From contig OX597814.1 in NCBI GenBank assembly GCA_951406725.2, forward strand, positions 21,204,001 to 21,268,000: DNA of 64,000 nucleotides. The letters run 5' to 3'. The stretch is from Octopus vulgaris. Its lineage: Eukaryota. Each line of letters starts with the position of its first letter. The first letter of the stretch is position 1. Under the pieces are notes generated by a model, which ran no database searches, was not told where the DNA came from, and saw nothing but the letters and a program-made list of their open reading frames with translations. Below are positions 1 through 64,000 of this stretch, piece after piece. The position numbers were made by a program, and so were the translations under genes.

Positions 1-120
1 ACAGAGCTGGCAACCGGCCACGAACGGACGGTGCTTTTACGTGTCACCGGCACGGGGGCCAGCCGAGGCTGGCAACGGATATGAACGGATGGTGCTTTTA
101 CGTGCCACCGACACGGGGCC
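1..120 (-). mobile_element. Fragment of RTE LINE 3' UTR tandem repeats
   Basis: Two units of ggcaacggccacga..ggtgcttttacgtg(t/c)caccggcacggggcc, the reverse complement of the ~58-bp units in the RTE 3' UTR at ~60800-61210. Confidence 0.7.
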
Positions 121-764
121 AACATACACAAATTCACTTTCATGCACATGCTATAAACATACATACGTACACACACACACACACACTCACACATCCATAT
201 ATAGTTCTAAGAAATTAATGGTCCAAATAGGAATTTTTATACTGGAACCTTGGTTCATAAGTTAATAAGTAAGATCTGAATATAGAAAAAGCCTTGGAAA
301 GAAAAATATTAGTACCAAGGATAAATTAACCTGTTATTAATAGAAGTTACATGGAAACAATGAATCAAACTCTGTAGAGCATCCTACCATGGTAAGATAC
401 AATATTTTATTAATACCATTAATATAACATTGATTTTTAACTTTGAAACAAAGCCACGAATTGGAGTTTGAATTCTGCTGAGGTCAGCTTTGCCCTTCAT
501 TCTTCTGGGATCAATAGAATTATATACTAAACAAGTACTGTGATTGATTTCTGTTCCTTTAATACATTTCAGATTTAAATGAAATTATAACAGAGCACTA
601 AAGCCCTACAAGGAAAAAAGATAAAAAGAGGTAATATTTATCCCTGCTTAAACATGGGTGTTCTGTTAGAACAAACTATACTGTGGTAGATATCATGAGA
701 GAAACTCTCACATTGGCTTTTGGTGAAAAATTCTCAAATAAGGTAAAGATGACATGTAATGTTG

Positions 765-1160
765 GTTTCATATTTTGGTGCATGGCCAGCAATTTTAGGG
801 GATGGGCAAATCAATTACATTGACCCAAGTGCTCAACTGGTACTTATTTTATTGACCCCAAAAAGGATGAAAGGTAAAGTGGAACTTGGTGGAATTTGAA
901 CTCAGAATGTGAAGATGGATGAAATGCTGCTAAGCATTTTTCCTGGTGTAGAAACGATTCTGCCAGTTTGCTGCTTTAAGATGACATATAATATTGATTT
1001 CAAATTTTGGCACAAGGCCAGCAATTTCGGGGCAGGAGTAAGTTGATTACACCAACTCCAAAGTTAAACAGGTACTTATTTTATCAACTCTGAAAGGATG
1101 AGACGAAATGCCGCTAAGCATTTTGTCCAATGTACTAATGGTTCTGTCAGCTCACCACCA
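765..1160 (-). mobile_element. Two tandem decayed tRNA-derived SINE copies (family A)
   Basis: Both match the family A body (ggtacttattttat..gaaaggatgaaagg..ggaatttgaactcagaa..gaaatgccgctaagcatttt) seen intact at 4678-4910. Confidence 0.7.
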
Positions 1161-1194
1161 TCGGATGGCATATAATATTAATAACAGCATAGAT

Positions 1195-1384
1195 AGGCAT
1201 AGACATAGCTGTGTGGATAAGAAGGTTGTTTTGTAAGCACATGATTTTGGATTCAGTCCTATTGTGTGGAATATTTGATAAGTGTATAGCCCTAAGCAAA
1301 CCAATGGTCTACAAGTGAATTTGAAAAATGGAAACTATGTGGAAGCTCATCATGTGTGTGTGTGCGTGTGTGTGTGTGCGTGCG

Positions 1385-1421
<37 letters not shown>

Positions 1422-1480
1422 ATTTGTGCTTGTCCAACCCTCCACTTGACAACTGGTACTAGTTTATGTCTCCATAAACT
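1195..1480 (+). mobile_element. tRNA-derived SINE (family B), decayed, with internal (GT)n
   Basis: Head gctgtgtggataagaag..ggattcagtcct (A/B-box-like), followed by ggaaact..gaagc and a (GT)n tract. Confidence 0.6.
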
Positions 1481-1487
1481 CTTTTAT

Positions 1488-1688
1488 TCTTTTACTTGTT
1501 TCAGTCATGTGACTGTGGGCATGCTGGAACACCGCTTTTAGTCGAGAAAATTTAGCCCAGGACTTATTCTTTGAAACCTAGTACTTATTCTATCAGTCTC
1601 TTTTTTGCCGAACCACTAAATTACGGGGACATAAACACACCAGCATCAGTTGTCAAGTAATGTTGGGGGAACAAACACAGACACACAA

Positions 1689-1745
<57 letters not shown>

Positions 1746-1862
1746 TACGACGGGCTTCTTTCAGTTTCCGTCTACCAAATCCACGGCCCGAGACTATAGT
1801 AGAAGACACTTAACCAAGGTGCCATGCAGTGGGACTGAACCCGGAACCATGTGGTTCATAAG
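1488..1862 (-). mobile_element. tRNA-derived SINE (family B)
   Basis: gtgggactgaacccggaaccatgtgg (B-box on the minus strand), cagtttccgtctaccaaatcc, internal (TA)/(CA) tract and tail cttttacttgtttcagtca; same layout as 3503-3902 and 61540-61950. Confidence 0.75.
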
Positions 1863-2525
1863 CATTTAAGATTGAACTCTTAATTGATCAAAGCTTTGTG
1901 AGTGAAATTTGGGAGACGGAAACTTTATGGAAGGCCACCATAAGAACCATTTCTACTGTTGGAGAGCAGAGTTAATCTAATCTGTTGCCCAGTTTAACAA
2001 AACAACCATTCGGCTGCAGATTAAAGCAAAGGGAACAGCAGGATGTTGATTTAAGTATCACTACAGTGCTACTACATACTACAGTCCATGTGTATATATC
2101 TTTTATCTTCTACTAGCTTCAGTCATTAGACTACAGCCATGCTGGGGCACCACCTTGAATTTTTTATAGCTGAATCAATCAGCCCCAGTACTTATTTTTT
2201 AAGCCTAGTACTTATTTTATCGGTCTTTTTATTTATATATATATATATATATGTATATATCATCATCATCATCACCACCGCAAAACGAATGTGGAATGAT
2301 GACGATGATATGTGTGTGTGTGTGTGCATGTGTGCATGCATGTGTTTTTTTGTATGTGTGTGTGTGTGTATGTGTGTGTGTGTGTGTATGCGTGTGTGTG
2401 TGTGTGTGTATAAGTATTGCCAATTGAGCAGAATATGCTTCACTGGAGAGGCCTAATAAGACTGAAACGTCCATTACTTTTTGGCTTTAAAGACTACACA
2501 TCAATCCAGTCTGTATTGTCTACAT

Positions 2526-2807
2526 CAGTGGTTCTCAAAGTGGGGGTGGTATTGCTCCCCCACTCACTGGAGGTGGTGAAAAGTTCCAAGGGGCATTGAA
2601 AAAAAGTAGGGCAATAATAGGGTAGTGATTCATGTAAAAACAACAAAATAATGGGTTCATTAGGTTAAGTTTTATTTGTGAAATACAGTTGCTTTGAATT
2701 TTCTCAAAAAGAGGTCTATGTTTGTGATGTTTAGTTGAGGTAGGGGTGCTAGGAATATGGCCTGGGTGTCAAGGGGGTGGTAGCCTGAAAAAGTTTGGAA
2801 ACTACTG
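2526..2807. mobile_element. hAT-superfamily (Charlie/Buster-like) MITE
   Basis: Imperfect TIRs CAGTGGTTCTCAAA ... TTTGGAAACTACTG; exact 8-bp TSD GTCTACAT at 2518-2525 and 2808-2815 with central TA. Confidence 0.9.
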
Positions 2808-3502
2808 GTCTACATTATCTAAATTTTGAAAAATAACAAATCTTCTTATAGTATCCCACTTGCATACTGTTTCAAGAACGTCTTAGAGAGAGAGTTTTTG
2901 TCTGTTAATTCCTTGAAGATTTTCAACTCACTACACCACACACACATGAGACCTTCTTATATTTATACTTGACATTATTTATTTTTGTGTTACTATGAAT
3001 CTAAAATATATTTTATTACTTAAGTATTGCAATAATTTTCTTTCCAACTATTTACAAGAATTATTTATGAGGGAAATTTACAAAATCTTGGAAAATAAGA
3101 AAATATGTATAAAAAGAAAATATAAAGAAATCTGTGAAAAATTATATTTAGAAAGGAAAACACATCGAATATATGAGAGACTGAATGTGTGTGAATATTG
3201 TCTGAGGGTGTATATAAAAGCAAAGTGTGTGTGTGTGTGTGTGTTTGAGACTGTTGTGAATGTGTATTCAATTCAATGTGCTCAGTTATTGCTTTCTCAT
3301 TGCAGAGATAAAACCCTGTTTGTATTTCTTCATAAACTTTCGGTTTTAAGTTTCTGATCTTTAACTTTTATTTGTTTCAGTCAGCAGACCGAATTGTTTT
3401 GTTGAACAAATCAACCCCAGTGCTCACTTCTAAGCTTGACACTAACTCTATTGGTCTATTTTGATGAACCCTGAGTTACAGGTTTGTAAACAAATCAACA
3501 CT

Positions 3503-3902
3503 CTTTTACTTGTTTCAGTCATTTGACTATGGCCATGCTGGAGCACTACCTTTAGTCGAGCAAATTGATCCTAGAATTTATCCTTTGTAAGCATAGTACT
3601 TATTCTATCGGTCTCTTTTGCCGAACCGCTAAGTTACAGGGACGTAAACACACCAGCATCAGTTGTCAAGCGATGGTGGGGGACAAACACATACACACAA
3701 ACATATACACACAAACATATACACACACACATATATATATACATATACACGACGGGCTTTTTCCAGTTTCCATCTATCAAATCCACTCACAAGGCTTTGG
3801 TTGGCCTGAAGCTATAGTAGAAGACACTTGCCCAAGGTGCCATGCAGTGGGACTGAAGCCAAGACCATGTGGTTGGTAAACAAGCTACTTATCACACAGC
3901 CA
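3503..3902 (-). mobile_element. tRNA-derived SINE (family B)
   Basis: Near full-length match to the copies at 1488-1862 and 61540-61950. Confidence 0.8.
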
Positions 3903-3994
3903 TACATACATAATACATACGTACGTACATACATACATCCATATATATGTACATACATACATACATACATACAAACAAACAAACAAAAATACCC

Positions 3995-4350
3995 TGTTGT
4001 TGATGTTGAAATTCCAATGAAGGAACCTTGGATCTGGGTTAGAAACCAGTTCTTGCTCTATTGTCAAGAAATCTTGAAATAAACTGAATAATGACATACA
4101 TACATACATACATACATACATACATACATACATACATACTGTAAACATCTGTAAAACTTTCCAGAAGTTTATCATTTAAATGTATATGAGCATGTCTCGA
4201 CATGCAACTATATGGATGAAAATACATACATAAAGCAAAACATACAAATCTGAACATATACATACATACATACATACATACCATGTTGTTGATATTGAAA
4301 TTCCAATGAAGGAGCCTTGGATCTAGGTTAGAAACTGGCTCTTTCTCTAT
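3995..4350 (+). repeat. Local duplication of a ~70-bp stem-loop-forming segment amid (TACA)n
   Basis: tgttgttgat(g/a)ttgaaattccaatgaagga(a/g)ccttggatct(g/a)ggttagaaac occurs at ~3995 and ~4284. Confidence 0.75.
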
Positions 4351-4677
4351 ATCGAACGTTCGTATAAACGCTTGTGTACCTTGGGAATTTTCTTTGATGT
4401 AAATCAATGTTTTTCCTTTTTCTTCCTATCTGTATCTGCCGATATATAATGCTTTGCATGGTACTGTATTATTGTTGTTGTTGTTGTTTTTGCTATTATG
4501 TTGCTAGCCGTGTGATGCATGTATTGTTTTGCAGGTATTAATGCTATTAATAATAATAATAATGATATTAGTAGCAATAGTGGCAATGGCAATAGTAATG
4601 ATGGTAATATTAATGGCATTTTGTAACTTAATATAATGAACTCTTGACTTTGTATATCTGCATTTGAATATAGATAT

Positions 4678-4910
4678 ATATTTCTATACTGCCCACAAGG
4701 GGCTAAACATAGAGGGGACAAACAAGGACAGACAAAGGGAGTAAGTCGATTACATCGACCCCAGTGCGAAACTGGTACTTTATTTATCAACCCCGAAAGG
4801 ATGAAAGGTAAAGTCGACCTCGGCAGAATTTGAACTCAGAATGTAAAGACAGACGAAATACCTCTAAGCATTTCGCCTGGCACGCTAACGTTTCTGCCGG
4901 CTCGCCGCCT
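4678..4910 (-). mobile_element. tRNA-derived SINE (family A) with 16-bp TSD
   Basis: Minus-strand head aggcggcgagccggcagaaacgttagc..gagttcaaattc; TSD ATTTGAATATAGATAT at 4662-4677 and 4913-4928. Confidence 0.9.
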
Positions 4911-5825
4911 ATATTTGAATATAGATATGTGTATGTTTCTATATTGTAATATTCTGATATATTGTTTTGACCAACTGTAACCTTGAATATAGCACATAAA
5001 TATGTATATTGCTTTTTATATGGCACCATTATATCAACTGCTAAATGAATGCCTTAGTATACTGTTTGATTAACCAATTTTTCAAAACTTACGACACTAA
5101 TATATCCTTTGGAAAGGCATCAACATCACATATTACATTTCTTTTATGGCAGTTTAAGAAATAAATACTATTGTTGAATAATGTACAGGAGTTAACTTCT
5201 CAAGTAAGTATTAATGTTATGCAAAGAACCTGACAACACTCTCACAACCGAGTTGTTACAACTTCAATAGACATTTGATTTCTTTTATTGTATTGAATAT
5301 TACTTGCATATTTTAGTTTGTACTAAGTCGATATTTTATTCACAAATACATAGTTTTGTTATGACAAGTCTTCAGTTAAATATCATTGTTGTATTCATGT
5401 TTCTAGAATTTTCTGTTGCAGAGTTAAGAGGAGTGCCTTCACTCCTCTCACTTTGCATTCTGTGCATTGGTACAGTGTTCTGTTGAAAGCTGTAGTTATA
5501 ACATACTACAATACATCAGCACACAGAACAAATTTAATGAGTAGTTTTTCTTTTAGACTTCTCTGTCTGTCAAACTGTTTAGTATTCAAAGCACAGCAGT
5601 TCTACTTATTCTATACTGACATACATAATTTCATAGTTGAACAGTCAATATATCAGTGTAACTTTATAATTGGACAAGTCCATTGCTGTCAGGCAAGGGA
5701 TGTCACGAATAGGAAAGAATGGGTCCATAAGTAACTTGTGTAGTTCTTTAGTTTCAAGTCAGCTCTGGTTTTAATAATACTGTCCTTCTTTTGGTCTCCA
5801 TACTGTCTCTACATGTCTAAATTGT

Positions 5826-6146
5826 AGGCGCATGGCTTAGTGGTCAGAGCATTTGGCTCATGATCGTAAGGTTTTGAGTTCAATACCCGGCAATGTGTTG
5901 TGTCCTTGAGCAAGACACTTTATTTCACGTTGCTCCAGTCCACTCAGCTGGCAAAAATGAGTTGTACCTGTATTTCAAAAGGGCCAGCCTTGTCACACTC
6001 TGTGTCACGCTGAATCTCCCTGAGAACTACATTAGGGGTACACATGTCTGTGGAGTGCTCAGCCACTTGCATGTTAATTTCATGAACAAGCTATTCCGTT
6101 GATCGTATCAGCTGGGACCCTTGTCGTCGTAACTGACGGAGTGCTC
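5826..6146 (+). mobile_element. tRNA-derived SINE (family C) with 17-bp TSD
   Basis: A-box tggcttagtgg, B-box gagttcaatac, central gtgttgtgtccttgagcaagacac; TSD CTACATGTCTAAATTGT at 5809-5825 and 6147-6163. Confidence 0.9.
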
Positions 6147-6741
6147 CTACATGTCTAAATTGTCCATTATTCCAATTAAATGACCAACAACGTATGGGTC
6201 TAGTGTGTGGATAGTGTAGAGATGTAATGGAGAGGCATATTGCACAGATGGAATAGCAATGTCGAGATAGAATGAGAGACACTGTTCCACAATTGCATCC
6301 TTAAAATGTCTTTTATTCCATTTCCACATTGATCCTCAATTTCATCTCTACTGTGTTGTTCCATGCCACTCAGCACTGTTCCCTATTCCATCTTTTCTTC
6401 ATTCTCCATACAATCTCTTCACTTTCCTTCCTTCTATCTCCATACTGTCTCCCTCTTTATCTCTACAGTGTTCCTCACTCCTGACTCCATGATGATTCTC
6501 TGTTTATCCCTACAGTCCATCCATTGATCCATCAATCCATCCACCCACCCATCCATCTGTCTGTCTGCCTATCCATCTCTCTCTCTCTCTCTCTCTATCT
6601 ATCGATTTCTTTTTTCTTTTTTACGATCCCTTTTGATCAAAAACCTACCCCACTTCTTTTTATTTTTTTCCCCAAAAAGAAAAGCTCTACTTTGTAATTT
6701 GTCCCCTCTGTGTTCAGCCCTGTGTGGCTAATAAAGAAACA

Positions 6742-6826
<85 letters not shown>
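6742..6826. repeat. (TATC)n microsatellite
   Basis: Perfect tetranucleotide run. Confidence 0.95.
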
Positions 6827-6827
<1 letters not shown>

Positions 6828-7991
6828 CACAGTTCTCACTCCATCTCATTGTGTCTCTCCTTCCCATCTCGTCATTATTCCCCACTCCGATCTCTATATT
6901 AATTCTCACTCCATCCCTAAAGCCACTCTCTGTCTATGTCTGTGGTCTCTCTTTCTTTCCCAACATTATCCTTCACTCCATCCCTTCATTACCGTTTCTC
7001 CATCTCCACATTATTCCTTACTCAATCTCAACACTATTATCAACTTTCTCTCTTCATTCTCAGTACTGGAGCTTACCTTAAAACTAGAGTGTGAACAGCA
7101 TATCTTTCTTTGAAATGTGGAGGAGGATTTGATGCAGGTGTTTAATTGATATGAAGTTTAAAGTGAAATTGGTGCATTGGGGGGGGGGGGGAGAGAGAGA
7201 GAGAGAGGAGACAGACAGACAGGCAGATAAAAAGATTAAAAGTACTAAAATGATTGACAGATATGATGTCTATTACAGAGATGAAAGATAGAAAGCAGGG
7301 AGGAAAGATGTAAACAAGCAGTTCCTAACAAGGAAAGTTCTTTATTGGAGGAGAAAACAGAAATATGATATACACAAAGGTAAATATGGGTATTAAGGAG
7401 TTTCTCATTCTCTTCTAATATAAATACATGTGAAAAGAAATAATGATGAGGTTATTTTATATAGTGCTCAAGTACACTACAACTCATCAGAAAAGGTTAA
7501 AAGAAGTGATAGATAGCAGATGTATAAGTCAAGTAAAGAAAGAAGCCACATAAGCTAGAAGTACATGTACAGTTTACAGAATGAATCAAGACAGAAAAGT
7601 GAACATTAACATTAAAATGTTATTTCCTTTAGTTTCAAACCACATTGATTTCTCACAATATTCAATCCATATTACCAAAACTTGAAGCTGTACAACTTCT
7701 AACACCAAGAAAACATATCTTTCTCTCATTCTGTTACCTATTTTTTAAATCTTCACTGAAATTTTACTAAAATCAGCAACAATTTTATCAAGTTTCAATA
7801 AATTAATGAATAAAAATTAAAATGTTTCCTTCAGATTCAATATGCTAAATTCTGAATAAGGCAGATTAAGTGACAGACAGACAAACAAACTAGTACTGAC
7901 ATATGAAAGATCATTTTTAGACATTTAATTCAATAATGTAATCTTGTCTAGATAGCTTAATGAGAATTTTGTGCTGTTCTGTTTATGATAT

Positions 7992-8266
7992 TGTGGTGTG
8001 GTGTTGAAGGAGTGTGACGGAGCGGGAGGGAGCGGAAGTGGGTCTTGCAGGTCTTGCAGGGCGCATGCGCCGGCGGAAGCGGAAGTGACAGAGAGAACGC
8101 ACGTGCGGCATTGACCAGGCCAGAGGGACTTGAGAACGACGCCAAGACGACAAGACGCTAGCAAGTTGGCTGAAGGCGAATCCGACTTCATCTCCTCAGG
8201 TAAGACCAAATTACACTTCTAATTCTTTCCTTGTTCTGTTACGCTCCTTTCACCACACTTATTACA
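7992..8266 (+). repeat. 5' LTR
   Basis: Direct repeat of 11973-12247 with 5 substitutions; starts TGTG, ends TACA. Confidence 0.97.
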
Positions 8267-8278
8267 AGCTATTTCGGC
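8267..8278 (+). promoter_or_regulatory. Candidate primer-binding site complementary to tRNA-Phe(GAA) nt 1-12
   Basis: AGCTATTTCGGC directly follows the LTR; its reverse complement GCCGAAATAGCT is the conserved 5' end of metazoan tRNA-Phe. No TGG-type PBS is present. Confidence 0.7.
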
Positions 8279-8321
8279 AAAATAATCACTCGGTTTCGTA
8301 AAAAATAAAAAAAAATAAATT

Positions 8322-9077
8322 ATGCAGACTGCTATGATTTCACGCGACCCTATAACACCGTTTTGCGGCGACACCGACGTGGTCGCTTGGTTGAGGAGGG
8401 TAAAATTGGTGGCGAAGCTACATGGCATAGCTGGCCTGGCTAGTTTTATGCCGTTGTATTTGGATGGCCCGGCGTTGGCGTTATATCTGGAGATGGAGGA
8501 GACGGACCAACTCAGCGCGGACAAGGTGGAGATCCGACTTATGGAGGCCTTCGCGGAAGGAATGTTTGAAGCGTACACTCGACTGGGTAGAATGAGGTGG
8601 ACAGGACAACAGGTGGACGTGTTCGCCGGTGAGCTTAGAAGGTTGGCTAAACTTGCGGGATATGAGGGAGAGTCGCTAGAACGCACGGTCAGGTTAGCGT
8701 TCGTGACCGGCTTTCCCGACATCATGTCGGTCGAGCTACAGAAGCTCCCGAACGTGCGTTCGATGCCGATGGCCGAGATCATATCGCGGGCACGTGTACT
8801 GGTGTCATGCAGCAGGTTGACGTCGGTAGCAGCGACTGTAACGTCGAAAAGTGGCCCAGCTAGGAGCAACGGAGAGGGGCTGGGGAAAGAACGCGTGCGA
8901 TCGTTCAAGGGACAGTGTTTCCGGTGCCAGGGCCCACACATGGTCCGTGACTGCGCGTCGCCCAAGCCTGAGGTGATTTGCTACCGGTGTTGAGAGCCGG
9001 GGCATGTGGCCAGCGAGTGTCTGCGGGGAAACGGACCGCGGGAGACTACTGCGCCGGTAGTTGTCCCTTTGGATTAG
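8322..9077 (+). pseudogene. gag: Gag with two CCHC zinc knuckles, interrupted by an in-frame TGA at 8991-8993
   Basis: CFRCQGPHMVRDC, then CYRC*EPGHVASEC. The frame continues past the TGA to TAG at 9075-9077. Confidence 0.85.
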
Positions 9078-11938
9078 TAGCGGCGCATTTCTCATCGTTA
9101 CCTGTGGTCGACATTCTGGTGAAGGGGAAGATATCGCGAGCCCTGGTGGACACGGGCTGTACGACGACCCTGATGACCACAGAAGTGGCAGAGATGTGGA
9201 GTGGAGGAAGCAGTGTTAGGGCAGTCGACGGAAGAGAAGTGCACTGCGAAGGGGTTACGGATGCGCAGATTGTGGTGCAGGGACTGCAGCTGACGTTGCG
9301 AGCGATTGTGGTCGGTCACTTGGTGGACGAGATCGACGTGGTGATGGGGATGGATGCGATCACCCGTCTGGGAGGTGTTACCGTCAACGAGGCTGGCGTA
9401 ACGTTTGGGCTAGCAGGGAAGCCGTGTAGGGCGAGACCACGCACCGACGACAACCGTGAGGAAATGGATGCGGCGCACACCATTGAAGACCAGGATTTTC
9501 GGGCTGTCTTTGATGGCGAGAGGTGGACAGTGGAGTGGCACTGGAAGGGAGAGCCCCCGATGTTAAAGAATAAAGTGGGCTGCTATCAGCATACTCTAAA
9601 AGGAGATGCCAGAAGTGAGTTCGAGGGGGAGGTGGAGCGGTGGATTAAGGAGGGCATACTGATCCCCTGGGAAAAAGAAGAGAGCGGAGTCCTGCCACTG
9701 ATGGCGGTGATACAGCCCACAAAGCGTAAGGTCAGGCCAGTGCTCGACTTCCGAGAGCTGAATGACCACGTGTCGTGTCATACAGGCGGCGAGGCCACGG
9801 ATGTCTGCGGAGACACCTTGCGAAAGTGGAGGCAGACGGCGGGGGCCTCCACGATTGTCGATTTAAAGTCGGCATACCTTCAGGTTCATGTGGCTGAGAA
9901 ACTATGGAGGTACCAGCTCGTCAGGTATAGGGGCCGGACGTACTGTCTGACCAGGTTGGGATTCGGGCTGAATTCAGCTCCGAAAATTATGGCAACAATT
10001 CTCAAGGCCGTCCTGGGGAAGGTGGACAGAGTAAAAAGGGCCACCAATTCATACATCGACGACATTCTGGTGGATGAAACCGTGATGCCAGCAACGGAGG
10101 TCATAGGCCACCTGAAGAGTTTTGGACTGATCGCCAAGCCGCTAGAGGCTATGGAGGGAGGTGCTGCACTGGGCCTCAAGCTATGGAGAGACAAAGCCGG
10201 CGCCTTGGTGTTCCGGCGAGGGAATGAGATCCCTGAACTGGGCGCCAGCATGAGTAGACGGGAGCTGTTCTCTGTGTGTGGGAAACTGGTGGGACACTAC
10301 CCGATTGCAGGCTGGCTCCGGACAGCATGCAGCTTCATCAAGAGACGAGCCGAAGGAGTGAAGTGGAATGATAAAGTGGGGGAGAGGACGATCGACATGA
10401 TGCAGGAAGTCCTGGTCAGAGTAGGAGCAGAGGACCCGGTGAGGGGCAGCTGGTATGTTCCCAAATCAAAGAGCGGGATCGTATGGTGTGACGCCAGTAG
10501 CATCGCAATAGGGGTCGTCTTGGAAGTGGGAGGTGTCACGGTGGAAGATGCAGCCTGGCTCAGGAAGATGGATGACTGCAGTCACATCAACGTGGCGGAG
10601 TTGGAAGCCGTGCTGAAGGGGGTGAACCTAGCCGTGAAGTGGGGGTTGCACACCATAGAAATCAGGACTGATTCAGCCACTGTACTTGGTTGGGCGACGG
10701 CAGTCATCACCGATGAGCGGAGGGTGCAGACCAAAGGGTCTGCAGAGATGCTGGTAAAGCGTCGATTGGGAATACTGCGTGAACTGACCACTGAGTTCAA
10801 TCTGAAGCTGAGCGTGATCTTTGTGCCTTCCGAGAAGAACAGGGCAGACGTCCTGACCAGGGTTAAGCGAGCCTGGTTGCAAGTGCCAGAGGATGCGAAG
10901 CAGGATGTAGCTGCAGTATGCCATCTGAGCGACTCGGAGTTGCGGAGACTGCACACCATGCATCACATGGGTGTGGACAGGACGTTGTTCCTGGCCAGAA
11001 AAGTCGACTCCGACGTAACAAGACAGAGCGTGCGGAGAGTGGTTAGCAGTTGTGACAGGTGCCAGTCCATCGACCCTGCTCCGGTCGTGCATGAAGCGGG
11101 AAGTATTCCAGTGGACCAGGACTGGAGACGACTGGCGGTGGACATAACACACTACCGGCAGGGGACATACCTCTCAATGGTTGACTGTGGACCGGGGCAG
11201 TTCGCCATATGGAGGGAGATGAGGTCAGGAACCGCAGAAGAAATTGCGAAAGTGCTGAACGAGATATTCCTGGAACGAGGCCCCGTGGATGAACTGCTTC
11301 TGGACAACGGCACTGCATTTCGCTCGGAGGCGCTGAGAGAAATGCTTGATGAGTGGAAGGTCAACCGCTTCTTCAGGGCGGCATACCGGCCAAGTGGAAA
11401 CGGGGTGGTGGAAAGGCATCATCGTACCATCAAGGCCATGGCAGAGAGGGGTCACATTTCACCAGTCGAGGCCGTGTTTTGGTACAACATGTCGCCCAGA
11501 TCAGGACAGGCCGAGGAGTCGGTGCCACACAGGGCAATATTCAGGTACGAGTGGAGGCATCTGTGTACTACATCAATGCGACCCAGGGCAGAGGAAGAGC
11601 ACGCCTTCGTGCAGGTCGGGGAGGAAGTCTGGGTAAAACCCCCAAACGCACGGTGTACATCGCAATGGGGAAAGGGGACAATAACCTCCGTAAATTCAAA
11701 GAATAACATCTCGGTCGATGGTATGCCACGCCACGTTTTGGACATACGGAGGATTGTCCATGCCCCGGAGGATGGGACAAGCAACAGTGGGCAAGACGAT
11801 AACAACAGACAGGATGACGAGGTCGGCAACAACACGCCAGAAACAAGTCCTAGGGTCGCACTGCGACCACAGAGGGAGCGGCACCCTCCTCCCTGGTTGG
11901 CTGACTATGAAACCAGTTTCAGGTGCGGGAGTGAGTGA
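8978..11938 (+). CDS. pol: Pol polyprotein (aspartic protease, RT, RNase H, integrase), likely entered by frameshift near 9032
   Basis: ALVDTGC (PR); LDFRELN and YIDDILV (RT); WCDASS, AELEAV, IRTDS, RADVLTR (RNase H); HHMG..CDRC and AVDI, LDNG, NGVVER (integrase). No stop codons. Confidence 0.95.
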   Translation: MLPVLRAGACGQRVSAGKRTAGDYCAGSCPFGLVAAHFSSLPVVDILVKGKISRALVDTGCTTTLMTTEVAEMWSGGSSVRAVDGREVHCEGVTDAQIVVQGLQLTLRAIVVGHLVDEIDVVMGMDAITRLGGVTVNEAGVTFGLAGKPCRARPRTDDNREEMDAAHTIEDQDFRAVFDGERWTVEWHWKGEPPMLKNKVGCYQHTLKGDARSEFEGEVERWIKEGILIPWEKEESGVLPLMAVIQPTKRKVRPVLDFRELNDHVSCHTGGEATDVCGDTLRKWRQTAGASTIVDLKSAYLQVHVAEKLWRYQLVRYRGRTYCLTRLGFGLNSAPKIMATILKAVLGKVDRVKRATNSYIDDILVDETVMPATEVIGHLKSFGLIAKPLEAMEGGAALGLKLWRDKAGALVFRRGNEIPELGASMSRRELFSVCGKLVGHYPIAGWLRTACSFIKRRAEGVKWNDKVGERTIDMMQEVLVRVGAEDPVRGSWYVPKSKSGIVWCDASSIAIGVVLEVGGVTVEDAAWLRKMDDCSHINVAELEAVLKGVNLAVKWGLHTIEIRTDSATVLGWATAVITDERRVQTKGSAEMLVKRRLGILRELTTEFNLKLSVIFVPSEKNRADVLTRVKRAWLQVPEDAKQDVAAVCHLSDSELRRLHTMHHMGVDRTLFLARKVDSDVTRQSVRRVVSSCDRCQSIDPAPVVHEAGSIPVDQDWRRLAVDITHYRQGTYLSMVDCGPGQFAIWREMRSGTAEEIAKVLNEIFLERGPVDELLLDNGTAFRSEALREMLDEWKVNRFFRAAYRPSGNGVVERHHRTIKAMAERGHISPVEAVFWYNMSPRSGQAEESVPHRAIFRYEWRHLCTTSMRPRAEEEHAFVQVGEEVWVKPPNARCTSQWGKGTITSVNSKNNISVDGMPRHVLDIRRIVHAPEDGTSNSGQDDNNRQDDEVGNNTPETSPRVALRPQRERHPPPWLADYETSFRCGSE
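9026..9067 (+). promoter_or_regulatory. -1 programmed ribosomal frameshift signal
   Basis: Slippery heptamer G GGA AAC (9026-9032) in the gag frame; pol is in the -1 frame; stem-loop gggagactact-gcgcc-ggtagttgtccc begins ~7 nt downstream. Confidence 0.8.
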
Positions 11939-11960
11939 GGAAGCCGGTTCAGTGATCTAT

Positions 11961-11972
11961 AGATCAGGGGGG
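11961..11972 (+). promoter_or_regulatory. Polypurine tract
   Basis: AGATCAGGGGGG immediately before the 3' LTR. Confidence 0.75.
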
Positions 11973-12247
11973 TGTGGTGTGGTGTTGAAGGAGTGTGACG
12001 GAGCGGGAGGGAGCGGAAGTGGGTCTTGCAGGTCTTGCAGGGCGCATGCGCCGGCGGAAGCGGAAGTGACAGAGAGAATGCACGTGCGGCATTGACCAGG
12101 CCAGAGGGACCTGAGAATGACGCCAAGACGACAAGATGCTAGCAAGTTGGCTGAAGGCGAATCCGACTTCATCTCCTCAGGTAAGACCAAATTACACTTC
12201 TAATTCTTTCCTTGTTCTGTTATGCTCCTTTCACCACACTTATTACA
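11973..12247 (+). repeat. 3' LTR
   Basis: Direct repeat of 7992-8266. Confidence 0.97.
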
Positions 12248-13139
12248 GATATGAAGTTTAAGGAAGTAGGTAAAACAGATTCAACATGTTTATGATAAAT
12301 GTGTCCTCTTATTTTTATTTTCTTATTTTAACAGCAAATCTATGGTTCAGACATTAAAAAGGAAAAAAGGAAAAAGAAGAAATGTGAACATAAATGCTAT
12401 TGCATGGTGATTGTTCCTTCATAGAATTTAATGTTGTATTCTCTAATTGCTCACCTTATGCCACTAAGTCATAACACAGACACACACACACATACACAAA
12501 CCAGGCATTCAATAGAGTTCCGTTATTTAGTAAGGTTGAAGTTTCAATGTGTCATTCTGCAGGAATATTCATATATAATTATCAAGTAAAACTTACTAGT
12601 AACACCACTAATTGATTGGTTGAGTTTTATCTTGTTATTATAAACACAAATATAAACTAACACATTGATTCTCAACCTAACAAATACCAGGTTTCTTACT
12701 CCTCCACCGTCCCAAAATATCAGTGAAATTTTCAGCAGTCCCTGGCCCACCATCGCTATGTATTAATGTAAAGATAAAACAGAGTTTGCATTTGTATAAT
12801 TTTTCTTTCTTTGCCATTGTGTTGTAAAAATTAGAAAATTTAAAAACATCTTAATTTTATTAAACATGGCAATTTGTTAGTCCCCTTTTCAATTTTCCTT
12901 CACAGACTCCCTTTCAATCTGCTTTCTCTTCAATCCCCAATGAAAACAGTGAAATATCATGACACTACACCAATTCTTCTTTTACCTCACTTTCTCTAGA
13001 CTCAGACTTATATAAGTCAGCAAAGAAGCCTCAATAGGAAAAGACCCATCCAACTAAATAGAATGGGTCATCTCAAGGACTGCAAATCACTAATTGTCTT
13101 GGTCCCTTGAAATCTCCTCTATGAAGCTCAACTTCTTTA

Positions 13140-13280
13140 GATCATTCATCATTACTTTGTCCCATATCTTCCTGGGTCTTCCTCTTCCACAGGTTCTCTC
13201 CACATTTAGAGATCAGCACTTCTTTATGCAGATGCCTTCATCTGTGTGCATCACATGACCATATCAGCACAGTCACTCAA
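13140..13280 (-). mobile_element. Short RTE LINE fragment
   Basis: Reverse complement encodes an RGRPRKxW-like C-terminal RTE motif (ggaagaggaagacccaggaagatatggg). Confidence 0.65.
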
Positions 13281-14295
13281 AATGAAAATCTTAAGGTATT
13301 TTATCAAATTATAATTATTTTTGAAGATCCAACTCTGTATTGAAGAACCAGTGTATGTAGATCAGCTAGTACAGAGGAGATGTAATCGAAATTAATAGAA
13401 GGGTTCCAATAGTTAGTATTTTCTCTTTCTTTGCTAGCCAACATATTTGAGACATTTATAAGGTCAACCGTGGAAGACATGATAAATTATACAGCAAATT
13501 TGAATGGGTGGACCTATTCACTATAAATCCTGATCTTATTTTAAACCAAATCTAAAAACACAAAGCTTAAATGCTATGACATTATGTGAATTCACTAATA
13601 TATAGAATTGTTACATAAACAACTAAAATGTCCAAGTTAAATATTATCTTCTGATATCTCCTGATACCCAACCTTAGTATAATGTAAATTTATATTTGTG
13701 TTCTAACATTGAAAATGTGATTCTGTTAACTTAAATTTATTATTTGTGCTGTAGTTTTGCTTTTGGCCTAAGGTTAAAATAAAAACTGCACATTATAAAA
13801 TGTTTCTTATTTAAGAATCCTGATTTAAATTAATGAGGATGGTTAACATTGCAGTGTCTGAAAGATTTTAGTAGTAACCTGGTTCATTCGACCGAATGAG
13901 GGAAAGCTCAATTATTGTATGATGAGTTAGAGAAATAGAATAGCATATCTCTAACAAAAATGGAATAGCAAATCTCTAGCAAAAATGAAGCCTGCCCATT
14001 TACCATTGCTATTCAATTTGATAACTGTAATTTGTTTAATTTAAAGAGTTGGAAATCTGAGTGTGGCCTCCATCAGCCAAGGTTGGTCATGCATCTGCAC
14101 ATGTATGTACATGGCTGGATAAGATTTTTTGAGGAAGACTAGCAGTGGCCCATACATGTAAGTCTTACCTTTCAGTACTACTAATATTTATCTAAGGGAA
14201 ATGACACCAGCTTGGGCTGAAACAGCCTGGCACCAGTATCACTGCATATATGAATAAATATAAATATATAAAAATTATATAAATAAATATGTAAA

Positions 14296-15782
14296 TCATC
14301 ATCATCAGCATCATTTAATGCTTGTTTTCCATGCTGGCATAGGTTGGATGGTTTGACTGGGGACTGGCAAGCCAGGAGGTCACACTAGGCTCCAATCTCA
14401 GTTGGTAATGTTTCTACAGCTGGATGCCCTTCCTAACGCCAACTACTCTAAGAGTGTAGTGGGTACTTTTTACATGCCACCAGCATGGGAGCCAGTCAGC
14501 GGCACTAGTATTGGCTACATTCAGATGGTGTTTTTTATGTCCCACCAACACAGGAGCCAGTCGGGGCAGGGCCTGGCACTGACCATGTTCGGATAGTGTT
14601 TTTTATGTACCACTGGCACAGGGAGCCAGTCAAGCAGATCTGGCAATAACACATGCATGCATGGTGCTTATTGCATGCCACCAGCACAGGATCCAGTCAG
14701 GTGGCACTGGTATCAGCCACAACTACAATTGCCATTTGATTGTGATTTTATTTGATTTGATTTTGATTTTGGTTTTGATTTACTTGACTCAATAGGTCTC
14801 AAGTAGGGCAGGTCACCTGATGATTCAAAGGTACTTTTTTAAGTGGGCTGGTTATGTGATACTGGTGTAGGCTATGGCTGTGATCTCACTTTACTTGCGG
14901 GTCTTCTCAATCATAGCATATCTCCAGAGGTCTCAGTCTTTCGTCATTACCTCTGTGAGGCCCAACATTTGAAAGGTCATGCTTCACCACCTCATCCCAT
15001 GTCTTCCTGGGTCTACCTCTTCCATAGGTTCCTTCCACTGTTAGGGAGTGACACTTCTTCACACAGCTCTCCTCACCCATATGTAGCACATGACCATACC
15101 AGTGCAGTTGTCAATCTTGCACACCACATCTGATGCTTCTTAATTCCAACATTTCTCTCAGGGCACTTACCCTGTCGTGTGGGCATACTGACATTACACA
15201 TCTAGCGGATCATACTAGCTTCATTTCTTTCGAGCTTACACATGTCTTCAGCTGTCACAGCCCATGTTTCACTGCTGCGTAGCATGGCAGTTCAAACACA
15301 TGCATCATACAATCTACTTTTCACTCTGAGCGAGTCACCAGCAGAGGTAGGAGCTTTCTGAACTTTGACCAGGCTATTCTTATTCTAGTGGCAATGCTTT
15401 CTGAGCATCCACCCTCACTACAGCTTTGGTCACCAAGGTAGTGGAAGCTATCAACTACTTCTAGTTTCTCCCCCTGGAATGTGATGGAATCAGTTCTGAA
15501 CATCTGCAGTGTTTATTGCCCCTGTGCATCTGCCATACACAAAAGCCATCTTCCCAGTTAGCCTTCCTTTGATGTTACTGCACCTCTTATGCATCCATAG
15601 CTTACACTGGGTACATCTTATGGAGTTTCTACCTACACCTTTTCTACAGATCAAACAGGGCCATCTACCTGAAAGGGTTTGTGATGTGTTCACCTTCCTA
15701 CTTACTAGGACTTTGGTTTTTGCAACATTGATTCTAAAACCCTTCGATTCTAAACCTTGCTTCCACACCTGAAATTTCTTCT
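14296..15782 (-). mobile_element. 5'-truncated decayed RTE LINE
   Basis: ORF pieces WKQGLESKG..WPCLICRKGVGRNSIRC, LEVVDSFHYLG and RGRPRKTWDEVV, then 3' UTR repeats and a (GAT)n tail; same family as 59568-61382. Confidence 0.9.
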
Positions 15783-17517
15783 ATAGTATTGTTAAATATT
15801 AAATATAAATAAATATGACTTAAATTAAGAACTGGGGGTCAATCTGTTTAGCTAAAGCCTTCAAGGTAGAATCCCAGCTGAGCTTCAGTCTAATGACTGA
15901 AATGAGTAAAAGATGAAGATAAAAGATAAATTCCTTACTTTACTATTAAAATATAGAAGACATCAATATGATTCTAACCAATCTTAAATGGTTTTTTATC
16001 TCCGTATTTCAACAACAATTAGTGGAACATCAATAGTTTTTCTGCACTCACAAGCATTTGTATAAATTTGTCTGTTTTTACTGAGGGGCTACACTAATTT
16101 TCTATGTATTGTTCCAGTTTTATTACATGTGTACTGCCAAAAATTTATACATTTTTGGACGCTGGCCAAATTCTTTAGACACATGAAATTATTATTAAAA
16201 AAGAAATTTTAAAACCTTATGTAACTTCTTCAAGGACCGTGAATCAATATGATGGTAAACTTAACTATTCAACAAACAGATATTGATCAAATGACTAAAA
16301 TTCTTGATGATAGAAGCCAAAAAAAGGAGATATATGTGAACAACAACATAATGTCTATGATGATAAATTTTCTGTGAGAAATGTGGAGAAGTAATCACCT
16401 ACATATATATATTTATATATATATCATTCAACTATGGTAGTAGTTGAATAATATTCTTAAGGCCACATGCAGAATCTTTTAGAGATTGTCACTAATTCAG
16501 TTCTTAACCAAATTGAAATCTCTTAACAGTTTTGAAGAGGACTGGTCCTTAGCTACATTTTGGCATAAAAAATTGAAATTTGATCTGGTAGAAAAAAGTT
16601 TACATCAAAATTTGTAGCAATGTTATAAGAGAGGAAGTAACACCACCAATCAAGTTTAGATCTAAATAACTTTTTTATTTTAAAACCAAAATATATTTCC
16701 CTTAGTTTCAATGATAGAAGAAAGCATGAAGAATTTCATAATTTTGGTCCAATGCAACAAAAATTTGTATCAAAAAAGTTGTGAGGTAAAACATCATAAG
16801 AAAATATATGTAAGGCAAAAAACTGGATTTAAGTATAATCAACTTTTTCATTTTAAAAACAAACTATATTTTAATAGAGCTCAATTCTAGGAATTTCATG
16901 GTATCAATCTCATGTACTGAGGTTTTAAAAGAAAAATGTTATGAGTGTTTGTTTCTCAAATTTGAGGGTGATAATATAGTTCTATACTTTTTTATGAATA
17001 TAGCTCCATAAGGGGACTTTTAATATGTCACTGGTGTCATTGAGGTAAGGAAAAATTTATCAAACTGAAAATGGCTCTGAAAATATGGTAAATATTTCAT
17101 AAAAGACCCGTTCATAACTTCGGTGTGAAATAATTTTTTCCATAGGATTTTTTTGAGTGCATTCAACCCATCTCACCGCCAAAGGTTTAGCTGCTATTTC
17201 TAGCACGCCTTGGTACCATGTAACAGCTATTTGCAATAAAGGATCCAAAATAGCTGTTACATGGTAGCAGGGCGTGCAAGAAATAGCAGCCAGATCTTAC
17301 CTTTTTGTGGAAAGGTGCCGTTTACGTGTGATTTCAATGTCACATTCGAAAATAGCCAAGCCAGCATATAATGGGAAAAATGCTTTGAAAGTAATGTACC
17401 ACTGAAATGTGAATACACAACAAAAGTTTTGCATAAATTGGACCGTGGATTTCTGAGATACATGGTTTTTTTGGGTACCTTGAACTATTGGTGACCCAAC
17501 ATGTCACAAGTAGTCTA

Positions 17518-17561
<44 letters not shown>

Positions 17562-17659
17562 GAAAAATAGGATAAAATATTTATAAGAATTTATCAAGTA
17601 GTTAGCGTGAAAAACCTCATAAGGGAAAAATTTAAGTATTCCTTTTAAATATATTTATT

Positions 17660-17800
17660 TATATTAAGGGCATTACTATACATAAATGCCTCAGGCTAGG
17701 AGGGACTCTTAAAGTCAAAACTAACATAATAAACATTATTATAGTAGTTTTGACTTTAAGAGTCCCGCCTAGCGTGATGCCTTTATGTATAGTAATGCCC

Positions 17801-17808
<8 letters not shown>
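17660..17808. repeat. Fold-back palindrome (~65-bp arms) abutting (TA)n
   Basis: atattaagggcattactatacataaa..cttaaagtcaaaacta pairs with tagttttgactttaag..tttatgtatagtaatgcccttaatat. Confidence 0.85.
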
Positions 17809-17862
<54 letters not shown>

Positions 17863-18221
17863 CATAATTACTGACACTATCATCATCATTTAACATCCAT
17901 TTTCCATGATGCTGCTGATGTCAATAGTCATCATCACACACACACACACACATGACCTTGATGTGTGAAATTGGTTGACTGAGCAAAGCATGATAAATCT
18001 AGATTACTAGTTAAAAGTTATACTGAGCTAGATTTCAACCCTCCTCCTCATCATCGTCGTCATCACCACCACCACCGTCGTCATCATTTTATGTCTGGCA
18101 TGAGTTGGGTAGTTGACTAAGTACAACCATTTATATCTTCCATCAAAACCTGTGGTTTTGTGCATATGTTAGAATTCAGTAATTTATTTATATATTTTTT
18201 TTTAAACAAATTATTGCTTAC

Positions 18222-18618
18222 AGGCATAAACATGGCTGTGTGGTGAAGAAGTTCATTTCCAAACATGTAGTTTTGAGTTCAATTCCACAATGTTGCACCT
18301 TGGGTAAATGCTTTCTACTATAGCTCTAGGTTGATCACACCTTTGAGAGTAGGTTTGGTAGACAGAAACTGAAAGGAAGGGCTTAAGCACCAACTGATCG
18401 TGGCCATTGCCAGCCTCGCCTGGCACCTGTGCCGGTGGCACATAAAAAGCACCCACTACACTCATGGAGTGGTTGGCATTAGGAAGGGCATCCAGCCGTA
18501 GAAACACTGCCAGATCAGATTGGATCCTGGTGCAGCCTCCCAGCTTCCCAGATCCCGGTCGAACCGTCCAACCCATGCTAGCATGGAAAACGGACATTAA
18601 ACGATGATGATGATGATG
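18222..18618 (+). mobile_element. SINE family B head joined to an RTE 3' end
   Basis: SINE head to ~18380, then RTE 3' UTR (gttggcattaggaagggcatccagcc..gcatggaaaacggacattaaac) and (GAT)n. Confidence 0.75.
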
Positions 18619-19457
18619 AAATATTTGCATACATCTGCATATGCACGTAAATATTACAATCGCGTTTTCTGCAGTATTTGCATTACAATTACAAAAATTT
18701 GCATTTCTTATTTAAACTGTTCAATTTCTCATGCTCTTTCACCTTCTTTTTGTTTCTCTCTTTCTCTGCAACCCCCCACATCACACTGGCTATATAGTTT
18801 CTCTTTTGTCTGTAAACAAACAGTTCATTCATATGGTGTCATTTATTTCCACCATGCCCAGGCTGCTTCTTGTTAAATAAACTGAGAGATTATTATCACA
18901 TTTGGAAACAGGTTGGAGTTGGTATCAGGAAGGGCATCCGAATGTGCACAACTTTGCTCCAACATATGCTCATCTGACCCATGCAAGCATAAAAAAGTTG
19001 ACATTAAAACAGTGATAATGATGATGGTAATGATGATGATGATGATGATGATGATGATGTAGCTTAGACATCTACAAATGCTCGTAAATATTACAATGAT
19101 GTTCACTGTAATATTTGCATTTCTTATTTAAACTGTTCAACTTCTCACACATTTTCACTTACTTTTTTTTTAACTTTATCTGCCTCCACCCCCACCCCAA
19201 CACAATCTTCATATTTTCTCATTTGTCTCTCCCTGAACTGTGAGGTCAAGATATTGCTCATTGATTAGCAAATAGCCCCATTGTTTTGTTACATGCAATT
19301 CTTTATTCTATGAAATAAGTACAATAATATATCAGACAACAGACTCTATCTCTATTCTTGCAGCGTTCAACCAATCATTATAACTTTTCCCTCCACTTAC
19401 AACTGACCATATAAGGAGTTACAAACAGTATTAATTTGAACCATCAAGAGAGCCTCT

Positions 19458-19865
19458 ATCATCATCATCATCGTTTAGCATCCGCTTTCCATGCTAGCAT
19501 GGGTTGGACGGTTCAACTGGGGTCTGGAAGGCCAGAAGGCTTCACCAGGCCCAGTCAGATCTGGCAATGTTTCTACGGCTGGATGCCCTTCCTAACGCCA
19601 ACCACTCTGTGAGTGTAGTGGGTGCTTTTACATGCCAGACGAGGCTGGCAAACGGCCACGATCGGATGGTGCTTTTTACATGCCACCGGCACGGGGGCCA
19701 GGCGAGGCTGGCAATGGCCACGATCGGATGTGCTTTTTACGTGTCACCAGCACAAGGCCACTCGGGGCGGCGCTGGCAACGGCCACGTTCGGATGGTTCT
19801 CTTACGTACCACTGGCACTGGTATCACAGCAACAAATTCCATTGATGTTGATCGATTTCGATTTG
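19458..19865 (-). mobile_element. RTE 3' UTR fragment
   Basis: (ATC)n tail plus ggatgcccttcctaacgccaaccac and tandem ~58-bp units. Confidence 0.8.
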
Positions 19866-20136
19866 GCGGATTTTACCAATTATTTTCATGTTTTGATTAG
19901 AGCTGCGGATTTTTGGGAGTGTATCTCGTTCATCCATACTGGTTTCTTTAATTTTCAGCCATTCAATCATGATTTGATTTTTTAGCTCATGTAGTTCTGT
20001 TGGGTCAATATTTGTGTTACTTTCTTCATCTATTTGATGTTCATTTGTCTTAGTGTTTATGATGGGTTCAGGGAGTATTTCACTTTGCCTATGACTTATA
20101 CTACCTCTTTCAATCCTTAGTGCGTTTTTTCTGCAT

Positions 20137-20243
20137 CTTCTTCTTCTTCTTCTTCTCCACCACCACCACCACCACCACCACCACCACCACCACCTTCTTC
20201 TTTTTCTTCTTCTTCTTCTTCTTCTTCTTCTCATTATTATTAT
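20137..20243. repeat. Compound (CTT)n(CAC)n(CTT)n(TTA)n microsatellite
   Basis: Direct reading. Confidence 0.9.
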
Positions 20244-20941
20244 TGAGTGAGAGAGCAGTGCATGCCATCAAAGTGACACTGGGATAAAATATACGAAGCC
20301 CAGTATACACATCATGACTACCCGTCTGATAAGGGTACACTAGGGACATTCATCACAACCATATGTGTGTGACATGATGATCTCATAACAAGATAAACAG
20401 CACATGACCTTGCAGGTGGGGCCCAGTTAGAATTTTCCTCTGGTTGAGTAATCCATCCCACTCAGTGGTTGTTTTATTGAACCAGCTTGAAAGAGTAACC
20501 AAATCTCCTTTGTTGCATTTTATTATGTTAAATATAGAGAGGATACATTGAATAATGTAAACCAATACAATCCTAAAAGACTGGTTATGGTTGAATGCCT
20601 TCAGCCATGAGGTGTACCTGATTGGTGTTGACCTAGATCAAACAACAACAGCAAATCATTCTGCCCTCAAATTTTTAACTGAAATTACAAAAAAAACTAT
20701 GGTGTAAATTAGAAACTACAAAGCAAACTTACTTAACACCACCCTCTCTCTTGTTCACTCTCCAGGTTACACTGTAAACCATGTATGTATATCTATCTCT
20801 CTCTCTCTATATATAATTTAAATAATGAGGGTGATAAATTGAATATTAATTTAATCAACATCAATTTAAAACCAGTAGCCTAGCATATAGAAAAATCTGA
20901 AAATTCAGAAAAATTGTATTACATCCCTTCTTATGCACATG

Positions 20942-20969
<28 letters not shown>

Positions 20970-20978
<9 letters not shown>

Positions 20979-21306
20979 TATTAGAGACAAAACCACTATT
21001 TTGCAAAACAAACAAGGAAAGACTTAATCAATACATAAAATTTTAATAAATAGTCAAAAACCGCCACTACAATCGTTTCTTGTCTTGATCGACAATCTTC
21101 AGGTGGACTTCAATAAGTCAGTTTCAAATTATAAAGTCTTTATAATTTGAAACTGACTTATTGAAGTCCACCTGAAGATTGTCGATCAAGACAAGAAACG
21201 ATTGTAGTGGCGGTTTTTTTGACTATTTATTAAAATTTTATGTATTGATTAAGTCTTTCCTTGTTTGTTTTGCAAAATAGTGGTTTTGTCTCTAATAATA
21301 TTTTAT
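20970..21306. repeat. Near-perfect palindrome, ~167-bp arms, 1-nt centre at 21137
   Basis: By eye the arms differ only in the length of one A/T run (5 vs 7); the element lies between (TA)n tracts. Confidence 0.95.
21168..21210 (+). ncRNA. Type I minimal hammerhead ribozyme (mirror copy on the minus strand at 21064-21106)
   Basis: ccac CTGAAGA ttgtc-gatcaa-gacaa GAAAC gatt GTA gtgg: stem I, catalytic core, stem II and a short near-palindromic stem III. Confidence 0.8.
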
Positions 21307-21679
21307 AATATTTTACTATAAAATTGGATTTAATCCTAAATCTGATTTTTTTCCTGTAAATTTGGATTTATTCCCTAATATTTATTATTATATATATATA
21401 TATATATATATAAATGATTACAATGGTTTTAGAACATTCACTACCACTGCGAATTGAATTACTTAAGTAACACAATCCATCAATTTCTTTTAGAGGATTG
21501 TGATCGTCCAGTTATTTGAAAGAATCTATTTCGATGTGTTCTTAGGGTTTATTGCTTCCATTCATCTGCCACATATTCATCTCCCTTCTCAGTTAGCCTG
21601 CCTGTGATCTCACTACATCTGTTTTACATTGGGGACATCATATCTTATGCATCTCAAGCATGTCCATTTCACTGATGGT

Positions 21680-24260
21680 AGAAGAGGCAAAGTTGGCAGT
21701 ATATTCTCCACATCGTACAAATGATGTACCGCTCACGGCGACGCTGGAGAGAGTAGAGTTTCAAGGCTTTAAGGCGATCCCAATAATCGAGAGCAGCCAT
21801 GCCTTCAATTCGTTTAGTGAGTGCCCTCTGGGGTGATTCAATCCTCGAGATGTTTTGTCTTGTATGGGGAGACCACAGTGGGCAGCAGTATTCGTACAAA
21901 GGAGGAGAAAAGTGGTATGATGACACCTTGTTCTCTGGACCGGAAAGTTCTTAAGATCCAGGAACTCATCCTACGAGCTATATCGACCTTCTTGTTGATG
22001 TGTGCACTCCAACTGAGATCGTCATCAACAATTACACCCAGGTCTCTGATATTGTTAGAGGCTGTGAGCGGTTCCCCTGAAGGAAGAGAGTATGGCTGTT
22101 TTAGTGAGGAATTTCTTCCAAAATGCATCAGCTCAAATTTTCCCTCATTCAGTTGCATTTTGTTTCTGTCTGCCCATTCACTCACAGCATATAGATCAGA
22201 CTGGAGTTGAGTTCGGTCTGCTTCTTCATTGACGATTTACTGGAGCTTAGTGTCATCAGCAAATATTTTCACTTTGCAATAATGTACGACACTGGAAAGG
22301 TCGTTTATATAGATTATAAAGAGTAGCGGGCCCAAGACAGTCCCCTGGGGGACACCGCTGGTGACTTTTGCTGGGCTTGAGTGGACTCCATCAACTACAA
22401 CATGTTGTGTTCTATTCGCCAGGAAATACTTAATCCAGTGAAGAACTTTTTCACGGATTCCAACATTTGCCAATTTTGAGAGTAGGATATTATGGTCTAC
22501 CCTGTGGAACGCTTTATTGAAGTCAAGACATATGACATCAGAGTTCGAACCTGTTCCCAAGGCTTTGAGTATATCTTCAATGTGGTGTAAGAGCTGTGTT
22601 AGACAGTCTCTGCCACAGCGAAAGCCATGCTGATTTGCATTTAGGAGTTTGTGGGCCTCCAGGAAGTCAGCTATCCTTGATCTTAACACTCTTTCAAACA
22701 CTTTAATGATGTGGGAGGTGAGTAAGATTGGGCGATAGTTGACTGCGAGGGATCTGTTTCCCTGTTTGAAAACCGGGATGACTGACTGGGATAGAAACTG
22801 TTTCGGTATATAACCTGCGTCTAACGAATTTCTCCAGAGGTTGGTCAGAGGGACTGCAAGTTGGTGTCTACATTCATTCAGGAGACTAGTGGGGAATCTT
22901 TCAGGGCCTACAGCAGAGTAGTATTTGACCTCATTTATTGCTGCTACGATGTCAGTGGCAGTGAAGGTTATGTCTGAGATTTTATGTTGGGAATCAACTT
23001 CGTTCGCTTCTCTTACGTCAATATCAGTATCAGTGGGAACACTAAAGACAGAACAGTATTGTTTCTGCAGTATTTCTGCCATTTCTTTAGCATCGTGTTG
23101 GGGAATGCCGTTATCATCAATCAATGGCCCAATGGATGAGACAGTGGTTCTATGCTTATTTGCATAAGAATAGAACACTTTTGGGTTCCGTTTGATATTT
23201 TTGATTACCCACTGTTCCTCCACAGCTCTTTGATTTTCAATGGAGGTTTTCATGTCGGTCTGCAGATGAAGTTTTTCCAGCTCTAGCCTTTTCATTGTTG
23301 TTGAATGTGGATGTTGTATGTGGGAATATTTTAATTGGTTGATTCTTTTATTGAGTCTTTTGATGCGCCTGATGAGTGTTTTTTCTTTTTAGGGAGCCGG
23401 TTTCTGTTTGTGTTAGTAGATTTCGTGGGAGCGTATTTAGAGCATGTATAGGTGACAATGTTTTCAAAGTGCTGCCATGCGGCCTCAATATGGGTGGAAT
23501 TGAGAGTAAAAGACCAGTCGATGAAAGACAGATCCTTTCTGATTGCTCCCCAGTCCGCTTTGTGGAAGTTTATGTTGTCAAATGAATGCCATGGAGTATT
23601 CTGAGAGGAGGGTTTTTTCAACTGAAATACTGTGAACGAAGCTAGAGTGATTGGTCAATACCAGATCCAAGATCGTTTTATTCTGTCTCGTTGGTTCGAA
23701 TACTAGCTGAGTCAGGAAGAATTCATCCATTAGATTAAAGAGCAGTTCTGCTGCTGCTCTATCTGATGTAGAGCATTTGCCTAACTTCAGAGTATTTGTG
23801 GGCCAGTTCACATGAGGGAGGTTAAAATCACCCATCACTAGTATGTTTCCGGAGTTATACTTCCGAAAGAAGGACTTGACTTTGCTAAGGCACACTTCAA
23901 AGCACTTTAGAGGTGCTTGGGGAGGCCTGTAAAGACCAACAATGATTATGTCCTTGGCCTTGCTGAATAGTGATACAGATTCACAATAGCCATTGGAAAA
24001 TATGTCCTTGGCATCAAGTGAAAAGGAGTCATGGATAAAGATGGCTGTCCCTCCCTTATTTCGGTCTGTGCGATCCGCACGAACAATGGTGAAATCTTTT
24101 ATTTTCACCTCTGCGTCCATATGGGTGTTGTTCAGGTGAGTCTCAGTAAGGATAAAGAAAGGGAAGCAATGTGCCGTTTCGGCAAGCCAACTCTCTATAG
24201 ATGGGATCTTCCATTTTTGGGCAATAATTGATGGGTTGATGCCACGTACATTTAACAGAA
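21680..24260 (-). pseudogene. LINE ORF2 (endonuclease-reverse transcriptase), disrupted
   Basis: LLNVRGI, LTETHL, GLYRPP, GDFN, LDLVL (EN); NYRPI, QHGFR, LDFNKAF, GVPQGTVLGPLLF, FADD (RT); RDLGV and EYCCPLWSP (CR1-type C-terminus). Confidence 0.9.
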
Positions 24261-24317
24261 ATGTCGAGGTAAGGGAAGTTTGATGTTTGCATTGTTCTAA
24301 GTTATGTTTTATGTTGT

Positions 24318-25357
24318 TCAGTAGTAACAATGTGGGTAGTTCTTGTATGGAGCTGTGTGTGTATGATTTTCTTGTTGGTAGTGGGTGTGTGGTCCTTGTG
24401 ATTTGCATAGATGGTTGCTGATAGCTCGTTGGATCTCCTTGCTTAGGTCGGCCTTCATATTTTCTAGGTAAGTCAATAAAAAAGAGTTGCCTCTTTGGTT
24501 TGCCACTTGGTCAGAGGATACATATTTCATGTTTATGTTATTTGGTGTTATGGTTTTTTCATGGTTCTGTTTTTGTTGTTTGATTGTAGGAGGGAAAACG
24601 TGGTTGTATTTTGTTTTTGTTGTTGTCGTAGATCTCCTCTGTTGCTGTTTATATTTATTTTGCGATCGTTTTGTGCCCTTCAGATGGTAATGGTTGCATT
24701 CTGGGTTCAGGCACATCCTTAGTGACACAGAAGTTTGGCACAGTTTAGGATGGAAGAAGGTGCATCCATTGCCTTTTGTGCATCCATATTTGGGATCAGG
24801 ACCATGGACTCTGTATTTAGGACAGTATTTGGGGTGGAGGTGAGGGCAGTTTTTTCCCGTTATACCAAATGGACCGGTGCCCATAACAAGTCTACGACAT
24901 AAGGTAGGATGGAAAAAAGCACAGCGTCCCTTGTTGTTGGTGCCACTGGGGCCAAATCTACAGTTGCCTTGAGAATAGTAACGGCGAGGTGTTTGACGTG
25001 GGTGTAGTAGTGGTTTTTCTATTCTGGCAGGCCCGTTGGTCAGTGGTCCTATTTAGTAGCAATAGCAGAGTGTTGTTTTTGTTGTTGTTGCTGTAGCAGC
25101 AGTGAAACTTGACTTGCAACAGTAGGGCTGGGTGGAATCGTGTAAGATACTGGTGCTAAACAAGGTGCTTCCAATGTAGTAGCAGAAGCAGGCTGTTGTT
25201 GTGATAGTGAGTCCTGGCTTGCCAAGGTAGTGTTGGGTGGAATTAGGTCAGATGTTTGTTGCTGGCTATCGGGTCGTTGAAGTGACCCCTGACCTGTTGG
25301 AGTTGGGTCATTTGGTGCACTACATTCATTGACAAGGATGGCTTCTAGTGTTGCCAT
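24318..25357 (-). pseudogene. LINE ORF1 with Q/P/S-rich region and tandem CCCH zinc fingers
   Basis: CPKYRVHGPDPKYGCTKGNGCTFFH and CQTSVSLRMCLNPECNHYH, plus two upstream degenerate fingers; frameshift near 25050. Confidence 0.7.
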
Positions 25358-26024
25358 GTGCGTGTGGAAAATAGGAAATGTTCTTACAATCTCTTTTATT
25401 TTATTTTCGATCTGTTTTACAGATCTGTGAAAGGATTGTTTTGCTAATGTTTCAGCTATTTTACTTTAAGCATTAGCTTCATTATGGTGAGTGTACCAAG
25501 CGTTTATCAGTGCAGTGATTTCATTATCAACCCAGTGGCCTTTTTGAATATCATTGGCCATATTCAGTGGGGCAGTATTATACACTGTACGTCAGTTATT
25601 GATGGCTTGATGTATAATAGTGAATACACCGTTGAAAAGTTTGTGTCAATATATTCGGAAATGCGTGGCTATATCTGAGTGTGTGTGGGAGAGTTCAGTG
25701 TATTTAGTACAAATCAGGATGAGCGGTGTGTTTAATACAGATCAAGAGAAAAGAATTGTACTCACGGGACTAGTTTTAGAACTAGTCTTGGGTTTAGTTT
25801 TGGTTTATCTTTCTTTCTCCAGGTTGTATATAGATTTGTATAAATTTTTCCTCCGATGGTAGTAAAAGAGTAGAAAAGTAGAATTGTAGAATTCAAAAGT
25901 TCTGGGACTCAAAATAAGGAGAGTTTCTGCTGGCTTGAGTTGAAATATGCTTCTTTGGCTAATGACTTGACCGGAGCTATGAAAAGTACGTCTTGTCACG
26001 ACGAATGCCCAGCTTATCCATCAT

Positions 26025-26333
26025 TAAGCAACATGATATCAAGAGATGATGCAGTACGACCGTTTCAAGCGGCTCCATTTAATTGAACAATGCAATCATT
26101 ACATCAATTTAAATGCATTTTTAATCAGCCGGGCACATTAATATTTAAATATTTAAATTGATACAATGATTACATTGTTCAATTAAATGGGGCCACTTGA
26201 AACGATCGTACTGTATCACCTCTCGATATCCTGTAGCTTATTTTGATTTTATTCATCTTACATTGAGTTGTACGGATAATACCGCACTGATTTGATGCTT
26301 AAACTTAAGTAACTAATTCAAATGAATCTCAAT
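26025..26333 (+). mobile_element. Penelope-type terminal-repeat family copy with inverted arms and a hammerhead 3' half
   Basis: Inverted arms 26025-26114 and 26151-26240; GAAACGATCGTA at 26199-26210; homologous to 57483-57627 and 62045-62245. Confidence 0.65.
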
Positions 26334-26362
26334 AATATATATATATATATATATATATCCAT

Positions 26363-26393
<31 letters not shown>

Positions 26394-26835
26394 AATATAT
26401 ATACAGGCATAAAGCTGAAAATTTCAGACCTAGAGTTTAGTAGTGAGTTAGGGATAGAATCTTAGATCTGAGAAGGATCTGTGCTCTTTCAGCTAAATAT
26501 AGTTTACAGCGGTTGTAAACATATGTCTAAGTACATTTGGAAGAATTGGGAAATTCCGCCTATACGTGATTAACTTGTTGATATCTTTCCAGCCTTATAG
26601 TTTAAGGACTAAGGGAGATAGCTCTTTTACCTCTTTTTTACTTTTTACTTTTTCGTTTTCCGTTTTTTAACCTTGCATGTTTTCCATATGCTTCCTCCTC
26701 AACTTTTCGTGTATCTGCACTCATTTAAATTTTAGTTCATTCTGACATGTGATTTGTGCCTGATGAATCTGTTTCAAGTATTTCATCACATATAAAACTA
26801 TTAGTAGCACATACAAACATGTATTGTGTCTATTA

Positions 26836-26886
<51 letters not shown>

Positions 26887-26916
26887 ATGTATGTATGTAT
26901 GTATGTATGTGTATAT

Positions 26917-27168
26917 ATATATAAATTAGAAAAAAACACCTTTTATCAATTCAACAATGAAAAATTAAATTATACTATTTAGAAAAATTATATATTTATA
27001 AAAAGATTAAATACAAGATAAAACATATAACAATGATTAAGTAATGTGCAGAATAATAAATAAAACGTACGTTTTATCTTATATTTAATCTTTCTATAAT
27101 ATGTAATTTTTCTAAATGGTATAATTTAATGTTTCATTATTGAATTGATTTTTTTCTAATTTATATAT
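26917..27168. repeat. AT-rich imperfect inverted repeat (~100-bp arms) between (TA)n tracts
   Basis: aattagaaaaaaa..tcaattcaacaatgaaa..agattaaatacaagataaaac pairs with gttttatcttatatttaatct..tttcattattgaattga..tttttctaatt. Confidence 0.75.
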
Positions 27169-27256
27169 ATATATATATAATATATTTTGTGAAATTTGAT
27201 TGAGTATTTCTAAACTGAATTTTTCCCTGTAAGTTTGGAATAATATTCCCTCATAT

Positions 27257-27640
<384 letters not shown>

Positions 27641-28564
27641 AATTTTACTATATAAGTCGTCGGCAAGGCTTATATGATAAAATTACTTAAAAATGTTCTG
27701 TGAGCTTGCTGTGGGAGGGTGGAAAATCGAAAGTTTCGGAGAGAGACATTCTTCAAGGAAAAGTTGAAAGGAGAGAAATTAACGGGAGGCAGTAGAATAT
27801 GTATATACGGGCGTACCTATGTATGTACGTTTGCGTTTGTGTACATGCATAAATATGTATGGATATTCCTTTTTATCAAAAACATATACCAAACACCACA
27901 CATTGTTTACAAAACACAATGTCACTGCCAAACACGTTATCTTCTAGACAGCGTGTTTACTCTAATTTTAATTACAACTAAACATATTGCGCCAAAGAAA
28001 GAGTCTTTATGTGGTCTCTCGATGTACAACAAATAGCAATCAAATTTTCTTCCTGTACTAGAAGGTAAATGACTGTGAAAATAGGGTCAAAGATGTACAC
28101 TGTATTAAAACAAAGAAGGTGGGACGGACATGACACTAATGCATTCTACCATAGATCCAATTGATCAAGACTGACGCAGAGTTAAACAATAACATGAATA
28201 AAGCACGAAATTTGTTGAAATCTACAGAAACGTTTTCCCCTTCTAATATGTAAGAAGATTAACTAAGTTAAATTTTATGTTGAGAACGTGATAAGACTTC
28301 GATTCTAATTTCTTTTCATTTATGCAACTATTCTCTTCTCCGTCTTAAACAGTTCAACATAGTAATTTCCCTTTCCTGAGGCCTTATGTTTAATTAAATT
28401 GAATCAATATTTGCTGTGAATAATTGAGAATTCTAATTTTTATGAATTTTCGCTTTAAGTATATAAATGAAAACAAACCGAATTAATTAATTTTCATATG
28501 ATAAATGTATTCAAGATAATTGGAAAAAAAGATACTTGTGTAACAAAAATTGACTATATATACA

Positions 28565-28862
28565 ATCATGAGGTTGTGAGCTCGAATCCCGGACCGGGCT
28601 GCGTGTTGTGTTCTTGAGCAAGACACTTTATTTCACGTTGCTTCAGTTCACTCAGCTGTAGAAATGAGTTGCGACGTCACAGGTGCCAAGCTGTATCGGC
28701 CCTTGCCTTTTCCTTGAATAACATCGGTGACGTGGAGAGGGGAGACCGGTATGCATGGGCGACTGCTGGTCTTCCATAAAAAAAAACAACCTTGCCCAGA
28801 CTTGTGCCTCAGAGAGTAACTCTCTAGGTGCAAACCCATGGTCGGTGTCTGACCGAAGGGGT
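28565..28862 (+). mobile_element. SINE (family C-related), head truncated
   Basis: B-box-like gagctcgaatccc followed by gtgttgtgttcttgagcaagacactttatttcacgttgc, as in 5826-6146. Confidence 0.7.
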
Positions 28863-28945
28863 AAAAAAATATATACATATATATAAATATATATATTAAA
28901 CTAGATAGATAAGCAGACGTTTGAAGGATGTATATATATATATAT

Positions 28946-29011
<66 letters not shown>

Positions 29012-30299
29012 AATGCAGGGAAATTTAGCTAGAAAGCTTAACACAGAAGAAAATAGAAAACATAGTTAATGTATAATAAGAATAACAATAATTGGCTTCA
29101 TCAAATTTTTTTAATATCATAACTCATGATCCATACAGTTTCATTTGAAACGTTATATCATATACAACCAGCCATTAATCCATTAATTATTAAAGTTTAA
29201 TTTCTGCTCCAGCTGTCTTTTGAAGGATTAGTGAGTTAATCAGAGGTTAAATCCTATATAAATGCTGTTGGGAAAATAATTCGAAACTGTGGCCGGTTGA
29301 TACTAAATATTGAGGTGGCGCCTATTGTTGTTGTTGCTTTTTTTTTTTTCCAAGTTCGGTTTCATAAAACAATCATCAATCTCATTAATATGCATAATTC
29401 TATATGACGTTGATTTACAGTAAATGTCTCCTTCAGAAAGCAGTATATACAAGAAAATATTTCCGTTATATAAAATCTTAAGAGACTGAGCCATCGAGAT
29501 TCATGTGCTTTGGTCACTGGTTCAGAGCTGTACCAAAGATAGGCTACTAATCGTTGAACAACTCAGTTGGTATTTAGACTCCGTACCGACTCAACTAGTT
29601 GCAACACTGTTTATAAAATACCCTGACAGAGTTGAAAGAAACTTTTTCAAGTGTGACAACCTCAAAAAATGAAAAAATAAGAAATCAGATAAAGCAATTA
29701 AAAGGTTAACAGAAAACCAGTCAGAGAGAGTGGAGCTGGTGGTGAAAATATATAGATATATTTATCAAAACAGTTTGCAATTATTTAGAAGTATTGAAGA
29801 CAAACACCCCGAAATGAAAATTGTAAATAGATTTCCAAGTGAGTGATAAGTCAAGCCAATATAAACACACGTCTATGATTGATGTTTTCGGGGTTATATA
29901 AAGTAAATTACCCCAAACAACCTCCCAGTCATGATCTCTGCGGATGAAGTATAATCAGATAGAATAATTCTATCGTCTGTTATTTATACTGAGTAACAAA
30001 TGTCAAATACATTATAGCTTTAATAATAATTTCTTGTCTTGATCGGGTTAGCTACATAGGTGTAGCTACGTGCGATATAATTATTGCCAACTAACAAAGC
30101 CACCCGATGATTTGAAGTTGAATAGTTAATTAAACCCCATTAATGAGTTGCGTGGTGACGGAATTGATCAAAGAAACAACTCGAATTGGCAAGAACAGAT
30201 ATTTCTAAAGTTATTTACTTGGAAATTTTTATTTTAGATTCGCACACTTAATTTATCCAAAAAGCAAGGAATTTCTTAAAAATGTCAAAAATAATAACA

Positions 30300-32000
30300 G
30301 AAATTAATTGAACTATTTTTGTGGTTCTGTTATAAGCAAGTAATTGTAATTTTTGTTGTTGGTACTGTTAATATGATATTCAAATGCGAAGTACAGTTCT
30401 CATGACCTTTGTATTCCCGCCTCTGATTAGAAGGATCAATGCGGTTGATATTCAGGTTTTTTTTCTATCTGTAGGTCGATGTATGTAAGAACAAGTAGGA
30501 AACTATAAAATGTTGCAGGAAATAATAAAAAGTTGCAGAGAAGTAATTGGGTGAAGTATTTAGTGCAGAATCTGGGAATGCAACACAGTCAGGGTCACGT
30601 AATGATAAGAATTAGTCGGATAGCCCTGATTGGAGGAGTAATGCAATTAGATAGTTTAGAGAAGTAGCATCGGGTTATACGAGAGGTGTAACAGTTAGTG
30701 AGATGAAACAACACACCATCTGTAAAATCTGATTATTGTTTCTGAATGAATCAGATGTATTTAGTTAAAATGGCTTTCATTTGAATGGTGGATAGGATCT
30801 TAGTGTGTATATAAGTGGTAATCCGATGTTGTTTTTACTTAACCTTTGTAGAATTCAGTTAGCTGACAATGTCTAAATATTTCTTGACTCAAAAGAGGAA
30901 CCATTGTCAAATTAGGTGTGTGTACTGAAGGAAATCTGTCGAGTTTCACATCAGATGATAGGAGTTCACTAAAGTTGATAGAGTCTAGATGGACACATGC
31001 TGTGATTATGCAGTTTATAAGAAATTCGTTCCAAGAGGTGAGCGATGGAAAGTCCTCGTCAAGTTGCCTAGTTACAAGCAACTTTTCTCCAAGATTGAGG
31101 TTTATTACTGAAGACAAAGGGATTAAGGAATTTGGCTAAGGTAGAAATTTGCATTGACGTATAAACGCTGGGTATGTTAATTAGGAGCGATTACAACAGC
31201 TTTCATATAAGGTTACTGTTTGTAGGTTAAAATGAAAATGGACGTATTGAAGATTAGTAAATTGTGAAGGGATTTGGGAGGAGTTAGAAAAGTGAAACGT
31301 GATTGCTGATGACAGAACTTGATTAAGAAATGATGAGGATGAGGGTTTGTCAATGCTGGTAGAACACATTGCAGCCATTTTTAGGTGGGCTGACCGTGAG
31401 ATGCACGAAAGTTTTTTTCTTTGCATTTGTATAGGCTTTGATAGATAAAAGTGTCCAAGATGATGCTGACAAAGTGGTAGTGTTATAGAAGGCTTGTGGG
31501 ATTTAGTTGTGATTGTGTGAGTGATCTAATTGAACTAGGAAGATTGATTTTGTCCACCTCTTAGATTCTCAGATATATAGAACACATTTTCGGCCATAGC
31601 TATTCAGCATAAAGCTAATGGGGATTCAGTCTGTGAGGTAAATTGATGTAGAACAGAGATAGAAGTTAGGGTCGTATGCAGTAGGATAATATCAAGTGCC
31701 TTGCCTCAAAGATGAGATCATTTGAAACTACAGAGACATCGATGATTGAGTTTAGAATTAAACAGTTCTCAAGGATATTTAGAATGATTACAGAAACAAG
31801 AAGAGCAGTTATGTACTCTAAAACCACTGAAAATGAGTACTTCAGAATGAAGTCATGTGAGATTGATGCTTTAATGCGAGTCGTAAACTAACCCCGCAAA
31901 AATCTAAGTGTTGGTAATCGAAAGAATTTGTAAGAAAAAGAAATACCAGATGATCTTAGAGGAATAGTGGATGGAAATTTTGAGGTAAAGTAGCTGGAAT
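30300..32000 (-). pseudogene. Possible heavily decayed Penelope-like RT remnant
   Basis: Minus-strand fragments resemble, in order, SFDVxSLF, FxF..SPxxANL, RYVD and SVHxKxT; many stops. By-eye recognition only. Confidence 0.4.
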
Positions 32001-32723
32001 GAAATCAAGATAATATACATGAGTGATGAAATGAATGGATTCTCCTTACACCGATGGTACCAAATTTCAGAACAAAGCCAGAATCTAGAGGGTAGCCGGG
32101 ACAGTGAGTGAGAAAAACGTGTCTTAGAGAGGAATGTGTATTTTTGTGTCATGTTTATTCTATTAATTTTTCATGTCTAATTTTAATTGTTTTTTTTATT
32201 GTTTGGTCACTGGGTCTTCGTGAAAACTGGCAAGTTCATAAATTCAACGTAGTATAGAAATTTGAAAATTAAGAAACATTTTCTCAATGAAAATTATCTG
32301 TGTAGTAGTAGTCTTTCATAGTATTGCATTTTCAGTTTTCATTCTATTTAAACGCTCAAGTTGTGGTCCTTAAAAATACCGCAGTCAAAATACAGGAATA
32401 ATTTTTTTTATTTGTCGCTTGAACTATTTTTAATAAATGATTTAAATTACATGCAATCAGATACAATCTTCAGAAGTTCTGGAAAAGTGTTGCGTTTCTT
32501 TGACTTTGTCCTGGGTTTTGGCCGCCCTGTATGATAACCAAATTAGATGTCCTCTTCCTTAATCGTAACATACCTTCAACAAGAACAACAATACATATAT
32601 ATACAGTGGTCACCTTGTGCGATCTGCATACCCCGTTTACCCAGTTGCCAAGTGTGGAGGGAGGTGGTTCAAACAAAAAGATACAAAGACACACACACAT
32701 GCATGCATGCATGCATGCATACA

Positions 32724-32809
<86 letters not shown>

Positions 32810-34896
32810 GAGTTTCTTTCAGTTTCCGTCTACTAAATCCATATTTTATCTGAGATTATTCTGTCTTTTTGTTTATCGAGGTGTACATTATCTACTGTGT
32901 CTATTTTTAAAGACAGTAGTATGCTTCCTTTAAAAATATTGGCTACTATGTTTAGCAGGTCGAATGACAAGTTTGAGGTTCCTATGTTGGTTTTGCTGGT
33001 TATTTATTGTTGTTACAGTCATAAGTACTTCTCTGTATGTTCACTAGATTGTTGATGCGGTCGGTCAATATTATTTAAGAAACAAATTTTTCTAGCAATT
33101 GTTCAGATTGGTGTTGGCTTACAATAGTTAACCTGTTTGTGTTTGCTTTCTTGGCAATAGATTTCTATATCTATTAGTAGTGGATTCCTATTCCTCTAAT
33201 TTCTTATTCAAGAGATAAAGCAGACCAGCGATTTAAATTAAATCTTACATCATTGAGCAAACTATTAAAATGTAACATTTTTAAATGACATTTTCCAACA
33301 GACACCTATGTATGTTCTAAAATAGCTAAAGCGTAATTAATTATACCCAGTTCCGGAGAATTTCGTGCTTCTGTTGTCGTCATTGCGAAAATCATTAGCA
33401 AACATCCTTGCTACTAGCTTAACAATAATTAGTTTACCTGGACAGTAGAACGTGCGAAATTCGTAATGAAAGCATTACAGATAATGGCTTAAATTACCTG
33501 CAGTTGGCTACACAATTTATGTAGGAACCTTTATTACTAAACCACGGGTATTAATAATGTTTTTATTCACTAGACCATCGATGTACAAATAATTATTGTT
33601 GCAATATAATGTTATTTAACATTACCTGTTAATAATGGCGGCCACAATGAACTAATATCAGCGCTAAGCTTACTCACTGAGCTAACAACAACCGTCATGT
33701 GCACTGCTTCTTTGATTTCATTCTGGTCTTCTATCAAATATGGACTTTTCATTCCATAGCAATATATGCTTTTCTGTTTCGTATCATCTGTTCAGCATTC
33801 ATGATAGCAGTTCGATTTAGCATTAAAGTCTTTGTTTATTCTGAACCGCCTAAAGTCGTTTTATTCTTTTATTATTTTTCCTGATTTCTGTCATTGGCTG
33901 CGGTCATGCTGTGGCACCACATTCTACGCTTTAGTCGATTCCAGTCTGTTACTTATTTTATCAGAACAATATTTATTAAATCGGTAAGTTATGCTTTTTG
34001 ACACAAAGTACACGAGAGTAGCAAGCAGACACTCACACATACACCCACACGCACATACACACACACATACGCATACACATACACACACACATACAAACTA
34101 GCAAACAAACATACACACAGGCTCACTAACATACACGTATACACATATATACACATAAGGTGGAGTCGGCAGAGTCACAGATAGTTTGCTTTGCAGCAAT
34201 TGTTTCCGACTCTCTACAGCCTGAGTTCAAATCCCAGCGAGGTCAATTTGCTGTTCATTCTTTCGGGGTCAATAGATAAAATACCAGTTCTATACTCGAA
34301 TCAATTCTTCTAAATCACTCACTCTTTCTTTCTGGCCGCCTATCTTTCTTTCTCCTAGAAACTGATTGTAGTGGGACCTGAGACGAATATACTCCCTCAG
34401 TTCTAAAAACGCCGAAAACATGCCGTATAATGTATTGTTACCCCCATGTTTCTATCAAGGTACGCGCGCTCGCAAATGCAATGGCTTACTGTACAGTTCC
34501 AATGTAACTGTTTCATTTCACGTATGAAGGCTAACAAGAAGCTATAGCACGAGTTATTGTTTAAAGTGGGATCTAATGCGGAAACAGGTAGTTGTAAAGG
34601 CAACATTTGTACCATAAAGCTATGTCCGCGTCTTTAAAATAACTTACATATATGCATGCAAAATACAACTTGTACGCTTTTTGCATCTCTTTGTTTCTGT
34701 TTTGCTTTGGTAGTGCTTTTGTAACGGGTAATTTTCAGACAGTTTTGCATAATCGCTGAACTTTTTCAGATAGAGTAGAATCTCAGTGGGTTTTGTTAAA
34801 ACCGTTACATTCTGCTTCTGAATAACAGTGGATTATATAGAAAGGTTCGATTTCAGGAATGTGTTTTAGGTTATTCATTTCTTGTTTATAAGCTAA

Positions 34897-35281
34897 CTAG
34901 CAGTATCGCCCGGCGTTGCTCAGGTTTGTAAGGGAAATAACTATAAAGCATTTTTAGAGAGTTATAGCTAAAAAATAGCAAAAAAATGGAAAAAAATGAT
35001 GGTAAATTTTTTTTTGAGATTAAAAAAAGGTGGAGTTGCGTCCCCTAGACAGTTTGTGGTTCCTGTTTCTGATTCTCGACCCCATGTCGAATTTATCGAT
35101 TTTTTTCAGAACTGGGGAAACTTTTCAAAATTTTCGCTGCGTTAGTTTTGAATTATGACATTGGGCTATGTGTGTGTCAAGTTTCATCAGAATCGGTTGA
35201 AAGCCGTGGTCAGGGTGAGGGTACAAGCAAACAGACACACAGAAACACGCACAGACAAACTGCCGTTTATATAGAGAGAGA
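34897..35281 (-). mobile_element. Non-autonomous Helitron
   Basis: On the minus strand: 5' TC start, subterminal GC hairpin (cctgagcaacgccggg) ~8 nt before the terminal CTAG, inserted between A and T with no TSD. Confidence 0.8.
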
Positions 35282-36185
35282 TTTAACAGAATTTATAGAA
35301 TTAATACCGAGCCATTTACAAAGCGACACCATCTGCGTGAAAAACAGTAGTTATGTTAAATCTCGAAGTAATTCCAGTTTTCTAAGTTACCCTGTGTACA
35401 TTTTCGTACATTTATTTATAATTCTTCTACTACTATTTTATCAATTGCAATAGAGTTCATAATTGCTGATGAGGTCATAATAACACCGAAACCACCCCAT
35501 CGCTTCCAGAAAAATAATTATATTAATCAAAGGCCGATATAGTTTATTTTTCCTTAACGCATTATTATTCATCGTTAGCTTCTTGATTATCTTTGCATTA
35601 AATAAGCTACCACAGAATATCTAATTGCTAAAGAACATACTAATCTTGTCATGCTAAATGACCTGCCTTGATTTGATTAACCTATTTACAACGGACGAAG
35701 TATTGTCAGTTGTCAGAATTAGAGAAAAACAGGCCAAATACACCATCAACGGGTAAACATACCAACTAATAAAATAAGGACATGTTGTATGTGCAGCATG
35801 TCCTCGGTGTCATCAGTTGGTATCTTCGTGTTATGCAACGTTTTTATGCGACATGATTCATAAGTACTGTTGACTTCGAGATCAAGAAGTAAATTCACCC
35901 AAAAGGGAAAAAGGTTATTTATCTATCCACCATTATCAGTACAAATGGATAGCATTTGTATGGAATATTTCGAAGACTTAAGATAGTACAGTACTGAAAC
36001 CGGAACGTATATTCATATCTTTGTATAATGTTTTAGGCCCTGCTTTACATATCATAGTGAAAGCATGGTAAATGTTACCAAATCACACCCGTGGTCGTAT
36101 TTTGTTTTACGTATTAATGATATTAAAGTTTCTATATAACCATGAGGTGTTGTGCCTATGATATCATTATAGCAATTTAGAACGC

Positions 36186-36440
36186 AGGAGGGCGAGCTGG
36201 CAGAATCATTAGCACGCCGGGCGAAATGCCTAACGGTATTTCGTCTGCCGCTACGTTCTGAGTTCAAATTCCGCCGAGGTCGACTTTGCTTTCATCCTTT
36301 CGGGGTCGATTAAATAAGTACCAGTTACGCATTGGGGTCGATATAATCGACTTAATCCCTTTGTCTGTCCTTGTTTGTTCACTCTATGTTTAGCCCCTTG
36401 CGGGTAGTAAAGAAATAGGTATTTCGTTTGCCGCTACGTT
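36186..36440 (+). mobile_element. tRNA-derived SINE (family A)
   Basis: ggcgagctggcagaatcattagc..ctgagttcaaattcc; matches 4678-4910 and 54394-54657. Confidence 0.85.
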
Positions 36441-36569
36441 ATTCTACCGTTACATATTCAGAGAAACAACTTAAGGTTACTAGCAAAATTTAAATATAAA
36501 AGCACCCATCATTGGTCAGTTGTGAAGGTGTATTGCTCGTACACGATATTGCATGACCACATATTGATC

Positions 36570-36800
36570 AAGTCACTTCGTCTCATTCCTCTTTACTCCC
36601 CTGGCTTTGCTCCATTTAACTATCTTTTCAGATCATTGCAGTAATTATTTACAAGGAAAACAGCTTATTACTTTTAGAAAGATTTTGAATGTTTCTTCAT
36701 ATCAAAATCTGAAGAATTTTACGCCCGAGGAATTGACAATTTGCTAGATAAATGGGATTATGTTATGAAAGACGGAGAAATATTATCTTGATTAGGTATA
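36570..36800 (+). pseudogene. Mariner transposase C-terminal remnant
   Basis: Degenerate YSP(G)FAP.(N)YLFRSLQ, resembling YSPDLAPSDYHLFRSLQ, and EFYARGIDNLLDKWDYV. Confidence 0.7.
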
Positions 36801-39800
36801 TCAATTAAGATCAAAGAAGCATTTGTTTCTTTCCCACCATGAAATGCAACCTGACATATGAAGGAAATAATTATTTACCAAAGTTAAAAGTACACAAACT
36901 TTGACACGTTTTTGTTTATTGCCAGCTAGCTCCGAATGAACGACCCATGATTAAATGAAATAGTTGTAGCCAATTTAGTGAAGGAATGCAAACATCTCAT
37001 GTATTAGCAACGTTTTCCAAAATAACATTAATAATTTGAACAGCAACACGAGAAAATAATTTTTAAAATAAAAACATAAGTGTAGACGCATGAGAAAACA
37101 ACAACAGTAACAGACAATAATAACACTGTCAACAAAAGTGGAGGCCCTAACAGCAATAAAAATGATATGTGATGAAAAACCTTCATTGTACCAGCCAGTA
37201 ACTTTACGCACACAAACTTAACATGATGGCGGAAATAATAGCGAAGAAACACAATCATCTGTCATGTGGAAGGCAGAAATCCAACCCCAAAAGGAAATAT
37301 GTTAGGAGGTGGAGTGGAGAACTAAATAATATTTTATAATTAAGTAAAAATAAGTAGAACAACAGCAATGACCCATTTTCAAGGATTCAACGATTGAAGG
37401 AAGAAACAAAAAAAAAGGAGATGAAGGCCGGGGAGCTAAATCCTTGCAACAAAGTGGATATCCCTTAAATTATTGAAGCACCAAGTATTGGTATAAAACT
37501 AAATGAGGAACTTAAATCTACCACCTAAGTCAGGAATTGTCCCTCTAATGGAATTCTATATTGTGGACGTGCACTAAACTAAATTACACACTTTTGATCA
37601 ATCCGAAGCTTAAGTAGAAGACACTCGTCCAAGATATTGCGCAGTGGGATTGAACCTGAAATTTCATGGTTACAAAGTAAGCATCTTAACCACACAGCTA
37701 TACCTGCCCCTATTCATATGCATTTCCACTAAACAAAGCGTCCAGGAAATACGCATTGAAAAGACGTCTAAGGTATCAGTGAAACTGTCTGACCACACTT
37801 AAACCATGTGATATGGAACTTTCCTTTGAATTAGTTATTTTGTTCCATCATTAGCAACAGTAGACGGGAAATCCACTGTAAAATATGTAACAGAGTTCAC
37901 AGCGTAGCTTCTCTACAAAAGTAAATGATTTCTGAAGGTGTAAGCAATATTAGCACCAGAAGTATACAGGGCCATTCCTAATAATCTCCTGATAAAATAC
38001 TCTCGAGCGAACAATCTGAGACATGTGATGTGAAGAAGGAAAGGTTCGATATTCTTATATAGAGATGAAATATATTTAAAAGCTCCCTGTCCTAAAGATC
38101 CAACAACAATAACTAACATAATCTGAAATACTTTGAGACAAACAGCCGGAATAAGAACATCTACAAAAGTAACAAGAACAACATGAAAATGTAGACTATT
38201 GTTGTTACTTCATAGCCGTCAGTTAGTCGCAATAAATTCACGAATAAATTCACGATCGGCAGTGGCAGTGAATAAAGGGAACCTTTGTCGGCATCGACAT
38301 AAAATTTGTAGAAGTACTATTAACTTTATTCGATGCTTCATTTGTAACACAATTTCGGCGAAAGACCCGACCTTAAAGATAGAAACGAAATCATACAATA
38401 AGATGGTCTACATACAACTCAGAATGACATGCCGGTTAACAGGGATGAATCTAAAAAAGATGTGACGAACTTCAGAAACAGGAAGTTGCGAAAAATGTCA
38501 CTGGGCTGCAACAATTGTAGGGAGCATTTTCTTGGGATAGTATTTGAGGCTTTTGTAGATGTTTTTATTTCAACAATTTGTGTCAGTTTTGAAGTGCATA
38601 TAGTTGCGTGCTTTCTATAATTGTTATTTTTTTAAATTCTCTAACTTCGTGCAGCAAAATCACAACAGAAAGTAACAAAATGGCTCGTGCAGTCTGTTAC
38701 AGTTATTCAAAAGAGCAACGTAAAGCTGATGGCTGATATATAAAAATGTTCGCTTAAAGCATTGTGTTGAAGTGGGGAAAATCATGTTGTATTTATAAAT
38801 AAATAGTTCTAGACGTTCTTTCTCTGAAGATATGGAAGAGTTGCTCACAAGTGATGGCCTTCGTGAAGATCACAAGAATTTACTGAAGGCTTCTGAAATC
38901 AAAGAGACTTACCGCGTACATATTCGATTATGATATTGTAACTATTAGTAAACATAGGTCTTTTTCGGTCGGCACATATTTGGATCCACCTTCTTAATTC
39001 GGAATTTACACTTTATTCGGTCTGCGGAGAAACAAATGGATTGACTATTATAAATAATAAACAATGTCGACTTTGCCTTTCATCGTTTCGGGGTCGATAA
39101 ATTATGTACCAGTTGCGATGTAATCGACTGGCCCTCTCCCGCAAAAGTTCTGGCCTTATGTCTAGAGTAGAAAACAATATTACTACTGTAAATACATGAA
39201 TTTCTCCCAAAGAGTAGAAACGTTTATTTTTCAGAACAATATACCGAAATTTGTTGGTGCAACATTGAAGTACTACATGCATTTCACCTTTCAAAAACAA
39301 CATTCTTTCAGCAAATTCTCGAGTTGAATTAGTAATAGAAAAGTGAAAGCAACCAAAAATTAAAACCGTATCCAAGAATTCTGATAGCCAATCATACACA
39401 GTTGCAAAAAGTGTTTCATTAAATAACATCTTTTTTAAAGTACGCATAATGAAGGAGGATTTCTATACCAGTATTGAACATTATAAATGCAACTAAAGCA
39501 GATAGAATAGCTTTAGAAATATAATGATATTTATAGTTCCATTTATACGGAGAAATATGTTTGGCAGTTGTCTAGCAAGAAAACGAGAAATTTTGGAATC
39601 ATTGAAAGACAGAGATTGTAAATAGATCACAGCATGCTACAGAAATTATTTTGTTTCCATTTCTATTAAATCAGGAACTATAAATGAAGGAAGATAATTT
39701 TTTCTTTATTTTGTCACTTGGCATTGTTTCCAAATATGCCTACAACGATTTTTACAAGGAAGATTACCATATCTTTTTCGTTCAGATTAAATAGGAATTA

Positions 39801-40122
39801 TTACCCAGAAGCAAGACGTCGAAAAAAATTCAATCCACAGATCAAGCAATAAGAAAATAAAATTTTCTTTCGAAAACGTAAAAGTTCAGCAATGAGAAAT
39901 AAAATTTTTGAGAGAACAAAATTTTGTGTAAATGTAAGCGAGTACACACATCACACGCACTTGCGTGACCACGCGTGCAGACTCACATATACTCGAACGC
40001 TAATCTCATGGGTTATTGTCTATAGAGAAAGAGAAAAGTTTAATACTTAGTACATAAACACATAAACCCACTCGTGTGTGTGTATGTATACATACATACA
40101 TACATATATATATAAATATATA

Positions 40123-40157
<35 letters not shown>

Positions 40158-40168
40158 AAATGTATATA

Positions 40169-40204
<36 letters not shown>

Positions 40205-40384
40205 AATGTATATATGTATGTATGTAAGTATGTATGTATGTATGTATATATTAACGTGAATGTCGAATGACGAGAATGAGTGTTCAACACTTCATTGGTG
40301 GATAAAATTTCTTTGTGCATAGGACCACCATTGATTTCAAATGGTGTCCATCTCCAAAATGGACTTAATTGCCAAAGCTACACG

Positions 40385-40930
40385 CCTGGTACTAGAAGAG
40401 AACGCTTTTAGATTCGATGATAAAATATATCGACAGATAAAAGACACTGTTCAGGAGGCGAGGTTTGCACCCTAGTATGCTAACCTAGTCATGAGGTTCC
40501 TAGAAAATAAGCTTTACGATGAAGTAGAGAAAGCTTTTAATGATAATTGCAAGAAATACGTCATTGGAGAATGGAAGCGCTACCTCGATGAATGCCTCAT
40601 TTTTTTGGACAGGTCAAATGAAGATCTCCAAATATTTAATAACATCCTCAACATACCTCACTCATTTATCAAATTCACGACAGAAACTAGTTATAATGAA
40701 TTACCATTCTTGGATATTCACATAAAAATACATGACTCCACAGTTACAACCGAGATATTTTATAAAAAAAAAAAAACCGGATACGCACCAGTATTTGAAT
40801 TTCTACTCTTCTATCCCTCACACATCAAAAGGAACATCCCATACAGTATGGCAAGACGTATCTGTACAATACTAATTGACCCCCAAATACATCAAATCCG
40901 AATTAATGAGCTCAAAGGAACTACACAAGA
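40385..40930 (+). pseudogene. Penelope-like element reverse transcriptase fragment
   Basis: NAFRFDDKIYRQIK..FAP*YANLVM, WKRYLDE, IKFTTE, LPFLDI, TEIFYK and HIKRNIPYSMARRI. Confidence 0.85.
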
Positions 40931-41679
40931 GGAACTACACAAGATTCCACTGAGTAAACATATAGACATATGTGGATAAGGAAAATTCAAAATCTTCCCC
41001 TTCTAGAAATGTTGAAGGGATGACCATTTTATAAAAAAACAATTCTCACCAAAACAATACGTTCGAAAGAAAAGCAACGATAATATGCATGAACACTCTT
41101 TCAAATGGAGGAATTTATGGACAACACAGTTTTCTTACACAGCCGCTGTACCCAGCTAACTTTCATGGAAAATACGACTGGGGAGAAATAATGCGAGTAC
41201 TTGAATACTCCAGTGTTACCCTCTCCAAACAAATCGTTTTAAATCAATCAACATTGGAGCGAATGTATATTTTCATTGAACTTCGAACTCTAGATTTATT
41301 TGATACTTTATAATTGTGAATATACTTACTTAAGAATCATTTTTCAATCACAAAGAAACGTTTATATCTACAAACATTTTAATATGTATATGATAAGGGA
41401 AGGGGGGAGGGGGAGACTTTCAAAATCAATGATTGAATAAAGAATAACATTTTGAATTGAAATTGAATTTCAAAGAGTTGACCACATCGATACAAATTAT
41501 AAACTGAAAAGAAGCTTCTTTCTCTCTGTCTTTCCCTTTCATTTTTCTTCTTTCTCTTTGCTCTTTTCTTTTTCTTCCTACAAGTGACATCTTGAAAGGT
41601 CATTTAACATCAGCATACTTTCTTCTACTCTCTCCTCCTTTCCTCCGTTTTTCAATTTCTCCTCTTCTAAACAAAAAAC

Positions 41680-41717
<38 letters not shown>

Positions 41718-41721
41718 TACA

Positions 41722-41803
41722 TGGCTGACGAGTACGAGCCATCTGTATTCACTGCATTTTTTGTAGCTTATTAAAGATGTCCTCGTACGAAACGATCGTA
41801 CCG
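41722..41803 (+). ncRNA. Type I hammerhead ribozyme with extended stem II
   Basis: tgg CTGACGA gtacgag..catct[loop]agatg..ctcgtac GAAAC gatc GTA ccg; perfect 7-bp stem II base and palindromic stem III. Confidence 0.8.
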
Positions 41804-41914
41804 AGATTTTAATCCATTCTTGTTGCTTTTTTCCTATATATATATATATATCAATTTTCGATACTAATGTTTATATTTACAAACATGTTAATATGTATAT
41901 AATCCTTTTTACTA

Positions 41915-42110
41915 TAGGCACAAAGCCTGGGATTTAGGAGAGGGGGACAGTCGATTATATTGACCTCAGTGCATAACTGGTACTTCTTTTATCGATCCCG
42001 AAAGGGTGAAAGGCAATGTCGACCTCGGAGGAATTTGAACTCAGAACGTAGCGGTAGACGAAATACTGCTAAGCATTTTGTCCGGTGGGCTGACTATTCT
42101 GCCAGCTCGA
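41915..42110 (-). mobile_element. tRNA-derived SINE (family A)
   Basis: ggaatttgaactcagaacgtagcgg..attctgccagctcg. Confidence 0.75.
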
Positions 42111-42159
42111 TTTCTTTCATTTAGGTATATGGCCTATATAAATAGTTGACACCACAAGG

Positions 42160-42760
42160 ACAGACGTTTGTCACAGTAAGTAGGTAGTAGTGCCCACTCC
42201 ACTGATATCAAGGCTACAGTGGAGTACTTCTTTGCTTCACTTTCGCTTACGAAGCGCACCTCCACGGAGCCCAACTTCCGTCCTCTGGTGTAGAATGTAG
42301 TCGATTCTTTCACCTCTTTCAAACATTCCTCTACCGCTTCTACGGCTGCTATCTCTACTTTCTTTGAAGCTATGTTTAGCGTTCTTTAGATGATAGTTCT
42401 CTTTCCCGTATTCTCAATAACTTCCTTGGGAGGCATCAGTCTGAGACTGTCTCCCTCCTTTCTCAACAAGGTGTTGTATTTCTTGAAATCCTTGTCTTGG
42501 ACTTCTATTTCACGGACCTGCAGTAGCTCCGCTGACAGGCTTTTGCCAGTCACCGCAGCATAACTGCCTGTTTGCACTTGTCTAATCTCCATAATAATGT
42601 TCTTCACAACTTCGCCCATAAATGGGGAAGACAAATAAAAATTCAAACAAATTCAAGTAATAACAATAATTCAGGAAATAACAGGTTTACAATAACAGGT
42701 TTTTCTTTATTTAAGCACTCAGAGGACAGCACAAGGACAGACAGGACACTACGGTGGGGA
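42160..42760 (-). pseudogene. Tx1/L1-like ORF1 remnant
   Basis: SYAAVTG..YNTLLRKEGDSLRLMPP and GSVEVRF..LLPTYCDKR align with ORF1 at 49756-50522. Confidence 0.75.
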
Positions 42761-42899
42761 CAAAAACATAAAACGAATGAAAATGAAAAAAAAACGTATA
42801 ATTAAATCGATGATAATGAAATGGCTGCATTGAGCCCCACTTCTCAAGCAGTACCATTTAACTGTTAATGTATACAAGTTATGAAAGTTTATTTTTCTT

Positions 42900-43980
42900 T
42901 TCGCGTCTTTTTCCTCGGTTCTGTTTTTTAAAAAGTCTATTTCCTCTTTTTTCTTTCTTTTTCTCCTTTGTTAATAAGTCTATTTCTTTTTTCGTTCCTC
43001 TTTCAAAGTACTCCTTTATTACCATTTATTAGATGTATTAACTCCTCATATGTAACTACTTTTGGTAGTTCCTCAAATTCAATTTCTTCCCTCAAAGGGT
43101 TCATTTCATCTACAAATAGTCCTTTCAACTTTTTATACCTTTCCTTGTCAATCGCCACTCCCTTTATGTGTTCCGGGTAACGTTCAGCTGGTAATTTAAA
43201 TTCTTATGGCACCTTTGAATTTCATTATTTCCCGCTCTATGGCGGTACTTTTCACATGTGTTACTACATACCATTTTTTTTTATTAGTATTTACTTGTTT
43301 ACGCTCCAGACCTGGACTGTTCAGGCTATTCGTTTTCCGTGGTTCCTCCATTTGTACATTCCCACAATCGTCCACGATTATATCTTCCACTCTATGTTGC
43401 AATACTTCTGCTGGTATATCTGACTAATTCCTCTGTACCTCCTCCATTTCCTCCTCTACTTCCTTCTTTCGTTTTTGGTTCTCTGTCGGAAAGCTCATCC
43501 GCTCTTTTCTCTTTCGCTTTTTAACATTAAACGTCTCCTCTTTATTTCTTTTATTTCCGACTGCTCTTCAGTGGGCTGCTCTTCGTGCTGTTCTACTTCA
43601 CTTTCCTGCTGAGGGCACTTTGCTTTCATAAGATCTTTTTGTTTACGTAGAAAACATGTTGGAGGTCTTCCTCCACACCCACCATATCCTTGCTACATTC
43701 TTTATCACTTCTTTTGGTCAGCTTTAATCTGGCCCCTTCCTTTTGTAACAATTTGTTTCCTTTTTCCTATTCCTCTATTTTTATCTCGCGAACTTCAAGG
43801 GTGTTGGTCGTAGTACCTTGTGTAGTTGCGACACGTTCCATTTCACTCTTTTCACACTTCACCCATAATGAGGAAGCAACAATTTTCAAAAGCAGGCAGA
43901 ACGCAGCAATGAAAATTCAACAATTCAACAATTTAAACAATTCAACGAATCTTGGTTCTCCCGCGCGGGAAGACCTACCA
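42900..43980 (-). pseudogene. Second Tx1/L1-like ORF1 remnant, apparently internally deleted
   Basis: EVREIKIE..KLLQKEG is followed closely by GRPPTCFL..KC (degenerate knuckle) and an E/K-rich tail. Confidence 0.55.
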
Positions 43981-45682
43981 CAAACATAAAATGAAAGTGT
44001 GTAACAGTAACAGTGTGTAACAATTGAACTTACGTCAAAGAAACTACTACCAATACCCTTCCATAGTGAAGTAGATAGTCCACAGTTCAGTTGGTAAAGA
44101 CTTCAGTTATCCATCGAGGTTTACAATAACAGGACTCACATGGAGCGTACACACTTTCTACTCAAAAATAGACGTTTCTGCCAGCTCGCCGCCTTGTCAA
44201 TATGTATATAATGAGGAATAGTATTGCCCAAATAAATATTTGGATACAGTTATCTGGAATAGCCTTTCGCAGAATTAACATGTTCACACAGAACGTGATC
44301 AGTATTTCAGATTGTCTATTCGCACAACCATGATAAGAAATCCAAGTTGAGCAAGATTTTAAAACGCACAAGGGTGTGACGATTGTTAAAAGAGAAGAAT
44401 AGTAGTCTTAAAAACGTGTAATGCTATTTTTTCTTAGAAAAGAACTCAAATAGAGGGAATTCTTCCATTGTGAAATTTAGCGTTGCAAATTATGCTTTAT
44501 CAGACATATTTCAGAAGCTTAAAATGAACATAAAGTTTCTGCAATGGAAGAATGTAAGCAATTTCACTCTGAAGGTAGATCGAAGCATTTCTTAACAAAA
44601 CACTTTTATGGAAACAGTACAAAATGACGATCATAATCGAGTATTCGGTGGTATAGAAAAATATTTCCGCAAATAATTTCTGCCAGACATGGTCATTTGC
44701 AAATTGGATCGCGACCAAAATTAATTCTTTGTTGTAAAGGAATAGATAAAAAAAATTACTTTGAAGTTTCAAGAATTTACTAAGCTATTTATTTGAGTGG
44801 AATCTAAATTTTTACAAGAAATGAACTTATTTTTTTCTATGAATGTGGAATCATAATTTCCAATACTAGATGAATTTTCAATGGTAGCACTTCTTTTCTC
44901 TTCCCTGTATCTATGTGAATCTGTATTTTAAGCTTCCACGGTAGAAAGCAAAAACAAAATCCTGTATACCTTTAAGAACGTAGAATTTCCTAATGAACAT
45001 TACTGACAATTTGTCATCTCTTATGTGCATGAGTTATGTATTGTACTGAAACAATCTTATTTACTCTTAATAAAGTTTTGTCTACTTTGTTTTTTTATAT
45101 TCCGAGCTTTAGTTTATCATTTATATTTTGTTTAGAAGAACTGCTTATACGTTGTGTTCTATAGTTTCTTATTTATGATAACGAAAGTATTATTAAATCT
45201 CAGAACGAGATGTAAACAGTAATCGCTCGACAATGTAAAGTATGAAAGCCATCTCAATATGGCTAACCACAAAGGGGGGTGTTACTGTAGGTTTTTAGCC
45301 CCAGGAGATCATCGTCTCCAGCTGGCTTCAGATACACTTTCTGTGCTCTTCAGGTATTTGCAAAGGGAGGCCATCCCTTTCTCGTAAGATTATTGTCTCT
45401 TATCAACGGGTGGTAACCACCAGATCACGATTAATTCTTTATTACGATTATAAAATCAGTACATAGAAGAACAATACAGGACATACATACAAAAAACAGT
45501 TAAGTGGTTCGTTTAAAAATTTCCAAAATATATGGATTATTCATTATACAAAAAACTGTATTTAAATTGTCCTTTGCATTGACTAATATAACATTACATT
45601 AGATTGAAATTTTACCGATATATTTTAAACCCCGGCAACCTATAAGGCCCCGCAGCTTCCCTTTCCTCTTCTCCATCCTTGT

Positions 45683-48600
45683 TTAAACTGGGTTTCTGAC
45701 ACCCACCTTTTTCACCACTTCCTTCCATCTTTTTTCATACACACTTCGTGGTAAGGTCTTCTTTTCCAGCTCCATTTTGCTCTTCAGATGATATCTGAAG
45801 TAAGTGAGCAAGCCGGGGCCTGAGACAAAGGACCCTATTGCGACTCCTTCCATTCTTGTACGCCACATGCATTCTTTTACTACTGCAACCGTGCAGTGAA
45901 AACATGCCTCACCTTCCTTCGAGAGTCCAGTTGGCGGTATCATCTTAATCATAGACTCAGCCGACAGCTGTACTCGTCCCAGATGCGATAACACGTGTTC
46001 TGCGTAACTTATCAAGTCTGACAACTGCCGACAGTGTACAAAAGCGTGCTGGACGGTTTCATCGTCCAACCCGCATCTTGGACATGTCGGTGGCACTGAA
46101 ATTCCGTGCTGCGATAACTTCTCGCGAACAGGTAAAGCATTCCTATAACACTGCCAGGCGAGGGATCTTTGGAAATTATCCAAATACCCCGTCCTGAAAG
46201 TCTTTTTAAACAGGTTGGTAAGCTGGTCCACTTCGAACCCCAGAGCCCCTCCTAGGACGTCGTCGTTCTTTGCCTCTACCAGCCTGCTATAAAATACCGA
46301 GGTGGTATTTCCGCAGCCGGCCTTGCCCGCCTTGTGGATCAGCGTGTGTGCCTGTCGGCACTCCTTTTGCCATAAAGTCAGATTCCGTCTTTTGATGCAA
46401 CCGGGTTTAAAATTCACTAAGGAAGCCGGTCTCGGGAAAAATTCCCCTGCCAGCGGACTCCACACCTTATCACCCTCCAGGTGGTGCCAGAGATGCTTCA
46501 GTCTCAACGCATGTCTGCGCATCATCAACCAAGGCATTCCTAACCCACCCTTTAACGGTTCCTGGCAGCAAACGGAGCGCCTCACAAGTGGCATTCCTCC
46601 CTTCCACAAAAAGCGGAAAAGGATTCGCTCCAACTTGCTAAGCCATGAATCGGGGCAAGGGACAACGGTCAGGCGGTAAGTGATTACAGATGCAATAAAC
46701 ATCTGTACCACCTCCGCCCTTCCTTTCAAGGACAGAAACCTTCCGGACCAGGTCCGTACTATGGCCTCCACCTTGCCCGTCACCTCACTCCAATTCCTCT
46801 CCGTTTGGGAGTCTGGCCCAAACCAAACTCCTAGCAACTTAACAGGACCATCTGTCCAGTGTCCCACGGCACTGGACGATATCGACTTGCTTCTCCAGGT
46901 GCCGAGGCGTAAGCCAATCGACTTGTCCTTGTTAACCTTTGCTCCTGCCACCCCCTCGTATCCTCTGATAGCATCTTCTACACAAGGTAGCTGAGCCTCA
47001 TTGGACACGATGATGGTGACGTCATCGGCATAAGCAGAAACCGTCCTCCTGCCTCCGATCTCATCCGGGTTACTTCCCAGCCTCTCCAACTTTCGCAGCA
47101 ATGGCTCGAGAGCCAACACGTACAAAATTGGTGACAAGGGGCAACCTTGACGAACTGAACATTCGATCGAAAACGGTTCCGTTAGGTAACCGTTTATCTG
47201 GACGGTGGACTTGATGCCGCTATACATTGCGGAGATCCACCCGCGAAATTCAGGGCCCAGTCCAGCCGCTTCGAGGACCGTCGCCAGGTACTTATGGTCT
47301 ACCCTATCGAACGCTTTACTTTGGTCTAGATGGACCATTACCCCACCCTTGCCGGTTAATTTACCCACCCTATCTAAGGTGTAGCGTATAAGGTGAAGAT
47401 TGTCCTGGATCGACCTACCTGGAATTGCACATGTCTGTGCTTTCTCTACAAGTTTCTCAACGACAGTCGTCAACCTTTTTGCCAACACCTTGGCCAAAAT
47501 CTTTAACTCTACATTAAGTAGAGTTATGGGCCTGTAATTACTAATGTTATACCCCTTGCTCGGGTCTTTCTGGATTAGCGTCACCACTCCCCGGCTTACA
47601 GAACTGGGAATTCTCCCGTTCTGCTGCCAGTTCGCGTAGACGCCTGCCAGTATTCCCCCGAACAAGTCCGGCATACTTTGAGAAAACTCGTAGGACAGAC
47701 CATCCAGCCTCGGCGACTTCTCCCCGGCGCATCCGGCCAGTACCCCCTCTATCTCCGCGGGAGTGATCGCTCCTTCACAGCACTCCACCTCACGCCCCGA
47801 GAGCCGCGGTCCGCCGGCTAGGAAGTCCTTTAAGGCCCTCCCCCGCTCCAGCGACCCCCCCCCCCGAACGCGCGGGCGAAATGCTGGTGAAGAAACTTTT
47901 GCATCTCCTCCTGTCCATAGATCTTGTGTCCCTCTTCGTCAGTTAAAGACTTGATTGAAGCTTTGTTGCCTCTCTAACTCTCCACTCGACGGGCCCATCC
48001 GGTAACGTTAATACCTTCTCGTTTCCCTGCGCGTAGCTTAGCTCTAACTCTGCAACGTTCGTGTTTGGAGTTAAGGTGACGGTACAATACCGTCCTTGCC
48101 GCCATCACTCCGGATGCAGAGCCAGATTCCATTGCCTCGTTTAGATTCTTAACTAAATCGTCCTCTATCCTAGACCTATCTAACCTTAGCTGATTGCTAA
48201 ATCTAATGGACTCTGAACGAATGGCTCTTTTGAGGGAGTGCCACCATCTATTGTTAATGATGGTGCCACATAATGCCCTTAATCCGGGTACGGAAGTCTT
48301 CACAATTCAAAATAGACTGTTCAGCTTCCAGTACCCGGGTCCCTGTCTATGACACTTATCTAATTGCACCCTACAAGTCACAAATTTGTGATCCGTGTAA
48401 GGCACAATGTGAAACTGTGGACAACTAAACGTATCCTTATCTCTTTTCCTAACGAATATCCTATATATATACGATCTGCGTGAGCCGGCGTTGTTACTCC
48501 ACGTCCACTGTGGAACGCTCGGCTCATCCAGTCGATAACGGTCTACCAGATTAAAGCTCTCTAGTAGACCCTTGAGGCTAGGGTTCCCCTTCCTATTGGT

Positions 48601-49056
48601 TGAGCCAACACTGTCGACCCGCGCTTCGAGGACAGTGTTAAAGTCTCCTACTAAGACTACCGTTTTCGACATCACTAAAAAGTGCTCCAGATTCCGAAAA
48701 AAACCCGACTGCCTACACTCATTCGGAGCATAGACAGCTACCAACCTGAAGGACTGTTTACTTACGTGGGTCACATCCAGAACGACCAGCCTGCCTTCTG
48801 GGTCCAGAAAGACAGTACTTACCTGCAAGTCCAAGCTCTTCCTGATAAGGACTGCCACGCCCCTTCCTCCTCCTCGGCTAGGAGAAATAAATTTCTCGAA
48901 ACCATTTAGAAGAGGCGAGAACGCTTGGGCCCCGTTCATCTTGGACTCGGTTACAATAGCTACGTCCACTCCGTGTGTCGTGAGGTCGTTCAGGAGACAA
49001 ATTTGTTTCCATTTCGACCCCATTCCACGCACATTCACACAACCCAGCTTTGCCAT
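45683..49056 (-). pseudogene. Tx1/L1 ORF2 (APE, RT, C-terminal CCHC), frameshifted
   Basis: CVNVRG, VYAPN, VGDFN, YTDH, GYWKLN; NYRPITLLN, LDQSKAFDRV, RQGCPLSP, AYADD; CPRCGLDDETVQHAFVHC. Confidence 0.92.
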
Positions 49057-49755
49057 TGTCGGAGAGAGAAAAAAATAAATAAACTCACGGTTGGGACAGG
49101 GAGCATGACAGTTTAAATCTGCATGCTTCCACTTCTTCCTCCCTTGTGGTCGTAGCTGCAGGGCTCTTAACCGGAGTTGCCATCGGGCTCTGTGTAGGTG
49201 TGGTTGCCGGGGTTATAGTAAGTTTGCCCTCCAGTATTTCGTTAGTTACGTCTCTGATAAGGTTATTTTAAAAATGTTATTGGAGTGTTTTTTCCTTCCA
49301 CTCGTCTTCCTTTATTTTTGCAAAACGAGTGGTCGACTTAGTGTCTGCAGACTTACTCAATAATTTCAGTTTTGAAAATTTAAAATACTTGAACACTCTA
49401 TCGTTTTTCTCGTCGAATGCTACAATCTTTTCATTTTTTTTAATCAATTTTTTCCAATCTTGTTTTATGGGGAGGGGCTTGGCGAACTGTGTTCCAATGA
49501 ATACAGTGCCGTGGGGGATAGGGCTGGGGAATTTGTTTTGTATGTATCTCTGCGGTGTTTGCTGATTTTTTCTTTGTTTGGGGAGGGGAGTCCAGGGTAT
49601 TTTCTTTTTTTTCTTTTGTGTGTCACCTGTGTAAATTCCATTAGTTCATTTTTATCTTCCGTTTCGATTCCCTTCCTTGTCGCAGTCTTGGGGTCTTTTT
49701 CCGCCTTTCCTTTTTCTGTGTTTGAAGCACTTTGAGGAGGGGCTTCGCTGTTTTT

Positions 49756-50522
49756 CTATTTTTTTATGCAGTTCGAGTGGACGTGACCCTTTTCACCACA
49801 TTTGAAACACCTAGGTCTGCGCCCCTCCACTGACACTCTCATTGTAATTCCCTCCTCAATAAATACCCTATCGGGTAAGTTTTCTAGCACATTATTTTCT
49901 GCTTGAACTAGGAGTTCAAGCGCTTGTCCCTTCCAGTTTACCTCCTCTTTCCTTTTCATCTGCAGAATTGAGACTTTCTGCTCTACGTCGTGCAGAACCG
50001 CCGCTGCTACCCACATTATATCATATCCTCTTGGAATGTCTTCCACATATAGTTTCGCAGTTCTTTTTCCCATATAGGTAGGTAGTAACATGATGTCCTC
50101 ACTTTTTAAGGTCATCGATGAAATCTCTCTTGCCACATCAGCCGAGTCGAAATGTGCTTCAACGGTAGCGCTGCGGGTACCTCGACCGACGTAGCGAATT
50201 TTGCTCCACACCAGGGACAAGCACTTCTCTACTATTTCGTTCTTCACGTCCATTATTTTTTCTCTTTGTTACTGTAAACCTTGTATACGACTGTCTTGGT
50301 CTTTATTTCCTGTAATATCGCTTGCGGCGGTACCAGTTTTATTTCGTTGCCTTCCTTTTTTACCAAGTTCCGGTATTCGAACAACTGTTCTATTTTAAAT
50401 TCTACTTCCGTTACGGTTCGGCCCACTGCGGCCGAAAAAGACTGTTTTTTAACCTCGATATCCTTCTGTTCGCTTTTTCCCATCACGGGAAAGTCGCTCC
50501 TCGACGCCAAATCGAACTCCAT
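49756..50522 (-). pseudogene. Tx1/L1 ORF1 with CCHC knuckle, frameshift near 50253
   Basis: SFSAAV N-terminus; RPRCFKCGEKGHVHSNC. Confidence 0.85.
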
Positions 50523-53500
50523 TTCTCAAATTATGAGAACCAATTTTTCAATAATAAAAAAAAAAAATTACTCCGAAGGTAATAACAATGTTTATACACA
50601 GAATTTTCAGCCCCGTAGGGCGAAAATACTGTCACACAACGAACAACTGTTCAAATTCACGAGCAAACACAAACAACGACGAACAAAAAACGAACTCACT
50701 CAACAAAATAGGCAGCTAACTTCTCAATATGCAGATGAAAGAGGGGTCCCAAGACGAGTCAAAACACCAGATCACGATGAAAGACAAGGCCTGTTTGCAA
50801 ATATATAAGAGTTTTCCTAGTGACGTCTGCCACTGATTTCGAAAAACTGACTGTAAGCATTATTAAATCTCAGAACGAGATGTAAACAGTAATCGCTCGA
50901 CAATGTAAAGTATAAAAGCCATCTCAATATGGCTAACCACAAAGGGGGGTGTTACTGTAGCTTTTTAGCCCCAGGAGATCAGCGTCTCCAGCTGGCTTTA
51001 GACACACTTTCTGTGCCCTTCAGGTATTTGCAAAGGGAGACCACCCCTTTCTCGTAAGCCTGAGTGATACGCACCGGACCGGTTATTATACTTTACATTG
51101 TCGAGCGATTACATCTCGTTCTGAGATTTAATAATGCTTACAGTCAGTTTTTCGAAATCAGTGGCAGACGTCACTAGAAAAACTCTTATATATTTGCAAA
51201 CAGGCCTTGTCTTTCATCGTGATCTGGTGGTTACCGCCCGTTGATAAGAGACAATAATCTTACGAGGAAGGGATGGCCTCCCTTTGCAAATACCTGAAGG
51301 GCACAGAAAGTGTGCCTAAAGCCAGCTGGAGACGATGATCTCCTGGGGCTAAAAAGCTACAGTAACACCCCTCATTTGTGGTTAGCCATATTGAGATGGC
51401 TTTTATACTTTACGATAACGAAAGTGGGTTCCGAAAAAGTTCATGTGGTAAAAGGACTCACAAAGGAAGATACATTGTCTCACACAATCAAAATTCACGA
51501 CACCAAAACTGTTCATTATCCCAGTAAATAACCTATTTCAAATTAGTTTCTCACCTTGACAAACTCTTCAAATTTTTTTCCTAAAGGAATTTGCCCAGTA
51601 CTAAGAATACATTCTACGTGTCATTTGTTTTAACACTGAAAACGCTTCTAACGTCCTCAGCGTGAGGGAACCTTGCAGATAACCATCTTTTTCATGTCAC
51701 AGAATTTCTTTTTCCTTTCTCATCGTGCTTCTTTATAATTACGGCATAGCCAGATCTGTCAATAACTTTCTTTCACTAAGGTACACATTCAGTGGTCTCT
51801 TGTCCCTTTTTACTTAAGTCAAGTTAATGTTATTTAACTTGAAAGCAAAGCTAGGAATACCATTCTATGTTTCCCATTTTGTGCATCCTCACGGTGAGAA
51901 ATGTATTACAAGACCGCCCTACTGTAGATTTTCTTTGTCTAATTCTAGTGGTGGTAACATTCAATGATCTTAGATAATTCTACCCACCATATTCTGCCTT
52001 ATCTTCATTAAAGTTCGACGATAAAAGTATTTAAGGACTAGGTCGAAGATATTCAACCTGATCGTAGGCCTACTACCCACTAAACGCCTTTGAAATTGGT
52101 GTTGCTTCCTCATTGCACTAGCACCATATAGATAACATTTGAGCTCACTCTATTCTGGGTTAAGTTGAGTTAATTAGCTGTCTTTTTGTAATTGTAAAAT
52201 TCACGTTTCGTTAGAGCCATGGTGTTTGAAAACTAAAAAGGAAATAGAATCTTAATTCAATTGCTGAGACAAGTATAAATCATAAAAAAGTTACGTTTAT
52301 GTTTCTAAATAATAACTTGAATTTCCACTGTGAAAATATCGAAAAAAAAAAACCGGCAAAAAAACTGCAGTTTTAGGTCACTAGTTGAGCACAATTATTC
52401 GTAAAGGTTACACTTCACCTTAGCTGATATCAGTGACTTGCTGCTGCACGCCTGACAGAAGATACAAAAAAGAAAACAACACAAAAAAACCTTATTCTCA
52501 AACAACGAAGATCAATTTACGAAGCCAGTTAACTTTGAAATAGAACTATAAATGCTTGATATCACGTTCTCATAATTACTATCACGTCTTTAGTTATTCA
52601 TTTTCTTTGGCATTCATGAAACATTCACAATTGTAAATTTATCAAAATCAAAGTTTAAAGTTTCGCTCTGAAAAAAAAAACACATTTAATGAAGACAAGT
52701 AATATATCATCAAAATGTATGTAAACACATAGGAGAAAAAGTTTACATATACATATATATGTCGTGTCAAATCACCAAAAATACTGAGAGGAAAAGTTAA
52801 TCGTTCTTGTCCTGTGTAGCTTTAAAGGACATCGTATTATCCAGTAGAAATTACACTATGGTTCTTCGGTTTCGACAAATTCGACGCTTCATCGGATTGA
52901 AACGATTGATTATCACACTATTGCTTATTATGTCTTTATATGGCCTAAGTATTGCCGGTAAGATTTGATTTCCACTTTATAAATCCAACATTATATGGAT
53001 CATACTTACAGCTATTTTGTTCTTTGATCTTTGATCTTGTTTATAAAATTATTTTCTCTATGTTTATTTTAAACAGTGACATTGATTAAGCCTAATGTTG
53101 CTTGACTAATCATGCGATTCAATTCTGATATTTCATGAAATAAAATATAATAATTTTAAATATTTTTTCAAGAATAATGATTTAACTTTAACATATTAGA
53201 TGAGTAACACAAAACAGGAATACCTTATCATCAAATTTTCTTCGTAGCAGGAAAAGAAAACTTAGTTTAAAATGTTGTGTGAGTAGAGGATTTTTCATAT
53301 TCTTTGTAAAACTCCACTTCAAAATTACTACTGACCAAGCTAATAAATATTGTTGCATTCAATATTATCCGAGATTATAAAATTGTATATTCCGAATATC
53401 TTATCAACTAAAGTAGATTATGTTGGCAAATAAATTTATTTTGTTAGAATACATAATGCAAAAACATTGAATTGATGAGCTACAAATATTCTTACACTAA

Positions 53501-54393
53501 TATAAGTAATATTTTTGTTTTGAAAATATCTTTATAATACATGTTTACAGACGTTATCAAATTTGACAATGTTTCTATGCTTTAAATTAACCTTAGCAGT
53601 ATGTAACAGTAATTAACATTCGTTAACATAAGCAAATCAACATACTAGCCTTATGCGACTGTCTTATATAGCTTTTTTGTTGTCTATTCTTTTTCTTATT
53701 TCATTTATCCTGCTTCACAGTAACTTGACGTTATATTAAATGCACACCTTGCTTTGCATCTGTTTTATAATATCTGACCAATGCAATACATTTGAAAACT
53801 ATACGTATCGATTATTGATAATATATCCCCCGGTTTTGACTGAATTGCCCCCTATTATCTACTTGGAATTTATCGCTTGTAAGAAAATTTCTGAACAATA
53901 AAAATTGGTAGATTTGCTCTATATCGGATAATAGAGGATAATTAAGGACCAAAGAACTGGGATATGTAGAGAGAACTATAAATTGAAGCAATTGCTTTAC
54001 AGCGGAGTTAATGATGCAATTTTTTAAATGATACATTAGCAATATAGACACAGGCCCATGCACCAGACTAATATAAACAGGTTTATATGCATACACGCAC
54101 AAATACGTTCATGTGTATGTGTGTCTGAGAGAGATAGGGAGTGTTTATTTGTGTGTATGTAGGCGCATTCTGGTTGGGTAGTTAAATTCGTTTCGCAGCC
54201 ACGAGGTCCTGCGATCGATCCTACTATGTGGATTCTTGGGTAAATGTAGTTTTCTATAGCTTCGTGTCGACTTCTAAATTGTGGTTAGACGGAAACTGTT
54301 TAGATCATCGTCATACAGACTGTATCTGTAACTCAAAATGTACAACCTTGTCACACATTCTGTCATGGTGATTCTGCCTTAGAACTATGTAAA

Positions 54394-54657
54394 AGGCGGT
54401 GAGCTGGCAGAATCGTTAGCACGCCGGGCGAAATGCTTTGTGGTATTTCGTCTGCCGTTGCGTTCTGAGTTGAAATTCCGCCGTGGTCGACTTTGCTTTT
54501 TATCATTTCGGGCTCGATAAATTAAGTGCCAGTTACGCACTGGGGTCGATAAATTAAGTACCAGTTACGCACTGGGGTCGAGATAATCGACTTAATCCGT
54601 TTGTCTCTCCTTGTTTGTCCTCTCTGTGTTTAGCCCCTTGTGGGTAGTAAAGAAAAA
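54394..54657 (+). mobile_element. tRNA-derived SINE (family A) with internal ~32-bp duplication
   Basis: ggcggtgagctggcagaatcgttagc head; tcgataaattaagt(g/a)ccagttacgcactgggg occurs twice. Confidence 0.85.
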
Positions 54658-54699
54658 GGGTAAAATTACAGATTAACACCCGCACGATTTTCACTTAGA

Positions 54700-55000
54700 A
54701 AAAAAAAAAAAAACTCGGATTTTTTGCGTGGAATCAAGTACCCTGACCTCCTAATATGCTGCAAATCCCATATTTTGGTCCGGAATTGCTCCGGAAAGGG
54801 GGGTAACCCCCCTCGGAATTCTCACAAGGAAAAAAAAAAAACCTCAGATTTCTTGCGTGGAATCAAGTACCCTGACCTCCTAATATGCTGCAAATCCCAT
54901 ATTTTGGTCCGGAAAGGGGGGGTACACCCCCCCCCCCCGGAATTTTCACATGGAAAAAAAAAATCAGATTTTTTTGCGTGGAATCAAGTAACCTGACCTC
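54700..55000. repeat. ~120-130-bp tandem repeat, ~2.3 copies
   Basis: ggaatcaagta(c/a)cctgacctc recurs at 54730, 54859 and 54980. Confidence 0.85.
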
Positions 55001-55947
55001 AAAAACAAAAAAAACCGAATTTTTTAGATACCTTTCTGCTTTTTAAGACAATAAAGTGTTATTGGAGGGAAATCTGGCTGCTATTTCTAGCTGCCTGAAT
55101 GACAACATAGCGATTTACAGATAAATGAATTAATTACTATTTTACAGAATAAAATTAATGAATTAATTATATAAATTAAATAATTCTTGAAAATTAATTA
55201 ATATTAATAATATTTTTTGAACAAAGTAAATAATTTATAAAACTTAAATAATAATTTTTTTTACACAAACGCGAACGTATATAATTTGTGAAACTTTGAA
55301 TTACGCGGCGGAATTACACCCAAAGCTTCTACAAGTAAATTTTATCAATTTCCTGACCACCATGTTTGGTCCGTAACCTCTATACATCCCTTATCTTTAT
55401 ATTTTTTTTACATTTTTATCATTTTTATTCCTATTTTTACTTTTTTACTTTTTACTTTTATTTCTATTTCTATTTTTACTTTATAACCTTATGCCTTTAT
55501 ATTCATTTATATTTCTTTATATTCTTTATATCCCCTTTACATCTCCTTATATCTCTTTATATCTTTATACTCTACATTTTTATATTTTTCTATACTTACA
55601 CTTTTTATATATTTTTTATCCTTCGTCCTGAATTCTCGCCCCTCCATCTTCACGTCTATATATGTATTTATTTATTTACATTACTTCAACATCCAAATTT
55701 CCTCATTCTACATTGAGAGAAGAAAGAGATGGACGCTTCCATTCTATGCTGTTGCCGCATTATGTCGTACGCGAATGAGAGGATTTGCATCCCCAACCAA
55801 GAATTTTTGATGTAACACATGTCCTTGTGGAAGCTGTTGTGCGCGGCTGAAGAAGGCCACAGACATACATTATGCATTGTTATAAATCTGTCTAATAAAG
55901 GCCCGAAACATATGTACCGCTGAATCCTTGGCATCATGTTTTTATTT

Positions 55948-55985
<38 letters not shown>

Positions 55986-57482
55986 TGTTGTGTCTGTGGA
56001 GATTAATTCTCTTTTGGTGCTTTATAATCTAGCACACTCACCGGTAAAATTTCCACTTATTTCTTTTTTAATGCAAGACGCAACAGAATATGCTTCAACA
56101 CACGAACTCACATAAATAATCTTGGAAACCAAATACAAAAACGATATATATATATACGTGTGTGTGTGTGTGTGTCTGTGTCTCGCAACGTGCTGTCGCT
56201 AACATAATTTCCTTCTGATCATATCACTGTCAATATCACCAGTTCACTGCAAAAAGTAATGAAGGAAGTTATATGCTTAACTTACGTGTGATAAATTCAA
56301 ATCTGTCATAAGTGTTGTGACTACATTTGCTCCAACTATCCTGCAAAAATAGGTCTCGTTCTTTATCTAATCAAATCTAATCAATACCCATTTAAACACA
56401 CTGGAAGCCCACTTCAGTATATTCTACATAGTAGATATCTCTTTCCTTGAAATTATAAATTACAATCTTTCTTTGAAGTTTATAACTAATTCCGAAATAT
56501 TAAACTGTTGACACTGTTCCATGCAAATGCATAAAATGAAAAAAAATACTAAAGCAACTAACTCTATCTGCAAATTACTTTACAGATGCCACATCATTTC
56601 ATCACGTTTTTTTTTTTACCTTGGCTGCGTTAAACGGTAATTTAGAAGAATTTTGATGAATTTTGATTAATCGGTTTTGCTGAATATACAGCCCACGACC
56701 AAAGATTGAGATAATTACTTGTTTATAGTGACATTTGTGATATATATATATATATATCAATAATATTTATAGTAGTAATTCTCCTAGTTGCAATTGTAGA
56801 GTTATGTCCCACTGTCCGTTATTAGGCCGAATTTATAAATGTACAATCTTAACTATAACTGGTAACTTTATATATAGGATGTTTTGTTTATATGGAAAAA
56901 AAAACGTATTTATAGCCATTTTTCCTCTTTTAGACTCAAACATAAACAAATTCTATGTAATTTTCTCTCTCTATTGTTGAAAATGTTGGTATATAAACAA
57001 AATTTATCTTTTTGGTTATAATATCTTTCTTGATAATCCTAAATTTTATCTTTACACAACATAACAATATTGTTGAAAATCAATCACCTATAGTATCCCA
57101 TGATAAAATTTCCTCTGTATTATCATCATTGGTTTTATTAGCGTTGCCCCTTTAACTGGTAATTAACATATTGGTTTGAGAACTTCCCCTACCCAACATC
57201 TTTATAGTCAGTTACTTTATTCTACTTCAAAATAATCTGGACAAGTTTTATGACCATTCCCACTATGTTCTGTCAACTCTGTCCTGCCCTTTCCTAACAA
57301 ACACAATCCTCTAATCTTAGATTTAGTAATTGATAAACAAGATTAATAAATTAAAACTGAACCAAAATCCGTTACAAGCTATGACCTCAACAAATTTTTT
57401 CCCAATGTCTAGTAAATTCTAAGCTGGAGTCGTGGCAGCATGGTCTTTGTCTGTCTTCTTATTCTATTAGAGCATTTCAAAT

Positions 57483-57625
57483 TATATTAATGTGTCCGAC
57501 TGATTAAAAATTCTATTTATTTATTTATCCAGCTGAGGATAGCCCTGCATTTAAATTGATGTAATGATTGCATTGTTCAATTAAATGGTACTGAATCACC
57601 TCTGGATATCCTGTTGCTTATTTTG

Positions 57626-57627
<2 letters not shown>
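57483..57627 (+). mobile_element. Copy of the 26025/62045 family retaining only the hammerhead 5' half
   Basis: cag CTGAGGA (57533-57539) plus long stem II; the GAAACGATC segment is deleted. Confidence 0.6.
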
Positions 57628-57660
<33 letters not shown>

Positions 57661-58042
57661 TGTGCGTGTGTGAGTGTGCGTGTCTGTATGTGGGAGTGTG
57701 TATGTATATATGTATAAGTAAGATTCAGTTGAATTAGGTACTTAAATTGAGGCATATTATACACCTCGGGATAATATACATACACAACAACAATATTATG
57801 TAAATATCAAACTTGGAACATAAAGACCAGCCAGATAATATTACCGCAGTGCATGAAGACAATTAGACCCAGCTGAGATCAATAATAATAATAGTAGTAA
57901 TCTTAATTTATCCCCTAATAACAACTTTAATAATCTTAATGATGTAAATATCAAAGATCCTTGGAACCCTTTAAATAATGTAAATTTAGCAACAATAATT
58001 TGTCTACGCGTAGAAATGAGGGTATTATGAATAGTACGCACG

Positions 58043-58128
<86 letters not shown>

Positions 58129-58129
58129 C

Positions 58130-58280
58130 ATGACAGGATTCTTTCAGTTTCCGTCTACCAAATCCACTCAAGGCTTTGGTCGGCCCGAGGCTATAGTAGA
58201 AGACACCTGCCCAAGGTGCCACACAGTGGAACTGAACCCCGAACCATATGGTGGAGAAGCAAGCTCCTTACCACACAGCT
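58130..58280 (-). mobile_element. SINE family B head
   Basis: cagtttccgtctaccaaatccactc..ggaactgaacccc..ccttaccacacagc. Confidence 0.8.
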
Positions 58281-59204
58281 ACGTTATACTTAATATTTAA
58301 TGTCTTATCGTTGCCCTCTTGTAATTGATGCGTATCTTCAAAAAAATCTTTTTACTTTTATCCTATTTATATAAATTTGATACCTCTTCATTTTTATACT
58401 AATATTATTTATATACTCTATATTTCTTTAAAATTTTAATTTTCTTATTACTTCTATATCTTAAAACATCTCTTTCCTTATAATTTTAGGTACCTTTTAA
58501 TTGCTTATCTATATTTTATTTTTAATTTAAAGGCGATGCTCCAGCATGGCCGCCGTCAAATGACTGAAACAAGTAAAAGAGTAATTATTCTTATTGCTAT
58601 AATACTATTTCTCAGTTTAGTTGTATTATGTTCGTTCTATTCCCATACAATGATTCCTTGTCACAGTTTAGAGCCTTGCCCCCTTAACCCTTACTCCGCT
58701 ATCCTTCAAAGTCTTCCTCTATTAATATTATGGTAATTAGTAACGGTTGGTCAGCTTTCTTTCTTTCTTTTCTCCTTATCCTCCCGTCTCTGTTCCTCAC
58801 TTATTACTGGCCTCGGCCTTGTCGATTTTTGGAGATAAAGCTTGTATATTTGGTTCCAACACAAATGACCTTGACATAGTAGTAGGGTGACCTGACCTCA
58901 AATCATTTTCTTACCACTGACCAGTAGACATTAAACAACTCCTTAACAGATAAACCTAGATTAGTGGAGCCGAACCCTCCTCTCTTGTTAGAAATAAAGA
59001 TAATTGGGTGACTAGTTTACTATTCCTTCCCCCTCCTAAAATCTCTATTAAGCACTAAATTTCTTTAGTTTGATCAAATTTATTCTATTCCGGTAAATGC
59101 ATTCCGTCAATTGAAATAGTAGCAGAATCAATCAACATATATTTTTGCTCTGGGGATTTTAACTACGTGAAATCATTTGAGTGTCCTTTACTTTGATATT
59201 CATG

Positions 59205-59293
59205 AATTCATCTGATGAAAACGGTTTCTTTACAATGGTGTAATGTTTTCATTAATTAATTAAGGGAGTCATAAGAAACGGTCGTAATGGATT
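59205..59293 (+). ncRNA. Hammerhead ribozyme-like motif with long degenerate stem II
   Basis: aattcat CTGATGA [56 nt] GAAAC ggtc GTA atggatt; 7-bp stem I including one G-U pair. Confidence 0.6.
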
Positions 59294-59567
59294 AACACCC
59301 GTACCACTATTGTTACTCATTTATATATACATGTTTATACATACATATACATATATACATACACACACACGCACGCACTCGCGCGCACACACACACACAC
59401 ACACACATACACACACTTTTGCGTTCATCTGCATATATATCAGTATCGATCTACTACCATATATGCATGCACCCAAAGAGTATATGAATATACTTAAGTT
59501 ACCACGTTTGTATATTCATGGATATATGAATTTATGCATTTACGTACGTATATATATATATATATAT

Positions 59568-60656
59568 GGCAACGAGTGCAGTGAAGAATTCCGGGTAGAG
59601 GTTGGGGTCCACCAAGGTTCAGTCCTCAGCCCCCTCCTATTTATCATAGTCCTCCAGGCAATAACGGAAGAATTTAAGACAGGATGCCCCTGGGAGCTCC
59701 TCTATGCTGATGACCTTGCTCTAATTGCTGAGTCACTATCAGAACTGGAGGAGAAGTTTCAGGTGTGGAAACAAGGATTAGAATCGAAGGGCCTCAGAAT
59801 CAACCTAGCCAAAACCAAAGTCCTAATAAGTAGGAAGGTGGACCAACCACAAACGACTTCAGGTAGTTGGCCCTGCTCGATCTGTAAAAAAGGTGTAGGT
59901 AGAAACTCTATAAGGTGCACCAAGTGTAAGCTATGGACACATAAGAGGTGCAGCAATGTCAAAGGTAGGCTAACTGGGAAGATAGTTTTCGTATGTGGCA
60001 GATGCTCAGGAGAAATAAACACTGGAAATGTGCAGAGACCAACTTCTACCACGTTCCAGGGAGACAAACTAGAAGTAGTTGATAGCTTCCGCTACCTAGG
60101 AGACCAAGTCAGTAGTGGGGGTGGGTGTGCTGAAAGTGTAACTGCTAGAGTAAGAATAGCCTGGGCAAAGTTTAGAGAGCTCTTACCCCTGCTGGTGACA
60201 AAAGGCCTCTCGCTCAGAGTAAAAGGCAGACTATATGATGCATGTGTACGTACAGCCATGCTACATGGTAGTGAAACATGGGCCGTGACTGCTGAGGATA
60301 TGCGTAAGCTCGCAAGAAATGAAGCCAGTATGCTCCGATGGATGTGTAATGTCAGTGTTCATAATCGTCAGAGTGTAAGTACCTTGAGAGAAAAGTTGAA
60401 CCTAAGAAGCGTCAGTTGTGGTGTGCAAGAGAGACGGCTGCGCTGGTATGGTCATATGACGAGAATGGCTGAAGATAGTTGTGTGCAAAAGTGCTACACC
60501 CTAGCAGTTGAGGGAACCTGTGGAAGAGGTAGACCCAGGAAAACCTGGGACGAAGTGGTGAAGCACGACCTACGAACTTTAGGTCTCACCAAGGAAATGA
60601 CTAGAGACCGAGACCTATGGAAGTATGCTGTGCGTGAGAAGACCCGGCAAGACTAG
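59568..60656 (+). pseudogene. RTE RT C-terminal part with a PHD-like insert
   Basis: GVHQGSVLSPLLF, LYADD, C4HC3 cluster, FRYLG, LHGSETW, RRLRWYGH and RGRPRKTW. Confidence 0.9.
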
Positions 60657-61382
60657 TCAGGCCGTAACCCGTGGCCCCTACCTGGGACGTAGTCAGTCCA
60701 CCTGTGCATACCTTCCTTCTTGTGACACTTGTGAAGACCTGTTGAGGCAAGTGAAAATCAAACAAAATCAAAATAGATGAACATCAATGGAATTTGTATC
60801 TTTGTGGTACCAGTGCCGGTGGCACACAAGAAAACCATCCGAACATGGCCGTAGCCAGTACCGCAACGACTGGCCTCCATGCTGTGGGCACGTAACAATC
60901 ACCATCCAATCGTGGCCAACCGCCAGCCTAATCTGGCTCCTGTGTCGGTGGCACATAAAAAACACCATCCGAGCGTGGTTGTCTGCTAGCCTTGTCTGGC
61001 ACCTGTGTCAGTGGCACATAAAAACACCATCCGAGCGTGGCCGTTCGCCAGCCTCGTCTGGCACCTGTGTCGGTGGCACATAAAAAACACCATCCGAGCG
61101 TGGTCGTCTGCTAGCCTTGTCTGGCACCTGTGTCGGTGGCACATAAAAACACCATCCGAGCGTGGCCGTTCGCCAGCCTCGTCTGGCACCTGTGTCTGTG
61201 GCACATAAAATCACCCACTACACTCTCGGAGTGGTTGGCGTTAGGAAGGGCATCCAGCCGTAGAAACACTGCCAGATCTGACTGGCCTGGTGCAGCCTTC
61301 GGGCTCCCCAGACCCCAGTTGAACCGTCCAACCCATGCTAGCATGGAAAGCGGACGTTAAATGATGATGATGATGATGATGA
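59568..61382 (+). mobile_element. 5'-truncated RTE LINE inserted in (TA)n
   Basis: Open RT C-terminal half, 3' UTR with tandem ~58-bp units, (GAT)n tail; (TA)n on both sides. Confidence 0.92.
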
Positions 61383-61461
61383 TATATATATATATATACA
61401 TATATATAAATCCCATTTTCTATATGTATCTGTATGCAAAATTTTTTAATTTTTACACCTA

Positions 61462-61518
<57 letters not shown>

Positions 61519-61539
61519 ACTCTTTTACTCTCTTTTACT

Positions 61540-61741
61540 CTTTTACTTGTTTCAGCCATTTGACTGCTGCCATACTGGAGCACCGCCTTTTTTTAGTCGA
61601 GCAAATCGACCCCGGGACTTATTTTTGTAAGCCCAGTACGTATTCTATCGGTCTCTTTTGCCGAACCGCTAAGTGACGGGGATGTAAACACACCAGCATC
61701 GGTTGTCAAGCAATGCTAGGGGGACAAACACAGACACACAA

Positions 61742-61778
<37 letters not shown>

Positions 61779-61950
61779 CATATATACGACAGGCTTCTTT
61801 TAGTTTCCGTCTACCAAATCCACTCACAAGGCATTGGTCGGCCCGGAGCTATAGCAGAAGACACTTGCCCAAGATGCCACGCAGTGGGACTGAACCCGGA
61901 ACCATGTGGTTGGTTAGCAAGCTACTTACCACACAGCCACTCCTGCGCCT
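61540..61950 (-). mobile_element. Full-length SINE family B
   Basis: Minus-strand head aggcgcaggagtggctgtgtggtaag..gggttcagtccc. Confidence 0.85.
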
Positions 61951-61962
61951 ATACATACATAC

Positions 61963-62043
<81 letters not shown>

Positions 62044-62160
62044 ATTAAGATTCAGTTGAATTAGGTATTTAAGTTGAAGCACCAAGTCAGTCCAGTATTA
62101 TCCGCACAGCTCGGAGTAATGTGAATAAAACCAAATAGGTAACAGGATATCAAGTAGTAA

Positions 62161-62243
62161 TGCAACACGATCGTTTCAAATCCATTTAATTGAACAATGC
62201 AATCATTACTTCGATTTAAACACACCACTATCTTCAGCTGCAC
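62161..62243 (-). ncRNA. Hammerhead-like motif with long stem II, probably inactive (GUG triplet)
   Basis: Minus strand: tgcag CTGAAGA [long stem II] GAAAC gatc GTG ttgca; part of family copy 62045-62245. Confidence 0.6.
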
Positions 62244-63216
62244 AAATATAGATTTTCAACAGACAAGGTATATTAATATAATTTCTTTTTAATATTTTAA
62301 CAGAGCAAGAGGATGGAAGAATTTCATGTTGTTACTATTGTAGTAAGAATAGCTAAGAGAGAACAAAATACAATTTTTAGAGAGGAACACAGTGATCATA
62401 GGGTTGTAATTCATTTCCAATTTATCTATCTCCTTCTCATCAAAAAAAAATCTATGACTAGAAGACTGCGCAAATTTAGAATAAGGAGCAAAATGAGTTG
62501 ACAGCTCATAGCTGGCTTTTGGTCATAAATTTCATTCTGTCACAGGTAACCCTGGGACAGAGACAAAACTTTAGAAAGAGTCATTTTAGATAGTAGTAAA
62601 TGTCTAGAAAAGAGGTAGGGTAGGACTGACATTAATTTATGATGTTACAAGTTAAAGGGACAACGCTATGAAACTTAGGATGCTACAATGAGATCCAGGA
62701 AAACATCAGGGGTTCATTGGGAGAACGTATATAAATAAATATTATTATGTTGTATAAAGATAAAAGTTTAGAAAATTCTAGAAAGGATATCATAACCAAG
62801 TTAGCTAAGAGGGATATATAGATCAATTTAAACATTAATAAGTTTACTATTATGTAGAATCAATTTAATACTTCATCTTTACTTAATCAATTATTAGGTG
62901 ATCATTATAAAGACCTGTCAAACCACTTACATATGGAATTTATCTGGAAAGATAAACATACTAACTATTGATTGAAAGTAAAGAATCAGAAGCAGGATAA
63001 TCAGATAAATGATAATATATAGACATAATTAAATATAAGTATACAAGAAAAAGTTTGTACTGATATAAGTAGGTGTAAAAGTATAAAAATTTTGCATACA
63101 GATACATATAGAAAATGGGATTTATATATATGTATATATATATATATATATATATACTGCAGTAACCACATAAATGGAAATAAGAATACTCAAGGACCAG
63201 AGGTAGAAAAATGTGG

Positions 63217-63359
63217 TTTATTAAAAAGCAGCAGAATTATCACAAAAACTGTTACTCAGTTTCACGTTCCCGTTTGTCGGACAGTTTTGTTGTCCAATGA
63301 ATGGGAACGTGAAACTCTGAGTAACAGTTTTTGTGATTATTCTGCTGCTTTTTAATAAA
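63217..63359. repeat. Fold-back palindrome (~58-bp arms) carrying a hammerhead-like 3' half
   Basis: tttattaaaaagcagcagaa..tttcacgttccc pairs with gggaacgtGAAACtctgaGTAacag..tttttaataaa. Confidence 0.85.
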
Positions 63360-63729
63360 GTATATATATATAGGTGAGAAAGTTGATGTGTGAAAGCACG
63401 TGGTTGAATATATAGAAAATAGTAAAAAGTGAAAAAACCACACAAGGCTTGTTTTAGAAGGTTAAAAAATATATATTTGGGTCATTATGTCTGAAGAATG
63501 TTATAAATTTTTTTCATACAATGACATAGTTTTAGAAGAAAACTATATCATTGTATGTCTTCAAAAACTATGTCATTGTATGAAAAAAATAAAGTTTTTT
63601 AGCCTCTTCCACTACTTAGAGAATATTTTCCCTCAGACATTGTTTACTCATAAAAATAATGGTCCTTTTACAACTGAATACTTGGTGAAATTGATTAATA
63701 ACTAATTAACTTTACCCTCAATTGTTGAT

Positions 63730-63794
63730 ATATGTATGTGTGTGTATATATATGTGTGTGTATGTGTATATGTACATGTATGTATATGTGTATG

Positions 63795-63865
<71 letters not shown>

Positions 63866-64000
63866 GTATATATGTATATATATATATACATATATGTATG
63901 TGTGTGTATATGTGTATTATGTGTGTATATGTTTATATATATGTATATGTATATGTATATGTATGTGTGTGTGTATATGTATATATGTGTATATATATGA
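63730..64000. repeat. (TA)/(TG) compound microsatellite
   Basis: Direct reading. Confidence 0.95.

Follow-up and report, generated by a model that had tools for sequence, protein, structure and literature searches.

Positions 45177-51425 of the window, the 64,000-nt stretch of Octopus vulgaris DNA analysed here, probably represent a damaged insertion of a high-copy non-LTR retrozyme with a unit of about 355 nt, likely integrated by a Penelope-like reverse transcriptase (RT)-endonuclease with a multimeric transcript as template. An undescribed non-LTR retrozyme of an octopod is the best reading of the locus. It holds no new ribozyme; the family is a newly found one within the known retrozyme class.

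Anatomy of the insertion

The element is flanked by an exact 12-bp target site duplication (TSD; 45177-45188 and 51414-51425, both +). This 12-mer occurs only at these two places in the 64-kb window, and the chance of such a match is about 1e-7 per given place. A LINE (45432-50764, minus strand) is nested inside the element and has its own 14-nt TSD (45418-45431, identical to 50765-50778). Excision of the LINE left a direct part of 523 nt with a period of 323 nt at 96% identity across 200 nt (runner-up period: 33%). The exact TSD and the restored period bear out a first-pass annotation of this DNA, which had proposed a 323-nt unit present in 1.6 direct copies and one inverted copy within a 12-bp TSD, interrupted by a nested LINE. 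The LINE displays ORF1 with a zinc knuckle, APE endonuclease, RT and zf-RVT domains, a layout from which we take it to be Tx1/L1-like, and its ORF2 carries a frameshift and stops. It lies in the stem I extension of the copy A hammerhead and was inserted after the retrozyme.

The direct arm runs on the minus strand. It is closed on the left by a 46-nt 3' extension (45189-45234), a putative Penelope-type tail by comparison with the right end at 51413, followed by the 3' part of copy A (45235-45388), which lies downstream of a deleted hammerhead half, and by the hammerhead 5' half of copy A (45389-45431; core U3 to A9 at 45400-45406; 3' half deleted at 45388/45389). Beyond the LINE comes the middle part of the unit (50765-50858), upstream of the copy A hammerhead, where the 5' arm of a long rod and, at 50801-50807, a TATA-like word are located; an internal tail copy (50859-50904), identical to 45189-45234, marks the head-to-tail join. 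Copy B consists of the 3' part of the upstream unit (50905-51058) and a retained hammerhead 3' half (51059-51084). The inversion junction (51083-51087) has a T-run common to both arms and one unmatched base (51085). In the inverted arm, copy C (51086-51413), the RNA sense is on the plus strand. Its order is 11 nt of unit end, the tail with a 7-nt deletion (51097-51135), the middle part, the hammerhead 5' half (51223-51257; core 51241-51247), the same deletion as in copy A (51258/51259) and the 3' part up to 51413. As noted before, copy C opens and closes on one 10-mer (51087 and 51404); its turn is only 317 nt because of the 7-nt deletion and a 1-nt insertion.

The unit has a GC content of 42%, its longest ATG frame encodes 36 aa, and simple patterns revealed no Pol III A or B box, in agreement with the earlier view that it lacks a convincing ORF and Pol III boxes. 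Folding z-scores ranged from -3.4 to -4.3 for the strand read as plus in copy C and from -2.0 to -2.5 for its complement; the unit is structured, as had been annotated, but the predicted functional strand is opposite to the one for which most stems were listed then. Copies A and C differ at 9 of 154 nt. Each copy has 3-5 private changes, so that the deletion, and no substitution, is what unites A and C.

A predicted split hammerhead and its family

The unit encodes a predicted self-cleaving type I hammerhead whose core is of the U3:A8 kind; here the motif would be split by deletion and inversion. The core is found at 51241-51247 (+) and 45400-45406 (-). Read jointly, the motif comprises the core UUGAUAA, stem II (GAG/CUC), GAAA, a short stem III, GUC and stem I; the whole was read by eye, and six letters absent at the locus were supplied by contigs alone. 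Its 3' half is the segment 51059-51084, which contains the palindromic stem III, the GUC triplet (51079-51077), the predicted cut site (51077/51076) and the 3' strand of stem I. The first-pass annotation had treated these letters as an unrelated linker of about 27 nt; they stand in line in contigs and are family sequence.

This was revealed by public sequencing runs. In the run search, 20 of 24 rows, covering four organisms and 9 studies, contained part of the stretch; none of the 24 is listed as an RNA run, X10 and X14 being RNA by guess only. Alignment of four runs on 51050-51470 gave 2974, 2396, 147 and 104 contigs, all short, and shows the family to be high-copy. In three of 11 insertion rows, 31-36 letters matching the linker in reverse complement were inserted between 51254-51260 and 51259, preceded by GAAA in all three and with a complete stem II 3' strand in two. 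A further table contained at least three more linker-bearing rows among the 24 listed of 350, one of them a consensus of 21 contigs. Since the linker stands in line in other copies (contigs of four runs), the unit of the family measures about 355 nt. Breaks at 51254-51264 occurred in 12 of the 32 pieces listed (of 5715), with no bridging piece among these. The ring joint from 51413 to the tail was detected in four contig rows with letters differing from those of the window, and that from the tail to the hammerhead 5' half in pieces 1, 25 and 26; diverged copies thus cover the whole ORF-less ring, joint by joint. An exact 21-nt search gave no hit in metagenome_contigs or viral_contigs. Four metagenome loci with a gapped U3:A8 pattern were rejected as chance, as their likeness to the unit ended at the pattern and no hammerhead stem I fold was found.

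The previously suggested check against Rfam ribozyme families revealed no ribozyme in the region as it stands (45100-51500, E up to 10; five matches, all within the LINE), and no HDV-like, twister, pistol or hatchet motif. The linker alone gave no ribozyme and one chance match. For the 5' half alone, Hammerhead_HH9 ranked first, covering positions 1-35 with the cut at the 3' end and the UUAC loop included, a weak match (10.5 bits, E 2.5). When stem I was held to the position set by the core, 6 of 2000 shuffles matched it for copy C and 27 of 2000 for copy A. The hammerhead halves close a single long rod of -46.6 kcal/mol, a value reached by none of 300 shuffles; when the linker was shuffled within the rod, 103 and 130 of 500 were as good, and in a free-folding control of linker against whole unit 168 of 200 shuffles were equally good. 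Run on 60 shuffled versions of the window, a relaxed hammerhead descriptor matched 18 times (2.3 per Mb); on the 323-nt monomers its four rows each had two core mismatches and none was convincing. The CUGAAG word preceding the ggcaca/tgtgcc hairpin was rejected as a decayed hammerhead, as most family contigs differ at 51295-51296.

The annotation was correct that no canonical C3:G8 core is present in one piece, but it missed the U3:A8 cores. A minority of the family may have C3:G8 (40 of 65 variant rows listed). Natural U3:A8 cores are known from schistosome Penelope elements (PMC4209133), and in vitro activity has been reported for such cores (PMC3088659). Because the core is a known variant, no unknown ribozyme is needed, and the suggestion of an unrecognised ribozyme or processing route gives way to a type I hammerhead of this kind. 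Stem III is self-complementary in three of six variants (that of the window and two from contigs), the other three being imperfect palindromes. Self-complementary stem III is also found in hammerheads that act as dimers (PMC4209133), and self-cleavage in the dimeric state is predicted for intact members of the family. At the locus, none of three copies has a complete hammerhead, two of the three lacking 32-33 nt of the ribozyme, and there are no two consecutive units with complete hammerheads, the mark of active copies in the 2026 preprint (bioRxiv 10.64898/2026.07.22.740005). This insertion is therefore predicted to be inert.

Integration and template

Both outer ends of the element are 3' ends of the unit, 46 nt apart, and the arms, a partial tandem and an inverted 5'-truncated copy, meet head to head with T-run microhomology. 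The inverted arm matches at 320 of 332 aligned bases and lies wholly within the span of the direct arm; poly(A) is found at neither end. Partial tandems, inverted 5'-truncated copies, a one-ended tail and 8-10-bp TSDs mark Penelope insertions (PMC8557442, PMC3846280), although the 46-nt tail exceeds the 30-40 nt given in PMC8557442. The Penelope-like direct-plus-inverted layout suspected from the outset thus stood up, whereas circular permutation as the source of the differing registers found no support, the 46-nt offset fitting a Penelope tail. Two contigs, perhaps from one further locus, end at the same base (pieces 8 and 32); a table of common ends from contigs was empty. At 40356-41045 the window contains a decayed RT from a Penelope element of the endonuclease-bearing type, without a match to the unit. 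The Penelope protein P0003 detected one genome_contigs locus (L005, 29% identity) with no descriptor match and no likeness to the unit, and none in viral_contigs.

The source locus would have been a tandem of an upstream unit with the ribozyme and a downstream unit without its 3' half, transcribed from the better-folding strand. As copy B extends 8 nt beyond the predicted cut site, the upstream ribozyme would have left the RNA uncut. A Penelope-type enzyme may then have made a 12-nt staggered cut and started one arm at the tail end and the other 46 nt earlier, the arms being joined via the T-run. The join could arise if both target strands prime reverse transcription, or if the first cDNA folds back and copies itself; one Penelope element in vitro shows two adjacent RT start sites, extends both target strands and uses uncut RNA (PMC11167929). 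The LINE would have landed later in the hammerhead stem.

The first-pass annotation left a choice between a circular and a multimeric template. Rolling reverse transcription of a monomeric circular RNA, with registers set by permutation, is unlikely. It would account for arms longer than one unit, for the predicted cut and ligation site traversed by copy B and for folding z-scores as a circle of -3.4 and -4.3, and abundant circles are described for mussel retrozymes of 350-390 nt (PMC7229834). However, turns of one circle should be alike, yet in both arms the hammerhead 3' half is present in the upstream unit and missing in the downstream one; a ribozyme-less unit would be unable to excise itself, and the register offset equals the tail. 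Because the ribozyme segment sets successive units apart, a multimeric uncleaved transcript is the most likely template. The circular reading would be rescued by a circle of two units, or by a deletion that arose later and was copied from one arm to the other, and the deletion common to A and C could stem from gene conversion after insertion.

We likewise consider it improbable that the unit is nothing more than the pLTR (terminal repeat) belonging to an autonomous Penelope-like element, with the insertion a one-off ORF-less product and no separate family. In favour of that reading, summed depth in run X1 was 0.88-1.46 million over 51305-51409 versus 18-98 thousand over 51110-51259, a pattern that recurs in X4; loose contig ends before 51298 lead to other upstream sequences, and many contigs continue differently past 51413. 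The last 120-140 nt are therefore common to something more abundant. Against this, all joints of the ORF-less ring occur in diverged copies, 22 Penelope proteins gave a best tblastn E of 0.22 on the element, which has no ORF with a telomerase-like RT and GIY-YIG endonuclease, and stem I is long and loop-bearing as in retrozymes, most pLTRs being of the minimal type (PMC7229834).

In L1-type twin priming, the inverted piece derives from upstream, non-overlapping RNA and poly(A) stands at the 3' end. A SINE-like RNA moved by L1/Tx1-type machinery with such an inversion is very improbable: the LINE inside the element, the 12-bp TSD and the junction microhomology are compatible with it, but the LINE is a later arrival with its own TSD, and the complete overlap of the inverted arm with the direct one and the missing poly(A) speak against twin priming, which had also been considered before. 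An unrecognised ribozyme or processing route, a DNA satellite or an assembly artefact is hardly credible, as the empty Rfam result on the region is outweighed by a known ribozyme class that accounts for the unit and by the exact TSD, and the differences between A and C speak against a mis-assembled duplicate.

Comparison with known retrozymes and Penelope-like elements

PMC7229834, PMC7761336 and the 2026 preprint leave open by which enzymes animal retrozymes are mobilised and if the circle serves as template. The anatomy of an insertion can inform on both: the class of the partner is indicated by tail and inversion, and the template can be tested by comparing successive units. Searches for canonical cores can overlook an entire high-copy family. 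More speculatively, octopods might harbour a very abundant, unreported U3:A8 retrozyme family missed by standard searches, with Penelope tail and inversion marks in its insertions and multimeric uncut templates. If true, this would be direct anatomical evidence that Penelope enzymes move animal retrozymes from linear precursors, with circular RNA a side product rather than the mobile intermediate. No printed cephalopod retrozyme was found in the literature outside most subscription journals and Repbase/Dfam.

Non-autonomous elements of the Chlamys type, MRC1 among them (PMC8557442), are similar in that they lack an ORF, depend on Penelope elements, carry pLTRs and form head-to-tail multimers; however, Chlamys is from green algae, and Naiad/Chlamys are described without canonical hammerheads (PMC8557442). 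The compensatory change of the 3-8 pair is shared with the Cercyon Penelope elements of Schistosoma (PMC4209133) and with further cores found in nature (PMC3088659), but Cercyon has minimal, mostly single motifs in an autonomous element, whereas here an HH9-like fold lies in an ORF-less tandem unit. Endonuclease-bearing Penelope-like elements (PMC3846280, PMC8557442, PMC11167929) share the partial tandem, the inverted 5'-truncated copy, probably the one-ended tail, a TSD of about 10 bp, the hammerhead in the repeat and the TATA-like word upstream; the lack of an ORF, the 46-nt tail and the extended instead of minimal stem I set the octopus element apart.

Metazoan non-LTR retrozymes are described from coral, mussel (350-390 nt) and axolotl (330/350 nt) in PMC7229834, PMC7761336 and bioRxiv 10.64898/2026.07.22.740005. 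The element resembles them in its few-hundred-nt non-coding tandem unit, long TSD, many copies, strong fold, predicted type I hammerhead in which stem III is short, and Penelope elements in the same genome. The head-to-tail unit, with its 323 nt at this locus and about 355 nt in other copies, lies within the retrozyme range of about 150-450 nt with GC below 50%, the type I hammerhead, read by eye, is found in the family with a U3:A8 core, and the 12-bp TSD without an LTR pair exceeds 4 bp. The U3:A8 core and the missing complete ribozyme at the locus distinguish it, and the head-to-head inversion with tail has no counterpart in the parts of these descriptions that were covered. Retrozymes as a class, U3:A8 cores and the connection to Penelope are already in print, and the locus is a useful case rather than a surprise.

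Layout of the insertion

The element at 45177-51425 had been described in the first-pass annotation as 1.6 direct copies of a 323-nt unit and one inverted copy, with a nested LINE and a 12-bp TSD, and this layout was borne out. The 12-mer of 45177-45188 has its sole other occurrence in the window at 51414-51425. Removal of the LINE (45432-50764) leaves 878 nt, in which a 523-nt left arm (copies A and B; period 323, 200-nt overlap 96% identical) is followed by a 26-nt linker (51059-51084) and a 328-nt inverted copy (copy C, 51086-51413). No further copies were detected elsewhere within the window. The element is a real insertion and belongs to an already known kind.

Folding of the unit was more stable than that of shuffled sequences on both strands. 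The effect is stronger on the strand read as + in the inverted copy (z -3.4 to -4.3; the other, -2.0 to -2.5), which was taken as the RNA; on this strand the two arms lie head to head and point outwards.

A repeat family with a type I hammerhead motif

Of 24 public runs listed, 20, which come from four organisms, contain part of the stretch. Four runs placed on 51050-51470 gave 2974, 2396, 147 and 104 contigs, most of them 80-99% alike, which identifies the repeat as a high-copy, diverged family. This family departs from the window at 51258/51259, where 12 of 32 listed pieces break inside 51254-51264 and none bridges the position. The missing letters, supplied by three of eleven joint rows and three loose-end rows (among 24 of 350 listed), finish with the linker in reverse complement; the net gain of 32-33 nt gives a family unit of about 355 nt. 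The linker had been called unrelated, which does not hold, as family contigs carry its reverse complement in line as a hammerhead half.

Followed in order, the family sequence opens with the 5' strand of stem I, which bears a UUAC loop; next come UUGAUAA, a GAG/CUC stem II enclosing an A-rich loop, and GAAA; a short stem III, the GUC and the 3' strand of stem I complete it. By its letters the complete motif, which was read by eye, is a hammerhead of type I whose 3-8 core pair is U:A instead of C:G; the unrecognised ribozyme suggested before is not supported. The U3:A8 core is present in both 5' halves within the window, and the 40 variant rows listed, of 65, show neither C nor G at 51241 or 51246. 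This core occurs in schistosome Penelope elements (PMC4209133), and U3:A8 cores are reported to occur naturally and to show activity in vitro (PMC3088659). An Rfam search with 51210-51257 alone returned Hammerhead_HH9 as the top match, truncated and, at 10.5 bits (E 2.5), well under the cut-off of 52. With anchoring at the core, the stem I of copy C was equalled by 6, and that of copy A by 27, of 2000 shuffles each; unanchored controls gave stem I no support, with 168 of 200 shuffles as good, and 103 and 130 of 500 in two others. None of 300 shuffles was as stable as the long rod closed by the two halves, much of which also forms without the linker. Stem III is self-complementary in three of the six variants observed, consistent with a predicted action as dimer. 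A TATA-like word at 51187-51193 and 50801-50807, about 30 nt upstream of stem I, is a possible internal promoter by analogy with rotifer pLTRs, where such a word has likewise been noted upstream (PMC3846280).

Could the ring be merely the pLTR of an autonomous Penelope-like element? In both DNA runs the depth over the last 120-140 nt of the unit exceeds that of the remainder about 10- to 80-fold (depth being used for its shape alone, not as copy number), and this end has other sequences upstream in contigs, as this reading would have it; the deep end is attributed to sharing, either with relatives of higher abundance or with copies truncated at the 5' end. Against it, all joints of the ORF-less ring occur in contigs differing from the window, and a search of the ring with 22 Penelope proteins gave no match.

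The nested LINE (- strand) is near full length and sits within the extended stem I of the hammerhead. It encodes a zinc-knuckle ORF1, an APE endonuclease, RT and zf-RVT, with a frameshift separating endonuclease and RT parts, and has its own 14-nt TSD; among the named protein matches, its RT shows a 55% match to an Argonauta hians protein. Related LINE groups are often site-specific, so it may target the present repeat. Its 5' end (50720-50745) has two short words (9-10 nt) in common with the unit, which would reflect chance or a template switch.

Probable template and Penelope-like anatomy

Copies A and C share the same deletion, while copy B retains the hammerhead 3' half and extends past the predicted cut by 8 nt on the upstream side. 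In RNA sense, an intact-type unit precedes a deleted one in the left arm. Every turn of a single monomeric circle would be the same, which makes a multimer derived from a tandem source, and left uncut at the first ribozyme, the simplest template. The permuted monomeric circle suggested earlier is thus left unsupported, successive units differing by the hammerhead segment. A later transfer of the deletion from arm to arm is a possible account of its presence in both; substitutions are uninformative for grouping, with 3-5 private changes per copy. L1 twin priming does not fit the inverted arm, which matches 320 of 332 aligned bases, all within the left arm; an inverted arm lying wholly within the direct arm is at odds with that process.

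On either side the element terminates in a 3' end: the right one stops at 51413, and the left one extends 46 nt further (45189-45234). Another locus stops at the same base as the right end (pieces 8 and 32, two organisms, probably one locus). Partial tandems are described for Penelope elements, together with a 5'-truncated copy in inverted orientation, a tail of 30-40 nt at one end and 8-10-bp TSDs (PMC8557442, PMC3846280), and in PMC11167929 two RT start sites flank the tail, both target strands are extended and uncut RNA is the main template. The arm junction falls in a T-run common to both arms, which may have been joined either by priming from both target strands or by the first cDNA folding back on itself. 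Among the loose ends beyond 51413, the unit end has a shorter continuation that recurs in three of four runs and would mark a second subfamily in which the tail region is shorter.

The window also contains a decayed RT of an endonuclease-bearing Penelope element (40356-41045, +; 48-54% identity to the Penelope protein P0003). Its relatives, Octopus bimaculoides among them in the named protein matches, carry a GIY-YIG domain at the C-terminus and, in their linker, a cysteine motif, features given for Neptune and Nematis (PMC8557442). Together with the Argonauta hians match of the LINE RT, these names make an octopod the probable host. No DNA match was found between this fragment and the 323-nt unit. 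P0003 also matched, at 29%, a Penelope-like RT and endonuclease at 2501-3773 of L005. This 539-kb contig is catalogued under a bacterial MAG and has many short repeats around the match, and is probably eukaryotic DNA in a bacterial bin.

A head-to-head palindrome at 20964-21311 (98% over 351 nt), lies beside a (TA)n run, and each of its arms carries a minimal type I hammerhead (21172, +; 21102, -) whose core is C3:G8. It is probably the stump of another Penelope family, unrelated to the first; hairpin-type matches were all that Rfam returned for it. Other repeats are a decayed LINE RT piece (22342-22962, -; 27% identical to P0027) and a dispersed family containing an internal tandem of 62-65-nt units (60887-61215, 19634-19795, 18385-18642 and 14264-14696).

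Comparison with known retrozymes

Neither a cephalopod retrozyme nor one with a U3:A8 core was found in the literature, repeat databases and most subscription journals lying outside the search. A 2026 preprint (10.64898/2026.07.22.740005) argues, on vertebrate data, for an origin of animal retrozymes from Penelope pLTRs and leaves the mechanism open; the two intact ribozymes that it asks of an active retrozyme are lacking at the present locus. The lasting interest lies in the variant U3:A8 core and in an anatomy that bears on retrozyme movement. The sequence features of metazoan non-LTR retrozymes (PMC7229834, PMC7761336) are found at the level of the family, and the element would work like such a retrozyme.
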